A DNA stretch of 63,284 nucleotides, counting the filler, from Basidiobolus ranarum (taxonomy: Eukaryota): assembly GCA_040143965.1 (NCBI GenBank). It is 31 parts of 31 records of this genome, joined end to end, with 100 filler letters (N's around TTAATTAATTAA, not from the genome) between each part and the next. Parts side by side here need not be neighbours in the genome. Positions count along the whole stretch, not along the records: positions 45,039 to 46,979 come from JASJQH010004046.1; positions 47,080 to 49,018 come from JASJQH010004047.1; 29 more parts are not named here. The stretch is one strand, 5' to 3'. Numbering within the stretch: the first letter of the stretch is position 1; each line of letters opens with the position of its first letter. The notes under the pieces are model-generated. The model ran no database searches and was not told the origin of the DNA. It was given only the letters and a program-made list of their open reading frames with translations. Below are positions 1 to 63,284 of the stretch, piece by piece. The translations under genes and the position numbers were made by a program.

Positions 1-207
1 AGGAAGGTCCCAGGAACATGTGTGCAAAGTTTGGGGCTTCTAGCACAAGTTTGAAAAATCTATATATCTGAGAACTTGTAAGTTGGTGAAAATATTCTAA
101 GTAAATTCCAATTGAGAAAAATTGATAATATCTTAGTGAATTATAAGATAACTAAGTACTAAACTATATATGACTATATAGGTGTTTAGGCAATGCTAAT
201 TTCAACA
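1..207 (-). mobile_element. Copia family-A LTR (5' part, inverted), inserted in a same-family RNase H
   Basis: The reverse complement starts TGTTGAAATTAGCATTGCC and aligns with 634-830 and 13490-13818. Confidence 0.85.
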
Positions 208-970
208 CAGGATACTTATTCCTTTGCTGTAAAGGAGCTATTTCTTGAAATTCAAAGAAACAACCTACCTTGTGACTTTCAACTACAGAAGCAGAATGCA
301 TGGCTGCATGTGAAGCAACAAAAGAAGCAATATGGTTAAGAAAACTCTTAACAGATTTTGGCTATTCTCAAACATGACTAGCTACAATATTTCAAGATAA
401 CCTTAGTTATATCAAATCAGGTAAAAATCTCACATTTCATAATAGAAGAAAACATATAGATTTTAGTCATCACTTCACTAGAGAGACTATAGGGAATATG
501 TTTTAGACTTAACTTACTGTTCTACTGAAGACATGAGTGCTGATATATTAAACAAACCATTAGCTAGACAGATATTTGCAAAATTTAGACCTTTCTTAGG
601 ATTAGTTTATATGATTATTTAGTTGAGGGAGAGTATTGAAATTTGCATTGCCTAAGCACCTATATAGTCATATATAGCTTAGTACTTGGATGTCTTATAT
701 TTCACTATGATATTATCCATTATTCTTAATTAAAATTTACTTAAAAAATTTAAATAACTTAGAAGTTCTCAGATATATAGATTTTTCACAGAAGCCCCAA
801 ACTTGCACACATATTCCTGGGACCTTCCTTAACACATTCTACATGTGAGTTTATTTATATCTTGACAAAACTATAACTGTCAACTTTCTACTCAACAAGG
901 CAACAAGTGAAAACCATCAATTTCTCTAATTCCCCAAACCACTTCCTACAGGCTCCCAAATACTTTAACA
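208..970 (+). mobile_element. Copia family A: decayed RNase H, PPT and 3' LTR (634-970)
   Basis: GYLFLCCKGAIS*NSKKQPT..STTEAE..KEAIWLRKLL..KHID remnants with frameshifts. PPT TTGAGGGAGAG, then LTR TATTGAAA...TTTAACA. Confidence 0.9.
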
Positions 971-1735
971 GTTTCTGATCCAGTTTGATCTCCTGGTTTG
1001 GGATGAAGATACTATAGCTTCTGGCATTGTATTGGGCAGTTTGGTAGCCTGAATTTTTGTTTAAGGGCTCACATGAATGTTACTTTCTCCATGATTCTGT
1101 TTTGAATTAATTTAAATGATTGAATCAGGAAAAAATTGATCTGCATTATCTCTGAGGTTGTTTTTTCATTTTTTCAAACAAAACATCCCTCAACATGTTT
1201 AACTTTGAGGTTTTGTTATCATAGAGTTTGCAGACTGTAGTATGAGTGCAATAACCCAGAAATATGCTTTTCTTGCTTTTTAGATCAAATTTGATTGATT
1301 TTTGGTCATAATTCCGACATCAGCAATACATCTAAAGATCCTCAAATGTTATACATCAGGTTTAACTCCAAACCAAACTTGATATGGTGATGAGTTAGCC
1401 AGACTTCTAGTAAATCTTCTATTCTTTGGATATACAGCTGTAGCAACAGATTTTGCCCCATTCTGTTGGTTGTATCGTAATTTGCATGCAACTTCATCCA
1501 GAAGTCTGCTAAATACATGATTTAATGCTAAATTTTCAGTTCTTGATTCTGGAGCCATCACAAGGTTCTGAAACTTGTGTGGCAGGCTATTCAGGACTGT
1601 AACTATGATATCATGATAAGTAGTAGGTACTGCCATGCATTCCATTTCATCAACTAAAATGGTGACTCTGTTAATTAGCAATTTATTGTCTTCTTCTAGC
1701 TTCATCTTTAAGTTGAAGAACTGTGTACTTAGAAG
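971..1735 (-). mobile_element. Copia family A internal remnant: gag fused by deletion to the integrase C-terminus
   Basis: ORF 1349-1705 joins gag-like VTVLNSLPHKFQNLV..RLLDE directly to integrase AKSVATAVYPKNRRFTRSL..PYQVWFGVKPDV. Confidence 0.85.
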
Positions 1736-1954
1736 TGTTGAGATTATTTAGGGAGAATTATTGGTCTGGCCAGGAATTGAACCTGGGACCTCCTTCACTC
1801 TAGCAAGGTGCTCTAACCACTGAGCTACCAGTCCTTGTATGCCATGCCTATATTGCTAGGGAACCTTAACCTAGTCTGTCAATGTATGGTACTTTGGCAT
1901 TTCAGCTATACAAGCAACTGATTGGCCTTAGACTTTGTGTTCAAATGCAGTCAC
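1736..1954 (-). mobile_element. tRNA-containing TRIM LTR (3' or solo LTR, truncated by contig end)
   Basis: The reverse complement aligns with 47342-47561 and ends in an intact CTCAACA. It is followed by Copia gag sequence, not a PBS. Confidence 0.9.
1762..1834 (-). ncRNA. tRNA-like sequence within the TRIM LTR (probably not a decoding tRNA)
   Basis: 73 nt: GGACTGGTAGCTCAGTGGTTAGAGCACCTTGCTAGAGTGAAGGAGGTCCCAGGTTCAATTCCTGGCCAGACCA. A box TAGCTCAGTGG, B box GGTTCAATTCC; D and T stems pair. Confidence 0.85.
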
Positions 1955-2054
1955 NNNNNNNNNNNNNNNNNNNNNNNNNNNNNNNNNNNNNNNNNNNNTT
2001 AATTAATTAANNNNNNNNNNNNNNNNNNNNNNNNNNNNNNNNNNNNNNNNNNNN
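1955..2054. other. Artificial contig-joining spacer (first of 30)
   Basis: N44-TTAATTAATTAA-N44 (stops in all six frames) recurs about every 2.05 kb, starting at 1955, 4008, 6060, 8111, 10161, 12210, 14259, 16307, 18355, 20402, 22448, 24494, 26540, 28586, 30631, 32676, 34721, 36766, 38810, 40854, 42897, 44939, 46980, 49019, 51058, 53097, 55135, 57173, 59211 and 61248. Contig lengths never increase along the window. Confidence 0.99.
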
Positions 2055-4007
2055 TGAAATATCAAAGAGCACTGACACTTAGCAAATAGCTGACTCTTGT
2101 TATCTTTCACAATGAGAATAAGCTCTTGGATTTTGGCAAATTTCCATAAAGAATTCATCCAATATTTCCCCAACTTGCAGTCACCAATGTCCTGCCACAA
2201 GTAGACATGTCATTGCTTAAATATATTACTTCATGGCAAAGATGATAATACTATGTATCTCCATCTATCTTACCGAGAAGTCTGTCTTCAGCCTTTGTGG
2301 AAATACCAGCAGACTATTACACAAACAAATTATTCCAAACTATATAAGTACTTATTCAGTATCAATGGATTGGGTTTTGTTGCTGTTATTCTGCTCAAAC
2401 AATGCAAAAACCCATGATAACATTGAAAAGAGCCCTTTGTTGGAAGGTTAATATACTCTGGAGTCTCTTTGACCCATTGCATTACATCAATTACCAATTT
2501 TACTGATACATTATTAAGCAGATTAGCATATTGTAATACTGACAATTTCACACAGGGCCTGATTTCACTGCAGGCATGTTCCATTTGGAACTGCCAGAAT
2601 GTATAGCAAGGCCCTACAATCTCTAAGCATTTTGAAAGATGTAGCAGGGAATGTATTGAATACCAGCATAGATTCTGTCTTTCTTCTTTAAACCTGTGAC
2701 AAAGTCTTTCATATCCAATTACATAAACTTTGCACAGTAGCTGTATCTGCCTGAGATCTACTTATGTGAGTCAATGCCTGATGCCGTAAGAATATATCAA
2801 CAATATCCACAACCAACTTCCAATATTGCCAATACTTATCAGGCAGAAATCTCTTCAAGATTCCACTTGAATATATACAAATCTAATACCTCCAGTCTTT
2901 TCATTTGGATAAAAGCCTGGATGAGTGGATATTGATGGAAGTCCTGGTAAAATACAATGGTATCTTGATGTTTTCAAGCATTTCCCCAATTGATTCAAAC
3001 TTAGATCCTATCTCATATGGCTCATTCATATTGCATTTTCCACTATATAGCTAAGTAAGTAGTATTGGAATGGTATTGAATAGTAAGTGCATAGTGCCTA
3101 ATGGGAAGCTCGGGCTCCAGCTGAACCCCTTTAGTAATATAATCTTAGGCTTATGCTGACACCAAGTTTGATGTTAGACTGACTATTTGGTGATTTGATT
3201 TCAGTGATCATGCTGAAATCTGACCAGGCAGTTGATGGTAAAATCATGGAGTTTAGTTTTGTATTTTGATAGTAGTACTGCATATGTCTAATTGAGCAGA
3301 CTCCATTGATTTGACAAAATCTACAACAAGATAGTGCAATGTACCCATGAAGACCTCCAAGCTTGCTGATGGCAGGAGTATCACCAATACATACAATGAC
3401 ATTAGCTTTAATAAAATATTACACCCATACAAACACATTAGATAACTGTTCAAATTCCACAATAAAAGGCTCCAAGAACCTATCTATATGCCCTGGTGAT
3501 ATAGGTGCAGATATGATGGATAGTATCAAAGTATTATGACTCTTATACTATTCAGAAGGAGGAAGATTTACATTTATCAAAATTATTGGCCAGCAAGCCT
3601 TTCCAATGCTACATTTTTTTTAGCAAGAAACCATCCAGAGTCAATGCAAATGCATGATCTCTTCTGTTCTCATTGAAACCTTGACTTTTCAGATTCCGGT
3701 AGTGATATCCACCAAGTATATTGGTAATACCAGCAGGTTTACAATGAGTACTTTGTTATTGCATCAATAATTTATAATTGGATGATTTCATCAAAACTCC
3801 AAGACAGGATATCAATGGTATGGAAGCCAAATATTGACAACATATACCTAATTCAGTGATTGCCAATTATGTGCTAACTGTACATGACTTCAAGTTTTTC
3901 AGATCACCAGTGAAAGCCAAACAACTATTTGGACATGAAGGTAGTTTAATTACTGAAGAATTATAAGTCATATGATTGACAAGTGTTTTCCACTTGTACC
4001 AGGTCTG
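2055..4007 (-). mobile_element. CACTA/EnSpm-related transposase, decayed
   Basis: Colinear with 8211-9117; contains GDTPA and FPLGTMH motifs and the FPME region. Confidence 0.85.
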
Positions 4008-4107
4008 NNNNNNNNNNNNNNNNNNNNNNNNNNNNNNNNNNNNNNNNNNNNTTAATTAATTAANNNNNNNNNNNNNNNNNNNNNNNNNNNNNNNNNNNNN
4101 NNNNNNN

Positions 4108-5610
4108 TCTACCTACACACCATATCAAGTTTAGTTTTAAGTAACACCTTATGTGAAACATTTGAGAATCTTTGGATGCATTGCTTATGTTAAAATTATG
4201 ACCAAAATTGGTCTAAATTTGATCCAATAAGTAAGAAATGCATGTTTCTGGGCTATTGTACTCAAACTGAGGTCTACAGACTCTATGATGCCAAAATTTC
4301 AAAGTTAATCAAGTTCAGGAATGTTTTATTTAATGGAAATGAATTATTTTCACCCAAAATGACCTCAGATATGGACAAAAATCAATTTTCTCCTGATCCA
4401 ATCATTGAAATTGATTCAAGCCAAAAAAAATGAAGAAAATGGCATTCCTGTGGACCCTTCTGCCAAAATTCAGCCTACTGAAGTGCCCAATACAATGACA
4501 GAAGTTATAGTACCTTTAACCCAAACCAGGATATCAAATTTGATCAGAAATAGCCATGATTAATGCTTCAGTGAGTTCCAAAATTGGGTCTATGCCTGCA
4601 CAGCTTAAATACATGAGCCTCACATTGTAAAAGAGGCCTTTCATGGCCCTCACACAAATCTTTGGAGATCTGCAATGGCTGATGGGTACCAGGCTTTGAT
4701 AGATAATCAAACTTGGATTTTGAGCCAAATTACCTGAAGATAGAAAATCAATTGGCTGCCAATGCATGTTTGAAGTTAAATATAACTCTGATGGAAATAT
4801 AGAGAGGTACAAGGCTAGGCTAGTAGCCAAAGAATACTTGAAAAGACCAGGAATAGATTATAAAGAAACTTTTGCTCCTGTAGCAAAGTTTAATATAATT
4901 AGATTGATTTTAGCAATTTCAGCTCAATATTGGTTTATATTGCATCAAATGGATGTTGAAACTAATTTTTGAATGGTGGGCTCGCTGAGGAGATCTGTAT
5001 GTAGCAGCCAGATGTATATGTGGGCCCAGAAAACCCTAAAAAGCTTTCAGACTTCAGAAACACTCTATGGCTTAAAACAATCTCTAAGATCTTGGAATAG
5101 CATGATAAGCACTTTTTTGGAAACACTAAAGTTACAAAAGAGTAATGCTGCCTATAATATCTACTTCAGGCCAGATAAGACAAACCTAGCTTTGTTAGCC
5201 TTATATGTAAATGACCTTATTATAGCAGACAATGACTTAAAGACTTTGGAGATAACCAAATCTAGCTTATCTACCGAATTTGAAATGACTGATATTGGTG
5301 AACTAATTTACTATCTTGGAATCCCAAGTACAATAGATAGAACTTCCTGAACAATGATGTTAAGCCAGTCTAAGTATATCCTAAATATGCTTAAATAGTT
5401 TAAGATGGAAGAATGTGGTCCAGTATCTATCCTATTTGATACATATCTTAACTTGACCATAATTGGCTCTTATCAGACATTCTTGAATTCAAACAAAAGC
5501 CAAGAACTTCCCTATCAATCTATGGTTGTTAGTTTGATGTATATCATGGTTGGAACATGGCCAGATATTACATATTCCATGTGAGTCAAGTGCTAATATC
5601 TTCAACATAA
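4108..5610 (+). mobile_element. Copia family A integrase C-terminus and reverse transcriptase, decayed
   Basis: [49 protein letters not shown]. Confidence 0.92.
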
Positions 5611-6059
5611 CCCTAACAAAAATAAAATCAATTTGATCCGGATTGGATCCACCCTCAGAAATAGCAAAACCATCAGAGAACCATCACAATATTGTTGGCT
5701 TGCATTCTGCCAGAGATTTTGATGGTGTGATGGCAGCTTCTTGACGGTATCTTAATGGTATTCATAAATGTTAAAATATTGATCCTCAAATTTGGCATGC
5801 GTTATTCAATATCCAGCAATTTTTGCAAAAATATAATTTTTGAATGGCAAATTACTGGGTTTACTGCTTTAGGAATTCAAATTAATATGCATGCCTTTAT
5901 TTAGATATTTTAGGCTTTGTATTCCAGCCATAATGAGAATCAAAAAATACAAGAATCTTGTTGTGTTTAGTCTCTACATATGCACATATTTGACTGATTA
6001 GACATAACTCAACAACATCAATATGCTTTACCAGCAAACTAATGGTTGAAAAATTGCTA
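5611..6059 (-). mobile_element. CACTA-like element B-end (TIR CCCTAACAAAAAT) and transposase 3' end
   Basis: Reverse complement of 31255-31705 and 32830-33282. Confidence 0.85.
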
Positions 6060-6159
6060 NNNNNNNNNNNNNNNNNNNNNNNNNNNNNNNNNNNNNNNNN
6101 NNNTTAATTAATTAANNNNNNNNNNNNNNNNNNNNNNNNNNNNNNNNNNNNNNNNNNNN

Positions 6160-6250
6160 TGTCTTGTCTTGTGGTCTACACCCAAGTACTCTCCTGCCTT
6201 CTAGCCTCTTGTCGTTGTTCCCAGTCCTTGTCCAGTTCCTTATTGTGACA
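6160..6250 (+). mobile_element. Chromovirus (Gypsy) LTR 3' end
   Basis: Ends CTTATTGTGACA; matches 34412-34505 inverted. Confidence 0.8.
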
Positions 6251-8110
6251 CGCTGACATATTGAATCTGTTTAAACATCTCCAATTTATTTTTCTTGTGT
6301 AATACCAAGTGTTCCAATGTTGGAATTTTTGGACATCTGTATTCTACGACAATATGCTGGTGATCCAAGATTTTGCATTTCAAACTTGAAAGATAGCCAG
6401 CTCTTAGTTTGTTTCATCAGATCTGAGCAATTACTAACTATTATGATATCATCAACACAGAGAGCAATTATGACTATGGTGGCTTTGATAGTCTTGAAGT
6501 ATATGCAGTGAACAGCTTTGCCATGATGGATAAGATGTTTCATGAAGATCTGATTGAGTTTGGTGTTACATGGGCAAGGAGCCTGTTTCAGATCATATAG
6601 ACTTCTCTGTATTTACACACTTGATGTTCTTTTCCTTTTGCAATATATCCCTCTGGTTGATCCATGCATATATCTTCATCAATTTCTCCATTAAGAAATG
6701 CTGTCTTGACATCCATTTATTCAATTTGCATTCCTTGGTGGGTAGCAATAGCTTGGATTACTCTGATTGAGGTATACATAGCAATGGGAGAAAATGTTTC
6801 ATCATAGTCAATGCCATGTTTCTGAGCATGGCCTTTTACTACTGATCCTGCTTTATACTGGTTGATAGATCCATTTTAGTTAAGTTTCAGTTTTGGCACC
6901 CATCTATTACAAATAGTTTTTCTTCCAGTAGGTAATTCCATAAGGATCCATGTTTTATTCTTGATTAGGGAGTGAATTTCATCATCAGTGAATTTTCTCC
7001 ATTCTGTTGCTTCATCAGATTTCAGAGCTTGTGTCAAAGTTTCTGGTTCAGAAAATTCTATATGCATAGATGTATTGCACCCATTTTCTGAATTGAATCT
7101 GTGGATTTCATGCTCTGATTTGAGACATCCAAAGTCCTTGGTAGAATGGTCAGATGTTCACTTATAGGTTGTTTCTGATTACCACTTAGTGGGATTTCTG
7201 AGACCTTATTGCCTGAATTTTTTGACTGATTGAATACTTGTTGAGAATGATTATATACTTCCAATAATTGATTGCATCCAATATCAGCCGAATTGAGAGT
7301 AGGATATTTCCTAGGTATATGAATGGTCAAAAAATTATTGTTTGTTTCTGATCCCAATTTCCTGATTCCAAATTGGCTGGAAATATATTTTTTTGTGAGA
7401 CCATATTTTTCATTTGCAGAGACAATATGCTGATTTGTAGAAGCTGGTTCTAAATTATCAGTATTCTCAGAGTAATTAGCAGGTTTTCTGGTATAAGTTG
7501 GTGCATCTCTAGTGTTGCCTAATGTTTCACTCCTTGTATGGCTGCTTGATTCCCAAATATCACATAATAGTTTGTTCTGCTTGGTTTCAGTACTCATAGT
7601 GAAGTTTGAGACAGGATTGTTGCTTGTAGGCTTTTGGCTAAGAATATTGACCACAGGGATTGGTAATGATTTGAGCTCTGTCTTATATTCATTGGTGGCT
7701 GATGTTTTAGACCTTGTCACCAATTGGATATTTTGTAAACTTGGATAATGTTGATAGATAGATTCATATTTCAAATTTGGCCTAATTTCAGTATCTATTT
7801 CCTATGTATCATTTTCCAAGTTGGTTTCATTACTTGTTAGCTCAAGATTTGTTTCAGAACTTGTTAACTTGGAATTGAGTTAATGAGAAATCAATTATCA
7901 GCAAAAATCAAATTCCCATGATTAGAAGATTTAAGATTTTCTTCAATGAATATTGTATCTCTGGAGTTGATGATTTGATTTGTGCCAGCAACTAGCAGAC
8001 AATAGCCTTTGTTCTGATATCCTAATAGGTTACATTTAATTGCCTTTTTGTCCAATTTCCTATGGGGAGGTTTAGGAATATGAGCATTTACTATTGATCC
8101 AAATATTCTG
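6251..8110 (-). mobile_element. Copia pol with a long integrase-RT spacer, decayed
   Basis: EPETLTQALKSDEATEW..WILMELPTGRKTICNRWV, ALCVDDIII; colinear with 49119-51057. Confidence 0.9.
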
Positions 8111-8210
8111 NNNNNNNNNNNNNNNNNNNNNNNNNNNNNNNNNNNNNNNNNNNNTTAATTAATTAANNNNNNNNNNNNNNNNNNNNNNNNNNNNNNNNNN
8201 NNNNNNNNNN

Positions 8211-9694
8211 AGTGCCTAATGGGAAGCTCTGGCTCCAGCTGATCCCCTTTAGCAATATAATCTTAGGCTTATGGCTAATACCAAGTTTGATATTAGACTG
8301 ACTATTTGGTGAATTGATATCAGTGCTCATGTTGAAATCTGACTGGGCTCTTGATGGTAAAATCATGGAGTTTAGTTTTCTATTTCGATAGTAGTAATGC
8401 ATATGCCTGATAGAATAGACTCCATCGATTTGACAAAATATACAGCAAGATAGTGCACTTTGCCCACAAAAACCTCCAAGTTTACTGATGGCAGGAGTGT
8501 CACCAATAAATACAATGATATTAGCTTTAATAAAATATTCACCCATCTGAACCCCATTAGATAACCATTCAAATTGTGCAATCAAAGGCTCCAAGAAACT
8601 ATCTATAAGCACTGGTGATTTAGGTCCAGATATGATGCATACTATTGAAATATTATACCAATCAGAAGGAGGAAGATTTAAGTTAATTAAAATTATTGGC
8701 CAGCAAGCCTTTCCAATGATATATTTGTTCAGTGAGAAACCATCCAGAGCCAATATAAATAATTGATCATACATGTTCTCAAGGAAACCTTGACTTTTCA
8801 GATTCTGATAGTGGTATCCATCAAGTATATTTGTAATACCATCAGCTTTATGGTGAGTACTTGGGTATTGGATCAATGATCTATATTTGGATGATTTCAT
8901 CAAAACTTTAAGATAGGGAATTAACAGTATGTAAGCCAAATATGAACAATATTTACCTGATTCAGTGATTGCCAATTGTGTGCAAACAGTACATGACTTC
9001 AGGTTTTTCAGATCACCAGTGAAAGCCAAATAACCATTTGGACATGAAGGTAGTTTAATTAATGAAGGATTATAAGTCATACAATTGACAAGTGTTTTCC
9101 ACTTGTTCCCGGCCTGTAGCAAGCAACATTTGCCAATCAACTGTGGTAAAAGTGTAAGAACACCAATAAACACCTGGTTGCTAAGATTGGATTGAACTCT
9201 CTACTCCTCTACAATCAAAGCTGGTTCCTTTACAGTAAGTGTTTTGAGTGGACTAATGCTTGCCAATAACAAAGAGTGCATAACAAAACAATTGTCTTCT
9301 TCTTCAACTTTTGATATACTACCATTGGTACTGGAATAACTGAGGTCAACATCTAGCAGCAAGTCCTCAAAGTTGTCTGGAATTACTGGTTTGACCAAAG
9401 TTGCTTTTTGACCTACATCATTCTGGTCATATAACTGTGGTAACTCCACAGTATCTTAACTTCTGGCAGTGTTACTAAAACTTTGAGGCAAACTACAGTT
9501 AGTGGACTCAATGGGCAAAACTAAAGTCAATTTAGTGTACTTATTACAGTTGTTATATACCAGGCTTTGTGCAGCTGCTGGCTTTGTACAGTGACCATGC
9601 TTGTGATTATTTTTTCTATGAAGCCTCCACTTTCACAGCACTAGCATTTGTGATAATAATAGCAGGGCTTCTTTAAACGTTTGTGCGGCAACAT
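8211..9694 (-). pseudogene. CACTA/EnSpm-type DDE transposase (Tnp2-like), 5' half
   Basis: CPNG..F....L..C..C, LALDGF..CWPIILINLNLPP..IISGPKSP..IDSFLEPL..IGDTPA..CIFC. Probable ATG at 9694 (MLPHKRLKKPC), with stops and frameshifts. Confidence 0.88.
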
Positions 9695-9906
9695 GAGTAG
9701 GATATTGTAGAAAAAAGAACACCTCCTATGTATGGATGGTATTTTAGGTATAGCCCATCAATATCATCAGCTGATTCTGAGAAGGTTTCATAGGTGAGTC
9801 ATCAGGGGATTTACAGGAAATTTCTGGTAATGGATGGCAATTATGGTTTGTTATAAGCTGTTTCTAAGCAATTTCAATACACCAAGTTTACCATCTGAAA
9901 ATTTCA
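9695..9906. promoter_or_regulatory. Putative bidirectional promoter between the transposase and ORF2
   Basis: 212-bp interval with the same length at 16760-16971; both copies keep TCAGCTGA and TGAGTCA. Function is inferred from position only. Confidence 0.5.
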
Positions 9907-10054
9907 ATGCCATTCAAAGAGCATTCAAAATCTAAGTCAAAATTGGCTTCCAAGCCAAAGCCTGCTAGCACAAAAGGAAAAAAACCAGTAAGAACAGAGG
10001 ACATAATTGATGTGCAGTCTAGTGATCCACTATTCACTTTTGAAGGCATTAACA
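9907..10054 (+). pseudogene. CACTA-like element ORF2 N-terminus
   Basis: MPFKEHSKSKSKLASKPKP.. matches 16972 onward. Confidence 0.75.
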
Positions 10055-10260
10055 GATTTTCCTCTTCCTGTCACACCTACAACAATTGCACTTACTGCCC
10101 CAGAAACTTTTTTTTCTCTTTTGTCTTCATAAATTTTTTCCTTATTAAGCCCAGAAAAACNNNNNNNNNNNNNNNNNNNNNNNNNNNNNNNNNNNNNNNN
10201 NNNNTTAATTAATTAANNNNNNNNNNNNNNNNNNNNNNNNNNNNNNNNNNNNNNNNNNNN

Positions 10261-10693
10261 GTGGCTAATTGCAGAGTTTTTGGAAGAATCACACATGCAA
10301 TGATTTCAGACCAGAAGAGATCAAAATTAGACCAAAAAAGCCAGAAATGTTTTTTTTGCGATATTGTGATGGAACATATGGTACAGGCTATATGACACTC
10401 AAAATAAGAGGCTAATCAAGTCAAGGGATGTAGAATTTGCTGAAGAAGAAAAATTTTCAATCAAAACAATCCAGGATCAAGAAAAACAACCAAAAATTTA
10501 TGAAAATACTTCTTTTTCTCACTGGATCCTGATGAGTGAGAAAAACATTGAAAATTCCACACCTGCAGTCTCCTCAACCAAGCATGAGGTGGTTTCATTG
10601 CCTAAATTGGTACCAGAAGTTGTAGTGCCAATTTCTCATCTTAGGAGATCCAATAGGATGAGATCTCTACTTGAATACTACTCTCACACTAGC
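10261..10693 (+). mobile_element. Copia integrase C-terminal region
   Basis: RVFG..HAMISDQKRSKLDQKSQKC..YRLYD..LIKSRDVEF. Confidence 0.8.
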
Positions 10694-10986
10694 TGTCATG
10701 ATTCTGATCTCGGCATACTGATCCACTACAAATAGAACTTCTCTATTATTAGATTATGACATCATATCTGCTGTGCCATCCCTTCTTGGTAATCTGGTGT
10801 CAGTTCATCCAGATGACCTTATATGGAAATCATGTTCTTTGGAACATTCCATGAAACCTAACCAATCATGTCATCCCACACATAGTGTATTTTTGCCAAG
10901 ACCTTCCATGAATGGTCACCTGATCATCCTTACATCATCCCTCTTTGTATTGGTCCTTGTAGTCCCCAACACCCCAACTCTTGAAC
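10694..10986 (+). mobile_element. Chromovirus LTR 5' part
   Basis: Starts TGTCATGATTCTGATCTC; matches 35875 onward. Confidence 0.85.
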
Positions 10987-11090
10987 AAGCTGGACATTGC
11001 ATTGTGGTTTATCAATCCTTAGACATTTCTAGAGGCTTGATTCCCTTTCACAAAGACCCAAGAGGCAAGAGACAGACCTATATTACAGTA

Positions 11091-11300
11091 CATCCCAGAG
11101 TTATTCAACCATGGTTATTGCAACCTTTGGACACCTCACAAAACCCTTAGGATATTGCAGTTATAGTTGCTGCTAACACCCTAAAACAACTACAACGTCC
11201 CTGAGTTATTCAACCATGGTTATTGCACCCTTTGGACACCTCACAAAACCTTTAGGATATTGCAGTTATAGTTGCTGCTTAAACCCTAAAACAACTACAA
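11091..11300 (+). repeat. 105-bp tandem duplication in the Gypsy integrase region
   Basis: Units 11091-11195 and 11196-11300, both with the LLQPL-like remnant. Confidence 0.9.
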
Positions 11301-11797
11301 CGTCTAACAAAGATGGCCCACTTTGTGCCTGGCAACAAGTCAATTGAGGCAAATCAAACAGCAGAATTGGTAACTCAAAACATCTTCCGCTTACATGGCC
11401 TCCCTGAAACTATCATCTCTGACAGAGGACCTCAGTTTGCTTCCAAATTCTGGAAAAGTCTCCTCCATACCTTGGGTATGTCTGCCAATCTCTCCACTGC
11501 CTTCCACCCCCAATCTGATGGCCAAACAGAAAGAGTCAATCAAGTTATGGAACAATATTTGCAATGCACTATCAACTATAATCAGGATAATTGGACACAA
11601 CTCTTGCCTCTAGCTGAATTTGGTTACAACAACTCTTATCATACTTTAAGAAAACAAACTCCCTTCTTTGCAAATTATGAATTCCAACCTTGTTTCACAA
11701 TTCACCCACCATCCAATCTACCTTGCTCTGCTGCCTCAGACCATGCCACTTTCCTTAAGGATATCCTTAAACAATTAATATCTGAGTTGGAGCATGC
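11301..11797 (+). mobile_element. Gypsy integrase core
   Basis: RLTKMAHF..IFRLHGLPETIISDRGPQFASKFW..STAFHPQSDGQTERVNQ..WTQLLPLAEFGYN. Confidence 0.95.
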
Positions 11798-12209
11798 TGT
11801 CATGATTCTGATCTTGGCATACTGATCCACTACAAATATAACTTCTCTAATATTAGATTATGTCATCTTATCTGCTGTGCCATCCCTTCTTGGCAATCTG
11901 GTATCAGTTCATCCAGATTACCTTATATGGAAATCATGTTCATTGGAACATCCCATTGAACCTAACCAATCATGTCATCACACACATAGTGTATTACTGC
12001 CAAGACCTTCCATGGAAGGTCACCTGATCTTCCTTACATCATCTGTACATCATCCCTCTTTGTATTGGTCCTTATAGTCCCCAACACCCCAACCCTCAAA
12101 CTTGTCACAGTATATTCCCTATTCAGTATATTATGTTTCACCTTGCAATATCTATATAAGCCCCATGTATTCCTTTATCAGACCTCAGTCAGATCAACAC
12201 CAGTTATAA
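11798..12209 (+). mobile_element. Chromovirus LTR inserted in a same-family integrase
   Basis: TGTCATG start directly after GAGTTGGAGCATGC; the uninterrupted continuation is visible at 35340 onward. Confidence 0.85.
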
Positions 12210-12309
12210 NNNNNNNNNNNNNNNNNNNNNNNNNNNNNNNNNNNNNNNNNNNNTTAATTAATTAANNNNNNNNNNNNNNNNNNNNNNNNNNNNNNNNNNN
12301 NNNNNNNNN

Positions 12310-12611
12310 CACAAGGGGGGTAGGCTTTGGGTATTAGAAGCAACTTATGATAGTGTGTTTTTAGTTACTTTATTTGTAAGAGTATATGGTGATGTGTGTA
12401 GTAGAAAAGTATATCAATTGTTTGAGATATTCAGGAGTTTGTGTCATAAGATATAACAGATAAGTGGGGGTAATAAGACATACTTGTTATATAGATATAG
12501 AAATATTCCTATTTAGAATATAGGGGCTATAGATATGTTGCTTTCTGCTTCTGAAAAATGTATCATAACTAAAGTTGACTATAATGTTGAATAAAGAATA
12601 ATTATCCAACA
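12310..12611 (-). mobile_element. Copia family-B LTR
   Basis: The reverse complement starts TGTTGGATAATT; matches 56658-56977. Confidence 0.85.
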
Positions 12612-13454
12612 AATATGATTCAGGGATACCATCAATTATGGTAAGCATCACATCCATTCCAGGCACTTGATAACTTATTGATTCCAGTTGTTAGGCAAGT
12701 TTCTTGATGCCATTCAGATATGTCACAATATCTGATTTCTTGGACATATGAGAGTTTGAGAATTTACTTTGTGGCATCATCAAGTGAGCAAGCCCTTTTT
12801 ACTCATGATGTTTCACTGGGATTTCCCATGCATTCTTGGCAGATTCAGCATTTCTGACTAGCATATGTTGTTGTGATTACAGTCTTAGACATATTTCCCT
12901 AAATGCTAATCTGTCTTTTTCTTTAATGGTTGCCCTGGCTTCTTTAAATGTTGGCTTCTTTGTTTCAGTATCAGAGTCTGGACATTCTTCTTCATCAGGT
13001 TGAACTACTTCCCAGACTTGTTTCCCTTCAGGCACAACTTGCATATTGAATTTCCTTTCATGGATATCTTTATCATTGAACATTGGAGTTTTCAAAATCT
13101 CCTTTTTGGAAGAAGACTCTAATTCACTCACTGCTACCAGGTTGGAGGATTGTGACATAATGGATGTAGACTTTGTATATTGAAGGCAACTTATAATAGT
13201 GTTTTTTGGTTACTGTATCCTTAAGTGAATATGGTGACTTATATAGTAGAGAAGTAGATCAGTTGTTCAAGATATTCAGGAGTTTGTGTAATAAGATATA
13301 TTATATAAGTGGAATAATAAGACACATTGTTTATATAGATATAGGGATATTTCTATTTAGAATATAAGGCTATTGAAACATTGCTTTCTGTTTCTAATAT
13401 ATGCATCATAACTAGAGTCAACCAAGATGTTGAAAAAAGATTAATTATCCAACA
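12612..13454 (-). mobile_element. Copia family B: 5' LTR (13140-13454), PBS TGGTAGCAG (13131-13139) and gag
   Basis: The LTR matches the solo LTR at 56658. gag reads MSQSSNLVAVSE..QVWEVV..EKDRLAFREICLRL..AKNAWE. Confidence 0.85.
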
Positions 13455-13489
13455 CAATACTGATTTCAACTTCTGTTACTACTAACTAT

Positions 13490-13818
13490 TGTTGAAGTAT
13501 TTGGGAGCCTGTTGGAATTGGTTTGGAGAATTAGAGGAATTGGTGGTTTTCACTCATTGATGTACTGAGTAAAAAATTGACATTTATAGTTTTGTCATGA
13601 TGTAAGCAAACTAACATGTAGAATGTTTTATGGAGGGTCCCAGGAACAAGTGTGCAAAGCTTAGGGCTTCTAGCACAAGTTTGTGAAATCTATATATCTG
13701 AGAACTTCTAAGTAAATTCCAATCAACCATAATGGATAATATTGGAGTGAATTATAAGGTAACTAAGTATTAATATATATATGACTTTATAGGTGTCTAG
13801 GCAAAGCTAATTTCAACA
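13490..13818 (-). mobile_element. Copia family-A LTR, full length (about 330 bp)
   Basis: TGTTGAA...TTCAACA inverted termini; aligns with 634-970. Confidence 0.85.
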
Positions 13819-13890
13819 TTTTCTTCATTGTTTTGGTTTGAATCAATTTGAATGATTGGATCAGGAGAAAATTGATATTCATTATCAACA

Positions 13891-14017
13891 TGTCATGAAT
13901 CTGATCTCAGCATACTGATCCACTACGAATAGAACTCCTCTATTATTAGATTATGACATCATATCTGCTGTACCCTCTCTTCTTGGCAATCTTGTGTTAG
14001 TTTGATCAGACTACCTA
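13891..14017 (+). mobile_element. Chromovirus LTR 5' fragment
   Basis: TGTCATGAATCTGATCTCAGCATACTGATCC. Confidence 0.8.
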
Positions 14018-14919
14018 TACTTGCCTGTAGACTTCTCTCCATCCCTGTTTGCTAACCTTGAAACCCCCCAAGGTTGGCTTTCCTCTTATTTCCCAACTTT
14101 CCCAAGCTTCCCTGCTAAGGCAAAGGTACCTTCCACCTTTGGATAATTGCCCTAAGTGCATCCTTGCCAAGACACTACTGGTTGAGTTTACAGTTGTTTT
14201 TGATCAAAGAAGCTTTAGTACTTGATCAAGATCAAAGGACATTGATACCAGCATATTCNNNNNNNNNNNNNNNNNNNNNNNNNNNNNNNNNNNNNNNNNN
14301 NNTTAATTAATTAANNNNNNNNNNNNNNNNNNNNNNNNNNNNNNNNNNNNNNNNNNNNATGTGACTAGCTAAAAATAGATTTTATGCAGTGCCATATTCC
14401 ATCAGGATGAGCCATGGGTATGAAGCCAAGAAACAATGATTATGGCAAACTTTAAAAGCAGACACTCAAAAGTCTTGAAGTTTGTGAAAATATGATAGGG
14501 CTTTCCTTTCAATATGCAGTTTGTGAGTCTAATATGGTTATTCATCTCAATATAAAATTTGGTACATCAGCCATTAGGGAAGTCAATACAGATATACTAT
14601 CAATAGTTGTATGAGCAACATAAAGAAAGCAGCAGTTGCTAATTAGTAACTTGAATTATTAGTAGTAAACCAGAACTGGATGGATTTTGCTTTGTTAGCA
14701 ATACTAATATAACTTGTCAATGCATTCACCAAGTCAGTGGTAAAGTTTAGGTATTGTATTACTTCTCTCAACTGCATACTTTTTATCAAACATGTACTTG
14801 GCTGATTAAACCAAAACCATAGCAGCAGATGCTATTTTTAGTTATGTTATGGTTACACTTGGAGGACAGTTGCTTGAGAGTTATTCAGTTTATGTTGACA
14901 AAAAATAATTTGTATGTAA

Positions 14920-15090
14920 AATGCTTGAAATCAATAGTAAATTTTAAAATTATTAGATGTAGTAGTTAGTCAATTCATATGCTGATTAGATTGTATTGAG
15001 TTTGTGCATTCTGCAGGAGTGTTTGTTGTGCTAATTAATAGTTATGGTGATGAGCTCAGCTCAACTAACTTTTCACCACATAAATACATC
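14920..15090 (+). mobile_element. Highly diverged relative of the Copia family-C LTR
   Basis: TAGTAGTTAGTCAATTCATATGCTGATTA..GTGTTTGTTGTGCTAATT resembles 23210-23330. Confidence 0.4.
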
Positions 15091-16406
15091 CTCCTTAAAT
15101 AGTCTTGAAGTTTCATACATGCTTTATATATTGGAATATACTTAGGTAGTTAATGAGACTGCTATTTTGGTCAGTATTCTAGCTCATAGCCACATATTAA
15201 GAGGATCAGCCAATCACCAAGATCTTAACTGGTGCCGTACTTAGGTATGATTACCACATATGTCTTAAGCAGTGATGAGGCATTATTTCATGTCTTAGCC
15301 ACAGTTGTTTTGAGCTCTATGACCTAGTGATCAGATGATTGATCATCTGCTCATCAGCCCATCTACTCACCTGAAGAATGAATTTTAGTATATATAGGGT
15401 TTCTCACACCTTTGAAGCAAACATTTCTTTCCACAGTAAAATTCCATAACTACATTATCATTTCAATACCACTATTCACCCACCCTCAGCCATTATTAAA
15501 GGCATGATTGTTATTACCTAAATTCATTCATTGATCTTATTGCCTATTAAACTATTGATAAGTGATGTTCAATGCAATGAATTTAAAGTCTGTGATTCAA
15601 GATTCTAATACATGACCAAATATTCATAAGCTCCAGACAATTTTATCTTTACCTTGAGAGTAATAGACTTGCAGTCAAAACCTGTATACTGAAATGAAGA
15701 TTTAGATGCAGACATGTGAAATGACAAAACTTTTTGATAGATAATATACCTGAAGTTAGAATATAAGATAGATGATAATTGCAGGAGCACTCCTAAAGTC
15801 CTTAAGAATAGAGTTTAGTAAGACCTGAAAACTACCAGCCAAAGCCAAAGAATGTGATGCAAAGAAGCCTCTTGTGTAGCAATCATAAAATGCAAAGTCT
15901 TTGAAGTGCAAAAGACCACTGGTGAAAATTGAGAGATACAATACCAAGGAGTAATCCATATGGGAGATTCATAAAGCAAAGGCAACAAATGAAAAAGACT
16001 AGTCAACAATTGCAATTGCTAAGAATTGCATAGATAGGGAATAACTTACCATTAACACTTGAGCAACCTAAAGACTGAGAAAAATAGAGCACATATTTGA
16101 TGTTAAGACACAACTAGTATTGCAAACATTTCAACAAGAATATGCAGGTTGCTCAAGAATGCTACTAAATGATGAAAATTCAGTACTATGAAATAGGGAT
16201 ATGGGGAGCACTGGGAAAATCATAGGCAAAGTGCTAAAGAAGAAGCACAATTAACCAAGGTCATAATGTCAAGAAATGTCACAGATCGTAAGAGCCTGAA
16301 GTATAGNNNNNNNNNNNNNNNNNNNNNNNNNNNNNNNNNNNNNNNNNNNNTTAATTAATTAANNNNNNNNNNNNNNNNNNNNNNNNNNNNNNNNNNNNNN
16401 NNNNNN

Positions 16407-16759
16407 AGGGTCAACATCTAGCAGAAAGTCCTCAAAGTTGTCTGGACTTACTAGTTTGACCAAAGTTACATTTTGACCTACATCATTCTGGTCATATAAC
16501 TATGGTAACTCCATGGTATCTTGACTTTTGGCAGTGTTACCAAAGCTTTGAGGCAAACTACAGTCAGTGGACTCAATGGGCAAACCTAGAGTCAATTCAA
16601 TGTACTTATTACTGTTGTTATACACCAGGCTTTGTGCAGCCGGTGGCTTTGTACAGTGACTGTGCTTGTGATTATTTTTTCTATGAAGCCTCTGGCTTTC
16701 ATAGCACAAGAATTTGCAACAATAATAGCAGGGCTTCTTTAAATGTTTGTGTTGCTCAT
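16407..16759 (-). pseudogene. CACTA-like transposase 5' end
   Basis: Colinear with 9342-9694. Confidence 0.8.
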
Positions 16760-16971
16760 GACAAGGATATTATAGAAAAAAGAACACCTCCCACATAAGG
16801 GTGGTATTTTAGGTATAGCCCATCAATATTGTCAGCTGATTCTAAGATGGTGTCACAGATGAGTCATCAGGGGATTTAAAAGATATTTCCCATAATGGAA
16901 GGCAATTTTGGTTTATTATAAGCTGCTTCTAAGCAATTTCATTACACCAAGTTTACCATCTGAAAGTTTCA

Positions 16972-18354
16972 TTGTCATTCAAAAAGTGTTCGAAATCTAA
17001 GTCAAAATTGGCTTCCAAGCTAAAGCCTGCTGGCACAAGAGGAAAAAAACCAGCAAGAACAGAGGACTTATTTGATGAGCAGTCTAGTGATCCACTATCC
17101 ACTTTGGAAGGCATTAACATGCTGGAAACTAACTCAAGTAATAATGGAGCATTAATCTATTTACCAGATGTGTTCCTTTCAAGCAATAGTGCAAGTGAAG
17201 AGATTGTAATCCCCCAATTACGTAGTAAATCAATAGTTGAACAATGTTCAACCAAAACACCATCAAAACCATCAATTTCCAAAATGGCTACTTTGCCCAC
17301 TATTGAACAACCCTCCTTAGAAAATTTGGATAGAATTATTACAACAAGGGAATTGCAGGCAGAATACCATAATGATTTGTACGAAATCATAAGTAAAAAC
17401 TATGAAGTTGCTATATAGGCATATGACAAGCAATCATACCACAATATTGCAATTAATGCAGCATCTGGAAGCAACTAGTCAACAGTTAGACAGTCACTCA
17501 ACAATGATACAAGACCTTTAGAATGCTGTACTTGAGCTACAGCAACATGCTGCTCCCTCCATCCATTCTCATATGGGATTTCAATCAATCTCACACCATA
17601 CATATGAATGTCACCATGACAATCTAGCAGAGCAGAATATGTGTTGGACCATTAAGCCTACACAACAACCTGAAATTGCTTGGGCACATGAAAGTAGAAA
17701 TCTCATAGGAAAACCAGCAAACCAAAAGACTCTGAATGTCAGAGCTGCTGTCACTTGTTCTGATGATGAGTGGCTTAACATTTTGCAAACTATGTGGAAT
17801 CTTGCCCAAAACCACCTGGATTTGAGCCAATCCTGGAAAAACCAAAAACCAGGTGTTACTCAGAAGGTTCTTGACTTATTTCATGTCACTTATCCTGGGT
17901 TTTGCAAGCAAATGGCAATTGGGCTAATATAGGCCTATTCATGAAACATTTCAAAAATGTATGCAATTATTGACTTGGAAAAGAGAGAAAAGCAGCACAA
18001 GAAATACTTAAGGAGCAGGAAGTTAGTGAACCCAAGGGAAAAGCAACAGAGCCAGTGAATTTAGGCTCTACTGTCCCACTTACCAAATTCTTTGTACCAT
18101 TACAAAGATCTGCATTTCCAGAGTCAGATATACTGGCAAAAAAGCTTAATTTCACCATGAAACCAGGTACACCATTCAGAAGAGTGCTAAATTTGGAAGT
18201 TTATCCAACACTTGGCACCTCTCAACAAGCCAAAATGCCAGCAAATAAAACTCATGGCTCTCCAACCTCAACTGGTACTTTTCAAAGTGTTGAAATTAGC
18301 CCCAAAGTTAAAGGCAAGCAAAAAGCTGCACAAACACCACAAAGCACCCTCAGT
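16972..18354 (+). pseudogene. CACTA-like element ORF2 (accessory protein), decayed
   Basis: Near-continuous frame through ORFs 16972, 17573 and 18055; overlaps 28686 onward, which runs to the A-end TIR. Confidence 0.75.
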
Positions 18355-18454
18355 NNNNNNNNNNNNNNNNNNNNNNNNNNNNNNNNNNNNNNNNNNNNTT
18401 AATTAATTAANNNNNNNNNNNNNNNNNNNNNNNNNNNNNNNNNNNNNNNNNNNN

Positions 18455-20401
18455 AATAAGTGGTCTTGCCTCTGTTTCAAGTATGAAGTGAGTCATATAG
18501 AGTTGGGCCTTTAGTTTCTTGATCATCTTTACAGCTCCAAGTAGTTCTCTCTTGATCTGGGAATATCTCTGCTCCCTAGGGTTAAATAAGCAGCTTTCAT
18601 ATCTGCAGGCATTTTGGTTGCCTGCTTCATTGTTCTGGCCTAAAAGAGCCCCTGCTCCAATAGGGCTTGAATCAACTGTGAGTACTGGTGGTCTTGTGGC
18701 ATCTGTATAGTCTAGTGGCTTAAGTATGGGATGAGATCTTAGTGCTCACTCCAGCTTCTCCATAGCAGCATCTTGATCAAGTCCACATTCAAACTTCACA
18801 TTCTTTCTCTGCAGTTGGTATATGGGTTCTGCAATTTCAGAGAAATTGGGAATCCATAGTCTAAAAAGTCCACCAGCAGCCACAAATCCTCTTGTTTGGG
18901 TTAAGTTGCTTGGTGTTGGCCATGTGAGAAGTTTCTCAATCTTAGATGGTCCTGGTGTTCCTCCATAAATGTCACATTTCTCCCATCTATGGATATTTCT
19001 GGCATTCCAAAGTCACTTCTCTCACCACTTATAGTGAGTCCAGCTTTCTCAATTTTGGTCAAAATCTGGTCATTGCCTTGTATATGGTCATATGCAAATC
19101 TTCTTACTCCTGGGAGTACTTCAGTTGTGTATTTGATAGGTAATCCTTTTATGCCAATGTCATCTACAAATACAGCTAACTTGTCTGGGATGAACTTTTA
19201 AAGGACATTGACCATCACATGCTGAAACTGTGCAACAGAGTTAGTTCCACCTGGGATGAATCTTGTCATTCTTAGTGGCCCAAAGGGAGTCTGTAGCCCA
19301 AACATGTCCCTTGAGGATTCATCAATAGGTATTTGGTCATATCCTGAGTATAGGTAATATGTTGAATATATGGAAGCTCCTACAAAGCTCTCTGCAAACT
19401 CATCAATTGAAGGAGGTACTGCAGCATCCCTGTTTATTACCACATTAGCTGGCTGCATGTCTTGTATGAATCTCAGTTTGCCATTCTTCTTCTTTGTGAC
19501 AAACCAGCAATTGGCATAGGGTCCATAGCATGGTTCTAGGATTCCAGCTTTATCTTACTCTTAAGAAGTCCATGTACATCTGGTTGCAGGCCTCTTGGTA
19601 GTGGGTAAGGTTCATAAGACCATGATGTGTGTTCTACAGTGTGAATTTCTTTTGGCTTCTCAATTCAGGGCAGTAGTAATCCCATTTCCTGGTCATTGTA
19701 TGCAAAGACTCTGCCATGTCTGACAATCATATCTCTGAATAGTTTAACTTCCTGAGGGCTGAGGTTGTCATTGCCAATCTTGACAATAGCTAGTCTCTCT
19801 GGAGTTAGTCTGATGCTAGTGTTGTTGTCTACTGGCTCCCTTTCTAGATTGGCTGGTCTGGTTCCATCAGTAAGTGGTTCAAGGGAAGACTTTACTTTAG
19901 TAGCAACTGTCTTGTACTGGTCCTAACAGTGGCTTCTTGTACTTTAGGTCCTAAAGCAGCTCCCCAAGCCAAGTTTGAGTTGCATGTATAATGTACTTTG
20001 TAGTAAGTATCTTCTTTGATGGTGCTTCTGCACTCAGTTTGAGTTCTATGGTCAGTTGCTGGTGCTCCACAAAAGTTGGTGAGTAGTCCTGGGTTGCTTC
20101 CATAAATGGTGTACCAAACAGATCCATCAGGGTAATTCATCACCATTGCTCTTGCTTTTGTCTCCTAAGGTCTTTCAAGTAGTAGGTTGAAGTTTGCTTT
20201 TTGGCAGATGAGGACAGGTACAGTGTGCTCCACTCCTTGTACATTGATGGGAAATGCATGAATGACTCCTAAAAGGGCAGAGACTCCAGTGTTGGCATCA
20301 CACATATTCCAGTGGATGTCAGCAGCCATTGGGAGCAAGTGTGTGCATGGTAATGACTTATAGAAGTTCATTGCCATCACACAAATCTCTGACACAATAT
20401 T
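18455..20401 (-). mobile_element. Gypsy family 2 pol (protease, RT, RNase H linker), decayed
   Basis: PYANCWFVTKKKNGKLRFIQDMQPANVVINRDAAVPP..SGYDQ..SRD..TPFG..GTNSVAQF..VFVDDIGIKG..RGFVAAGGLFRLWIPNFSEIAEP. Confidence 0.9.
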
Positions 20402-20503
20402 NNNNNNNNNNNNNNNNNNNNNNNNNNNNNNNNNNNNNNNNNNNNTTAATTAATTAANNNNNNNNNNNNNNNNNNNNNNNNNNNNNNNNNNNNNNNNNNN
20501 NCC

Positions 20504-20641
20504 TTACCACTACCAACCGATATGCAGAAAGAACCAAACAACGAAGAATATGATGAAGAATATGAAGACAATCCATTAGTTTCCCACATCTCTGGAGATG
20601 AATACTGGTCTGATGGTGATGGTGGTATTGATGAATGGTAG
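20504..20641 (+). CDS. Possible acidic C-terminal end of an unknown host gene
   Basis: Open frame from the contig start: LPLPTDMQKEPNNEEYDEEYEDNPLVSHISGDEYWSDGDGGIDEW*. The contig has normal CpG. No recognisable domain. Confidence 0.4.
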   Translation, partial: LPLPTDMQKEPNNEEYDEEYEDNPLVSHISGDEYWSDGDGGIDEW

Positions 20642-22547
20642 TGGTTTTTTGTATATTTATGGAAGCATGACTTCTGTTGTACTCTCTTATAATCGATGTT
20701 ATTCTATTTTTCTTCGTACATTTTCAATTGATTCACCCTTAACGTAACGGTAGTATGTAAAATAAGCTTAGCTAGCAATGTTTAGCACTTACTGCTTGGT
20801 AGTGTCTCATTCATGTATTCCAACGCCTGATTTCTTTTACCTACACAACCGTACACATAGACTCTTCAACAGCCAACCACAAGAGGTGATTAACTACTTC
20901 GAGAAGACATTAATACCACCTCATGACCATCAGCGTATTTAACACGGAGAGACGGGATGGCGATGTAACATTTACGTTGACTGACTAATAAATGAAAGAA
21001 ATCATTTTTTAAACCTGTTCCTAACTCTTGTACAACGGGAACCATCCAACATGATTTGAAATAAGTCAAGACAGGTAGTGTTAGTGTGACCTAAGGATTG
21101 AAGTACACACCAACTCGGAGATATATTAAGAACATAATGGAACTAAATGAGTGAAAATCCTCCATTTGAAATCCATGATCTTTACCTAATCAGAACGGGA
21201 ACTCCAAAACCATCCTACCCAGTGATAGAATCTGATCCGCAAAGACCCTAATCTTCTACGAGTATTTGAACGATGCTTCTCGGAAATGATCACTCTATTT
21301 GATGTGCTTTAATTAGCCGAAGGCATTCCTGATTAATCTGAGTGGATAGTGGCTGGACCGGTCTGAGATTCCTTTCGATCTGATCTACTTGGATGGAATG
21401 TAATGGACTTGAATTGAATTGAATAGGATCGGACTGGATTGGATTGAATTATTCTTCATGACATTAAAGAATGATCGATTGGGCCCAGAATAATAATCGT
21501 TTCCCAAACCTCATTCCTAGTTGGGAAGTTAGGACTAGTTCCTACTAAAATCCATACCATACAACGATTAGAAAGGGGATGTGACTTGGGTTTTGGAATT
21601 TATTTCTTTTCCTCTAGAGAACACCCTACAAAACCGGCAAAGATCGGAGGTATCTCTGAAATAACGAAGAGCAACGAAAATGTGTTAAATATCGATGAGA
21701 CTTACGGTGTGAATGCTTATGAAAGCAATCATAGCTGATAAAAGTCGAGGAAAAGTAGGCATAATGGGGAGGAGTCTTTGCGTTGAATACCACACTCACA
21801 AAATAGAAAGAAAAGCACGAAAAAAAGTTAAAAAGAAATGAAATATGAACTTTCCAAGAGGTGAGATAACTGATTTGCCATAGCATAAACGATCCATATA
21901 TCACCCCTTGGAGGAGAAGGGTTATAAACCAAAGAAAAAATTCACTAATAATAAAAAAGCATACTCCTACTTCCAATAAAGAGTCTTAAAAAAAGCAAGT
22001 GCAGTCAGCTGCAACTCTTATCTAGAAGAAGGGTTCAGAACGAAAGGTTCAATAGAAAATAAGGGCTACATCACTCACAAAAGCAATGTCCCCGGTTGAT
22101 CTATTTAACCCTATCGTTTAGATGAATGGCACATGTCTTAATGAGGCTTTCGGGCACAGCATATCTGGCTTCGCTCAATGGGCAATGATTGCAGTAATCT
22201 TGAACACCTTATCTCGAGTGGCTTAATATATACGTAAAGCACGCATACCAAGCTACCCCAGCATGTCCAGATTCACAAGCAATTAGACTTGAATGTACCA
22301 CCGATTGTCATTAAATTGCCAAGCGGTACGACTACCTTAGTGAGACAGAGAGCTCCTTCATCTTTTTTAACGCAGTCAAGAAGAAAACGACAGTTTAAAA
22401 GTCATAATCAAAGAGTGGGTATTCAACGCTATTAACTAATCAAAGGGNNNNNNNNNNNNNNNNNNNNNNNNNNNNNNNNNNNNNNNNNNNNTTAATTAAT
22501 TAANNNNNNNNNNNNNNNNNNNNNNNNNNNNNNNNNNNNNNNNNNNN

Positions 22548-23532
22548 CATTGCTGTAGCAGTGGGAACTGTCAGCCAATACCTCAAAAATCCAGGATCTG
22601 AGCACAAAACTGCAGTAAAATGAATATTCAGGTATTTGAGAGGAACTGTAGATCTAGTCCTGGAATACTCTGCCACTCCTGATGCATGAAATTTTGAAGG
22701 GTACAGTGATGCAAACTGGGGAAGAAACCTTGATGATAGAAGATCAACAACTGGATACACTTTTCTCTATGGTAATGGAGCCATAACTTGGAATAGTAAG
22801 AAGTAACCAACCATAGCACTTTCCACTGCAGAAGCAGAGTATATGGCTGCCTCTGCTACTACACAAGAAGCTATGTGGTTAAGGAAGTTATTTACAGGCT
22901 TAGGATACATGCAAAAATGTGCTATTACCGTATTTGAAGATAATCAAAGTTGTATTTCATTATCTAAAAACCCTACATTTCATGCTAGAACAAAACATAT
23001 AGATATTAGGCATCATTTTGTTAGAGAAGCAATAGAGAATGATATAATTGAACTTGTCTATTGCCCTACTGAAGAAATGATTGCTGATATCTTAACCAAA
23101 CCTTTAGCTAAAGCACAATTTGAATTATTATGATATAAGTTAGGTTGAAGAGAAACACAAAATAATTAGTTGAGTGGGAATGTTGAAATTAGGTAAATAG
23201 CAACTCATTATTTAGTAGTTAGTTTATTCATATTCTGATTATTTAGTACTCAATTCTGTCATTCAAAAACGTGTGTTTATTGCTCTAATTGATAGAAACA
23301 CCAATTAGATCACTTTTACCAATTTTCACTATTTTCTCAAAACTTCTCCAAATCACCTCAAATTTTCACCCATGCCTAACAGGCATGTTTGTTATGATCT
23401 AAGCACGTCCAATAGTCCTATTTCATAGTAAACTATAAATAGGACATATTCAATTCAATAAAACTCAAGTGTCTAATTCACAAATCCAAATCTTGTCCAA
23501 AACACTTCCAAATCCCCTAAACACTTTTATCA
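22548..23532 (+). mobile_element. Copia family C: RT end and RNase H, PPT, 3' LTR (23181-23532)
   Basis: GYSDANWG..DRRSTTGY..STAEAEYMA..EDNQSCI..HARTKHIDIRHHFVRE..MIADILTKPL. PPT TTGAGTGGGAA, LTR TGTTG...TTATCA. Confidence 0.95.
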
Positions 23533-24493
23533 CTACTATCCAAATACAACACTAAACTTCATGATTTTTCCATCAACAGCCTGGTCAGATTTTGATATCA
23601 TCACTGATATCAATTCACCAATTAGTCAGTCTAACATCAAACTTGGTATTAGCCATAAGCCTGAGATTATATTGCTAAAGGGGATCAGCTGAAGCCAGAG
23701 CTTCCCATTTGTAACTATGCATGTAATATTGAACAGCATTCCAATACCACTTACTCAGCTATATAGTGGAAAATTCAATATGAATGAACCATTTGAGATA
23801 GGATCAATGTTTGAATTAATTGGGAAAATGCTTGAAAACATCAAGATACCATCATATTTCACCAGGACTCCCATCAACATTCACTAATCTAGGTGTTCAT
23901 TCAAATGCAAAGACTAGAAGTATTGGTTTTGTATATATTCAATTGGAATTTTGGAAAGATTTCTGCCTGAAAATTATTGGCAATATTGGAAGTTATTTGT
24001 AGATATTGCTGATAAATCATTATGGCATTGACTCACATTGGCAGTTCTCAGGCTGATACAGTGACTGTGCAAAGATTTTGTAATTGGATATGAAAAACTT
24101 TATTACTGGTTTAACAAAGATACACTGAACATAAGCCAGTATTCAATACATTCCCTGCAGCATCTTTCACAATGATTAAAGTTTTTAGGCCCTTGCTATA
24201 CATTCTGGGAGTTCCCAAAGGAGTGCACCTGTGGTGAAATGATGCTGCTTGTAAAATTGTCAGTATGACCATATGCTAATCTGATTAACAATGTATCAGC
24301 AAAATCAGTGATGGATTTAATGAGATGAGTTAAGGAGACTCTAGAGTATAGTAATCTGCCAACAATAGGCTCTTTTCAATGTGCTCAAGGGTTTTTGCAT
24401 TGTTTGAGCACAATAACAGCAACAAAGCTCAATCCATATACACAGAGCAAGTACCTTTATCACCGGACCAATTTGCTTCTGTGATAATCTGAC
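23533..24493 (+). mobile_element. CACTA-like transposase central part
   Basis: IILLKGIS*SQSFP..TMH..IHSLQHLSQ..GPCYTFWEFPKE. Confidence 0.85.
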
Positions 24494-24593
24494 NNNNNNN
24501 NNNNNNNNNNNNNNNNNNNNNNNNNNNNNNNNNNNNNTTAATTAATTAANNNNNNNNNNNNNNNNNNNNNNNNNNNNNNNNNNNNNNNNNNNN

Positions 24594-25120
24594 CCAAGAG
24601 TTTATTCTCATTGTGAACAGTAACAAGAGTCAGCTATTTGCCAAGTGCCAGTGCTATTCAAAATTTCAGTTGTTTAGCAATTATTCCACCCTTAGTTTGC
24701 TGGAAAACCATATTGATGTTGTTGAGTTATGTCTAATCAGTCAAATATCTGCATATGTAGAGACTAAATACAATGAGATTCTTGTATTTTTTGATTCTCA
24801 TCATGGCTAGAATACAAATCCTAAAATATCTAAATAAATGCATGCATATTAATTTAAATTCCTGCAGCAGTAAACCCAGTAATTTGCCATTCAAATATAT
24901 TTTTGCAAAAATTGCTGGATATTAAATAAAGCATGCCAACTTTGAGGATCCATAATTTAACATGTATGAATACCATTAAGTTACCATCAAGAAACCACCA
25001 TCACACTATTAAAATCCCTGGCAGAATGAAAGCCAACAATATTGTGAAGGTTCTCTGATGGTTTTGCTATTTTGGAGGGTGGATCCAATCTCAATCAAAT
25101 CAATTTTATTTTTCTCAGGC
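24594..25120 (+). mobile_element. CACTA-like transposase 3' end and degenerate B-end
   Basis: Aligns with 31175-31705. Confidence 0.8.
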
Positions 25121-25673
25121 CAACCTCAACTGGTTATTTTCAAAGTGTTGAAATTAGACCTAGGCTTAAAGCCAAGCCAAAAGCCATACAAACACCACAA
25201 AGCACCCTCAGTAGTGTCACACTACAAGGATGTATAAAATCAGTACAAGTGCATGAGGAGTATTTTTAAAAGTATGAAGGGAAAAATGTAATGCAAGAAT
25301 GCAGAAAGTGGCTTCAGAAGAAGAACGTTCAACTTGAAATTCAGTCAGGTGTTGGCCATGCAGATATCTGGGCAGAACTCAATACAGAGTGGCATAATAT
25401 TGCGGGGTATCTGCTAGATAGCTGGAAGAATATTAATTCAGCAATGATAATACAATGGTGAGCTTTGATGGAGATGTTGATACAAACTTATGTTGGATAT
25501 GAGCTAAACCTTGGGTATGAAGAACTCTATAAAAATATTCAGGAGAGTATGTCAACAAAACTAGAGATTCAAAAGGGGACAAATTAGTGTTTAAGTGGTA
25601 AAGGTGTAAAATTCCAGTTATGTTTTTTGCAGATGTGTTGATTTGTATTTTTCTGAGATTGTAGCTAATCATG
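25121..25673 (+). mobile_element. CACTA-like ORF2 3' part (target of the preceding insertion)
   Basis: Aligns with 28943-29495. Confidence 0.8.
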
Positions 25674-26049
25674 GAATCAAAACATTGAACAAATCACTGC
25701 TGACAAAGGAGAGATGACAGCACAGCTTATCCAGGTGCTATTTCTGTGTTATGACATACATGGTTCACTAACTGCAGCTTATGATTCATAGGCAAATGGG
25801 ATGATAGAGATACCCTTTGTGAACTCAATGGCAAAGTCTTGGCAGGGGAAACCATGACTTTAGCCACATGAGCTGCACATACTACTATAGGCTCACAATA
25901 TCACTACAAAGAGAGCAACTAGAATTTCATCCTGTAGACTAAGATATAGGTTGAAATAATCATTATATTAGTTTCTCCCTTTTACTCTATATTCCATGTT
26001 TGACTTGCTCATATCTTTTATCCAATAATATCACATCACTGGTACTCCC

Positions 26050-26260
26050 CCATTGTTGAAGATTTATCAATATTGATCCATGTTTGGCCTATTATTTGCT
26101 GGAAATTTCTATAGTATTCTTGAAAAATTCCACAAGATTTGTAAAACATTCAATGACTGATTGGATTTAAGCCAATCAAGACTTGATTCTTCCAGAATAT
26201 TCCAGGAATTTTGGGTTTAGTCCACAGATATCCAGAACATTTCAAGGATTACCTTTTGTA
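26050..26260 (-). repeat. Unclassified dispersed repeat (possibly an LTR)
   Basis: The reverse complement resembles 31915-32110 (CAATCAGTCAT..AATCTTGTGGAAT..). Confidence 0.45.
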
Positions 26261-26329
26261 TGATTGCTGATGATATCCTATCACCACATTCTCTTCAATG
26301 GAATTTTATTGAACTCTGTGAAAGCTCTT

Positions 26330-26539
26330 GACTAACAACTACTAGTAGTGATTAACTTGTTTTTGCTTCTATTACTTTTGTTGTCTCCTTGATATTTCCA
26401 CAGAAGGAACTTTGCTTAAACCTCTGCACTGAGTTGGTTGGTTTGATCCTGCTGAAGTTCCTGTACCTTGGCCAGCATGAGTTGTGGCTTGAGGTCAATG
26501 TGCTCTGGTATGCATTGGCTTGTCCAGTCTAGTTTCCGG
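26330..26539 (-). mobile_element. Fragment of the RGACTTGTTC-family long ORF, 3' part
   Basis: The reverse complement aligns with about 40015-40235. Confidence 0.7.
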
Positions 26540-26639
26540 NNNNNNNNNNNNNNNNNNNNNNNNNNNNNNNNNNNNNNNNNNNNTTAATTAATTAANNNNN
26601 NNNNNNNNNNNNNNNNNNNNNNNNNNNNNNNNNNNNNNN

Positions 26640-26763
26640 GTTTTCTATATTTCTGTCAAAATGTATAAATGTTTTATTTCTGGACAATAAACAATTATCT
26701 CACAAAGTTATTCACAGTTCCAATTTTCTAAAGTTCCTCCAAACAGCCCATGTTTTCCCAATA
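26640..26763 (+). mobile_element. Copia family-D LTR 3' end
   Basis: Aligns with 32382-32504. Confidence 0.8.
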
Positions 26764-28458
26764 CTAATGTGTTAAATGTGTTAAAGAGGGTCCCAGGAAT
26801 ATATGTGCAAAGTTTGGGGCTTCTAGCACAAGTTTGAAAAGTCTATTTATCTGAGAACTTCTACGTTAATAAAAATATTATGAGTAAATTCCAATTGAGA
26901 GTAATGGATAATATTTCAGTGAAAGATAAGATAACCAAGTACCAAGCTATATATGACTATATAGGTGCTTAGGAAATGATAATTTCAACACTCTCCCTTA
27001 ACCAAATAGTCATTTAATCTAATCCTAAGGAAGGTCTCAATTTCTCCAATTTCTGTCTAGCTGATGATGTGGTTAATATATCAGCAATCATGTCTTTGGT
27101 AGAACAATAAGTCAAGTCAATAGACTTATTCTCTATAGTCTCTCTGATGAAGTGATGCTTCATATCTATGTGTTTGCTTCTATTATAAAACATGGGATTT
27201 TTAGCTAATAAGATATAACATTGAATATCTTCAAAGATTGTAGTTGATGAATTTTGAGAATAAACTAAATCTGTCAATAATTTTCTTAACCATGTTGCTC
27301 CTTTTCTTGCTTCACAGGTAGCCATGTATTCTGCTCCTGTTATTGAAAGTGCTATGGTAGGTTGTTTCTTTGAATTCCAAGTAATGGCTCCATTAGAGCA
27401 AAGAAATAAGTATTCTGTTGTAGATCTCCTGTCTACATTATCTCCCCCAATTTGCATCTGAATATCACATCAGATCAAGGTTTGATCCAGAATATGTGTA
27501 TTTTAAGCACAGATCCACACTATCTTTCAAATATCTGAAAATCCACTTAACTGCTATGATTTGATTAGATCCATAATTTTGAAGATATTGGCAAGTAACT
27601 CCCACATAGTAGACAATATCTGGCCATTTTCCAACCATGATATACATCAAACTACCAACCATAGATTGCAAAGGAAGTTTCTGGCTTCTATTTGAATACA
27701 AGAACATCTGATATGAGCCATTTTTGGTCAAGTAATGATTTATTTCCATTAGGATTAATACTGGACTACATTTGCCTATTTAAAAGCTTCTTGAGTATAT
27801 CTAGGAAATAATTAGACTGGTTTAAAGCTATTGTTTTGGTGTTATATCTATTGGAATTGGGACTCCAAGACAGTATGTCAGTTCACCAACATCAGTCATT
27901 TGAAATTTGGCAGATAGGCTGGATTTGGCTTTTTCCAAAGTCTTTAAGTCAATGGTTGCTATAATATAGACATCTGCATATAAAGATAATAAAGCTGGAT
28001 TTGTGTTATCTGGTCTGAAGTAGATACTGTAGTCAGCACTACTCTTTTGGAATTAGAGTGCTTCCAAAAGAGCATCTATCCAGCTATTCCAAGCTCTTGG
28101 AGAATGCTTTAAGCCATAGAGGGTTTCCCAGAGCCTTCAAACTCTTTTAGAGTTTTCTATGCCTGAAAATCAATCTGGCCAGTCTATATGGATCTCCCCA
28201 GCAATATGACCATTTAAAGAAGGAGTTTTACATCAATTCAGTGTATAATAAACTGATATTTAGCTGAAATTGCCAAAATCAATCTTATTGAATTAAACTT
28301 TGCTACAAGACCAAAAGTTTCTGTATAGTCTATTCCTAATGTTTCTGATTAGCCTTTGGCTACTAGTCTAGCCTTGTACCTTTTTATGTTGCCATCAGAG
28401 TTGTATTGAATTTTAAACACCCATTGGCAGGCAATTGATTTTCAATCATCATATAAGT
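26764..28458 (-). mobile_element. Copia family A: RT, RNase H, PPT and 3' LTR start (26990)
   Basis: DRRSTTEYLF..WNSKKQPTIALS..SKHIDMKHHFIRE..MIADILT; PPT TTAAGGGAGAG then TGTTGAAATT. Confidence 0.93.
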
Positions 28459-28585
28459 TGGTTAAAATCCAAGTTATTATATATATATGTGAATAATGTG
28501 AGAATTAGCAATTCCATATTGGAAATTTCAAACTCGTCCAAATTGCCCCAAAGATAGCTCATTTTACTCCCACAGATGTTCTGAA
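28459..28585 (+). mobile_element. Copia family-D LTR internal fragment
   Basis: Aligns with about 32257-32363. Confidence 0.75.
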
Positions 28586-28685
28586 NNNNNNNNNNNNNNN
28601 NNNNNNNNNNNNNNNNNNNNNNNNNNNNNTTAATTAATTAANNNNNNNNNNNNNNNNNNNNNNNNNNNNNNNNNNNNNNNNNNNN

Positions 28686-29661
28686 GTACTGAAGGAGCAG
28701 GAAGTTAGTAAACCCAAGGGAAAAGCAAAGGAGCCAGTGAGTTTAGGCTCTACTGTCCCACTTACCTAATTCTTCACACCATTACAAAGATCTGCATTTT
28801 CAGAGTCAGATATACTGGCAAAAAAGCTTAATTTCACCATGGAACCAGGTACACTAGTTGGCAGAGTGCTAAACTTGCAAGTCTATATAACACTTGGCAT
28901 CTCTCAACAAGCCAAAACACCGGCAAATAAAGCTCACAGATCTCCAACCTCAACTGTTACTTTTCAAATTGTTGAAATTAGCCCCAAAGTTAAAGGCAAG
29001 TAAAAAGCCACACAAACACTTCAAAGCACCCTCAGTAGTGCCACATTAAAAGGACTCTTAAAATAGTCAAAGTGCTTGAAGAGTATTTTCAAAAGTATGA
29101 ATGGAAAAACATAGTGCTAGTATGCAGAAAGTGGCTTCAGAAGTAGAACATTCAACTTGACTTTCAGTCTGGTGTTGACCATACAGACATCTGGGAAGAA
29201 CTTAATACAGAGTAGCATAATATCACAGGGTATCCACCAGATAGCTGGATGAATTTTGATTCAGCAACATTAATACAATGGTGGGCTTTGATGGAGGTAT
29301 TGATACAAACTTGTGTTGGGTATTAGCTAAACCTTGAGTATGAAGAACTCTATAAAATTATTCAAGAGAATAGATCAAAGAAACTAGGGATATTGAAGAT
29401 GATAAATTAGCATTCAAGTGGTAAATTTGTAAAATATGAGTTACAGTTTTGCACATATGTTGATCCATAGCTCTCTGAGATTGTAGCCAATCATGTGCAA
29501 CTATTTTCCAAGATCTTGAAATTTCACTCCAGAAACTGAAAAAATTGATTTAAATCAAATCTAACTTTACAATTCTATGATGGTAAGTAAATGGTCAATT
29601 TCAAATGGATTAAAATTGTGATGAATATTCTACAATAACAATCCTCAAATTTCTGTTAGGG
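28686..29661 (+). mobile_element. CACTA-like ORF2 3' half and A-end TIR
   Basis: Overlaps 18005-18354; ends ATTTCTGTTAGGG. Confidence 0.88.
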
Positions 29662-30630
29662 TTGAATACAGCTTTCACATTTAGTAATTCCTGAGGGCTT
29701 AAGATCCATTCCAGTACATAGGCTATTTTTATATAAAAGTTTCACACTATTATAGTTTAAGTGACCCAAGCCCTGATGCCAAGTCATCAAGTTTCCAGAA
29801 GTAATTGTTGCAAAAGTTAGAAACAGTCTCAGTTATTGGTGCAATAGCCATGTGATATAGATTCCCAATTCTTGTTCCAGTTGTTACTATCAAATTCTTT
29901 CATTTGTATATGGATGCTTTTCCTTGGCTAAATTTGACATCATAACATTTCTTTTCAATTGCTGCAAATGAAAATAGGTTTGCTATAAAAGATAATACAT
30001 ATAAGACATCTTCCAAGGTTACCATTACACTTTTGATACGACTTATTTGTAAATCAAGTGTGGCCTCTCCTGTTCCATATGCAACCAGTTTGTTCCTTCC
30101 AGCTACTGTGATGTCAAGAGGTTCTATTTCCTTATAGTCATGCATTATGTTCATATTGTGACAAATATGTTCACTTGAATCAGAATTCAGAAGACATACA
30201 TCAGCAGAGTCATTTCCTGATTTAGAGGGTGCCATAAGTACATAGTGTTCATTTGCTCTTTTACTGGTATTATATGTTTCCTGTTTTTTTTAAACCCATC
30301 TCTTCTTTGATTAGCAATAATGTGCTATGTGTTCCAGTTTTCCATATTTGTAACATTTCACAGTGCTCATTTCTGTTTAGCTATTTTGAGAATAAAGTTT
30401 TTGTGTAGTCTCTGTTTCATTTGCAAGCTGACTTTTATCTTTCCTTTTGAATTCTTTGTGACATAGACAAGTGATCAGATAATGCTGAGTAAGCTTATCC
30501 ACAATTGCTTCCAAAGTGAGTACTAAAGCTGAATATAATTCAGGGAGACCAATAATTATGGTAAGAATTATATCCAGTTCTGGTACTTAATAATTCACTG
30601 ACTCCAGATGTTGGGCAAGTTTCTTGACAC
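29662..30630 (-). mobile_element. Copia gag (zinc knuckle), protease and GAG-pre-integrase, decayed; family B-like
   Basis: KCYKYGKLEHIAHYC, LNSDSSEHIC, LEDVLYV..IANLFS. Confidence 0.85.
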
Positions 30631-30730
30631 NNNNNNNNNNNNNNNNNNNNNNNNNNNNNNNNNNNNNNNNNNNNTTAATTAATTAANNNNNNNNNNNNNN
30701 NNNNNNNNNNNNNNNNNNNNNNNNNNNNNN

Positions 30731-30821
30731 GTTTTTATGACGGTAAGTAAACGGTCAACCCCAAATGGATTAAAATTGTGACGGTTTTCCTACAATAACA
30801 ATCCTCAAATTTCTGTTAGGG
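30731..30821 (+). mobile_element. CACTA-like A-end, CpG-retaining copy
   Basis: Ends TTTCTGTTAGGG. Confidence 0.85.
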
Positions 30822-31705
30822 TGATGGATGTAATACCATGGGTTGAAGAGACTCCAGAGTATATTAACCTGCTAAAAAAGGGCTGTTTTCAAGGTGCTCA
30901 CAGGTTTTTGCATTGTTTGAGCAACAAAGCCCAATCCATCGACACAGAGTAAGTACCTCCATAATGGGACTAATTTGCTTGTGTGATAATCTGAAGGAAT
31001 TTTTGGGAAAGCTGCAAGACAGATTTGTTGGTGAGATAGATTAAGATACACAGTATTACTGTTTTGGCCATGGGGTGATCTATTCAAGCAATGACATATC
31101 TACTTGTGGCAGGACATTTGTTGACTGCAAGTTGGAGATATATTGGCTAAATTCTTTATGGAAATTTGCCAAAATCTGGGAGCTTATTCTCATTGTGAAT
31201 GGTAACAAGCATCAGCTATTTGTCAAGTGTCAGTGCTATTCAAGATTTCAGATGTTGAGCAATTTTTCCACTGTTTGTTTGCTGGTAAAGCATATTGATG
31301 TTGTTGAGTTGTGTCTAATCAGTCAAATATGTGCATATGTAGAGACTAAACACTACAAGATTCTTGTATTTTTTGATTCTCATTATGGCTGGAATACAAA
31401 GCCTAAAATATCCAAATAAAGGCATGCATATTAATTAGAATTCCTACAGCAGTAAACTCAGTAATTTGCCATTTGAGAATTATATTTTTTCCAAAACTGC
31501 CAGATATGGCATAATGCATGCCAATTTGAGGATCAATGTCTTAACATGTAGGAATACCATCAAAATACTGTCAAGAAACCACCATCACACTATCAAAATC
31601 CCTGGCAGAATGCAAGCCAGCAATATTGTGACAGTTCTTTGATGGTTTTTGCTATTTTGGAGGGTGGATCCAATCCAGATCAAATGAATTTTATTTTTGT
31701 TATGG
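30822..31705 (+). mobile_element. CACTA-like transposase 3' end and B-end
   Basis: Stop at 31419 (..YGWNTKPKISK*), then TTTATTTTTGTTATGG. Confidence 0.85.
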
Positions 31706-31898
31706 GAATGGGATGGTGTCATAATGTCCCTCATGGTGTGAATTGCGTGCTATAGGACCAAGCCATGGTGACTGACATATTGCACCAGATATTGTGATAG
31801 CAGGCTGGATTAAGCAGCACAATCTGACCTGGTCCAACTGAACAAGTCTAGTATATTGAGCCAAGGCCAGATAAATCCTGGCATAATGCAACAAGTCC
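31706..31898 (+). mobile_element. Two nested ends of RGACTTGTTC-family TIR elements
   Basis: The end GAACAAGTCT at 31849 matches 40560-40628; the end AACAAGTCC at 31898 matches the MITE 58628-58680 inverted. Confidence 0.65.
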
Positions 31899-32126
31899 AT
31901 TATAAATCAAATGATTGGTAATCTATGGAATGTTCTGGAAAGTTTTAAAATTATCCTGAAAGTGATGAAATATACCAATAGACTCAAGTTATGATTAGTC
32001 CAATTTCAATCAGTCATAGAATATTCTAAGAATCTTGTGGAATGTTCCAGAAGATAATAGAAGGTTCTAGAAAGTAATATTGCAAATGTTGGTTAATGTT
32101 GAAAAGTATTAAATAAGAGGGAAAAG

Positions 32127-32567
32127 TGTTGAAGTTTATTGTCTTTATCATATTTGTTATCTCTATCTTTATACACCTAACTATTTGATATATTACATGT
32201 AAGTTAGTTAACATTACTTAGTCAAATATCACTTAGCTGAAAATTGAATCATAGATTATATATATATGTGAATACTGTGAGAATTAGCAATTCCATATTG
32301 GAAATTTAAAACTTGTCCAAATTGCCCCAAAGATAGCGCATTTTACTCCCATAGATGTTCTGAACACCATCCCAGTGTTAATTTTCTGTATTTCCATCAA
32401 AATGAATTAATGCTTCATTTCTGGACAATAAACAATTATCCCACAAAGCTATTGATACCTCCACTTTTATAAAGATCCTCCAAACAGCTCATATGTTCCC
32501 AATAGGTTATGAGCCCCATGTTCTAACCTTTACAGCATGGCAGACACCACTACTACCACTTTTATTA
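32127..32567 (+). mobile_element. Copia family D: 5' LTR (32127-32504), PBS GGTTATGAGCCC (32505-32516) and probable gag start
   Basis: TGTTGAAG...CCCAATA followed directly by the half-tRNA PBS. Confidence 0.85.
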
Positions 32568-32675
32568 CCCTAACAAAAATAAAATTGATTTGATCTGGAT
32601 TGGATCCACCCTCCAAAATAGCAAAACCATCAGAGAACCATCACAATATTGCTGGCTTGCAATCTGCCAGGGATT
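32568..32675 (-). mobile_element. CACTA-like B-end
   Basis: CCCTAACAAAAATAAAATTGATTTGATC. Confidence 0.85.
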
Positions 32676-32775
32676 NNNNNNNNNNNNNNNNNNNNNNNNN
32701 NNNNNNNNNNNNNNNNNNNTTAATTAATTAANNNNNNNNNNNNNNNNNNNNNNNNNNNNNNNNNNNNNNNNNNNN

Positions 32776-33571
32776 AATGGTAACAAGAGTCAGCTATTTG
32801 CCAAGTGTCAGTACTATTCAAAATTTCAGATGTTTAGCAATTTTTCCACCATTAGTTTGCTGGTAAAGCATATTGATGTTGTTGAGGTATGTCTAATCAG
32901 TCAAGTATGTGCATATGTAGAGGCTAAACACAGTGAGATTCTTGTATTTTTTGATTCTCATTATGGCTGGAGTACAAAGCCTAAAATATCTAAATAAAGG
33001 CATGCATATTAATTTGAATTCCTACAGCAGTAAACCCAGTAATTTGCCATTCAAAATTATATTTTTGCAGAAATTGCTGGATATTGAATAACACATGCCA
33101 AATTTGAGGATCAATATTTTAACATGTATGAATACTGTTAAGATATCTTCAAGATACCGCCATCGCACCGTCAAAATCCCTAGCAGAATGCAGGCCAACA
33201 ATATTGTGATGGTTCTCTGATGGTTTTGCTATTTCAGAGGGTGGGTCCAATCCAGATCCAATTGATTTTATCTTTGTTAGGGATGAAAGAAACTAGGTAT
33301 TTCAAAAGTGACAAATTAGTGTTCAAGTGGTAAACATATAAAATATGAGTAATGTTTTTTGCACATTTGTTGATACATAGTTCTCTGATATTGTAGCTAA
33401 TCATGTGCAACTATTTTGCAAGATCTTGAAATTTCACTCCTAATATGGAAAAAACTGATTAAAATCAAATGTAACTTGATAATTTTACAATGGTAAGTAA
33501 ATGTTTAATCCAAAATGGATTAAAATTGTGAAGGTTTACCTATCATCATAATCCTCAAATTTCTGTTAGGG
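32776..33571 (+). mobile_element. CACTA-like B-end copy (ends 33282) nested in another copy near its A-end (ends 33571)
   Basis: TTTGTTAGGG at 33282 and TTCTGTTAGGG at 33571. Confidence 0.85.
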
Positions 33572-33700
33572 ACAAGGTAAACTGGATGAATTGGGACAAA
33601 ATTGCTAAGAAAGGATGGCACAGCAGATATGATATCATAAACTAATAATGGAAGAGTTCCATTTGCAGTGGATGAGTATGTTGAGATCAGAATCATGACA
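33572..33700 (-). mobile_element. Chromovirus LTR 5' fragment
   Basis: The plus strand ends GATCAGAATCATGACA. Confidence 0.85.
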
Positions 33701-34411
33701 TATAGTCCTGTTAGCTCTTTCAGCAACTGCATTTTGTTGAGATGAATAGGGGGCAGTAGTTTCTTGCTTAATTAAATGAACTTTGTAAAAGTGCTTTAAT
33801 AGTGTTGAAGTACATTCTTGACCATAACACATATGTAATTTCTTGTACTTAATTCCAGTTTCAGTCTCCACAAGCACTTTAAAATCTCTAATGATACAAA
33901 CAGCTGCTTCTTTTCTTTCCATTAAGTAGACCAAAGCGTATCTTGTATTATCATCAATAAATGTATTTAAGTATCTTTTTCTGCCTAAAGATAAATTTTG
34001 CAATGGCATCCAATATGTTATCATCTCCTATCAAAACCCTTCTAATTAGATTTCTTCATTATCCATAAACCAATCTTTTTCATTTGTGAAATGTTGTGAG
34101 GCTCCAGAATTAATATACCATGTCTAAGAATGCTTGTTGGTAGCCATAGATGGAACAGATATGAACATGTGATCCTTGGCTGTAACCATATTTCCAATAT
34201 CAGCAAATTTTTCTTCTTTTGCAAATCTCTTAAATCAATCTTTGCCAAAATGGCCAGTTTTTTTACAGTAATCACAGAATGTGTTACTTTTCTTTCTAGA
34301 GTGCTTTTGACCATTATGGGAAAGTTTCCCATGGCCTATTAAAGCATTTCCCTCATTCTTTTGGTTGGATTCTAATTTGCCTAAATCTTCAACCAGAAGT
34401 CTGTTAAATAC
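33701..34411 (-). mobile_element. Copia family A gag-protease-integrase remnant with an internal deletion
   Basis: FCDYCKKTGHFGKD, WYINSGASQH, TFIDDNTRY..QNAVAERANR. Confidence 0.88.
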
Positions 34412-34720
34412 TGTCACAATAAGGGACTGAACAATGACTGGGAACAACAACAAGAGGCTAGAAGGCAGGAGAATATTTGGGTGTAGATGGAAAGATAAGA
34501 CAAGACTGGACAAAGAAGATACTTTGGCAAGAATCTTTATTGATAACTGGCATTGATCAGACTGAGGTCTGATCAAGGAATACATGAGGCTTATATAGAT
34601 ATTGCAAGGTGAAACATAATATACTGAATAGGGAATATACTGTGGCAAGTTCCAGAGTTGGGGTGTTAGGGACTACAAAGACCAATACAAAAAGGGATGA
34701 TGTAAGGATGATCAGGTGAC
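34412..34720 (-). mobile_element. Chromovirus LTR 3' part
   Basis: The plus strand starts TGTCACAATAAGG. Confidence 0.85.
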
Positions 34721-34820
34721 NNNNNNNNNNNNNNNNNNNNNNNNNNNNNNNNNNNNNNNNNNNNTTAATTAATTAANNNNNNNNNNNNNNNNNNNNNNNN
34801 NNNNNNNNNNNNNNNNNNNN

Positions 34821-35339
34821 GGATTTATATATATTCAAGTGGAATTTTGAGAAGATTTCCACCTGATTAGTATTGGCAACATAGGGAATTGTTTGTGGAT
34901 ATTGTTAATATATTCTTACAGCATCAACTCACATTGGCAGATCTCAGGCAGACACAGTGACTGTGCAGATATTTTGTAGTTGGATATGAAAACTTTATTA
35001 CAGGTATAAAGAAAATAGACTGAATCTACACCTGTATTAAAACATTTGCTGCTGCATCTTTCACAATTCTTAGAGATTATAGGCCCTTGGTATACATTCT
35101 GGGAGTCCCCAATGGAGTGCACCTGCAGTGAAATAATGCTCTGTGTGAAATTGTCAGTATTACCATATGCTAATCTGATTAACAATGTATATGCAAAATC
35201 AGTGGTGGATATAAAGCAATTGGTCATGGAGACTCCAGAGTGTATCAACCTTCCAACAAAGTGCTCTTTTCAATGTGTTCATGGGTTTTTGCATTGTTTA
35301 AGCACAATAACAACAACAAAGCCCAATCCATGGACACAA
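34821..35339 (+). mobile_element. CACTA-like transposase fragment
   Basis: HLLLHLSQFLEIIGPWYTFWESPMECTC. Confidence 0.85.
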
Positions 35340-36333
35340 GTTGGAGCATGATCAATCCCAATACAAGAACTTTGCTGATAAAAAAAGAAAGCCAAGTCCA
35401 GATCTCAAGCCCAGAGATTATATTTTGCTACTCCAGAAAAGTATCAACACCAATAGACCTTGTGATAAACTTGATCAAAAAAGACTAGGGCCTTTCAAGA
35501 TTATTAAGCAATTCAATTCAGTTGCCTTCTGCCTTGAACTCACAGCCCATTTCAAAGTCCACAATGTTTTCCATGAGTCTCTCTTGAAGCCACATGCCAG
35601 AAACACCTTCCAGGGCTGATCCATTGACCAACCCCCAGCAATCCAAGTGGAGGAACACCTCGAATGTGAAATTAGCATAATTCTAGATTCCAGAATTTAT
35701 CAACATAAATTGCAATATTTAGTGGACTAGAAGAGATATTCAACAAATGATCAATGATAGGAGCCAGCAACAAATCTTTCCAATTTCAAGGAACTTTACC
35801 AGGAGTATGATGAAGCCTAGCCAGAAAAACCTGGCCCTATGATGTCTGGAAGTCATCACTAAAGAAGGGGATACTGTCATGATTCTGATCTCAGTATATT
35901 GATATATGCAAATAGCACTCTTCTACTATTAGATTATGACATCATATCTGCTATGCCATCCCTTCTTGGCACTATCATGTTGGTTTGTCTAGGTTACCTT
36001 ATATGGAAGTCATGTTTGTTAGAACATTCCATGAAAACTAACCAATCAAGTCAGCCCACACGTAGTGTATTTCTACCTAGACCTTCCATGGATGGTCACC
36101 TGATCATCCCTCTTTGTACTGGTTGTTGTAGTCCCCAACACCTCAACACTTGAACTTGCCACAGTATATTCCCTATTTAGTATATTATGTCTCACCCTGC
36201 AATATCTATTTACGCCCCATGTATTCCTTGATCAGACCTCAGTCTGATCAATGCCAGTTAGCAATAAAGATTCGTGCCAAAGTATCTTCCTTTTCTAGTC
36301 TTGTCTTCTCTTGTCTTCTGGTCTACACCCAAG
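35340..36333 (+). mobile_element. Chromovirus integrase C-terminus, chromodomain, PPT and 3' LTR (from 35875)
   Basis: KLDQKRLGPFKII..KVHNVFHESLLKP, then ECEISIILDSR..LQYLVD*KRY..*EPATNL; PPT AAAGAAGGGGA. Confidence 0.92.
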
Positions 36334-36475
36334 ACTGATTGGAAATAACTCAACAATTTCAATATGCTTTACAAGCAAACAAATGGTGGAAAAATTGGTA
36401 AATATCTGAAATTTGAATATCACTGACACTTGGCAAATAGCTGACTACTGTTACTGTTCATAGTGAGAATAAGAT

Positions 36476-36654
36476 CACTTGATTTCAACAAGAGTATGAT
36501 AGATTTTGGGATCTACTTTAAGAAAGATAAGGACAATCAGGTGATATTTGCCTTATATGTTGATTATGGCTACCAATAATGACAAAGCTCTCAGGAACAC
36601 CAAAAGAGATCTATCAATCCAATTGAAGATGAACAATTTAGGTGAACTTACATA
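36476..36654 (+). mobile_element. Copia RT fragment
   Basis: IFALYVD..KMNNLGEL; similar to 43310-43490 inverted. Confidence 0.7.
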
Positions 36655-36765
36655 CCCTAACAGAAATTTGAGGATTGTTATCGTAGGAAAACCGTCACAA
36701 TTTTAATCCATTTGGGGTTGACCGTTTACTTACCGTCATAAAAACGTCAAGTTAGATTTGATTTT
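36655..36765 (-). mobile_element. CACTA-like A-end, CpG-retaining copy
   Basis: CCCTAACAGAAATTTGAGG. Confidence 0.88.
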
Positions 36766-37171
36766 NNNNNNNNNNNNNNNNNNNNNNNNNNNNNNNNNNN
36801 NNNNNNNNNTTAATTAATTAANNNNNNNNNNNNNNNNNNNNNNNNNNNNNNNNNNNNNNNNNNNNTGCCATATATATATTGTAAGAAATTAGTTAGCATA
36901 AATACATTCATGTGGTTCTTAACATACAGCGAACGTGAGCTAGGCTAGGATAATATTTATAGAAACCAGAATTACTAATATCTCTTCATCACTTGTCTAT
37001 ATGTCAATATCTCTTTACCACTCACTACTAAAATCCTCAATTGTCTGGAGAGAATCATACCAAAATCACGTGATCCACTACCATTTCCAATAGTAATATT
37101 ATTTTCTCATTGGAAATATTTGAACGTTCTTCAATTTCTTAGACAATAACGTTAACAATTCACCACGCTCG

Positions 37172-37522
37172 ATGTATTACGAAAGTCAGCCCTCAGATCC
37201 AAAAGTCGCCAACACCGAAAACATTCGTACCTTACGCTCATATTTAAATCTTAAAGCCAGGGTTAAGGCAACGGATGGTCGAGTTTTTCTTGGAACGTTT
37301 ATGTGCATTGATAAAGGCAAGAATATCATTTTGTCACAAACTGATGAATATCGTGGAGGTAATTCAAGTATACTTTTAGACCAATGTCGGTGTACATTTA
37401 TAATGATTCCTTTTTTTATTTATTTAGATGAAAAGAGATTTGTCGGCCTCGTAATGATTCCTGGCCAACACTTGGTACAAGTGGAAATAGAAAACTTAGA
37501 AGTGTCAGATAAATACGTTTGA
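37172..37522 (+). CDS. NAA38: NatC auxiliary subunit, Sm-like protein (exons 37172-37358 and 37428-37522; 93 aa spliced)
   Basis: LRSYLNLKARVKATDGRVFLGTFMCIDKGKNIILSQTDEYR..EKRFVGLVMIPGQHLV is the Mak31/NAA38 LSM pattern. 69-nt GTAATT...TTTAG intron. Confidence 0.88.
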   Translation: MYYESQPSDPKVANTENIRTLRSYLNLKARVKATDGRVFLGTFMCIDKGKNIILSQTDEYRGGNSSILLDQCRCTFIMIPFFIYLDEKRFVGLVMIPGQHLVQVEIENLEVSDKYV

Positions 37523-38359
37523 ATTAATTTCACTTATTTTTGTATACTGTACCTTACCCTCCTCAAACAAGCTCGGACCAACTCCTGTGAATACATTTTT
37601 ATATACCTATTTTCTGTTCTACTCAATGTATTCGATTTTGACCTCACATCGCTTTCCTAAATATAACGGAGCTCAATGTAGCAACCTAAGACGGAATATT
37701 GTTCTTACCATTACTGTAAGAGTTTTAATCAGCTCATTATGTTGAGTAGTCCAAGGCGTATCTCAGAATCTACAGTAGCTAAAGTAACCAAAGTGATGCA
37801 TAATTAGAATGATAGTTAAACTGCTAAACCAGTACCCATAGAGATAAACATACGAATTTATAAAGCTATGGTGACATAGGAAAATTACCTCAGTCGCAAT
37901 CCTCGTAATTAAAAATCTAATATCCAAGATTCTGACAAAAAGTGTGCAGCGAAAGTAAATATACTCCTATCCATATCCTGATGAACCATTTGTCTGTAGC
38001 TGCATCTACCCACTTGAATCTGGAATAATGAATCGAGATTTGAGATTGTACCAGCTATACAGTTACCAGCATCAGCAGCAAGAGCCTGGTGTGACTCATG
38101 GCTATAATAATCAATTAATATTTAATCCCTCACCTAAATGGCATGTGGTAGATCTCCATAGATTGGAAGGGAAATGCGAGGAGAACTTGTCTTTCTTGGC
38201 TCCATATAGCGTTTTTATCCCTCAAGACTGCGTCAGATCTGGATTTATTTTCATCGGCACTGACACTGACTCTAGGTGATCATGCCATCGGCGGATTGTA
38301 TGGACCAACCATGCCATCTCAACATGGGTATGATCACCAACGATCTGCCACCGCGAAAC

Positions 38360-38367
38360 TATAAAAG
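38360..38367 (+). promoter_or_regulatory. TATA box of the C2H2 gene
   Basis: TATAAAAG about 50 bp upstream of the ATG at 38412. Confidence 0.55.
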
Positions 38368-38411
38368 GTCGCTCGATCTCATCGTAGCATCAACAGTAAA
38401 ATTCTGACAAA

Positions 38412-38805
38412 ATGGACATATCCTTGATTTTAAACCCCATACCCGCTGTAGCATCCACTGGCCAACAAAGCCAACCTAAGACTACCCGAAAGAGATACTT
38501 ATGTCCTATGAAATTATGCTACAAATCCTTTTCTCGCAAATCCGATCTTTGTCGTCATCAAAGAATTCATACTGGGGAACGTCCCTTTAGATGCAACTGG
38601 CCTTCGTGCGGGAAAACCTTCATACAACGCTCAGCTTTAACTGTACACCTTCGAACACACACCGGTGAAAGACCACATGTATGCGACTTCAAGTCCTGTA
38701 GGCGCTCTTTCAGCGATTCCTCTTCACTAGCTCGACACAAGCGAAGCCATACAGGAAAGAAGCCTCACGTTTGCGATTTTCCTAACTGTTTGAAGAAGTT
38801 TACCC
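38412..38805 (+). CDS. C2H2 zinc-finger transcription factor, 3'-truncated
   Basis: Three complete fingers and a fourth partial one, with TGERP/TGKKP linkers. Probable intron donor GTAA at 38806. Confidence 0.92.
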
Positions 38806-38909
38806 GTAANNNNNNNNNNNNNNNNNNNNNNNNNNNNNNNNNNNNNNNNNNNNTTAATTAATTAANNNNNNNNNNNNNNNNNNNNNNNNNNNNNNNNNNN
38901 NNNNNNNNN

Positions 38910-40628
38910 GTAATCAACAGAGGTGTAAAGAGAAAAGCAAGACAATTTATTGAATCAGAAGATATTCCCAAAGGCAAATTGGAGCAGTCTAGACCATTGC
39001 AGAGACGTACTAGATCACTCTAAATCAAAGAGACTCCTGACAAGGTATCTATTTTACAAGAAGAATCTACACAACTCACCACTAGAATTGAGGTAACACC
39101 TCCAACAAGGGCAAGAGCCCAATGAGTTGGTTCATCAGCTAATAGTACACATCAACAGCAATGCCAGCTTGGAAGAGTCCATGCTGCTTCTCCCATTTTT
39201 GATGAAGAGCAAGCAGTTGATGAAGAACCAGAAAGAGGATGGCCCAATTCACCTGATTCAACCAAACCAACCAGTGAGCTTTTTACATCTGGTGAAGAGT
39301 CAGCTCCAAGGAGCATGCCACCAGAAAGACATACTAGTATAATGCATACTACCATGTGACATCAACAAAGGCCAACCACAAGAATTATTGAACCTTCCAC
39401 TTTGTTGGATGAAGATCTGACACCTGAGAGCAATTTACTAAGACAGCAATCTGTTACAACATGCACCGCCACAAGACCAAGACAACAGGTGTTTGAGAGA
39501 GATAGTGAAGCTCTTACTGAGCTTGAAGAAGCCATAACAGTCAAACACAAACCTCAAGGTAGATAATATGCTCCAATGCATTCTGCCAGGCAACAGAGGT
39601 CACAATGGCCAGTCAAAAGAGAGGAGGCTTCAACCGTGGTTGAAGAGGCAAGAACTGCCAAGTGCAAACCTCAAGGTATACAACCTGCTCCAACATGTAC
39701 TAGAATGCAACCATCGCAATGGCCAGTTGAAAGGGATGAAGCTTTTACCATGGTTGAAGAAGCAATAACTGTGGAGCACAAACCTCAAGGTAGATGACTT
39801 GCTCCAACACTTTCTGCCATGCAAGAGAGATCATGGCAGCCAGTCAAAAGAGATGAAGCTTCTACCATGGTTGAAGAAGCAATATTTGTCAAGCATGAAC
39901 CTCAGGTGAGATATTTCCAGTTGACATGTAGAGCTGCATGCCAGCAGCAATGACTGCTTGACCCATTGGGTGAAGGCTCCACATCTGAAAAAGAGATTGT
40001 GAATATAAACAAACCACAAACTAGACCATAAAGCCAACAAATACCACAGTGCATCAACCTCAAGCCACAATTCATGCTAGCCAAGGTAGAGGAACTTCAG
40101 CAGGATCAAACCAACCAACTCAGTGCAGAGATTCAAGCAAAGTTCTTTCCATGAAATATCAAGGAGACAACAAAAGTAACAGAAACAAAGCAGCATGTAC
40201 TGCTTCAAACCTAGGCAACTACTGAATACTCTTGTTAATACATACATTATCCTATCTTTACTGTTTAGTGCATGATGCAAAATCAATATGGATTGCAGTT
40301 AAATATTGCACGAATTGCTTTAGTTAGATCACAATTGCTTATGTATTATGAAACACTGATAGTGTGAAATTGTCATATATTAAAAAAATCAATGATAGGC
40401 TTTTAATACAAGCATTTTCACTACAATCAAATGAAAAATGTCTGTCAATAAAAAGCTTGCACAGCCGTATAGGCTTAATATGCCTCAATCTGTTCACAGT
40501 TTCATCCAATTAGAAGCTTCCATGATTGAGTGAGTAATTTGCCGATCTAAAAATGAGATTGCACCAAATGGTGTACTAGCAGGCTGGAGCAAGTGGCACA
40601 ATTGGACCTGGTCCAATGGAACAAGTCT
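38910..40628 (+). mobile_element. RGACTTGTTC-family element: decayed long ORF running to the terminus TGGAACAAGTCT
   Basis: 38910-39210 aligns with 62983-63284; the end is shared with 31849 and 61939. Confidence 0.65.
39497..39906 (+). repeat. Coding-type tandem repeat, about 4 units of 114-117 bp
   Basis: The anchor (A/G)AACCTCA occurs at 39549, 39666, 39780 and 39897; the unit reads roughly EASTxVEEAITVKHKPQGR..APT..QWPVKR. Confidence 0.85.
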
Positions 40629-40853
40629 AATAGTAGAAGAGTTCTTTTTGCAGGGGATCAGTATGCTGAGATCAGAATCATGACAGCATTCCCTTCTTTA
40701 GTGATGGCTTCCAGACATCTTAGGGCCATGTTTTTCTGGATAGGCTTCATGAAGCTCCTGGTAAAGTTCCTTGGAATTGGAAAGATTTGTTGCTGGCTCC
40801 CATGATTGACCATTTGTTGAGTATCCCTTCCAGTCCACTAAATATTGCAATTT
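40629..40853 (-). mobile_element. Chromovirus chromodomain, PPT and LTR start (40685)
   Basis: [32 protein letters not shown]. Confidence 0.9.
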
Positions 40854-40955
40854 NNNNNNNNNNNNNNNNNNNNNNNNNNNNNNNNNNNNNNNNNNNNTTA
40901 ATTAATTAANNNNNNNNNNNNNNNNNNNNNNNNNNNNNNNNNNNNNNNNNNNNAT

Positions 40956-41681
40956 AACCTTGAAAGGTATCAATATCCTATCAATCGCCTTCGAAATCTT
41001 GGGATCAAGGCTACTCATACTACATATATATATGTAATGGATGCGGATTTTGTACCAAGTCCGAATCTTTATCAATATGCTCACGAAAATCTTGTGAATA
41101 TGATATCAAGTTCTACTCAACCAGTCGCATTTGTCATCCCCTGTGTAGCCATTCAAGAGGACTACTCTGGGCAGTTTCCCGTAACAGTTGCAGACCTACG
41201 TAGTCTTTTCAAGAGTGGAGATGCATATATCACAGATCCTCGAGCTGGTCATGGACCCACGCAGTATGGGATCTTATTGTCACCCAGTATCTTTCGATCG
41301 AATCCATATTATGAAGTGTGCTTTGAATCTCAATGGGAGCCCTATTACATTGTATCTAAAAGGCATCCGCATCCACTCTATGACGAGCGGTTCAAAAACC
41401 AAGGTGGGGATAAGCAACAACATGCGTTACATTTGAACGCTCTAGGGTATCGCTTTTTAGTGTTGAAAGATCATTTCATGTATCATTTGGACCATGCCAA
41501 GTTTTCCTGGCCAGGGGGAGGTTTTCGCAGTGGAGACAACACCGCTACATATAGTTTCTTTACAGAATATCTTCCTGAGATGAGCCAACGATTTGGCTCC
41601 AGTGTTAAATGGCCTCGTGGCTGCCGAAACCCATTTGTTTTAGAACAAAAACGAAGTATTTTTGGTGCAGCACTTCATTGA
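40956..41681 (+). CDS. GT49-family (LARGE/B4GAT1-like) glycosyltransferase, 5'-truncated
   Basis: Open from the contig start: YPINRLRNLG..YVMDADFVPS..AFVIP..WEPYYIV..PLYDERF..GYRFLVL..FMYHLDH. Confidence 0.88.
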   Translation, partial: NLERYQYPINRLRNLGIKATHTTYIYVMDADFVPSPNLYQYAHENLVNMISSSTQPVAFVIPCVAIQEDYSGQFPVTVADLRSLFKSGDAYITDPRAGHGPTQYGILLSPSIFRSNPYYEVCFESQWEPYYIVSKRHPHPLYDERFKNQGGDKQQHALHLNALGYRFLVLKDHFMYHLDHAKFSWPGGGFRSGDNTATYSFFTEYLPEMSQRFGSSVKWPRGCRNPFVLEQKRSIFGAALH

Positions 41682-42682
41682 TAACGAAAACAAAAAGAAT
41701 TCACTTGTGTAAAATATAATTATAGTCATCTGAATATCAAATATTTAACGTTCCTATATGACATTTCGTTTTAGATATATGATGGAGCTCATTATTTTCT
41801 GTGTTGAACCCGAGCTCATGTTCTATTTCAGCTGAACGCCTTAATATAAATTAATAAATCACACTATATTTGGATTTGTAATTATACTGGACAACTGTTG
41901 ACTCATGGTGCTTGGGGCCAACATAGGATAATTAGTAAATCATGGAGAGGGGTGTCATGCTTTCTCTGGCCAGATTCAACGGAACATCAAATTCAAGATA
42001 TCATAAGTGTGTAGAATGGATTAATTTAAACGGTTATTTTTGGCCGAATTCATCTTCTCATTTGATAGCGGCCATCTTTACATCTCCATTCTATTCAATA
42101 TGCCGATTCAACCATGGTGCTTTAGAACCCTTATCTCAAACCATACGAAGTACTTCCTGTTAAATATATGGATTAAATGTATACACATTAAATACTGCAT
42201 ATGATTTGAGATAGGTTGATTTTATTTAGCTAGATTCCGGAATCAGACGTCCACCTTTTGGATACTTACATATACTTGGGACAAAAAGTGTGTTATTGTG
42301 CTTTAGTCGATGCTCTATTCAATTTTCTTGCACCTTATTTATATCGTTTATCCCTGTCGTTCTACAGCTATCCAACTAAAAACAGACCCATAAGAATGAT
42401 TAGAGAAGCATCAACTTCAAAAATTCCCCTTTGAATAATACCTGAGCTACAAGGATATAAGCAGAATCAAGCACAATGAAGAACAAAATAAACACAGTCT
42501 GGCTGTTCAAGGAAGAAAAAATCAAGCAAAATGTAGTTACATAAGTTCAAAAGTAACAACAGGGAGTGCGAAAGACGATGATCTATGAGCTTTTATCTGG
42601 TAGTGAGATGGAAGGAACGAGGAAGGTACCGAGGTTTGGGCGATACAGCTTGAGAGTCTCATCGGCTATTATGTCGGATCAT

Positions 42683-42896
42683 TCCAGGAGGAGGAAAGTT
42701 AAATCCGAATCTAGAAACAGGGTTCGTGTTGGCTCTCTATCAAGAGTTGCCACTAAAGTTAGAACCTGAAATAAATCAGAAGTATAAAAAACTCGGTATA
42801 TTCATCGGTTACCTGAGGAATGTGCATTAAAGAGCGGCCATACACCATTGGAGGGCGAAAGAACCCAGGGGCCATTCTGAAATCATTCTCTATAAA
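42683..42896 (-). CDS. Possible spliced 3' fragment of an unknown host gene
   Basis: CAG|GTAACC...TTTCAG intron of about 47 nt at about 42766-42812; one reading gives ENDFRMAPGFFRPPMVYGRSLMHIPQ/VLTLV.. No family recognised. Confidence 0.3.
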
Positions 42897-42996
42897 NNNN
42901 NNNNNNNNNNNNNNNNNNNNNNNNNNNNNNNNNNNNNNNNTTAATTAATTAANNNNNNNNNNNNNNNNNNNNNNNNNNNNNNNNNNNNNNNNNNNN

Positions 42997-44597
42997 GGTT
43001 TTGCACATGCTGGCTGACTACTCCCACTGCAAAAGAGATATCAGGCTGGGTTCCAGTCATAACATGGATCAAACTACCTACCAAAGATTGATAAGAGAGC
43101 TTGGGCCGTTCAAGTGACATATTTTTAGCCATACTTGGCCAATTTGCATCATTTTTGATGGAATTGTTGACTAGTTTCACACCAGGATACACGGGAGTTG
43201 TGACTGGCTTACAACTCTCCATCCTGTAATGTCTGAGAACTTCTGAGAGGTATTTAGATTGATTCAGAGTAATAGATTTGCTCAAAATATCTGTATGGAT
43301 CTGCAGGCCCAAAAAATACATGAGTTCACCTATATTGGTCATTTTGAATTGGCCTGATAGATCTCTTTTGGTGTTCCTGAGAGCTTCATCATTATTGGTA
43401 GCTATAATCAGATCATCTACATGAAAGGCAGTATCACCTTATTGTCCTTATTGGTCTTAAAGTAGATCCTAAAATTTGCTGTACTTTTTTGTAAATAAAG
43501 CAATTTGAAGTATATGTATACTTAGTGAATCCAGCCCTGGGTGATTACTTAAGTCCAGAAAGTAATTTTTGTAGCTTACACACATCCTCAGGGTGCATAG
43601 GATCCACAAAACCATCTTGTTGATCCATGAATATATCCTCTTCCAAGTCCCAATTCAAAAAAAGCAGTTTTGACATCTATTTGATGGAATTTTAAGCTTT
43701 GTTTTGCTGCTACTACTAGTATGGTTCTGATGGATTAAATTTTGCTCCAGGAGCAAATATTTCATTGTAGTCACCTCCTTCCACTTGAGTGTATCCTTTA
43801 GCCACAAGTCTGGCTTTATATCTTTCTACAGATCCATCAGCTTGCTGTTTAACTTTAAACATCAATACACATCCAATTGATTTTTGTTCATTTGGTAATT
43901 TATCCAAAGTCCAAGTTTGGTGATCTATGAGTAACTGTTACTCCTCTACCATTGTAGGACTCCAAAAATTTTTGTTGACTCTCCATAGCCTCCTGTACTG
44001 ATTTGGGTTCATCAGAAAAGGCTAAATTAGCACTTGGCTCCTTTTAGTGAGTGTGGGAGTAGTAATCAGGCAGAGATCTCTTCTGATTGGATCTCCTAAG
44101 ATGGGAAATTGACACTACAACTACTGGTAAGAATTTAGGCAATGAAACCACCTCAGGCTTGGTTGAGAAGACTGCAGGTGAGGAATTTTCATTATTTTCC
44201 TTACTGATCAGGATAAAAAAGACATTTCTAGCTTTTTCAGTCTAATTTTGATCTCTTCTGGTCTGGAATCATTGCATATGCAGTACTTCCAAAAACTCTG
44301 AGATTAGCCACATCAGGTTTACTTCCAAACAAAGCTTGATAAGGTGTCATAGCCAATAGAGACCTAGAAGGACATCTATTCCAAATATATACTGCAGTTG
44401 TAACCAATTTAGCTCAGAACTGTTTTGTTAAATCTTGATCATGGAGTATTGATCTTGCATTTTCCATTATTGAACTGTTTTCACATTGTGCTACTCCATT
44501 CTGCTGTGGGGAATATGGTACTGTAGTCCACTCTTATATTGAATATGTTGAGCAGAAGTTAGAGAAGAGTTTTGAGGTATATTCCCCTCCATTATCA
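42997..44597 (-). mobile_element. Copia integrase-RT, decayed
   Basis: [48 protein letters not shown]. Confidence 0.92.
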
Positions 44598-44938
44598 CCC
44601 TAACAGAAATTTGAGGATTGTTATTGTAGGAAAACCATCACAACTTTAATCCATTTGGGATTGACTGTTAACTTATCATCATAAAATCATCAAGTTTGAT
44701 TTGATTTTAATCAATTTTTGCAGTTCCAGGAGTGAAATTTCAAGATCTTGCAAAATAGTTGCACATGATTGGCTACAACCTCAGAGAACTATGGATCAAC
44801 ACACATGCAAAAAATATAAATCCAATTTTACACAATTACAACTTGAACACTAATTTGTCACCTTCAAATCCCTAGTCTCTTTGATACATTCTTCTGAATA
44901 TTTTTATAGAGTTCATCTTACCCAAGGTTTACCTCATA
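44598..44938 (-). mobile_element. CACTA-like A-end and ORF2 3' end
   Basis: CCCTAACAGAAATTTGAGG. Confidence 0.88.
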
Positions 44939-45038
44939 NNNNNNNNNNNNNNNNNNNNNNNNNNNNNNNNNNNNNNNNNNNNTTAATTAATTAANNNNNN
45001 NNNNNNNNNNNNNNNNNNNNNNNNNNNNNNNNNNNNNN

Positions 45039-45923
45039 CGGTCAAAAGTGAGTCTATTCTCGAATCAGAAGGTTTACCTTACTTTTCATTTAGATGAGGT
45101 GAAGAGCCAGAGTAAATACAGCTGGGCATCTTCCTTGCATTTTGTGAATCCTAAAGACAGCCCACCAGGTTAGAACTTGTTCAATAACATATAACACTAG
45201 ATCATTCACCCAATTTACCTTACCTTTTTCATCGTTTTAGAGGAGTGTAGTTGGGATGAGGAGCGCGACTGCCCTGGCGGAAAATGTATCGTTGGAGCTA
45301 TTCGTAACTTTACGCAACAAGTCGGGTGCTATGCACGTGATGGAAACACCGAGCAGAAATCTGATGCACTCAAGTTTTTGGTTCACTTCTTCGGAGATAT
45401 AACTCAACCACTCCATGATTGTGGACGCTTAAAGGGTGGCAACGATGCCAAAGCGAAGTTTGATGGAAAATCTAGCAACCTCCACTGTAAGTTGGCACTT
45501 TTATGTATGGATGAATGCTTTATATGAATCTTTTTAATGATGGTTTCTTCATTTTCCATAGCCATTTGGGATACTTCTATGATTACCAAACGTATGGGTA
45601 TCGCTCACAAGAACGATTCCAACACTTATGCCGACTACCTTGTTAAGGAACTTAATACTGGAAAATGGAGTCAGTTGAAGACTTCTTGGTTGGGTTGTGC
45701 TGCTGATGAACCATTTGCCAAGTGGAGTATTTGCCCCGGGAACTGGGCTTTAGAAGGTGATGCTTATAACTGTGAGACCATGTGGGCCGATTACGACGCT
45801 AACCCTTCAGCTGATTTGAGCAAAGCATATTACGAGAAGCATTTGCCTTTGGTTGAAGTTCAGCTCGCCAAAGCTGGGTACCGTTTGGCACAGTCTTTGG
45901 ACAAGATCTTTGCCAGCTGTTAA
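45039..45923 (+). CDS. S1/P1 nuclease, 5'-truncated (exons ..45040, 45094-45168, 45241-45486, 45562-45923)
   Basis: Spliced product: DEVKS..WASSLHFVNPKDSPP..RDCPGGKCIVGAIRNFT..ALKFLVHFFGDITQPLH..GGND..NLHSIWDT..QLAKAGYRLA. GT-AG introns keep the frame. Confidence 0.93.
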
Positions 45924-47127
45924 TTATTTTGATATACTCTTGTCTCAGTAAGACCTATCTATACAGGTCAATAACATATTCATTGGATTTCATTAGAAGC
46001 TTAGTAAGCTGATTCACTTTCAATTGATTAATTGCTGAATGAGTCTGTTAATAAAGCAGACACTTGTTAGTGACTTAGATATGTCAAACTTGATATTTTT
46101 CATTTGGCACCATGTATCTCCTAATACTGGCCAAAGCAGGGCTTTGTGTATGGAAGCTAATCTAACATGCTTCACTTATTTTTGGCGGCTCTTTTTCTGT
46201 GAATTCATTCATTATTTTAGGCTGAGCATCATGAATACGAAGTATTTGACCCATGCGTTAGTGTGAGTTATAAATTGACTGAACATTTTCTTTCTGTACA
46301 AGTCGGGCCATGATTTGGGTGTTGATCCATTTGTATATTCTTGGTGCATTTGGAACATGCAAAAGAAATCTGATCTGATATCATGCTAGATTTTGACCAT
46401 GACTAATCAGCAGGCTTCATTGCACCAATGGAAGAGCCCTTCAAACCTCGTCCAATCACAGAAACGTGAGCAATGTCAATCTAAAACACTACTTCCAGAT
46501 ACATGTTGAATAACCTGGATGATGCAGCATGCATTGCTTGTAACTGAAATCTTAAAACTCCGCGTCATAGGGTTGAAACTATTCAAAATGGTTTTTTTGA
46601 CAGGTAACATGGATGATCGTACCATAGCAACCTTAATAGCAGATCACATGTCTATTGAGGTAACTACTATAGCGTTCGCAATATCAGTTAGAAGTTTTAT
46701 TATTCTCAGGACCCAGAAAGCAAGAATCCGTTGGCAAAACCCGTTTTATGAAACCAACTCTCGGGCATGAAATATCGGTCAACATTGCTCTCAAACTCTT
46801 CAACAATGATGCTTTACAATAGGGAATATTACCAACACAGTGCGCATTAAACATTTTTTATAACGTCATGTAGATCAGAGAAGTAATGGCTATTTGATAT
46901 GCCAAAGTGGGTCATTTCTGTGCAATTACTTAATCTTTAGGTAATATTTTATTAAATGTGTGGATATGATTTTGTATGTNNNNNNNNNNNNNNNNNNNNN
47001 NNNNNNNNNNNNNNNNNNNNNNNTTAATTAATTAANNNNNNNNNNNNNNNNNNNNNNNNNNNNNNNNNNNNNNNNNNNNTTGACAGACTAGGTTAAGGTT
47101 CCCTAGCAATATAGGCATAGCATACAA

Positions 47128-47200
47128 GGACTGGTAGCTCAGTGGTTAGAGCACCTTGCTAGAGTGAAGGAGGTCCCAGGTTCAAATCCTGGCCAGACCA
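47128..47200 (+). ncRNA. tRNA-like sequence in the TRIM 5' LTR
   Basis: 73-nt cloverleaf-like fold: D arm GCTC/GAGC, T arm CCAGG-TTCAAAT-CCTGG, acceptor 6 of 7 paired. Confidence 0.85.
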
Positions 47201-47460
47201 ATATTTCTCCCTAAATAATTTCAATAGGTTATGAGCCCCAGTTAGTGCTAAATCCAGAAATCCTGCTTGAGGGGGAATGTTGAAAGTCTGGTGACTTGTG
47301 GTACAAGCAGTAATTCCCAAAGAGGAAAATGTGGAGCATGGTAACTGCATCTGAACACAAAGTCTAAGGCCAATCAGTTGCTTGTATAGCTGAAATGCCA
47401 AAGTACCATACATTTACAGACTAGGTTAAGGTTCCCTAGAAATATAGGCATAGCATACAA

Positions 47461-47535
47461 GGACCAATAGCTCAGTGGTTAGGGCACCATGCTAGAGAGT
47501 GAAGGAGGTCCCAGGTTCAAATCCTGGCCAGACCA
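47461..47535 (+). ncRNA. tRNA-like sequence in the TRIM 3' LTR (more decayed, 2-nt insertion)
   Basis: Direct repeat of 47128-47200; A and B boxes retained. Confidence 0.8.
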
Positions 47536-47561
47536 ATACTTCTCCCTAAATAATTTCAATA

Positions 47562-48545
47562 TTGGAAGGGGTACAATTCAAGTCAATTTAACTGGAGCTT
47601 CTGAAGAGAAAGTATATACTCTTAAGGATGTACTACATGTTCCAGATATTGCCAAGAACCTAATATCTGTATGCAAGGCCACCTCAGAAGGGTTAAGATT
47701 CAATTTTGATAAGTCAGGATACACCATCACTGATCAAAATGGGAAATATTCAGCTTTGGAAGAAAAGGATCAGAACATATACAAACTTACATATGGTCCA
47801 AGAGGTTTATATGTAAATATAAGTTATTCCAATCAAGAAACTATTCAATTATGGCATAAGAGATATGGCCATATTGGATTTGTTTATTTGAGTGAAATGA
47901 TCAAAAATTGCCTAATTTCTGGAATTCAAATTTACCCCCCAACCAAAATGGAAATTTATGAGGGTTGTATATATGGAAAACAAGCCAGGCAACTGTTCAA
48001 GAGCTCTGGTTCAATCAAATCTGTCAAAAAAGTGGATCTAATTCATTCAGATTTGTGTGGATCTATGCAAGATATATGTTTAGGTGAAAAAAGATATTTG
48101 ATCACATTTATTGATGATTATACAAGATACACTTGGGTCTACTTTATGGACAGAAAAGAAGAAGCCCTCCCTATCTTTAGAGATTTTAAAACACTTGTGA
48201 AGACTGAAACTGGAACTAAAGCCAAGAAAATATTTACCAATAATGGTGGAGAATATACTTCAACACTATTTAAGCACTTTTGCAAAGTTCATAGAATTAA
48301 GCAAGAAACTACTGCCCCCTATTCACCTCAACAGAATAGAGTTGCGGAAGGAGCTAACAGAACAATAACACAAATGGCAAGATCTACAATAAATGCACAA
48401 AGTTTATCTCATAATTTTTGGGTAAAATCTGTTGCTACAGCTGTATATCTGAAGAATAGGAGTTTTGCTAGAAGTCTGTATAACTCTACAACATATCAAG
48501 CTTGGTTTGGAGTTAAACCTGATGTAAAACATTTGGGGATCTTTG
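47562..48545 (+). mobile_element. Copia family A protease end, GAG-pre-integrase and integrase
   Basis: LKDVLHVPDIAKNLISV..LWHKRYGH..IHSDLCG..FIDDYTR..TNNGGEY (catalytic D replaced by N)..PQQNRVAE. Confidence 0.95.
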
Positions 48546-49018
48546 CCCTAACAGAAATTTGAGGATTGTTATTGTAGGAAAACCGTCACAATTTTAATCC
48601 ATTTGGGATTGACCATTTACTTACCATCATAAAATTGTCAAGTTAGATTTGATTTTAATCAATTTTATCAGTTTCAGGAGTGAAATTTCAAGATCTTGCA
48701 AAATAGTTGCACATGATTGGCTAAAATCTCAGAGAACTATGGATCAGCACATGTGCAAAAAACATAACTCAAATTTTACATAATTACCACTTGAACACTA
48801 ATTTGTCACATTTGAAATCCCTAGTCTCTTTGATATATTCTCCTGAATATTTTTATGGAGTTCTTCATACCCAAGGTTTAGCTCATATGAATGTCAAGCT
48901 GAATGTTCTTCTTCTGAAGCCACTTTCTGCATACTTGCACTGCGTTTTTCCCTTCATACTTTTGAAAATACTCCTCAAGCACTTTGACTATTTTTGTACA
49001 TCCTTGTAGTGTGACACT
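48546..49018 (-). mobile_element. CACTA-like A-end and internally deleted ORF2
   Basis: CCCTAACAGAAATTTGAGG. Confidence 0.88.
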
Positions 49019-49118
49019 NNNNNNNNNNNNNNNNNNNNNNNNNNNNNNNNNNNNNNNNNNNNTTAATTAATTAANNNNNNNNNNNNNNNNNNNNNNNNNN
49101 NNNNNNNNNNNNNNNNNN

Positions 49119-51057
49119 ATGTGAGACTTCCAACTGCACTATTTAAGGAATATGTTTCATGATTTCAATATCTTCAGAAGTCTGTGGTTCCATATCCTTA
49201 GTGAGTTTCAGCATACAAAGTGGATTTGAAGCTGTTTTACATTCTGACTGGTTGAATCTGTTTAAAACATCTCCAATATATTTTTCTTGTGTAATGCAGA
49301 GCGTTCCAATATTGGAATCTTAATATATCTGCATTACAAGACAATATGCTAGTGATCCAAGATATTGCATTTCAAACTCAGTAGATAGCCAGGTCTTAGT
49401 TTGTTTTATCAGATTTGAGCAATTACTAACTATTATGATATCATCAACATAGAGATCAATTATGACTTAGTAGGCTTTGATAGTTTTGAAGTATATGCAG
49501 TGATCAGCTATGCTACAATGGACAAGATGTTTCATGATGATCTGATTAATTTTGGTATTCCATGCACAAGGAGCCTGTTTCAGACCATAGAGACTTCTCT
49601 ATAGTTTACATACTTGATGCTGTTTTCTTTTAGCAATATATCCCTCAGATTGATCCATGTATATATCTTCATCAATTTCTCCATAAAGAAATACTGTCTC
49701 AACATCCATTTATTCAATCAGCATTCCTTGGTGGGTAGCAATGGTTAGGATTACTCTGATTGAGGTAAACTTAGCAAACAGAGAAAATGTTTCATCACAG
49801 TCAATGTCATGTTTCTGAGCATAGCCTTTTACTACTGATCTTGCTTTGTACAGTTGATATAATCTATCTGAGTTAAGTTTCAGTTTCAACACCCATCTAT
49901 TACCAATAGTTTTTCTTCCAGTAGGTGAACCCACAAGGATCCATATGTTTTCTTGATCAGGGAGCAAATTTCATCTTCAGTGGCTTTTCTCCATTCTGTT
50001 GCTTGATCAGATTTCAGAGCTTGTGTCAAATTTTCTGGTTCAGAAAATGCTATATGTGCAGATATATTCCACCCATTTTCTGAATGGAATATGTCAATTT
50101 CATGCTTTGATTTGAGACATCCAAAGTTCTCAGTGGAATGGTCAGATATTTAACTTACAGGATGTTTCTAATTCCACTTGGTACAATATCTGCAACCTGA
50201 TTGCCTGAATTTCATGACTGATAGAATACTTGTTGTGATTTATTTCATACTTCCAATAATTGATTGCATCCAATATCCGCCAAATTGAGAGTAGGAAATT
50301 TCTTAGGCATACAATTAGTCAGAAAATAATTGCCTTGTCTCTTAGCCCAATTCTTGATTCTTGATTGGCTGGAAAATATCCTTTTTCTGATTACCATATT
50401 TTCATTTGCATATATAATATGATGATTTCCAGAAGCTGGTTCCACATTATCAGTATCCTCAGAGTAATAATCAGGTTTTCTTGTATAATTTGATGCATTT
50501 CCAGTACTGTCTAATGTTCCCCTACTAGTATAGTTGCTTGATTCCAGAATATCATATAATAGTTTGTTCTCCTTGGTTTCAGTACTTATAGTGAAGTTTG
50601 AGACATGCCATTGCTTGTTGGTCTTGTGCTAGGAATGTTGACCACAGAGATTGGTAATTATTTGAGCTTTATCATATACTAATTGGTGGCTGAAGTTTTA
50701 AACCTTGTCCCAGATGTGATATTTTCTAAATTTGGATTATATTCATAGATAGTTGCAGATTCCAAACTTGGCCTAATTCCAGTATCTATTTCCAATTTAT
50801 CATTTTCCAACTTGGTTTCAGTACTTGTGAGCTCATGATTGGTTTCAGAACTCCTTCACTCAGAATTTGAGTTATTGAGAAATTGATTTTCAGCCAAAAG
50901 CAAATTCCCTTGATTAGAAGATTTGAGATTTTCTTCAATGAATATAGTATATCTGGAGTTGATAATTTGATTTGTGCCAGCAATTAGGAGACAATAGCCT
51001 TTGTTCTGTAGTCCTAATAGGATACATTTAGTTGGCTTTTTGTCAAATTTCCTATGC
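49119..51057 (-). mobile_element. Copia pol with a long integrase-RT spacer, second copy
   Basis: RKTIGNRWVLKLK..YKARSVVKGYAQKHDIDCDETFS; colinear with 6251-8065. Confidence 0.9.
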
Positions 51058-51237
51058 NNNNNNNNNNNNNNNNNNNNNNNNNNNNNNNNNNNNNNNNNNN
51101 NTTAATTAATTAANNNNNNNNNNNNNNNNNNNNNNNNNNNNNNNNNNNNNNNNNNNNGTATATATTAGATGATGTTTGAAGCGCATCAACTCCGGCGGTG
51201 AGGCCAATTTGGTAGATCCAGGGATTCAACTCCTACG

Positions 51238-52985
51238 TAGTGCAACACTACCAGGATGTATGAAAATAGTAAAAGTACTTGAGAAGTATTTTCAAATGTA
51301 TGAAGGGAAAAACTCAGTCCAAGAATGCAGAAAGTGGCTTCAGAAGAAGAGCATCCAACTTGACATTCAGTCTGGTGTTGACCATGCAGATATCTGGGAA
51401 GAATTTAATACAGCATGGTATAATATTGCAGGGTGTCCACTAGATAGCTGGAAGAATGTTGATTCATCACAATTAATACAATGGTGGGCTTTGATGGAGA
51501 TATTGATACAAACTTGTGTAGGATATGAGCTAAACCTTGGGTATGAAGAACTCTATAAGAGTATTTAGGAGAGTATAGTAAAGAAACTAGGAACTTCAAA
51601 GGTGGCAATTTAGCATATATGAGATAAATGTGCAAAATTTAAGGTACTTCTTGTGCATTGATCCATAGTTCTCTGCAATTGTAGCCAATCATGGGCAGCT
51701 ATTATGCAAGATCATGAAATTTCACACCTAAAACTAAAAAAATTTATTAAAATTAAATCTAACTTGACAATTATGATGGTAAGTAAATGGTGAATCCAAA
51801 TAGATTAAAATTGTGATGGTTTTCCTACCATTACAATCCTCAAATTTCTGTTGGGGAATCAGGCATATGCATTAGTACAATCAAAATAAAAAACTAAACT
51901 TCATGCTTTTAGAATGAAGAGCCTGTTCAGATTTCAATATGATCCATGATATCAACTAACTAATTAGTCAGTCTATCATCAAACTTGGTACTAACCATTA
52001 GCCTATGATTATGTTGCTAAAGGGGATCAGCTTCAGCCAGAGCTTCCCATTAGGCACTATGCACTTGCTAATCAACAACATTCGAATACTGCTTACTTTG
52101 CTATATAGTTGAAAATTCAATATGAGTGAGCCATTAAAGATAGGATCAAAGTTCGATTTGATTGGGAAAATGCTTGAATATATCAAGATGCCATCATATT
52201 TTACCAGGACTCCCATCAATATACACTCATCTAAGCATTTATTCAAATGCAAAGACCGGAAGTATTGGATTTATATATAATTCAGTGAAATCTTGATAAT
52301 ATATCTGCCTGAAAAGCATTGGCAACACTGGGGGTTGTGTCTGGATTTAGTTAATATATTCTTATGGCATCAACTCACATTGGCAGATCTCAGGCAGATA
52401 CAGCAACTATGCAAAGATTTTGTAATTAGAAATGAAAAACTCTATTACAGGTTTAAAGAAGATAGACTGAATCCATACCAGTATGCAATACATTTCCTGC
52501 TGCATCTTCCCCAACACAAATTTGAGAATTGTTATTGTAGGAAAACTATCACAATTTTAATCCATTTGGGGTTTACCATTTACTTACAATCATAAAATTG
52601 TCAAGTTTGATTTGATTCTAATCAATTTCTTCAGTTTCAGGACAGAATTTTCAAGATCTTGCAAAATAGTTGTTTATGATTGGCTAAAATCTCAGAGAAC
52701 TATGGATCAACACATGTGCAAAAAACATAACTCAAATTTTACACAGTTACCACTTGAACGCTAATTTGTCACCTTAAAAATCCCTAGTCTCTTTGATATA
52801 TTCTCCTGATTATTTTTATAGAGTTCATCTTACCCAAGGTTTAGCTCATACCCAAAACAAGTTTGTGTCAATATCTCCATCAAAGCCCACCATTGTATTA
52901 ACGTTGCTGAATTAACATTCTTCCAGCTATCTGGTGGATACCCTGCAATATTGTGCCACTCTGTATTAAGTTCTTCCCAGATATC
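51238..52985. mobile_element. Three nested CACTA-like pieces: ORF2 plus A-end (+, to 51856), transposase (+, 51857-52508), A-end plus ORF2 (-, 52509-52985)
   Basis: TTTCTGTTGGGG at 51856, FPLGTMHL in the middle piece, CCCCAACACAAATTTGAG at 52509. Confidence 0.85.
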
Positions 52986-53096
52986 TGTTGAAGTTTATTG
53001 TCTTTATCATATTTATTATCTCTATCTTTATACACCTAACTATTTCATATATCACATATTAGTTAGTCAACATTATTTAGTCAAATATCACTTAGC
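52986..53096 (+). mobile_element. Copia family-D LTR 5' part
   Basis: TGTTGAAGTTTATTGTCTTTATC, as at 32127. Confidence 0.85.
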
Positions 53097-53897
53097 NNNN
53101 NNNNNNNNNNNNNNNNNNNNNNNNNNNNNNNNNNNNNNNNTTAATTAATTAANNNNNNNNNNNNNNNNNNNNNNNNNNNNNNNNNNNNNNNNNNNNAATC
53201 ATTTCTTGATTTTTCCTTACAGCTTGGTCAAACTGACTCTTATTTGCAGCCTTGTCATTTCTGGCTGGTCTGGATATGGTAATACTGCTTTTGGCTTGGG
53301 TACAATAATAAGTCGGAATTGCAATATATCTCCTAATGTACTATGCCTATATTGACCCAATTGCTATAAAATAATAATGGACATTAGATTTTTGAATTGG
53401 AAACAAGACTTAAGGAAGCTTAAGTTGGCCTAACAAAAATAAAGCTCATGTGGTCTGGATCTGCTCGAACTTTCTGAAGTAAATAATCATCAGAGGACCA
53501 TAACAATTTAATGGCTTGTATTCTGCCAGAGATTTTAAAGGCTGGAAAGCAGCTTTTAAATGGTGTTCTGATGGTGGTCCACATACTGAAATATTGATCT
53601 TCAATGATTGGTATGCATCTATTATGATCTGAGCAATCATAGAGCTCAAAAAATAGTATTGGTCAAGTTATTCAATATTCAGTGTTATTTGTACATCAAT
53701 ACTATTGGCATATTGGATTATCCCCAAATCAGTAGCATCAGTACTAGCAGTTATCAGTCATGTGGATATCAAGCAGGATTAGTCAGCAGTCATAGGATGT
53801 TACAGTAGGTAGTCATAGTTGGTTCAGTGATTGTTAGACAATTGCATAGCATGAAAAGCCAAAAGATTACATTTCTTCACTTCTATTAGGTCATATG

Positions 53898-55058
53898 TGT
53901 TGAAATTAAGTAAGTAGCAACGCATTATTTAGAAGTTAGTTTGTTTCATGTTCTGATTATTTAGCACTCAACTCTGTCATTCAAAAACATGTGTTTATTG
54001 CTCTACTTGATAGAAATAACAAATAGATCACTTTTATCAATTTTCACTATTTTCTCAAAACCTCGCAAAGTCAATTCAAATTTTCACTCAAGCTCAACAG
54101 GCATGTTTCCTATGATCTAAGCAATTCCAATAGTCTTACTTCATAGTAATCTATAAATAGGATGTACTCAATTCAATAAAATTCAAGTGTCTAATTCACA
54201 TATTCAACTCTTGTACAAAACACCTCAAAATCCTCTAAACACTTTTATCAGGTTATGAGCCCCAAGCTAGCTGTTAAAGGAATGTCTACTGCTATTATTA
54301 CCAATGTTTTTGCATCCACAGAAATGCTGAATGGTGAAGACTTTTGGCTTTGGAAGTTCAAGATACAAATGGTTCTTGAAGACAAGGACATATAGGGACT
54401 TGTTACAAGAGAAGAAATAGAGCCAAAGGGACCACCAGATGCTATTCTTGCCTTTCACAAGAAGCATAGGAAATTGCTCTCTACACTTTGTCTTCATCTC
54501 ACAGACCCTTAATTGAGGCACATACACTCAGCCAAAAACAGTAAAACTGCTTTGGAAGCACTTGAGTGACTATATCAGACTCAAAGTCTGACTAAAAGGT
54601 ATATATCCTAGATGAAAATTATTCTCAATTCAGATGAATTCTGATGAATCTATGGCCAAGCATATGAACTTGCTAAAAACTGTGGCTGATCAGCTCTCAT
54701 TCATTGGAGCATCTCTAAATGTAGATGGCTTGGGCATGACACTACTTAGGAGCCTGCCTGATGAGTTTGTGAACCTCACACTTGCCCTAGAATCAAGATC
54801 AGAACCATGAACAATGGAATAAGTTGGTGCTAAGCTTTTGAATGAGGACTCATGGAGATCTGATTCTCAGTCATATAATGCAAAGCCGGCATTTTTTGGA
54901 GTTGTAAAACATCCAACTGGCTTCAATAATGATGCATTTAGCAGGAAATTAATCATTTGCAAGTATTGCAAGAACCCAGGCCAGCTGTTCAAAGATTGCA
55001 GAAAAAGGATTTTTGGCAAAAAGCAAAAATTTGAACAAGCAAAACAAGTAAGCTCTGC
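53898..55058 (+). mobile_element. Copia family C: 5' LTR (53898-54250), PBS GGTTATGAGCCC (54251-54262) and decayed gag from 54282
   Basis: The LTR matches 23181-23532. gag reads LNGEDFWLWKFKIQMVLEDKD..LRSLPDEF..ICKYCKNPGQLFKDC. Confidence 0.93.
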
Positions 55059-55234
55059 CACCGGGGGGAGCCAATCAGGGGGGGTTAGAAGGTGTGTGAG
55101 TGAGTTCGTGAGTGAGTGAAGAAGGAAAACCGGTNNNNNNNNNNNNNNNNNNNNNNNNNNNNNNNNNNNNNNNNNNNNTTAATTAATTAANNNNNNNNNN
55201 NNNNNNNNNNNNNNNNNNNNNNNNNNNNNNNNNN

Positions 55235-55480
55235 CTCACAAGAAATAGATGACTCTCTGTGGAAGATAGCACACCACAAGATATACCCTCCCAATTAATA
55301 AACACCTTGGGTCAAGCTCTACCTCAACAAGCCTTACCTGATCAAATTCAAGGGAATTTTTGGCACAAGCCAGCCATGCCCTTTCTGATTCCAAGCAGTT
55401 TGACCAAGCACAGATGATTGAACAAACACTATATTGGCCTTCTTCACCTACTGAAGCTCTAGAGGCTCTGGAGAACAAAA
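55235..55480 (+). mobile_element. Possible LINE ORF2 C-terminal zinc-binding remnant
   Basis: SLWKIAHHKI..PCPF*..AFFT..RLWR across frameshifts, resembling the CCHC region that follows LINE RT. Confidence 0.35.
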
Positions 55481-56390
55481 GCCCTGAAGAACCGGAGGAG
55501 TCAGGCGCAGGTTGCAGTGGGTGTTATGGTGGAAGTGGTCACAGACAGCATTAATAATATACAGTTACTGACATAGTTCTCACCAACACTCAACATTCAA
55601 CAATTACTATATTCATTAAATAGCCAATACTATTCTTAAACAATTGCAAACAACAATAAATAGCAATTCCTTATTTTCATTTGCTCTTAATGAGGTTCAA
55701 TTGAGTTATACAAAGTATGCAAATTGATTTAAAACCACTCATCATCCAATAAGAATTCTAACCACTTCAACTGTAACAAACTTCCCTTGTTGAGTAATGT
55801 GGACTTCTCCTTTATCAGAAGAGATTAAAGCAATATGATTTCTTTGTTGATTGTAGTCTTGCAAAAGCAATACAACATCATGTGTGCAGACTTGCTTGGA
55901 GGTTTGGGTAACACTGACTGTATCTACTGGTCCAAAGGTTACTTGCTGACGTGAGTTAACAGGAAAAGATAGTTGTTGAGTGGTGTCTTGGGGTGTATTC
56001 TCCAGCTTGTTCATATAGTAAAACAGAATGTTAGTTTGTCTATTGATAAACAAATCAGTGGCTACTTACTCAACAAAGTGCTGTTTCCTTAAGCATTGAC
56101 TGATAAAAAGTGATCATAGCCACAGAGAGCATGGAAAGCAAAGATTTGACTTCATAGTGAGTGGAAAGTAGGGATATGGTACTCTTTTTGAAAGATGGAT
56201 GTTTCTAGGTAAGCTAATTGAAGCTTTAGTGCTGGTTAGGTAGTCTCATCAATTTGGCTAGTGCTATTTTATCTGTGGGCTTGGTTCAAGAGTTTTGCCA
56301 GGCTAAATATTTCATATGGTGAAGAATAACTTGTATAAGAATGATAACATAGTTAGGAAAGTGGTTCTTATTCACAGTAGTTACATTCTA

Positions 56391-56507
56391 GGTTAAGTAT
56401 ACTTGAGAGTAATTGAGTTTAAAGTGTTCTAGCATTTGGTTAGGTATGCTTGCAAGTTATTGAGTTCAAAGTGTTCTGGGATTTGGTTAGGTATGCTTGA
56501 GAGTTAC
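56391..56507 (+). repeat. 47-bp tandem repeat, about 2.5 copies
   Basis: Units start at 56391, 56438 and 56485. Confidence 0.85.
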
Positions 56508-56657
56508 CCAATGATGGTTTACTTATGTTAACATATAAAAAAGTAACTGAATTGGTAACTGTAGCAAAGACAGAGCTTTTCCTTGCCAATTCTACAATGT
56601 TCTTCCATAGTTTATCTCTGATAATTCCTCTTGTCATTCATGCCACTGGATTACTAT

Positions 56658-56977
56658 TGTTGGATAATTAATCTTTATTCAACATCCTAGTTAACTTTAG
56701 TTATGATACATATATCAGAAACAGAAAGCAATGTATCTATAGCCCCTATATTCTGAATAGGAATATCTCTATATCTATACAACAAGTATGTCTTATTACC
56801 CCCCCCCCTTGTCTATTATATCTTATTACACAAACTCCTGAATATCTCAAACAATTGATTTACTTTTCTACTATATAAGTCACCATATACTCTTGAGGAT
56901 AAACTAACTAAAACACACTATCATAAGTTGCTTCTAATACTCAAAGTCTACCCCTATTATGTCAAGATCCTCCAACA
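56658..56977 (+). mobile_element. Copia family-B solo LTR with 5-bp TSD ACTAT
   Basis: ACTAT-TGTTGGA...TCCAACA-ACTAT. Confidence 0.93.
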
Positions 56978-57272
56978 ACTATGCATCATGCATTCATTTG
57001 CAAATATATGTATCCATCAGGCAAATTAACAAAATCATACTTAAAGAGAAGAATAAAGCTAGGGCCCATTGTAGCTTATATTCTAGGCTGAGTATTTATG
57101 CCTTGATCAAAAGCAAGTATATATCATACTGAAGGTGAAAAACCCCCACTCAAAAATTGGAAAAACACTAATNNNNNNNNNNNNNNNNNNNNNNNNNNNN
57201 NNNNNNNNNNNNNNNNTTAATTAATTAANNNNNNNNNNNNNNNNNNNNNNNNNNNNNNNNNNNNNNNNNNNN

Positions 57273-59210
57273 AGCCAAGCTTGCAATGATGTAGAGTAAG
57301 ACAGACTTCTAGTAAAACTCCTATTCTTCAGATATACAGTTGTAGCTACAGTTTCTGCCCAAAAGTTATGAGAAACATTTTGTGCTTTTATCATCAATCT
57401 TGCCATTTCAATCATGGTCATGTTAGCTCTTTCAGGAACTCCATTTTGTTGTGGTACATAGGAGGCAGTAGTTTCCTGCTTAATTCTATGAACTGTGCAA
57501 AAGTGAATACGTATTTTTGAGGTATATTCCCCACCATTATTAGTATGCATTTCTTCAATTTTGGTTCCAGTTTCAATCTTCACAAGTGTTTTAGAAGCTC
57601 TAAAGATAGAGAGAGATTCTTCTTTTCTTTGCTTAAAGTAGAACTAAGTGTATCTTGTACAATCATCCATCAAAGTGATTAAACATCTTTTTCTGCCAAA
57701 AGATAAATTTTGGAAATGTCCACACAAATCTGAATGAATTAGATCTAATTTTTAGACAGATTTGATTAAGCCAGAGCTCTTAAACAGTTGCTTGGCTTGT
57801 TTTCCATATATACAAGCCTCACAATTTTCCATTTTGGATTGGAGGTTAATTTGAGTTCCAGATATTAGGTGATTTTTGAACATGTTGCTCAAATAATCAA
57901 ATCCAATATGGCCACATCTCTTATGCCATAATTGAATAGTTTCTTGATTGGAATAACCTATACTTACATGTAAACCTCTTGTATTATATGTAAGTTTGCA
58001 CAAGTTCTGTTCCTTTTCCCCCAAAGCTAAATAAATCCCATTTTGATTGGTGATGGTGCATCCTGACTTATCAAAATAGAATTTTAGCCCTTCTGAGATG
58101 GCCTTGCATACAGATTTTATATTCTGGGCAATATCTGGAGTATGTAAGTACATCCTTAAAATATATATTTTCTTCAGAAGCTCTGGTTAAATTGACTTGA
58201 ATTGTTTTTAAACCAATAACATCTAATGTACAGTTGTCTCCCTTGAAGACCTCTTTAATCAGGATTTCTTTATAATACACAAACCAATGTTCTTCATTTG
58301 TGACATGTTGGGAGGCTCCAGAACCAATATACCACTACCAAGAATCCTTGTTGGTAGTCATAGATAGAGTAGGTATGAACATGTCATCTTCTGTTGTAAC
58401 TACATTTCCAAATTCAGTATGTTTTTCTTGTTTGCAATTCTTTTAAAGCAACCTTTGCATAAATGGCCTATTCTTTTACAGTAATCACCAACTATATTAC
58501 TTTTGTGCTTAAAATGGTTTTGACCTTTATAGGAAGGTTTTCCATAGCCAATTACAGCATTTTCTTCATTTGTTTGGTTGGATCCCAATTTGTGTCAATC
58601 TTCATCCAGAAGTCAGCCAAATACATAGGACTTGTTCCATTGTGCCAGGATTTATTGGACCTTGGATCAATATATTAGAGTAAATGTGATTGAAATTGAT
58701 CATGCCAGAGGGTGATGGATAGTGCCAAATTGTGCCACATATATTTTAGAATACTTTATCCAATATGATATATATAGCACAATCTGGTACTATCACAGAG
58801 AACAAGTCCATAATTTAAGATCAAATTTACAGCTCTTGATTCTGAAGCCATTATTAGGCTCTGAAACTTGTGTGGTAGGCTGTTCAGTACTCATATATAA
58901 TATCTTGATCAATAGTATGTACTCTAAGGTATTCCATTTCATCCACTAAAATAGTGACTCTATTGATTAGCAATTTAATATCTTCTCCTGGCTTCATGTT
59001 TAAGTTAAAGAATTGTCATCTTAGAAGCATCTTGTTGGTAGCAGAACATGTTTGGTAGGTGTCTTCCAAGGCTTTCCATATCTTCTTTGCAGTTTTAGCT
59101 CTGGAACATTGAAATAGCCATTTGTCTTTGACATCAAGACAAATTGTGTTGAAGACAGTATGTTCTTTATTAACCTGGAGTAAAACATTGGTTTCAGAGA
59201 GTTTTGCATT
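57273..59210 (-). mobile_element. Copia family A gag-protease-integrase, decayed
   Basis: DYCKRIGHLCKGC, WYIGSGASQH, LWHKRCGH, TNNGGEY..PQQNGVPERAN. Confidence 0.93.
58628..58809. mobile_element. 182-bp MITE with 10-bp TIR GGACTTGTTC and 3-bp TSD ATA
   Basis: ATA-GGACTTGTTC...GAACAAGTCC-ATA. The empty site is visible in the homologous gag at about 1500-1535. Confidence 0.85.
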
Positions 59211-59789
59211 NNNNNNNNNNNNNNNNNNNNNNNNNNNNNNNNNNNNNNNNNNNNTTAATTAATTAANNNNNNNNNNNNNNNNNNNNNNNNNNNNNNNNNN
59301 NNNNNNNNNNAAACCTAACCTTATATTGTGTCTTTGGTGGGATCCTGGATGAATATTTATGCAAATTATATTCAAGCTAAAAGAAAGCAGAAAATGTTAT
59401 CATAGGTTATGGGAAACCTCACTATAAAAGTCACAAGTACTTAGAGAAGAAAGGCTAGCAATGTTGCAATTACCTTAAAATAACTCCCCATTTGAACCAA
59501 GATGCCATTATAAGAATTGTAATAGAATAAAAAGTTACTGAATCGGAAAATGCAACTACAACAGATGTAACTTGTTTGTATCTACTATATCTACAACTAT
59601 CAACAAAGATTTGCGGATATAGTATTTTGATTCTGGAGCCTCCCAATGTTCACAAATGAAAAACATTGGTTTGTTGTTTATGTAGAAATTCCAATTAGAA
59701 AAGTTTTCATGAGAGCTGAATGTAGAATAGATACCACTGGAATCAATGTAACTGGTGCTTCTGATGCAATATTGTATACTCATAAGGAC

Positions 59790-61247
59790 AACTACATGTT
59801 CCAGATATTACCAACAATTTGATATCTATATGCAAAACCATTTTGCAAGAGCAGAAAGTCAATTTTGATGAGTTAGAATGCACCATCACTGATCAATATT
59901 GATACTATTTAGCTTTGGGCAAAAAGGTTAACAATATGTAGGAACTTGTATATAATCCAAGAGATTTATGTGTGAATATTGGTATTCAAAATCAAAAAAC
60001 TATTTAACTATGGCATAAGAGAGTTGGCTGTGTTGGATTTGAACATTCAAGCAAAATAATAAAAAATGCCCAATTTCTAGAATTTGAATTCACTCCCCTC
60101 TAAAATGGAAATTTGTGAGTGTTGTTTATGTGGAAAAGAAGCCAGGCAGCTGTTTAAGAGCTCTGTCTCATTCAAATCTGTTGGAAAGCTCAATCTAATT
60201 CATTCAGACTTGTGTGGACCAATGTCAAATTCATCTTTGGGTGAAAAAACATATTTAATCATGCTTATTGGTGATTTTATAAGATAAACGTGCGTGTACT
60301 TTATGCTAAGAAAAGAAGAACCTCTCCCTATCTTGAGAGATTTTACACACTTGTGGAGACTGAAACAGGAACTAGAAGCTAGAAAGTATCTAATGTCAAT
60401 GGTTAAGAATATATTTCAACACTATTTGCTCACTTCTGAATATTTCATGGAACCAAGCAAGAAACAGCTGACTACTATTCCTCTTAACAAACTGGAGCTA
60501 CTGAAAGGTCTGACTTGACCACAACAGAAATGGCAGGAGCAATATTATATGCACAACTTATGTCTCATAATTCTTAGGCACAATATGTTGCTGGTGCTTT
60601 ATTTTGGAAGAATAGGAGTTTTACAGAGAGTCTGTCTCAAGCTACACCATATCAAGTTTGGTTTGGAGTTAACCCAGATGTAAAGCATTGGGGGATTTTT
60701 GGATGTATTGTTTATATCAATAATTTGACCAAAAATAGGTCTAAATTTGACACAAAAAGTAGGAAATGTATATTTTGGGGTTATTGTACCCCAACTAATG
60801 ACCACAGACTCTGTGATAGCAAGGTTTTAAAGTTTATTCTGTCCAGGTATGTTTTGCTATAGGGAAATGAAAATAATCATCCAAAATGATCACAGAGAAC
60901 AAAAATTAAATTTTTCCTCATCCAATCATTTAAATTGATTCAAGCCAAAATATTGGGGAAGGTAGCAGTCCTGAGGTCCCAGTAACTACAATGCAACCTA
61001 CTGAAGTGCCCAATACAATGCCACAACCCATAGTATCTTTTTCCCAAACCAGGATAGCAAATCAGATCAGAAATTGCCCTGATTACTATATGAATAAGTA
61101 CCAAAATTGGGCCTATGCAGGCACAACTCAAAGACATGAACCCCAGACTGTAAAAGAGGCCTTGAATGGCTCTCATACAAAATTCTGGAGATCTGCAATG
61201 GCTTGAGAGTACAAAGCTTTGATTGAAAGTCAAACTTACACTATGAC
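59790..61247 (+). mobile_element. Copia family A-like pol (integrase to RT start), decayed
   Basis: LIHSDLCGPM, PYQVWFGVNPDV, EPQTVKEALNG. Confidence 0.9.
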
Positions 61248-61645
61248 NNNNNNNNNNNNNNNNNNNNNNNNNNNNNNNNNNNNNNNNNNNNTTAATTAAT
61301 TAANNNNNNNNNNNNNNNNNNNNNNNNNNNNNNNNNNNNNNNNNNNNATCATTTGGTCTAGTGGGCCACATCCAGGGAGACACCATGACAGAAGGTTTTG
61401 GGTTGAGAGGCATGTGTCACTTGTAAGATATGAGAAGACTATGGCTAATTTGGCACATGTTGGTGAAGAAAGCAGAAGGCTAGGATGTGTCACAGCTAAC
61501 AAGAGGCCCAGAGGAGGGATACTCACAGAGAGGCAAAGCTTTATAATGACACTCTTGCCATTTTAGAGCAAGAGTAGAACATAGCTTTGGTTTCCTAAAG
61601 AGATACAACATTGTAGCAGGAAAGTATAGAGGAAAATCATCTTGT

Positions 61646-62285
61646 GGGCCTCAATCAAAGTTAGGCAAAGTGGTCAAAATCTTGATCAATTCTGAATACA
61701 TTAATACTCAAAGATATCCCTGGAGAGCTCTAGACTTAAGACACTATGAATAAAGCTGCCATCATCTTTTGAATGTGCAACAATGTCTAAAAGTACTTTT
61801 CCTAAACATACCACATAAGTAAAATAAACTGTTTCCAAAATGGTAAATAACATCGTGGCGGATAGTGCCCAATCATGCCAATTTGTGCCGGCACACTTTT
61901 TAGCTGGCCTGATCTGGCTCAATAAAATGGAACAAGTCTAATACAATCCAATTTTCCAGAAGAGGGAAAAGTTTCAGAAACTTGAGAAGTAGGGCCTCAA
62001 TCAAAGTTAGGCAAAGTAGTTCAAGTCTTGATTAATTCTCAATACATTCATACTCAAAGATATCCATTGAGAGCTCTAGACTTAAGACACTATGAATAAA
62101 GCTTTCATTATCTTTAGAATGTGCAATAATGTCTAAAAGTACTTTTCTTAAACATACCACATAAGTAAAATATACTGTTTCCAAAATGGTAAATAACATC
62201 ATGCTGGATAGTGCCCAATCTTGCCAATTTGTGCTGGCACACTTTTTAGCTGGCCTGATCTGGCTCAATAAAATGGAAGTAGTCT
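61646..62285 (+). repeat. Two 294-bp copies (period 346) of an RGACTTGTTC-family element end
   Basis: 61646-61939 ends TGGAACAAGTCT and 61992-62285 ends TGGAAGTAGTCT. Confidence 0.85.
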
Positions 62286-62559
62286 ATTTAGCATATACAT
62301 CAATATGGCTCAAAGTGGAATGCATTATGCTTGATCACACTATAGGAAATTAACTTTGACATTTTACCAATAATATAAAACAATCCCTAATTCTGATTGA
62401 AACCAATAAAGTCTAACATCATAGATATATATGGTAGTTACATATCATGTCAAAACAGATACTTCCTGATTCATAACCTGCTTTGGTACAGGAAACCACC
62501 ACTTCCAAAACTTTGTGCATGTAGTTTAATGAAGGTGTGGGAGGTGCAAAGCAGCACAC

Positions 62560-63284
62560 ACCTAATGAGTTTACAGATGCCCAGGTATCCACTATGAATT
62601 CTTGCTTGGATATATGGGAGTTATAGATAAACTTGACAGAAGCTGGTGATGGGGGCATCAGACAAAAGTGGAAGCAACTCTTCACTCTGCTTAGGAGACA
62701 ATACTATGTCTTTGTGCCTTCATAAGTTAGCACAAAAATATACAATATGACTCATGAGGATAGAAAGTGTGAATTGAGAAATAGGAATTTTGATTTTGAG
62801 TCTGCAAAGACACTATTCCAATTGCATTTTTGCTTGTATGGACCAGAAGCAACCATTGCTGCCTCAATTTTAGAGGCAAAAGATGTTCAAGATAGATATC
62901 TATCACCACTCAATGAGACTTTGCAGCAGCTGTGGATGGAGGTTGCAGAGTTTAAAACAATATTTCAGGACACTATGGCAAGAGTAATCAAGAGAGGTTT
63001 AAAGCACAAAGCAAGACAATTTATTGAATCAGAAGATATTTCCAAAGGCAAATTGGAGCAGTCTAGACCATTACAGAGACATACTGGATCACTCCAAATT
63101 AAAGAGACTCCTGAAAAGGTGTCTATTTCACAAGAAGAATCAACACAACTCACCACTAGAATCAAGGTACCACCTCCAACAAGGGCAAGAGCCCAACAAG
63201 TTGGTTCATCAGCTAGTAGTACACATTGACAGCAATGCCAGCCTGGAAGAGTCTGTGATGTTTCTCCCATTTTTGATGAAGAGC
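62560..63284 (+). pseudogene. RGACTTGTTC-family long ORF, upstream part, decayed
   Basis: GGIRQKWKQLFTLLRRQYY, then ORF 62747-63229; overlaps 38910 onward. Confidence 0.55.

Follow-up and report, generated by a model that had tools for sequence, protein, structure and literature searches.

What kind of repeat occupies positions 47080-47561, and does it represent a type of element that has already been described? A first-pass annotation had read the locus as a miniature LTR retroelement whose LTRs carry a tRNA-derived Pol III promoter, that is, as a SINE-like parasite of the LTR machinery, and had suggested that both the family and its half-tRNA priming might be undescribed. The locus was analysed here within a 63-kb window, by which the whole stretch of DNA under study is meant. 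This window consists of 31 contigs of ~1.94 kb each, joined by N44-TTAATTAATTAA-N44 linkers into a chain that is artificial.

Layout of the element and comparison of its LTRs

The order found at 47080-47561 was a partial LTR, a 51-bp internal domain and a 284-bp LTR, just as the first-pass annotation had placed them, and a further copy of the LTR was located on contig 1. The features were delimited as follows:

47080..47226, plus strand: 5' LTR remnant of 147 bp, LTR positions 136-284 (BLASTN, 93.3% over 149 columns to 47413-47561; alignment)
47227..47277, plus strand: internal domain of 51 bp, with primer-binding site, spacer of ~28 bp and polypurine tract (sequence between LTR end and LTR start)
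47227..47240, plus strand: primer-binding site GGTTATGAGCCCCA, complementary to the anticodon stem-loop, an internal part, of initiator tRNA-Met (recurrence of the 14-mer; probe identity)
47269..47277, plus strand: polypurine tract GAGGGGGAA, adjoining the 3' LTR (sequence; purine run plus TGTTGAAR pattern)
47278..47561, plus strand: complete 3' LTR of 284 bp, TGTTGAAA...TTTCAATA (sequence, BLASTN, alignment)
1736..1954, minus strand: third copy of this LTR, found on a separate contig whose end truncates it; LTR positions 64-284 (BLASTN, alignment)

The truncation of the 5' LTR is not biological but comes from the contig, which starts at 47080 (the N-linker ends at 47079); therefore, the 5' flank and any target-site duplication lie outside the sequence. 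The complete element was predicted to measure 619 bp (284 + 51 + 284) and no sense-strand ORF of at least 40 aa was found wholly inside it, in agreement with the length of about 620 bp and the lack of coding capacity claimed before. When the 5' and 3' LTRs were aligned, one 2-nt indel and 8 substitutions were counted over the 147 comparable bases, the numbers given by the earlier annotation. The substitutions comprise 5 transitions and 3 transversions and correspond to p = 0.054, K2P = 0.057 and an identity of 94.6%.

The left LTR boundary at 47278 is a single instance for this LTR family and was placed purely by analogy, from the purine run followed by TGTTGAAR. This combination occurs four times in the window against 0.05 expected, and TGTTGAAR is the LTR start in at least three LTR families of the window. 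Independent support for the right boundary came from the copy on contig 1, which ends in ...CTCAACA (the canonical CAACA end) and whose homology stops at the same base as the LTR end, without extending into the 51-bp internal stretch.

This last observation also bears on whether a retroelement is present at all. The 1.44 units of a 335-bp period at the contig start, on contigs that are short and unplaced, could be read as a 335-bp tandem or satellite repeat with a tRNA pseudogene, or as an assembly artefact of a 2-kb contig. However, the third copy excludes the 51-bp stretch, and the TG...CA-type inverted ends and a primer-binding site and polypurine tract in common with Copia elements also argue against this explanation. 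As the 5' and 3' LTRs differ by about 5%, they are no collapsed duplicate. We consider a satellite or artefact very improbable.

The contig-1 copy agreed with the 5' LTR at 7 of the 8 substitution sites and at the indel (binomial about 0.04), so that nearly all of the change lies on the 3' LTR branch. To judge from the aligned copies, this asymmetric divergence is easier to reconcile with recombination, gene conversion or a tandem array than with a single clean insertion. Tandem LTR-core-LTR arrays are known from Cassandra, a plant TRIM. RIP-like mutation, considered as a source of the asymmetry, was not indicated, there being no bias from C to T among the 5 transitions and 3 transversions.

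The LTR-51 bp-LTR unit was visible once in the window; the LTR itself was present at two loci, the second of them with the LTR only. A 295-bp direct repeat pair at 61646-62286, likewise with a 51-bp spacing, was set aside, having neither TG...CA ends nor a primer-binding site.

The tRNA-like module of the LTRs

A tRNA-like segment was detected in every copy of the LTR:

47128..47200, plus strand: tRNA-like cloverleaf of the 5' LTR, with AGA at the anticodon position and a short variable arm (Rfam RF00005, 58.6 bits, E 4.2e-10; ARAGORN, tRNA-Ser(aga))
47461..47535, plus strand: decayed tRNA-like segment of the 3' LTR (Rfam RF00005, 29.9 bits; missed by ARAGORN)
1762..1834, minus strand: tRNA-like segment of the third LTR copy (Rfam RF00005, 57.8 bits)

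The gathering score of RF00005 is 29 bits, and its three matches in the whole 63-kb window were all inside copies of this LTR; ARAGORN called two of the three. The 73-75 nt cloverleaf with A and B boxes that had been ascribed to each LTR was recovered in both cases. In the 5' LTR the A box lies at 47135-47145 and the B box at 47179-47189. In the 3' LTR both boxes are intact (47468-47478 and 47514-47524), whereas the module around them has decayed, with a broken acceptor stem and a 2-nt insertion in the anticodon arm. The A box TAGCTCAGTGG and the B box GGTTCAA[A/T]TCC were present in 3/3 LTR copies. Five of the eight inter-LTR substitutions, and also the indel, fall within the tRNA-like segment, with the A and B boxes unchanged in the three copies. 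An AGA (Ser) anticodon together with a short variable arm makes no working tRNA-Ser.

The tRNA-like part occupies LTR positions 184-258, beginning 183 bp into the repeat unit, and its distance from the LTR end is 26 bp in each LTR. As the module sits at an identical position in each of the three LTRs, later insertion of a SINE into an integrated copy was rejected.

The sense strand contains no TTTT over the 482 bp, the first one lying 143 bp beyond the element. Depletion of T4 terminators was considered as a sign of Pol III read-through and was discarded as not significant, the probability of finding none being 0.24-0.34 in shuffles of the element composition; among background strand windows, 87/1812 were without TTTT.

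The module would act as an internal Pol III promoter, from which the template RNA would start inside the 5' LTR and then cross the T4-free internal domain and the 3' LTR. Alternatively, the module could be a passenger, e.g. an old SINE or a captured tRNA in U3-R, of a conventional TRIM transcribed by Pol II, with the rest of the interpretation unchanged. The lack of significance of the missing TTTT is in line with a passenger, as is that of the untouched box consensus positions, given 7 changes over three copies (estimated about P = 0.1). In addition, a functional Pol III promoter lacks experimental validation in Helenus, the TRIMs with tRNA-like LTRs, according to the part of Kojima 2024 (PMC10886601) on which we draw. 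In contrast, both boxes are intact in all copies while the remaining 3' LTR module decays, and neither the tRNA-like segment nor the internal domain nor the 3' LTR is followed by a terminator. Cassandra offers a parallel, as its transcripts arise from a Pol III promoter, according to work cited in the same part of PMC10886601. A passenger module appears unlikely to us, and a promoter role is preferred.

Elements of this kind swell tRNA gene predictions, as 3/3 of the Rfam tRNA matches in the window were LTR modules, and they spread potential Pol III promoters across the genome.

Primer-binding site and relation to Copia elements

The primer-binding site and the sequence beyond the 3' LTR both led to Copia elements, and the following features were identified:

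53898..54264, plus strand: LTR of 353 bp from a different family, TGTTGAAATT...TTTATCA; the same primer-binding site comes next, with a Copia-type gag after it (LTR boundaries confirmed by a second copy at 23181-23532)
32129..32518, plus strand: LTR from yet another family, TGTTGAAG...CCCAATA, with the same primer-binding site behind it
47562..48545, plus strand: Copia fragment adjoining the 3' LTR, with the C-terminal part of the protease, a GAG-pre-integrase domain and integrase (Pfam Pol_BBD, gag_pre-integrs, rve)

The complete 14-mer GGTTATGAGCCCCA recurs directly behind these two other LTR ends, at 32505 and 54251. Its first 12 nt are identical to the 3' end of a Northern probe described as specific for yeast initiator Met-tRNAi, and this 12-mer occurs three times in the window against 0.14 expected, a number reached in 0/100 shuffles. 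In the tRNA-iMet of the host, the site predicts U27 and G28-G31 ahead of a CUCAUAA loop. The LTR and primer-binding site at 53898..54264, with gag behind them, are a candidate for the autonomous-partner type. Copia gag-pol would copy the miniature element in trans, and reverse transcription would be primed by a fragment of initiator tRNA-Met pairing through its anticodon stem-loop, comparable to Ty5, copia and what has been proposed for fungal Helenus.

The Copia fragment at 47562..48545 is 84.5% identical over 934 bp to 58205-57275 and is interrupted at 48546 by another repeat. Its best identity to any match was 42%, and the named matches were from plants. Judged from this arrangement, it is likely the target of a nested insertion, in which the present copy would have entered the pol region of a Copia element. 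On contig 1, mid-gag Copia sequence directly follows the LTR without a primer-binding site; therefore, this copy is either solo or a 3' LTR. At both visible LTR 3' ends (2/2), the adjoining sequence is thus the interior of one Copia family, in one orientation, which could reflect targeted integration into its own helper or a chimera with it. The fragment set is rich in deletion derivatives, such as that of contig 1, in which gag is fused to the C-terminal part of integrase.

The LTRs might instead belong to a longer element, whether autonomous, as a Copia, or a large non-autonomous derivative, whose interior was lost once, by a deletion of what lay between primer-binding site and polypurine tract or by unequal recombination. 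A single 51-bp core in the window, the many deletion derivatives, the two junctions with one Copia family in one orientation and the asymmetric LTR divergence would all be accommodated by such an event. However, nothing but primer-binding site, spacer and polypurine tract is left, as in a selected minimal mobilisable element, which is improbable at random. Furthermore, in both cases no primer-binding site intervenes between the last base of the LTR and the Copia interior, which is the signature of a nested insertion and not of an interior of the element itself, and the size and layout are within those of Helenus, for which 311-1263 bp is reported in the section of PMC10886601 concerned. A one-off product of this type seems distinctly improbable. 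Our favoured explanation, which we hold to be probable from the sequence features described, is an old, partly assembled TRIM of the Helenus type, mobilised by Copia and primed by iMet, with a tRNA-like Pol III promoter and inserted in Copia pol.

Outside the window, the junction motif CAAYA+GGTTATGAGCCCCA was found at 81 metagenome loci with 83 junctions. A Copia pol match was present in 14 of these 81 loci, in 10 of them downstream and in the same orientation. No similarity to the LTR was detected at the metagenome junction loci beyond about 20-39 bp around the junction. With default settings, ARAGORN gave no tRNA call near any of the 83 junctions, and its relaxed thresholds gave four candidates in the metagenome set, for none of which Rfam returned a match at E up to 0.1. 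A second LTR end was present within 1 kb downstream at 2/83 junctions, which makes these two TRIM-sized, both of them without a tRNA-like part. A scan of the metagenomes with a 32-nt family-specific LTR pattern returned 0 loci, and so did a scan of a prokaryote genome collection with the 3' half of the tRNA-like segment.

Comparison with Helenus and other known systems

The part of Kojima 2024 (PMC10886601) considered here describes Helenus as TRIMs with tRNA-like LTRs; those of fungi are Copia-dependent, are mostly primed through the tRNA-iMet anticodon loop and have target-site duplications of 5 bp. The present element has direct LTRs and a primer-binding site and polypurine tract placed as in this description (TRIMp3; fungal families such as LTR-1_PTrit), i.e. 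a short non-coding LTR-PBS-PPT-LTR arrangement of miniature size, the predicted 619 bp being inside the reported range. Each LTR likewise contains a tRNA-like sequence with an A box (TRGCY...YGG) and a B box (GGTTC), the predicted tRNA is non-functional, with an anticodon at odds with its body, and the AGA found here matches the 'tRNA-Ser-AGA' calls typical in several rust Helenus families. The primer-binding site against the tRNA-iMet anticodon loop, common with Copia elements, corresponds to that of fungal Helenus. The differences concern the internal domain, of 51 bp here vs the 85 bp singled out for Selaginella in that text, and the host, which one contig places near Glomeromycota/Mortierellomycota, whereas the fungal hosts published there are only Pucciniales, to which its Table 1 adds Agaricus bisporus and Coprinopsis cinerea.

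The element fits the Helenus kind as matched to the published description, not to consensus sequences, and it could equal a catalogued family. Its novelty would not go beyond that of a family or a host lineage, and it is not a new class, because the part of Kojima 2024 cited here already describes both the class and half-tRNA priming for fungal Helenus. The precedent of Helenus for tRNA-bearing TRIMs, mentioned in the first-pass annotation, was borne out by this source, and its idea of a possibly undescribed family type and priming was not supported. As for the SINE-like parasite of LTR machinery, its structural side stood, with a non-coding LTR-PBS-PPT-LTR unit, A and B boxes, and a primer-binding site and LTR start common with Copia elements; the novelty of the type did not.

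A GT49 ORF in the window was 51-59% identical to Mortierellomycota and Glomeromycota proteins, and an S1/P1 nuclease ORF had P1 nuclease and nuclease S1 as its best PDB matches; from these two non-repeat contigs the host is probably a fungus, and the contigs of both have no repeats in common with that of the element. A tnp2 transposase ORF gave one 83% match. It is conceivable, but on balance doubtful, that the element represents a Helenus lineage with an extreme 51-bp core in an early-diverging fungus near Glomeromycota/Mortierellomycota, beyond the Dikarya-only range published for fungi. If true, the partnership between a tRNA-like-LTR TRIM and an iMet-half-primed Copia would be much deeper in fungal history, or would have re-originated independently, and the fungal hallmarks in a possible non-Dikarya fungus would broaden the known range of Helenus. 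Such a finding would also add a case for how miniature elements track helper retrotransposons. Otherwise, this is routine repeat annotation. The class, the proposed Pol III promoter and half-tRNA priming are already published in the part of Kojima 2024 referred to above.

With SINE2 elements it shares a non-autonomous nature, a tRNA-derived module with A and B boxes and, by analogy, probable Pol III transcription. In contrast to SINE2, the tRNA-like part is internal to the unit and not at its 5' end, the unit ends in ...CAAYA followed by the primer-binding site, and there are TG...CA ends and a polypurine tract but no LINE-derived or A-rich tail. By the same analogy, LTR-retrotransposon proteins would be needed here and not those of a LINE.

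Cassandra, a plant TRIM, is alike in design, as both of its LTRs contain a module from a small-RNA gene that brings an internal Pol III promoter, a putative one in the present element. However, that module is derived from 5S rRNA and the present one is tRNA-like, and the Rfam matches across the whole window were all to tRNA, with none to 5S, which separates the element from Cassandra. Further differences lie in the host kingdom, here probably that of the fungi, and in a primer-binding site for half-tRNA-iMet priming.

Finally, the primer-binding site resembles those of Ty5 and copia in being directed at the initiator tRNA-Met anticodon stem-loop and not at a tRNA 3' end, and the LTR end ...CAACA is directly followed by GGTTATGAGCCC. 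The string at this junction of LTR end and primer-binding site is also found in a probe primer for yeast chromosome III-L, which would be located in Ty5-1. Half-tRNA priming of the Ty5/copia type was reportedly described by Ke, Gao and Voytas in 1999. The literature on it corresponds to refs 37 and 38 in Kojima 2024 (PMC10886601). Whereas Ty5 and copia encode gag-pol, are autonomous and have Pol II promoters in their LTRs, the element described here is non-coding and carries a tRNA-like module in its LTRs.

Element anatomy and LTR history

The window was composed of 31 contigs of 1,937-1,954 bp each, ordered by falling length and joined by 30 linkers made of 44 N, TTAATTAATTAA and 44 N; as this chaining is artificial, contigs that are adjacent in the window are not genomic neighbours. 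Evidence on copy number covers this 60 kb and public collections that probably do not include the organism. The element is placed at the extreme start of contig 47080-49018, and its layout as proposed in the first-pass annotation (an LTR, a 51-bp internal region and a 284-bp LTR) agreed with the sequence in every detail that could be checked. The left LTR is present as reported there, but its shortness is due to the contig end, which cuts the LTR, and not to a short LTR.

Parts of the element
47080-47226: 5' LTR remnant, the last 147 bp of the LTR
47227-47277: internal stretch, 51 bp
47278-47561: 3' LTR, 284 bp, starting TGTTGAAA and ending TTTCAATA

A third LTR copy lies at 1736-1954 (minus strand), in the first contig, and shows 93% identity with the 3' LTR and 97% with the 5' LTR remnant. 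Its homology ends at the identical base as in the other LTRs, with a canonical ...CTCAACA end that is the inverted complement of the TGTTG start. No primer-binding site was found after this LTR, and mid-gag Copia sequence adjoins it directly. With the same end and another flank, this copy shows the LTR to be a discrete unit that occupies at least two loci; a 335-bp satellite was ruled out by the same features of this copy. The left LTR boundary is a single instance for this LTR family in the window. TGTTGAAR preceded by a purine run was counted 4 times there versus 0.05 expected, and the TGTTGAAR start is backed by paired copies in two other LTR families. Elsewhere, at 61646-62286, two 295-bp direct repeats of 92% identity are separated by 51 bp, and neither TG...CA ends nor a tRNA-iMet primer-binding site are present in them.

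Between the element's two LTRs there are 8 substitutions and one 2-nt indel, exactly as first counted; 5 of the substitutions are transitions and 3 are transversions (p = 0.054, K2P = 0.057). The contig-1 copy sides with the 5' LTR at the indel and at 7 of the 8 substitution sites, all three copies differing at the eighth, and this agreement places nearly all the change on the 3' LTR branch (two-sided binomial ~0.04). The two LTRs are, from this comparison, not simple sisters, and gene conversion, inter-copy recombination or a tandem LTR-core-LTR array fits better than one clean insertion that later aged. Passages of the paper describing Helenus, a group of miniature non-coding LTR retrotransposons (TRIMs) with tRNA-like LTRs, report tandem arrays for its member LTR-11_DR (Kojima 2024, PMC10886601). 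At 32119-32518, an LTR of another family (32129-32504, TGTTGAAG...CCCAATA) is immediately preceded by a polypurine-like run and immediately followed by a tRNA-iMet-type primer-binding site, the order expected within a tandem LTR-core-LTR array.

tRNA-like segments and possible Pol III transcription

An Rfam scan of the whole window gave three matches above the gathering score, all of them to RF00005 (tRNA) and all inside copies of this LTR.

tRNA-like segments
47128-47200: 5' LTR, RF00005, 58.6 bits
47461-47535: 3' LTR, RF00005, 29.9 bits, barely over the cut-off of 29
1762-1834, minus strand: contig-1 copy, RF00005, 57.8 bits

The presence in each LTR of such a segment, with 26 bp left to the LTR end, was thus confirmed, and the A and B boxes ascribed to it were recovered as TAGCTCAGTGG and GGTTCAA[A/T]TCC, respectively, in 3/3 copies. 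ARAGORN called a tRNA-Ser(AGA) for two segments and missed the decayed one of the 3' LTR, in which the acceptor stem is broken and 2 nt are inserted, with the A and B boxes unchanged. The anticodon position reads AGA (Ser) and the variable arm has just 5 nt. By textbook tRNA rules, a Ser anticodon is incompatible with a variable arm of this length in a working tRNA-Ser, so the segment cannot be one.

Transcription of the element by Pol III from the tRNA-like module is inferred as a possibility from its sequence. Counted in its favour were the boxes, intact in all copies, the absence of a T-run after the tRNA-like segment, and a 482-bp sense strand without TTTT, the first TTTT being at 47704, 143 bp past the element. 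The lack of TTTT is not significant, as it was also found in 24-34% of shuffled sequences, and 87 of 1,812 background strand windows lacked TTTT too; box conservation is likewise not significant, the changes being too few. Pol III transcription of Helenus itself is unvalidated according to passages of its description (PMC10886601).

Primer-binding site and putative Copia partners

The 12-mer GGTTATGAGCCC was found three times in the window versus 0.14 expected, a number reached in 0/100 shuffles, and each occurrence (47227, 32505 and 54251) extends to the same 14-mer directly after an LTR end.

Features around the primer-binding site
From 47227: primer-binding site, first 14 nt of the internal domain, GGTTATGAGCCCCA
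53898-54250: 353-bp LTR of another family, TGTTGAAATT...TTTATCA, boundaries backed by a copy at 23181-23532

After the LTR at 53898-54250, the same primer-binding site is followed by a Copia-type gag reading frame. The 12-mer holds an ATG with flanks complementary to the anticodon loop CUCAUAA; being the complement of this loop, it is predicted to pair with an internal part of the initiator tRNA-Met and not with the tRNA 3' end. In metagenomes, the junction motif CAAYA plus GGTTATGAGCCCCA was detected at 83 junctions in 81 loci; 14 of these hold a match to the Copia fragment of the element's contig, which lies downstream and is oriented alike in 10 and is arranged otherwise in 4. In two TRIM-sized metagenome loci, L013 (junction 2502) and L058 (junction 6490), a second LTR end follows 695 and 854 bp downstream, and no tRNA-like part was detectable in either. 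The common primer-binding site, including the LTR-site-gag order and the metagenome junctions, together with the common LTR start, supports a putative mobilisation of the element by Copia-type proteins with half-tRNA priming. The suggestion that such priming might be undescribed was not borne out, as it is in print for fungal Helenus in the passages cited (PMC10886601).

Copia pol starts immediately after the 3' LTR end at 47561. This fragment has the Pfam domains Pol_BBD, gag_pre-integrs and rve, and shares 84.5% identity over 934 bp with 58205-57275 on another contig, where this Copia extends upstream into gag; the simplest reading would be that the miniature element was inserted into a Copia element. 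At 2/2 junctions (1736/1735 and 47561/47562), the LTR 3' end meets one and the same Copia family, oriented like the LTR (in gag and in protease-integrase, respectively). As this family is estimated at only about a tenth of the window, the coincidence is noteworthy. With n = 2, it could reflect chance, target preference or chimera formation. On the first contig, the Copia at 1334-1735 (minus strand) is internally deleted, its mid-gag frame joining the integrase C-terminal part at about 1458/1459. On the element's contig, the Copia integrase is interrupted at 48546 by a very abundant repeat that starts CCCTAACAGAAATTTGAGG and occupies 48546-49018. It is present on at least seven other contigs (e.g. 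29321-29661, 30733-30821, 33283-33571, 44598-44938 and 52509-52850), with copies 83-97% identical across many contigs.

Host lineage and comparison with known elements

Two repeat-free contigs hint at the host. The better of the two hints, an uninterrupted GT49 glycosyltransferase ORF of 241 aa (40956-41678), had 85 relatives at E <= 0.001 among 860 candidates. The best 22 of these 85 were all from Mortierellomycota or Glomeromycota (51-59% identity), versus 33-42% for Pucciniomycotina yeasts. In a quick tree of 40 rows, with 39 of the 85 matches spanning genera and 46 near-duplicates or unnamed sequences left out, the window sequence grouped with Glomeromycota and Mortierellomycota, outside each (SH-aLRT 83, with no strongly supported set). 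The element's host is probably a fungus, perhaps a Mucoromycota-like one and not a rust. The best PDB matches of an S1/P1 nuclease ORF (45201-45524) were P1 nuclease (1ak0) and nuclease S1, ahead of other nucleases; these two are fungal enzymes, and the weaker matches are plant enzymes. This frame continues to 45920 in two parts, in the same frame, with a single stop between them at 45525-45527 that could be due to an intron, a pseudogene or a sequencing error. Neither the GT49 nor the nuclease contig has a repeat in common with the element's contig, so linking them to its host presupposes that the chained contigs form a single assembly. Searches with the Copia fragment and the transposase, and two ESM Atlas look-ups, pointed to no taxon. 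A 330-aa ORF at 8211-9200 (minus strand) with a Transposase_21 (tnp2) domain, which has related copies on four other contigs, is 83% identical to a 698-aa public protein.

In the same passages on Helenus (PMC10886601), fungal members have primer-binding sites common to Copia families, target-site duplications of 5 bp and mostly non-functional tRNA-like parts, and they underlie the majority of "tRNA-Ser-AGA" and similar tRNA calls in the genomes of rusts. Lengths range over 311-1,263 bp, and the published fungal hosts are Pucciniales only, plus Agaricus bisporus and Coprinopsis cinerea in its Table 1. Among the papers listed since 2024 that name Helenus or TRIMp3 (the term for a TRIM transcribed by Pol III), those on transposable elements by title comprise that paper, a review, a meeting report and work on sugar beet, and no new host range was found in them. 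A narrow literature search, which does not prove absence, found no report of TRIMs in early-diverging fungi. The element's kind is already known; what may be new is the family, Helenus having been compared by its published description, the very short core of 51 bp and possibly the lineage of the host.

Cassandra, a plant TRIM, has 5S sequence in its LTRs, whereas the Rfam scan gave no 5S match in the element. A SINE does not fit either, as the tRNA-like part lies inside a unit that has TG...CA ends, a primer-binding site and a polypurine tract. In contrast, each defining feature of Helenus that could be checked is present, and the first-pass assignment to tRNA-bearing TRIMs of the Helenus kind was right. 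Judged by these features, the locus, probably nested in a Copia, is a real Helenus-type miniature LTR element, old and partly assembled.
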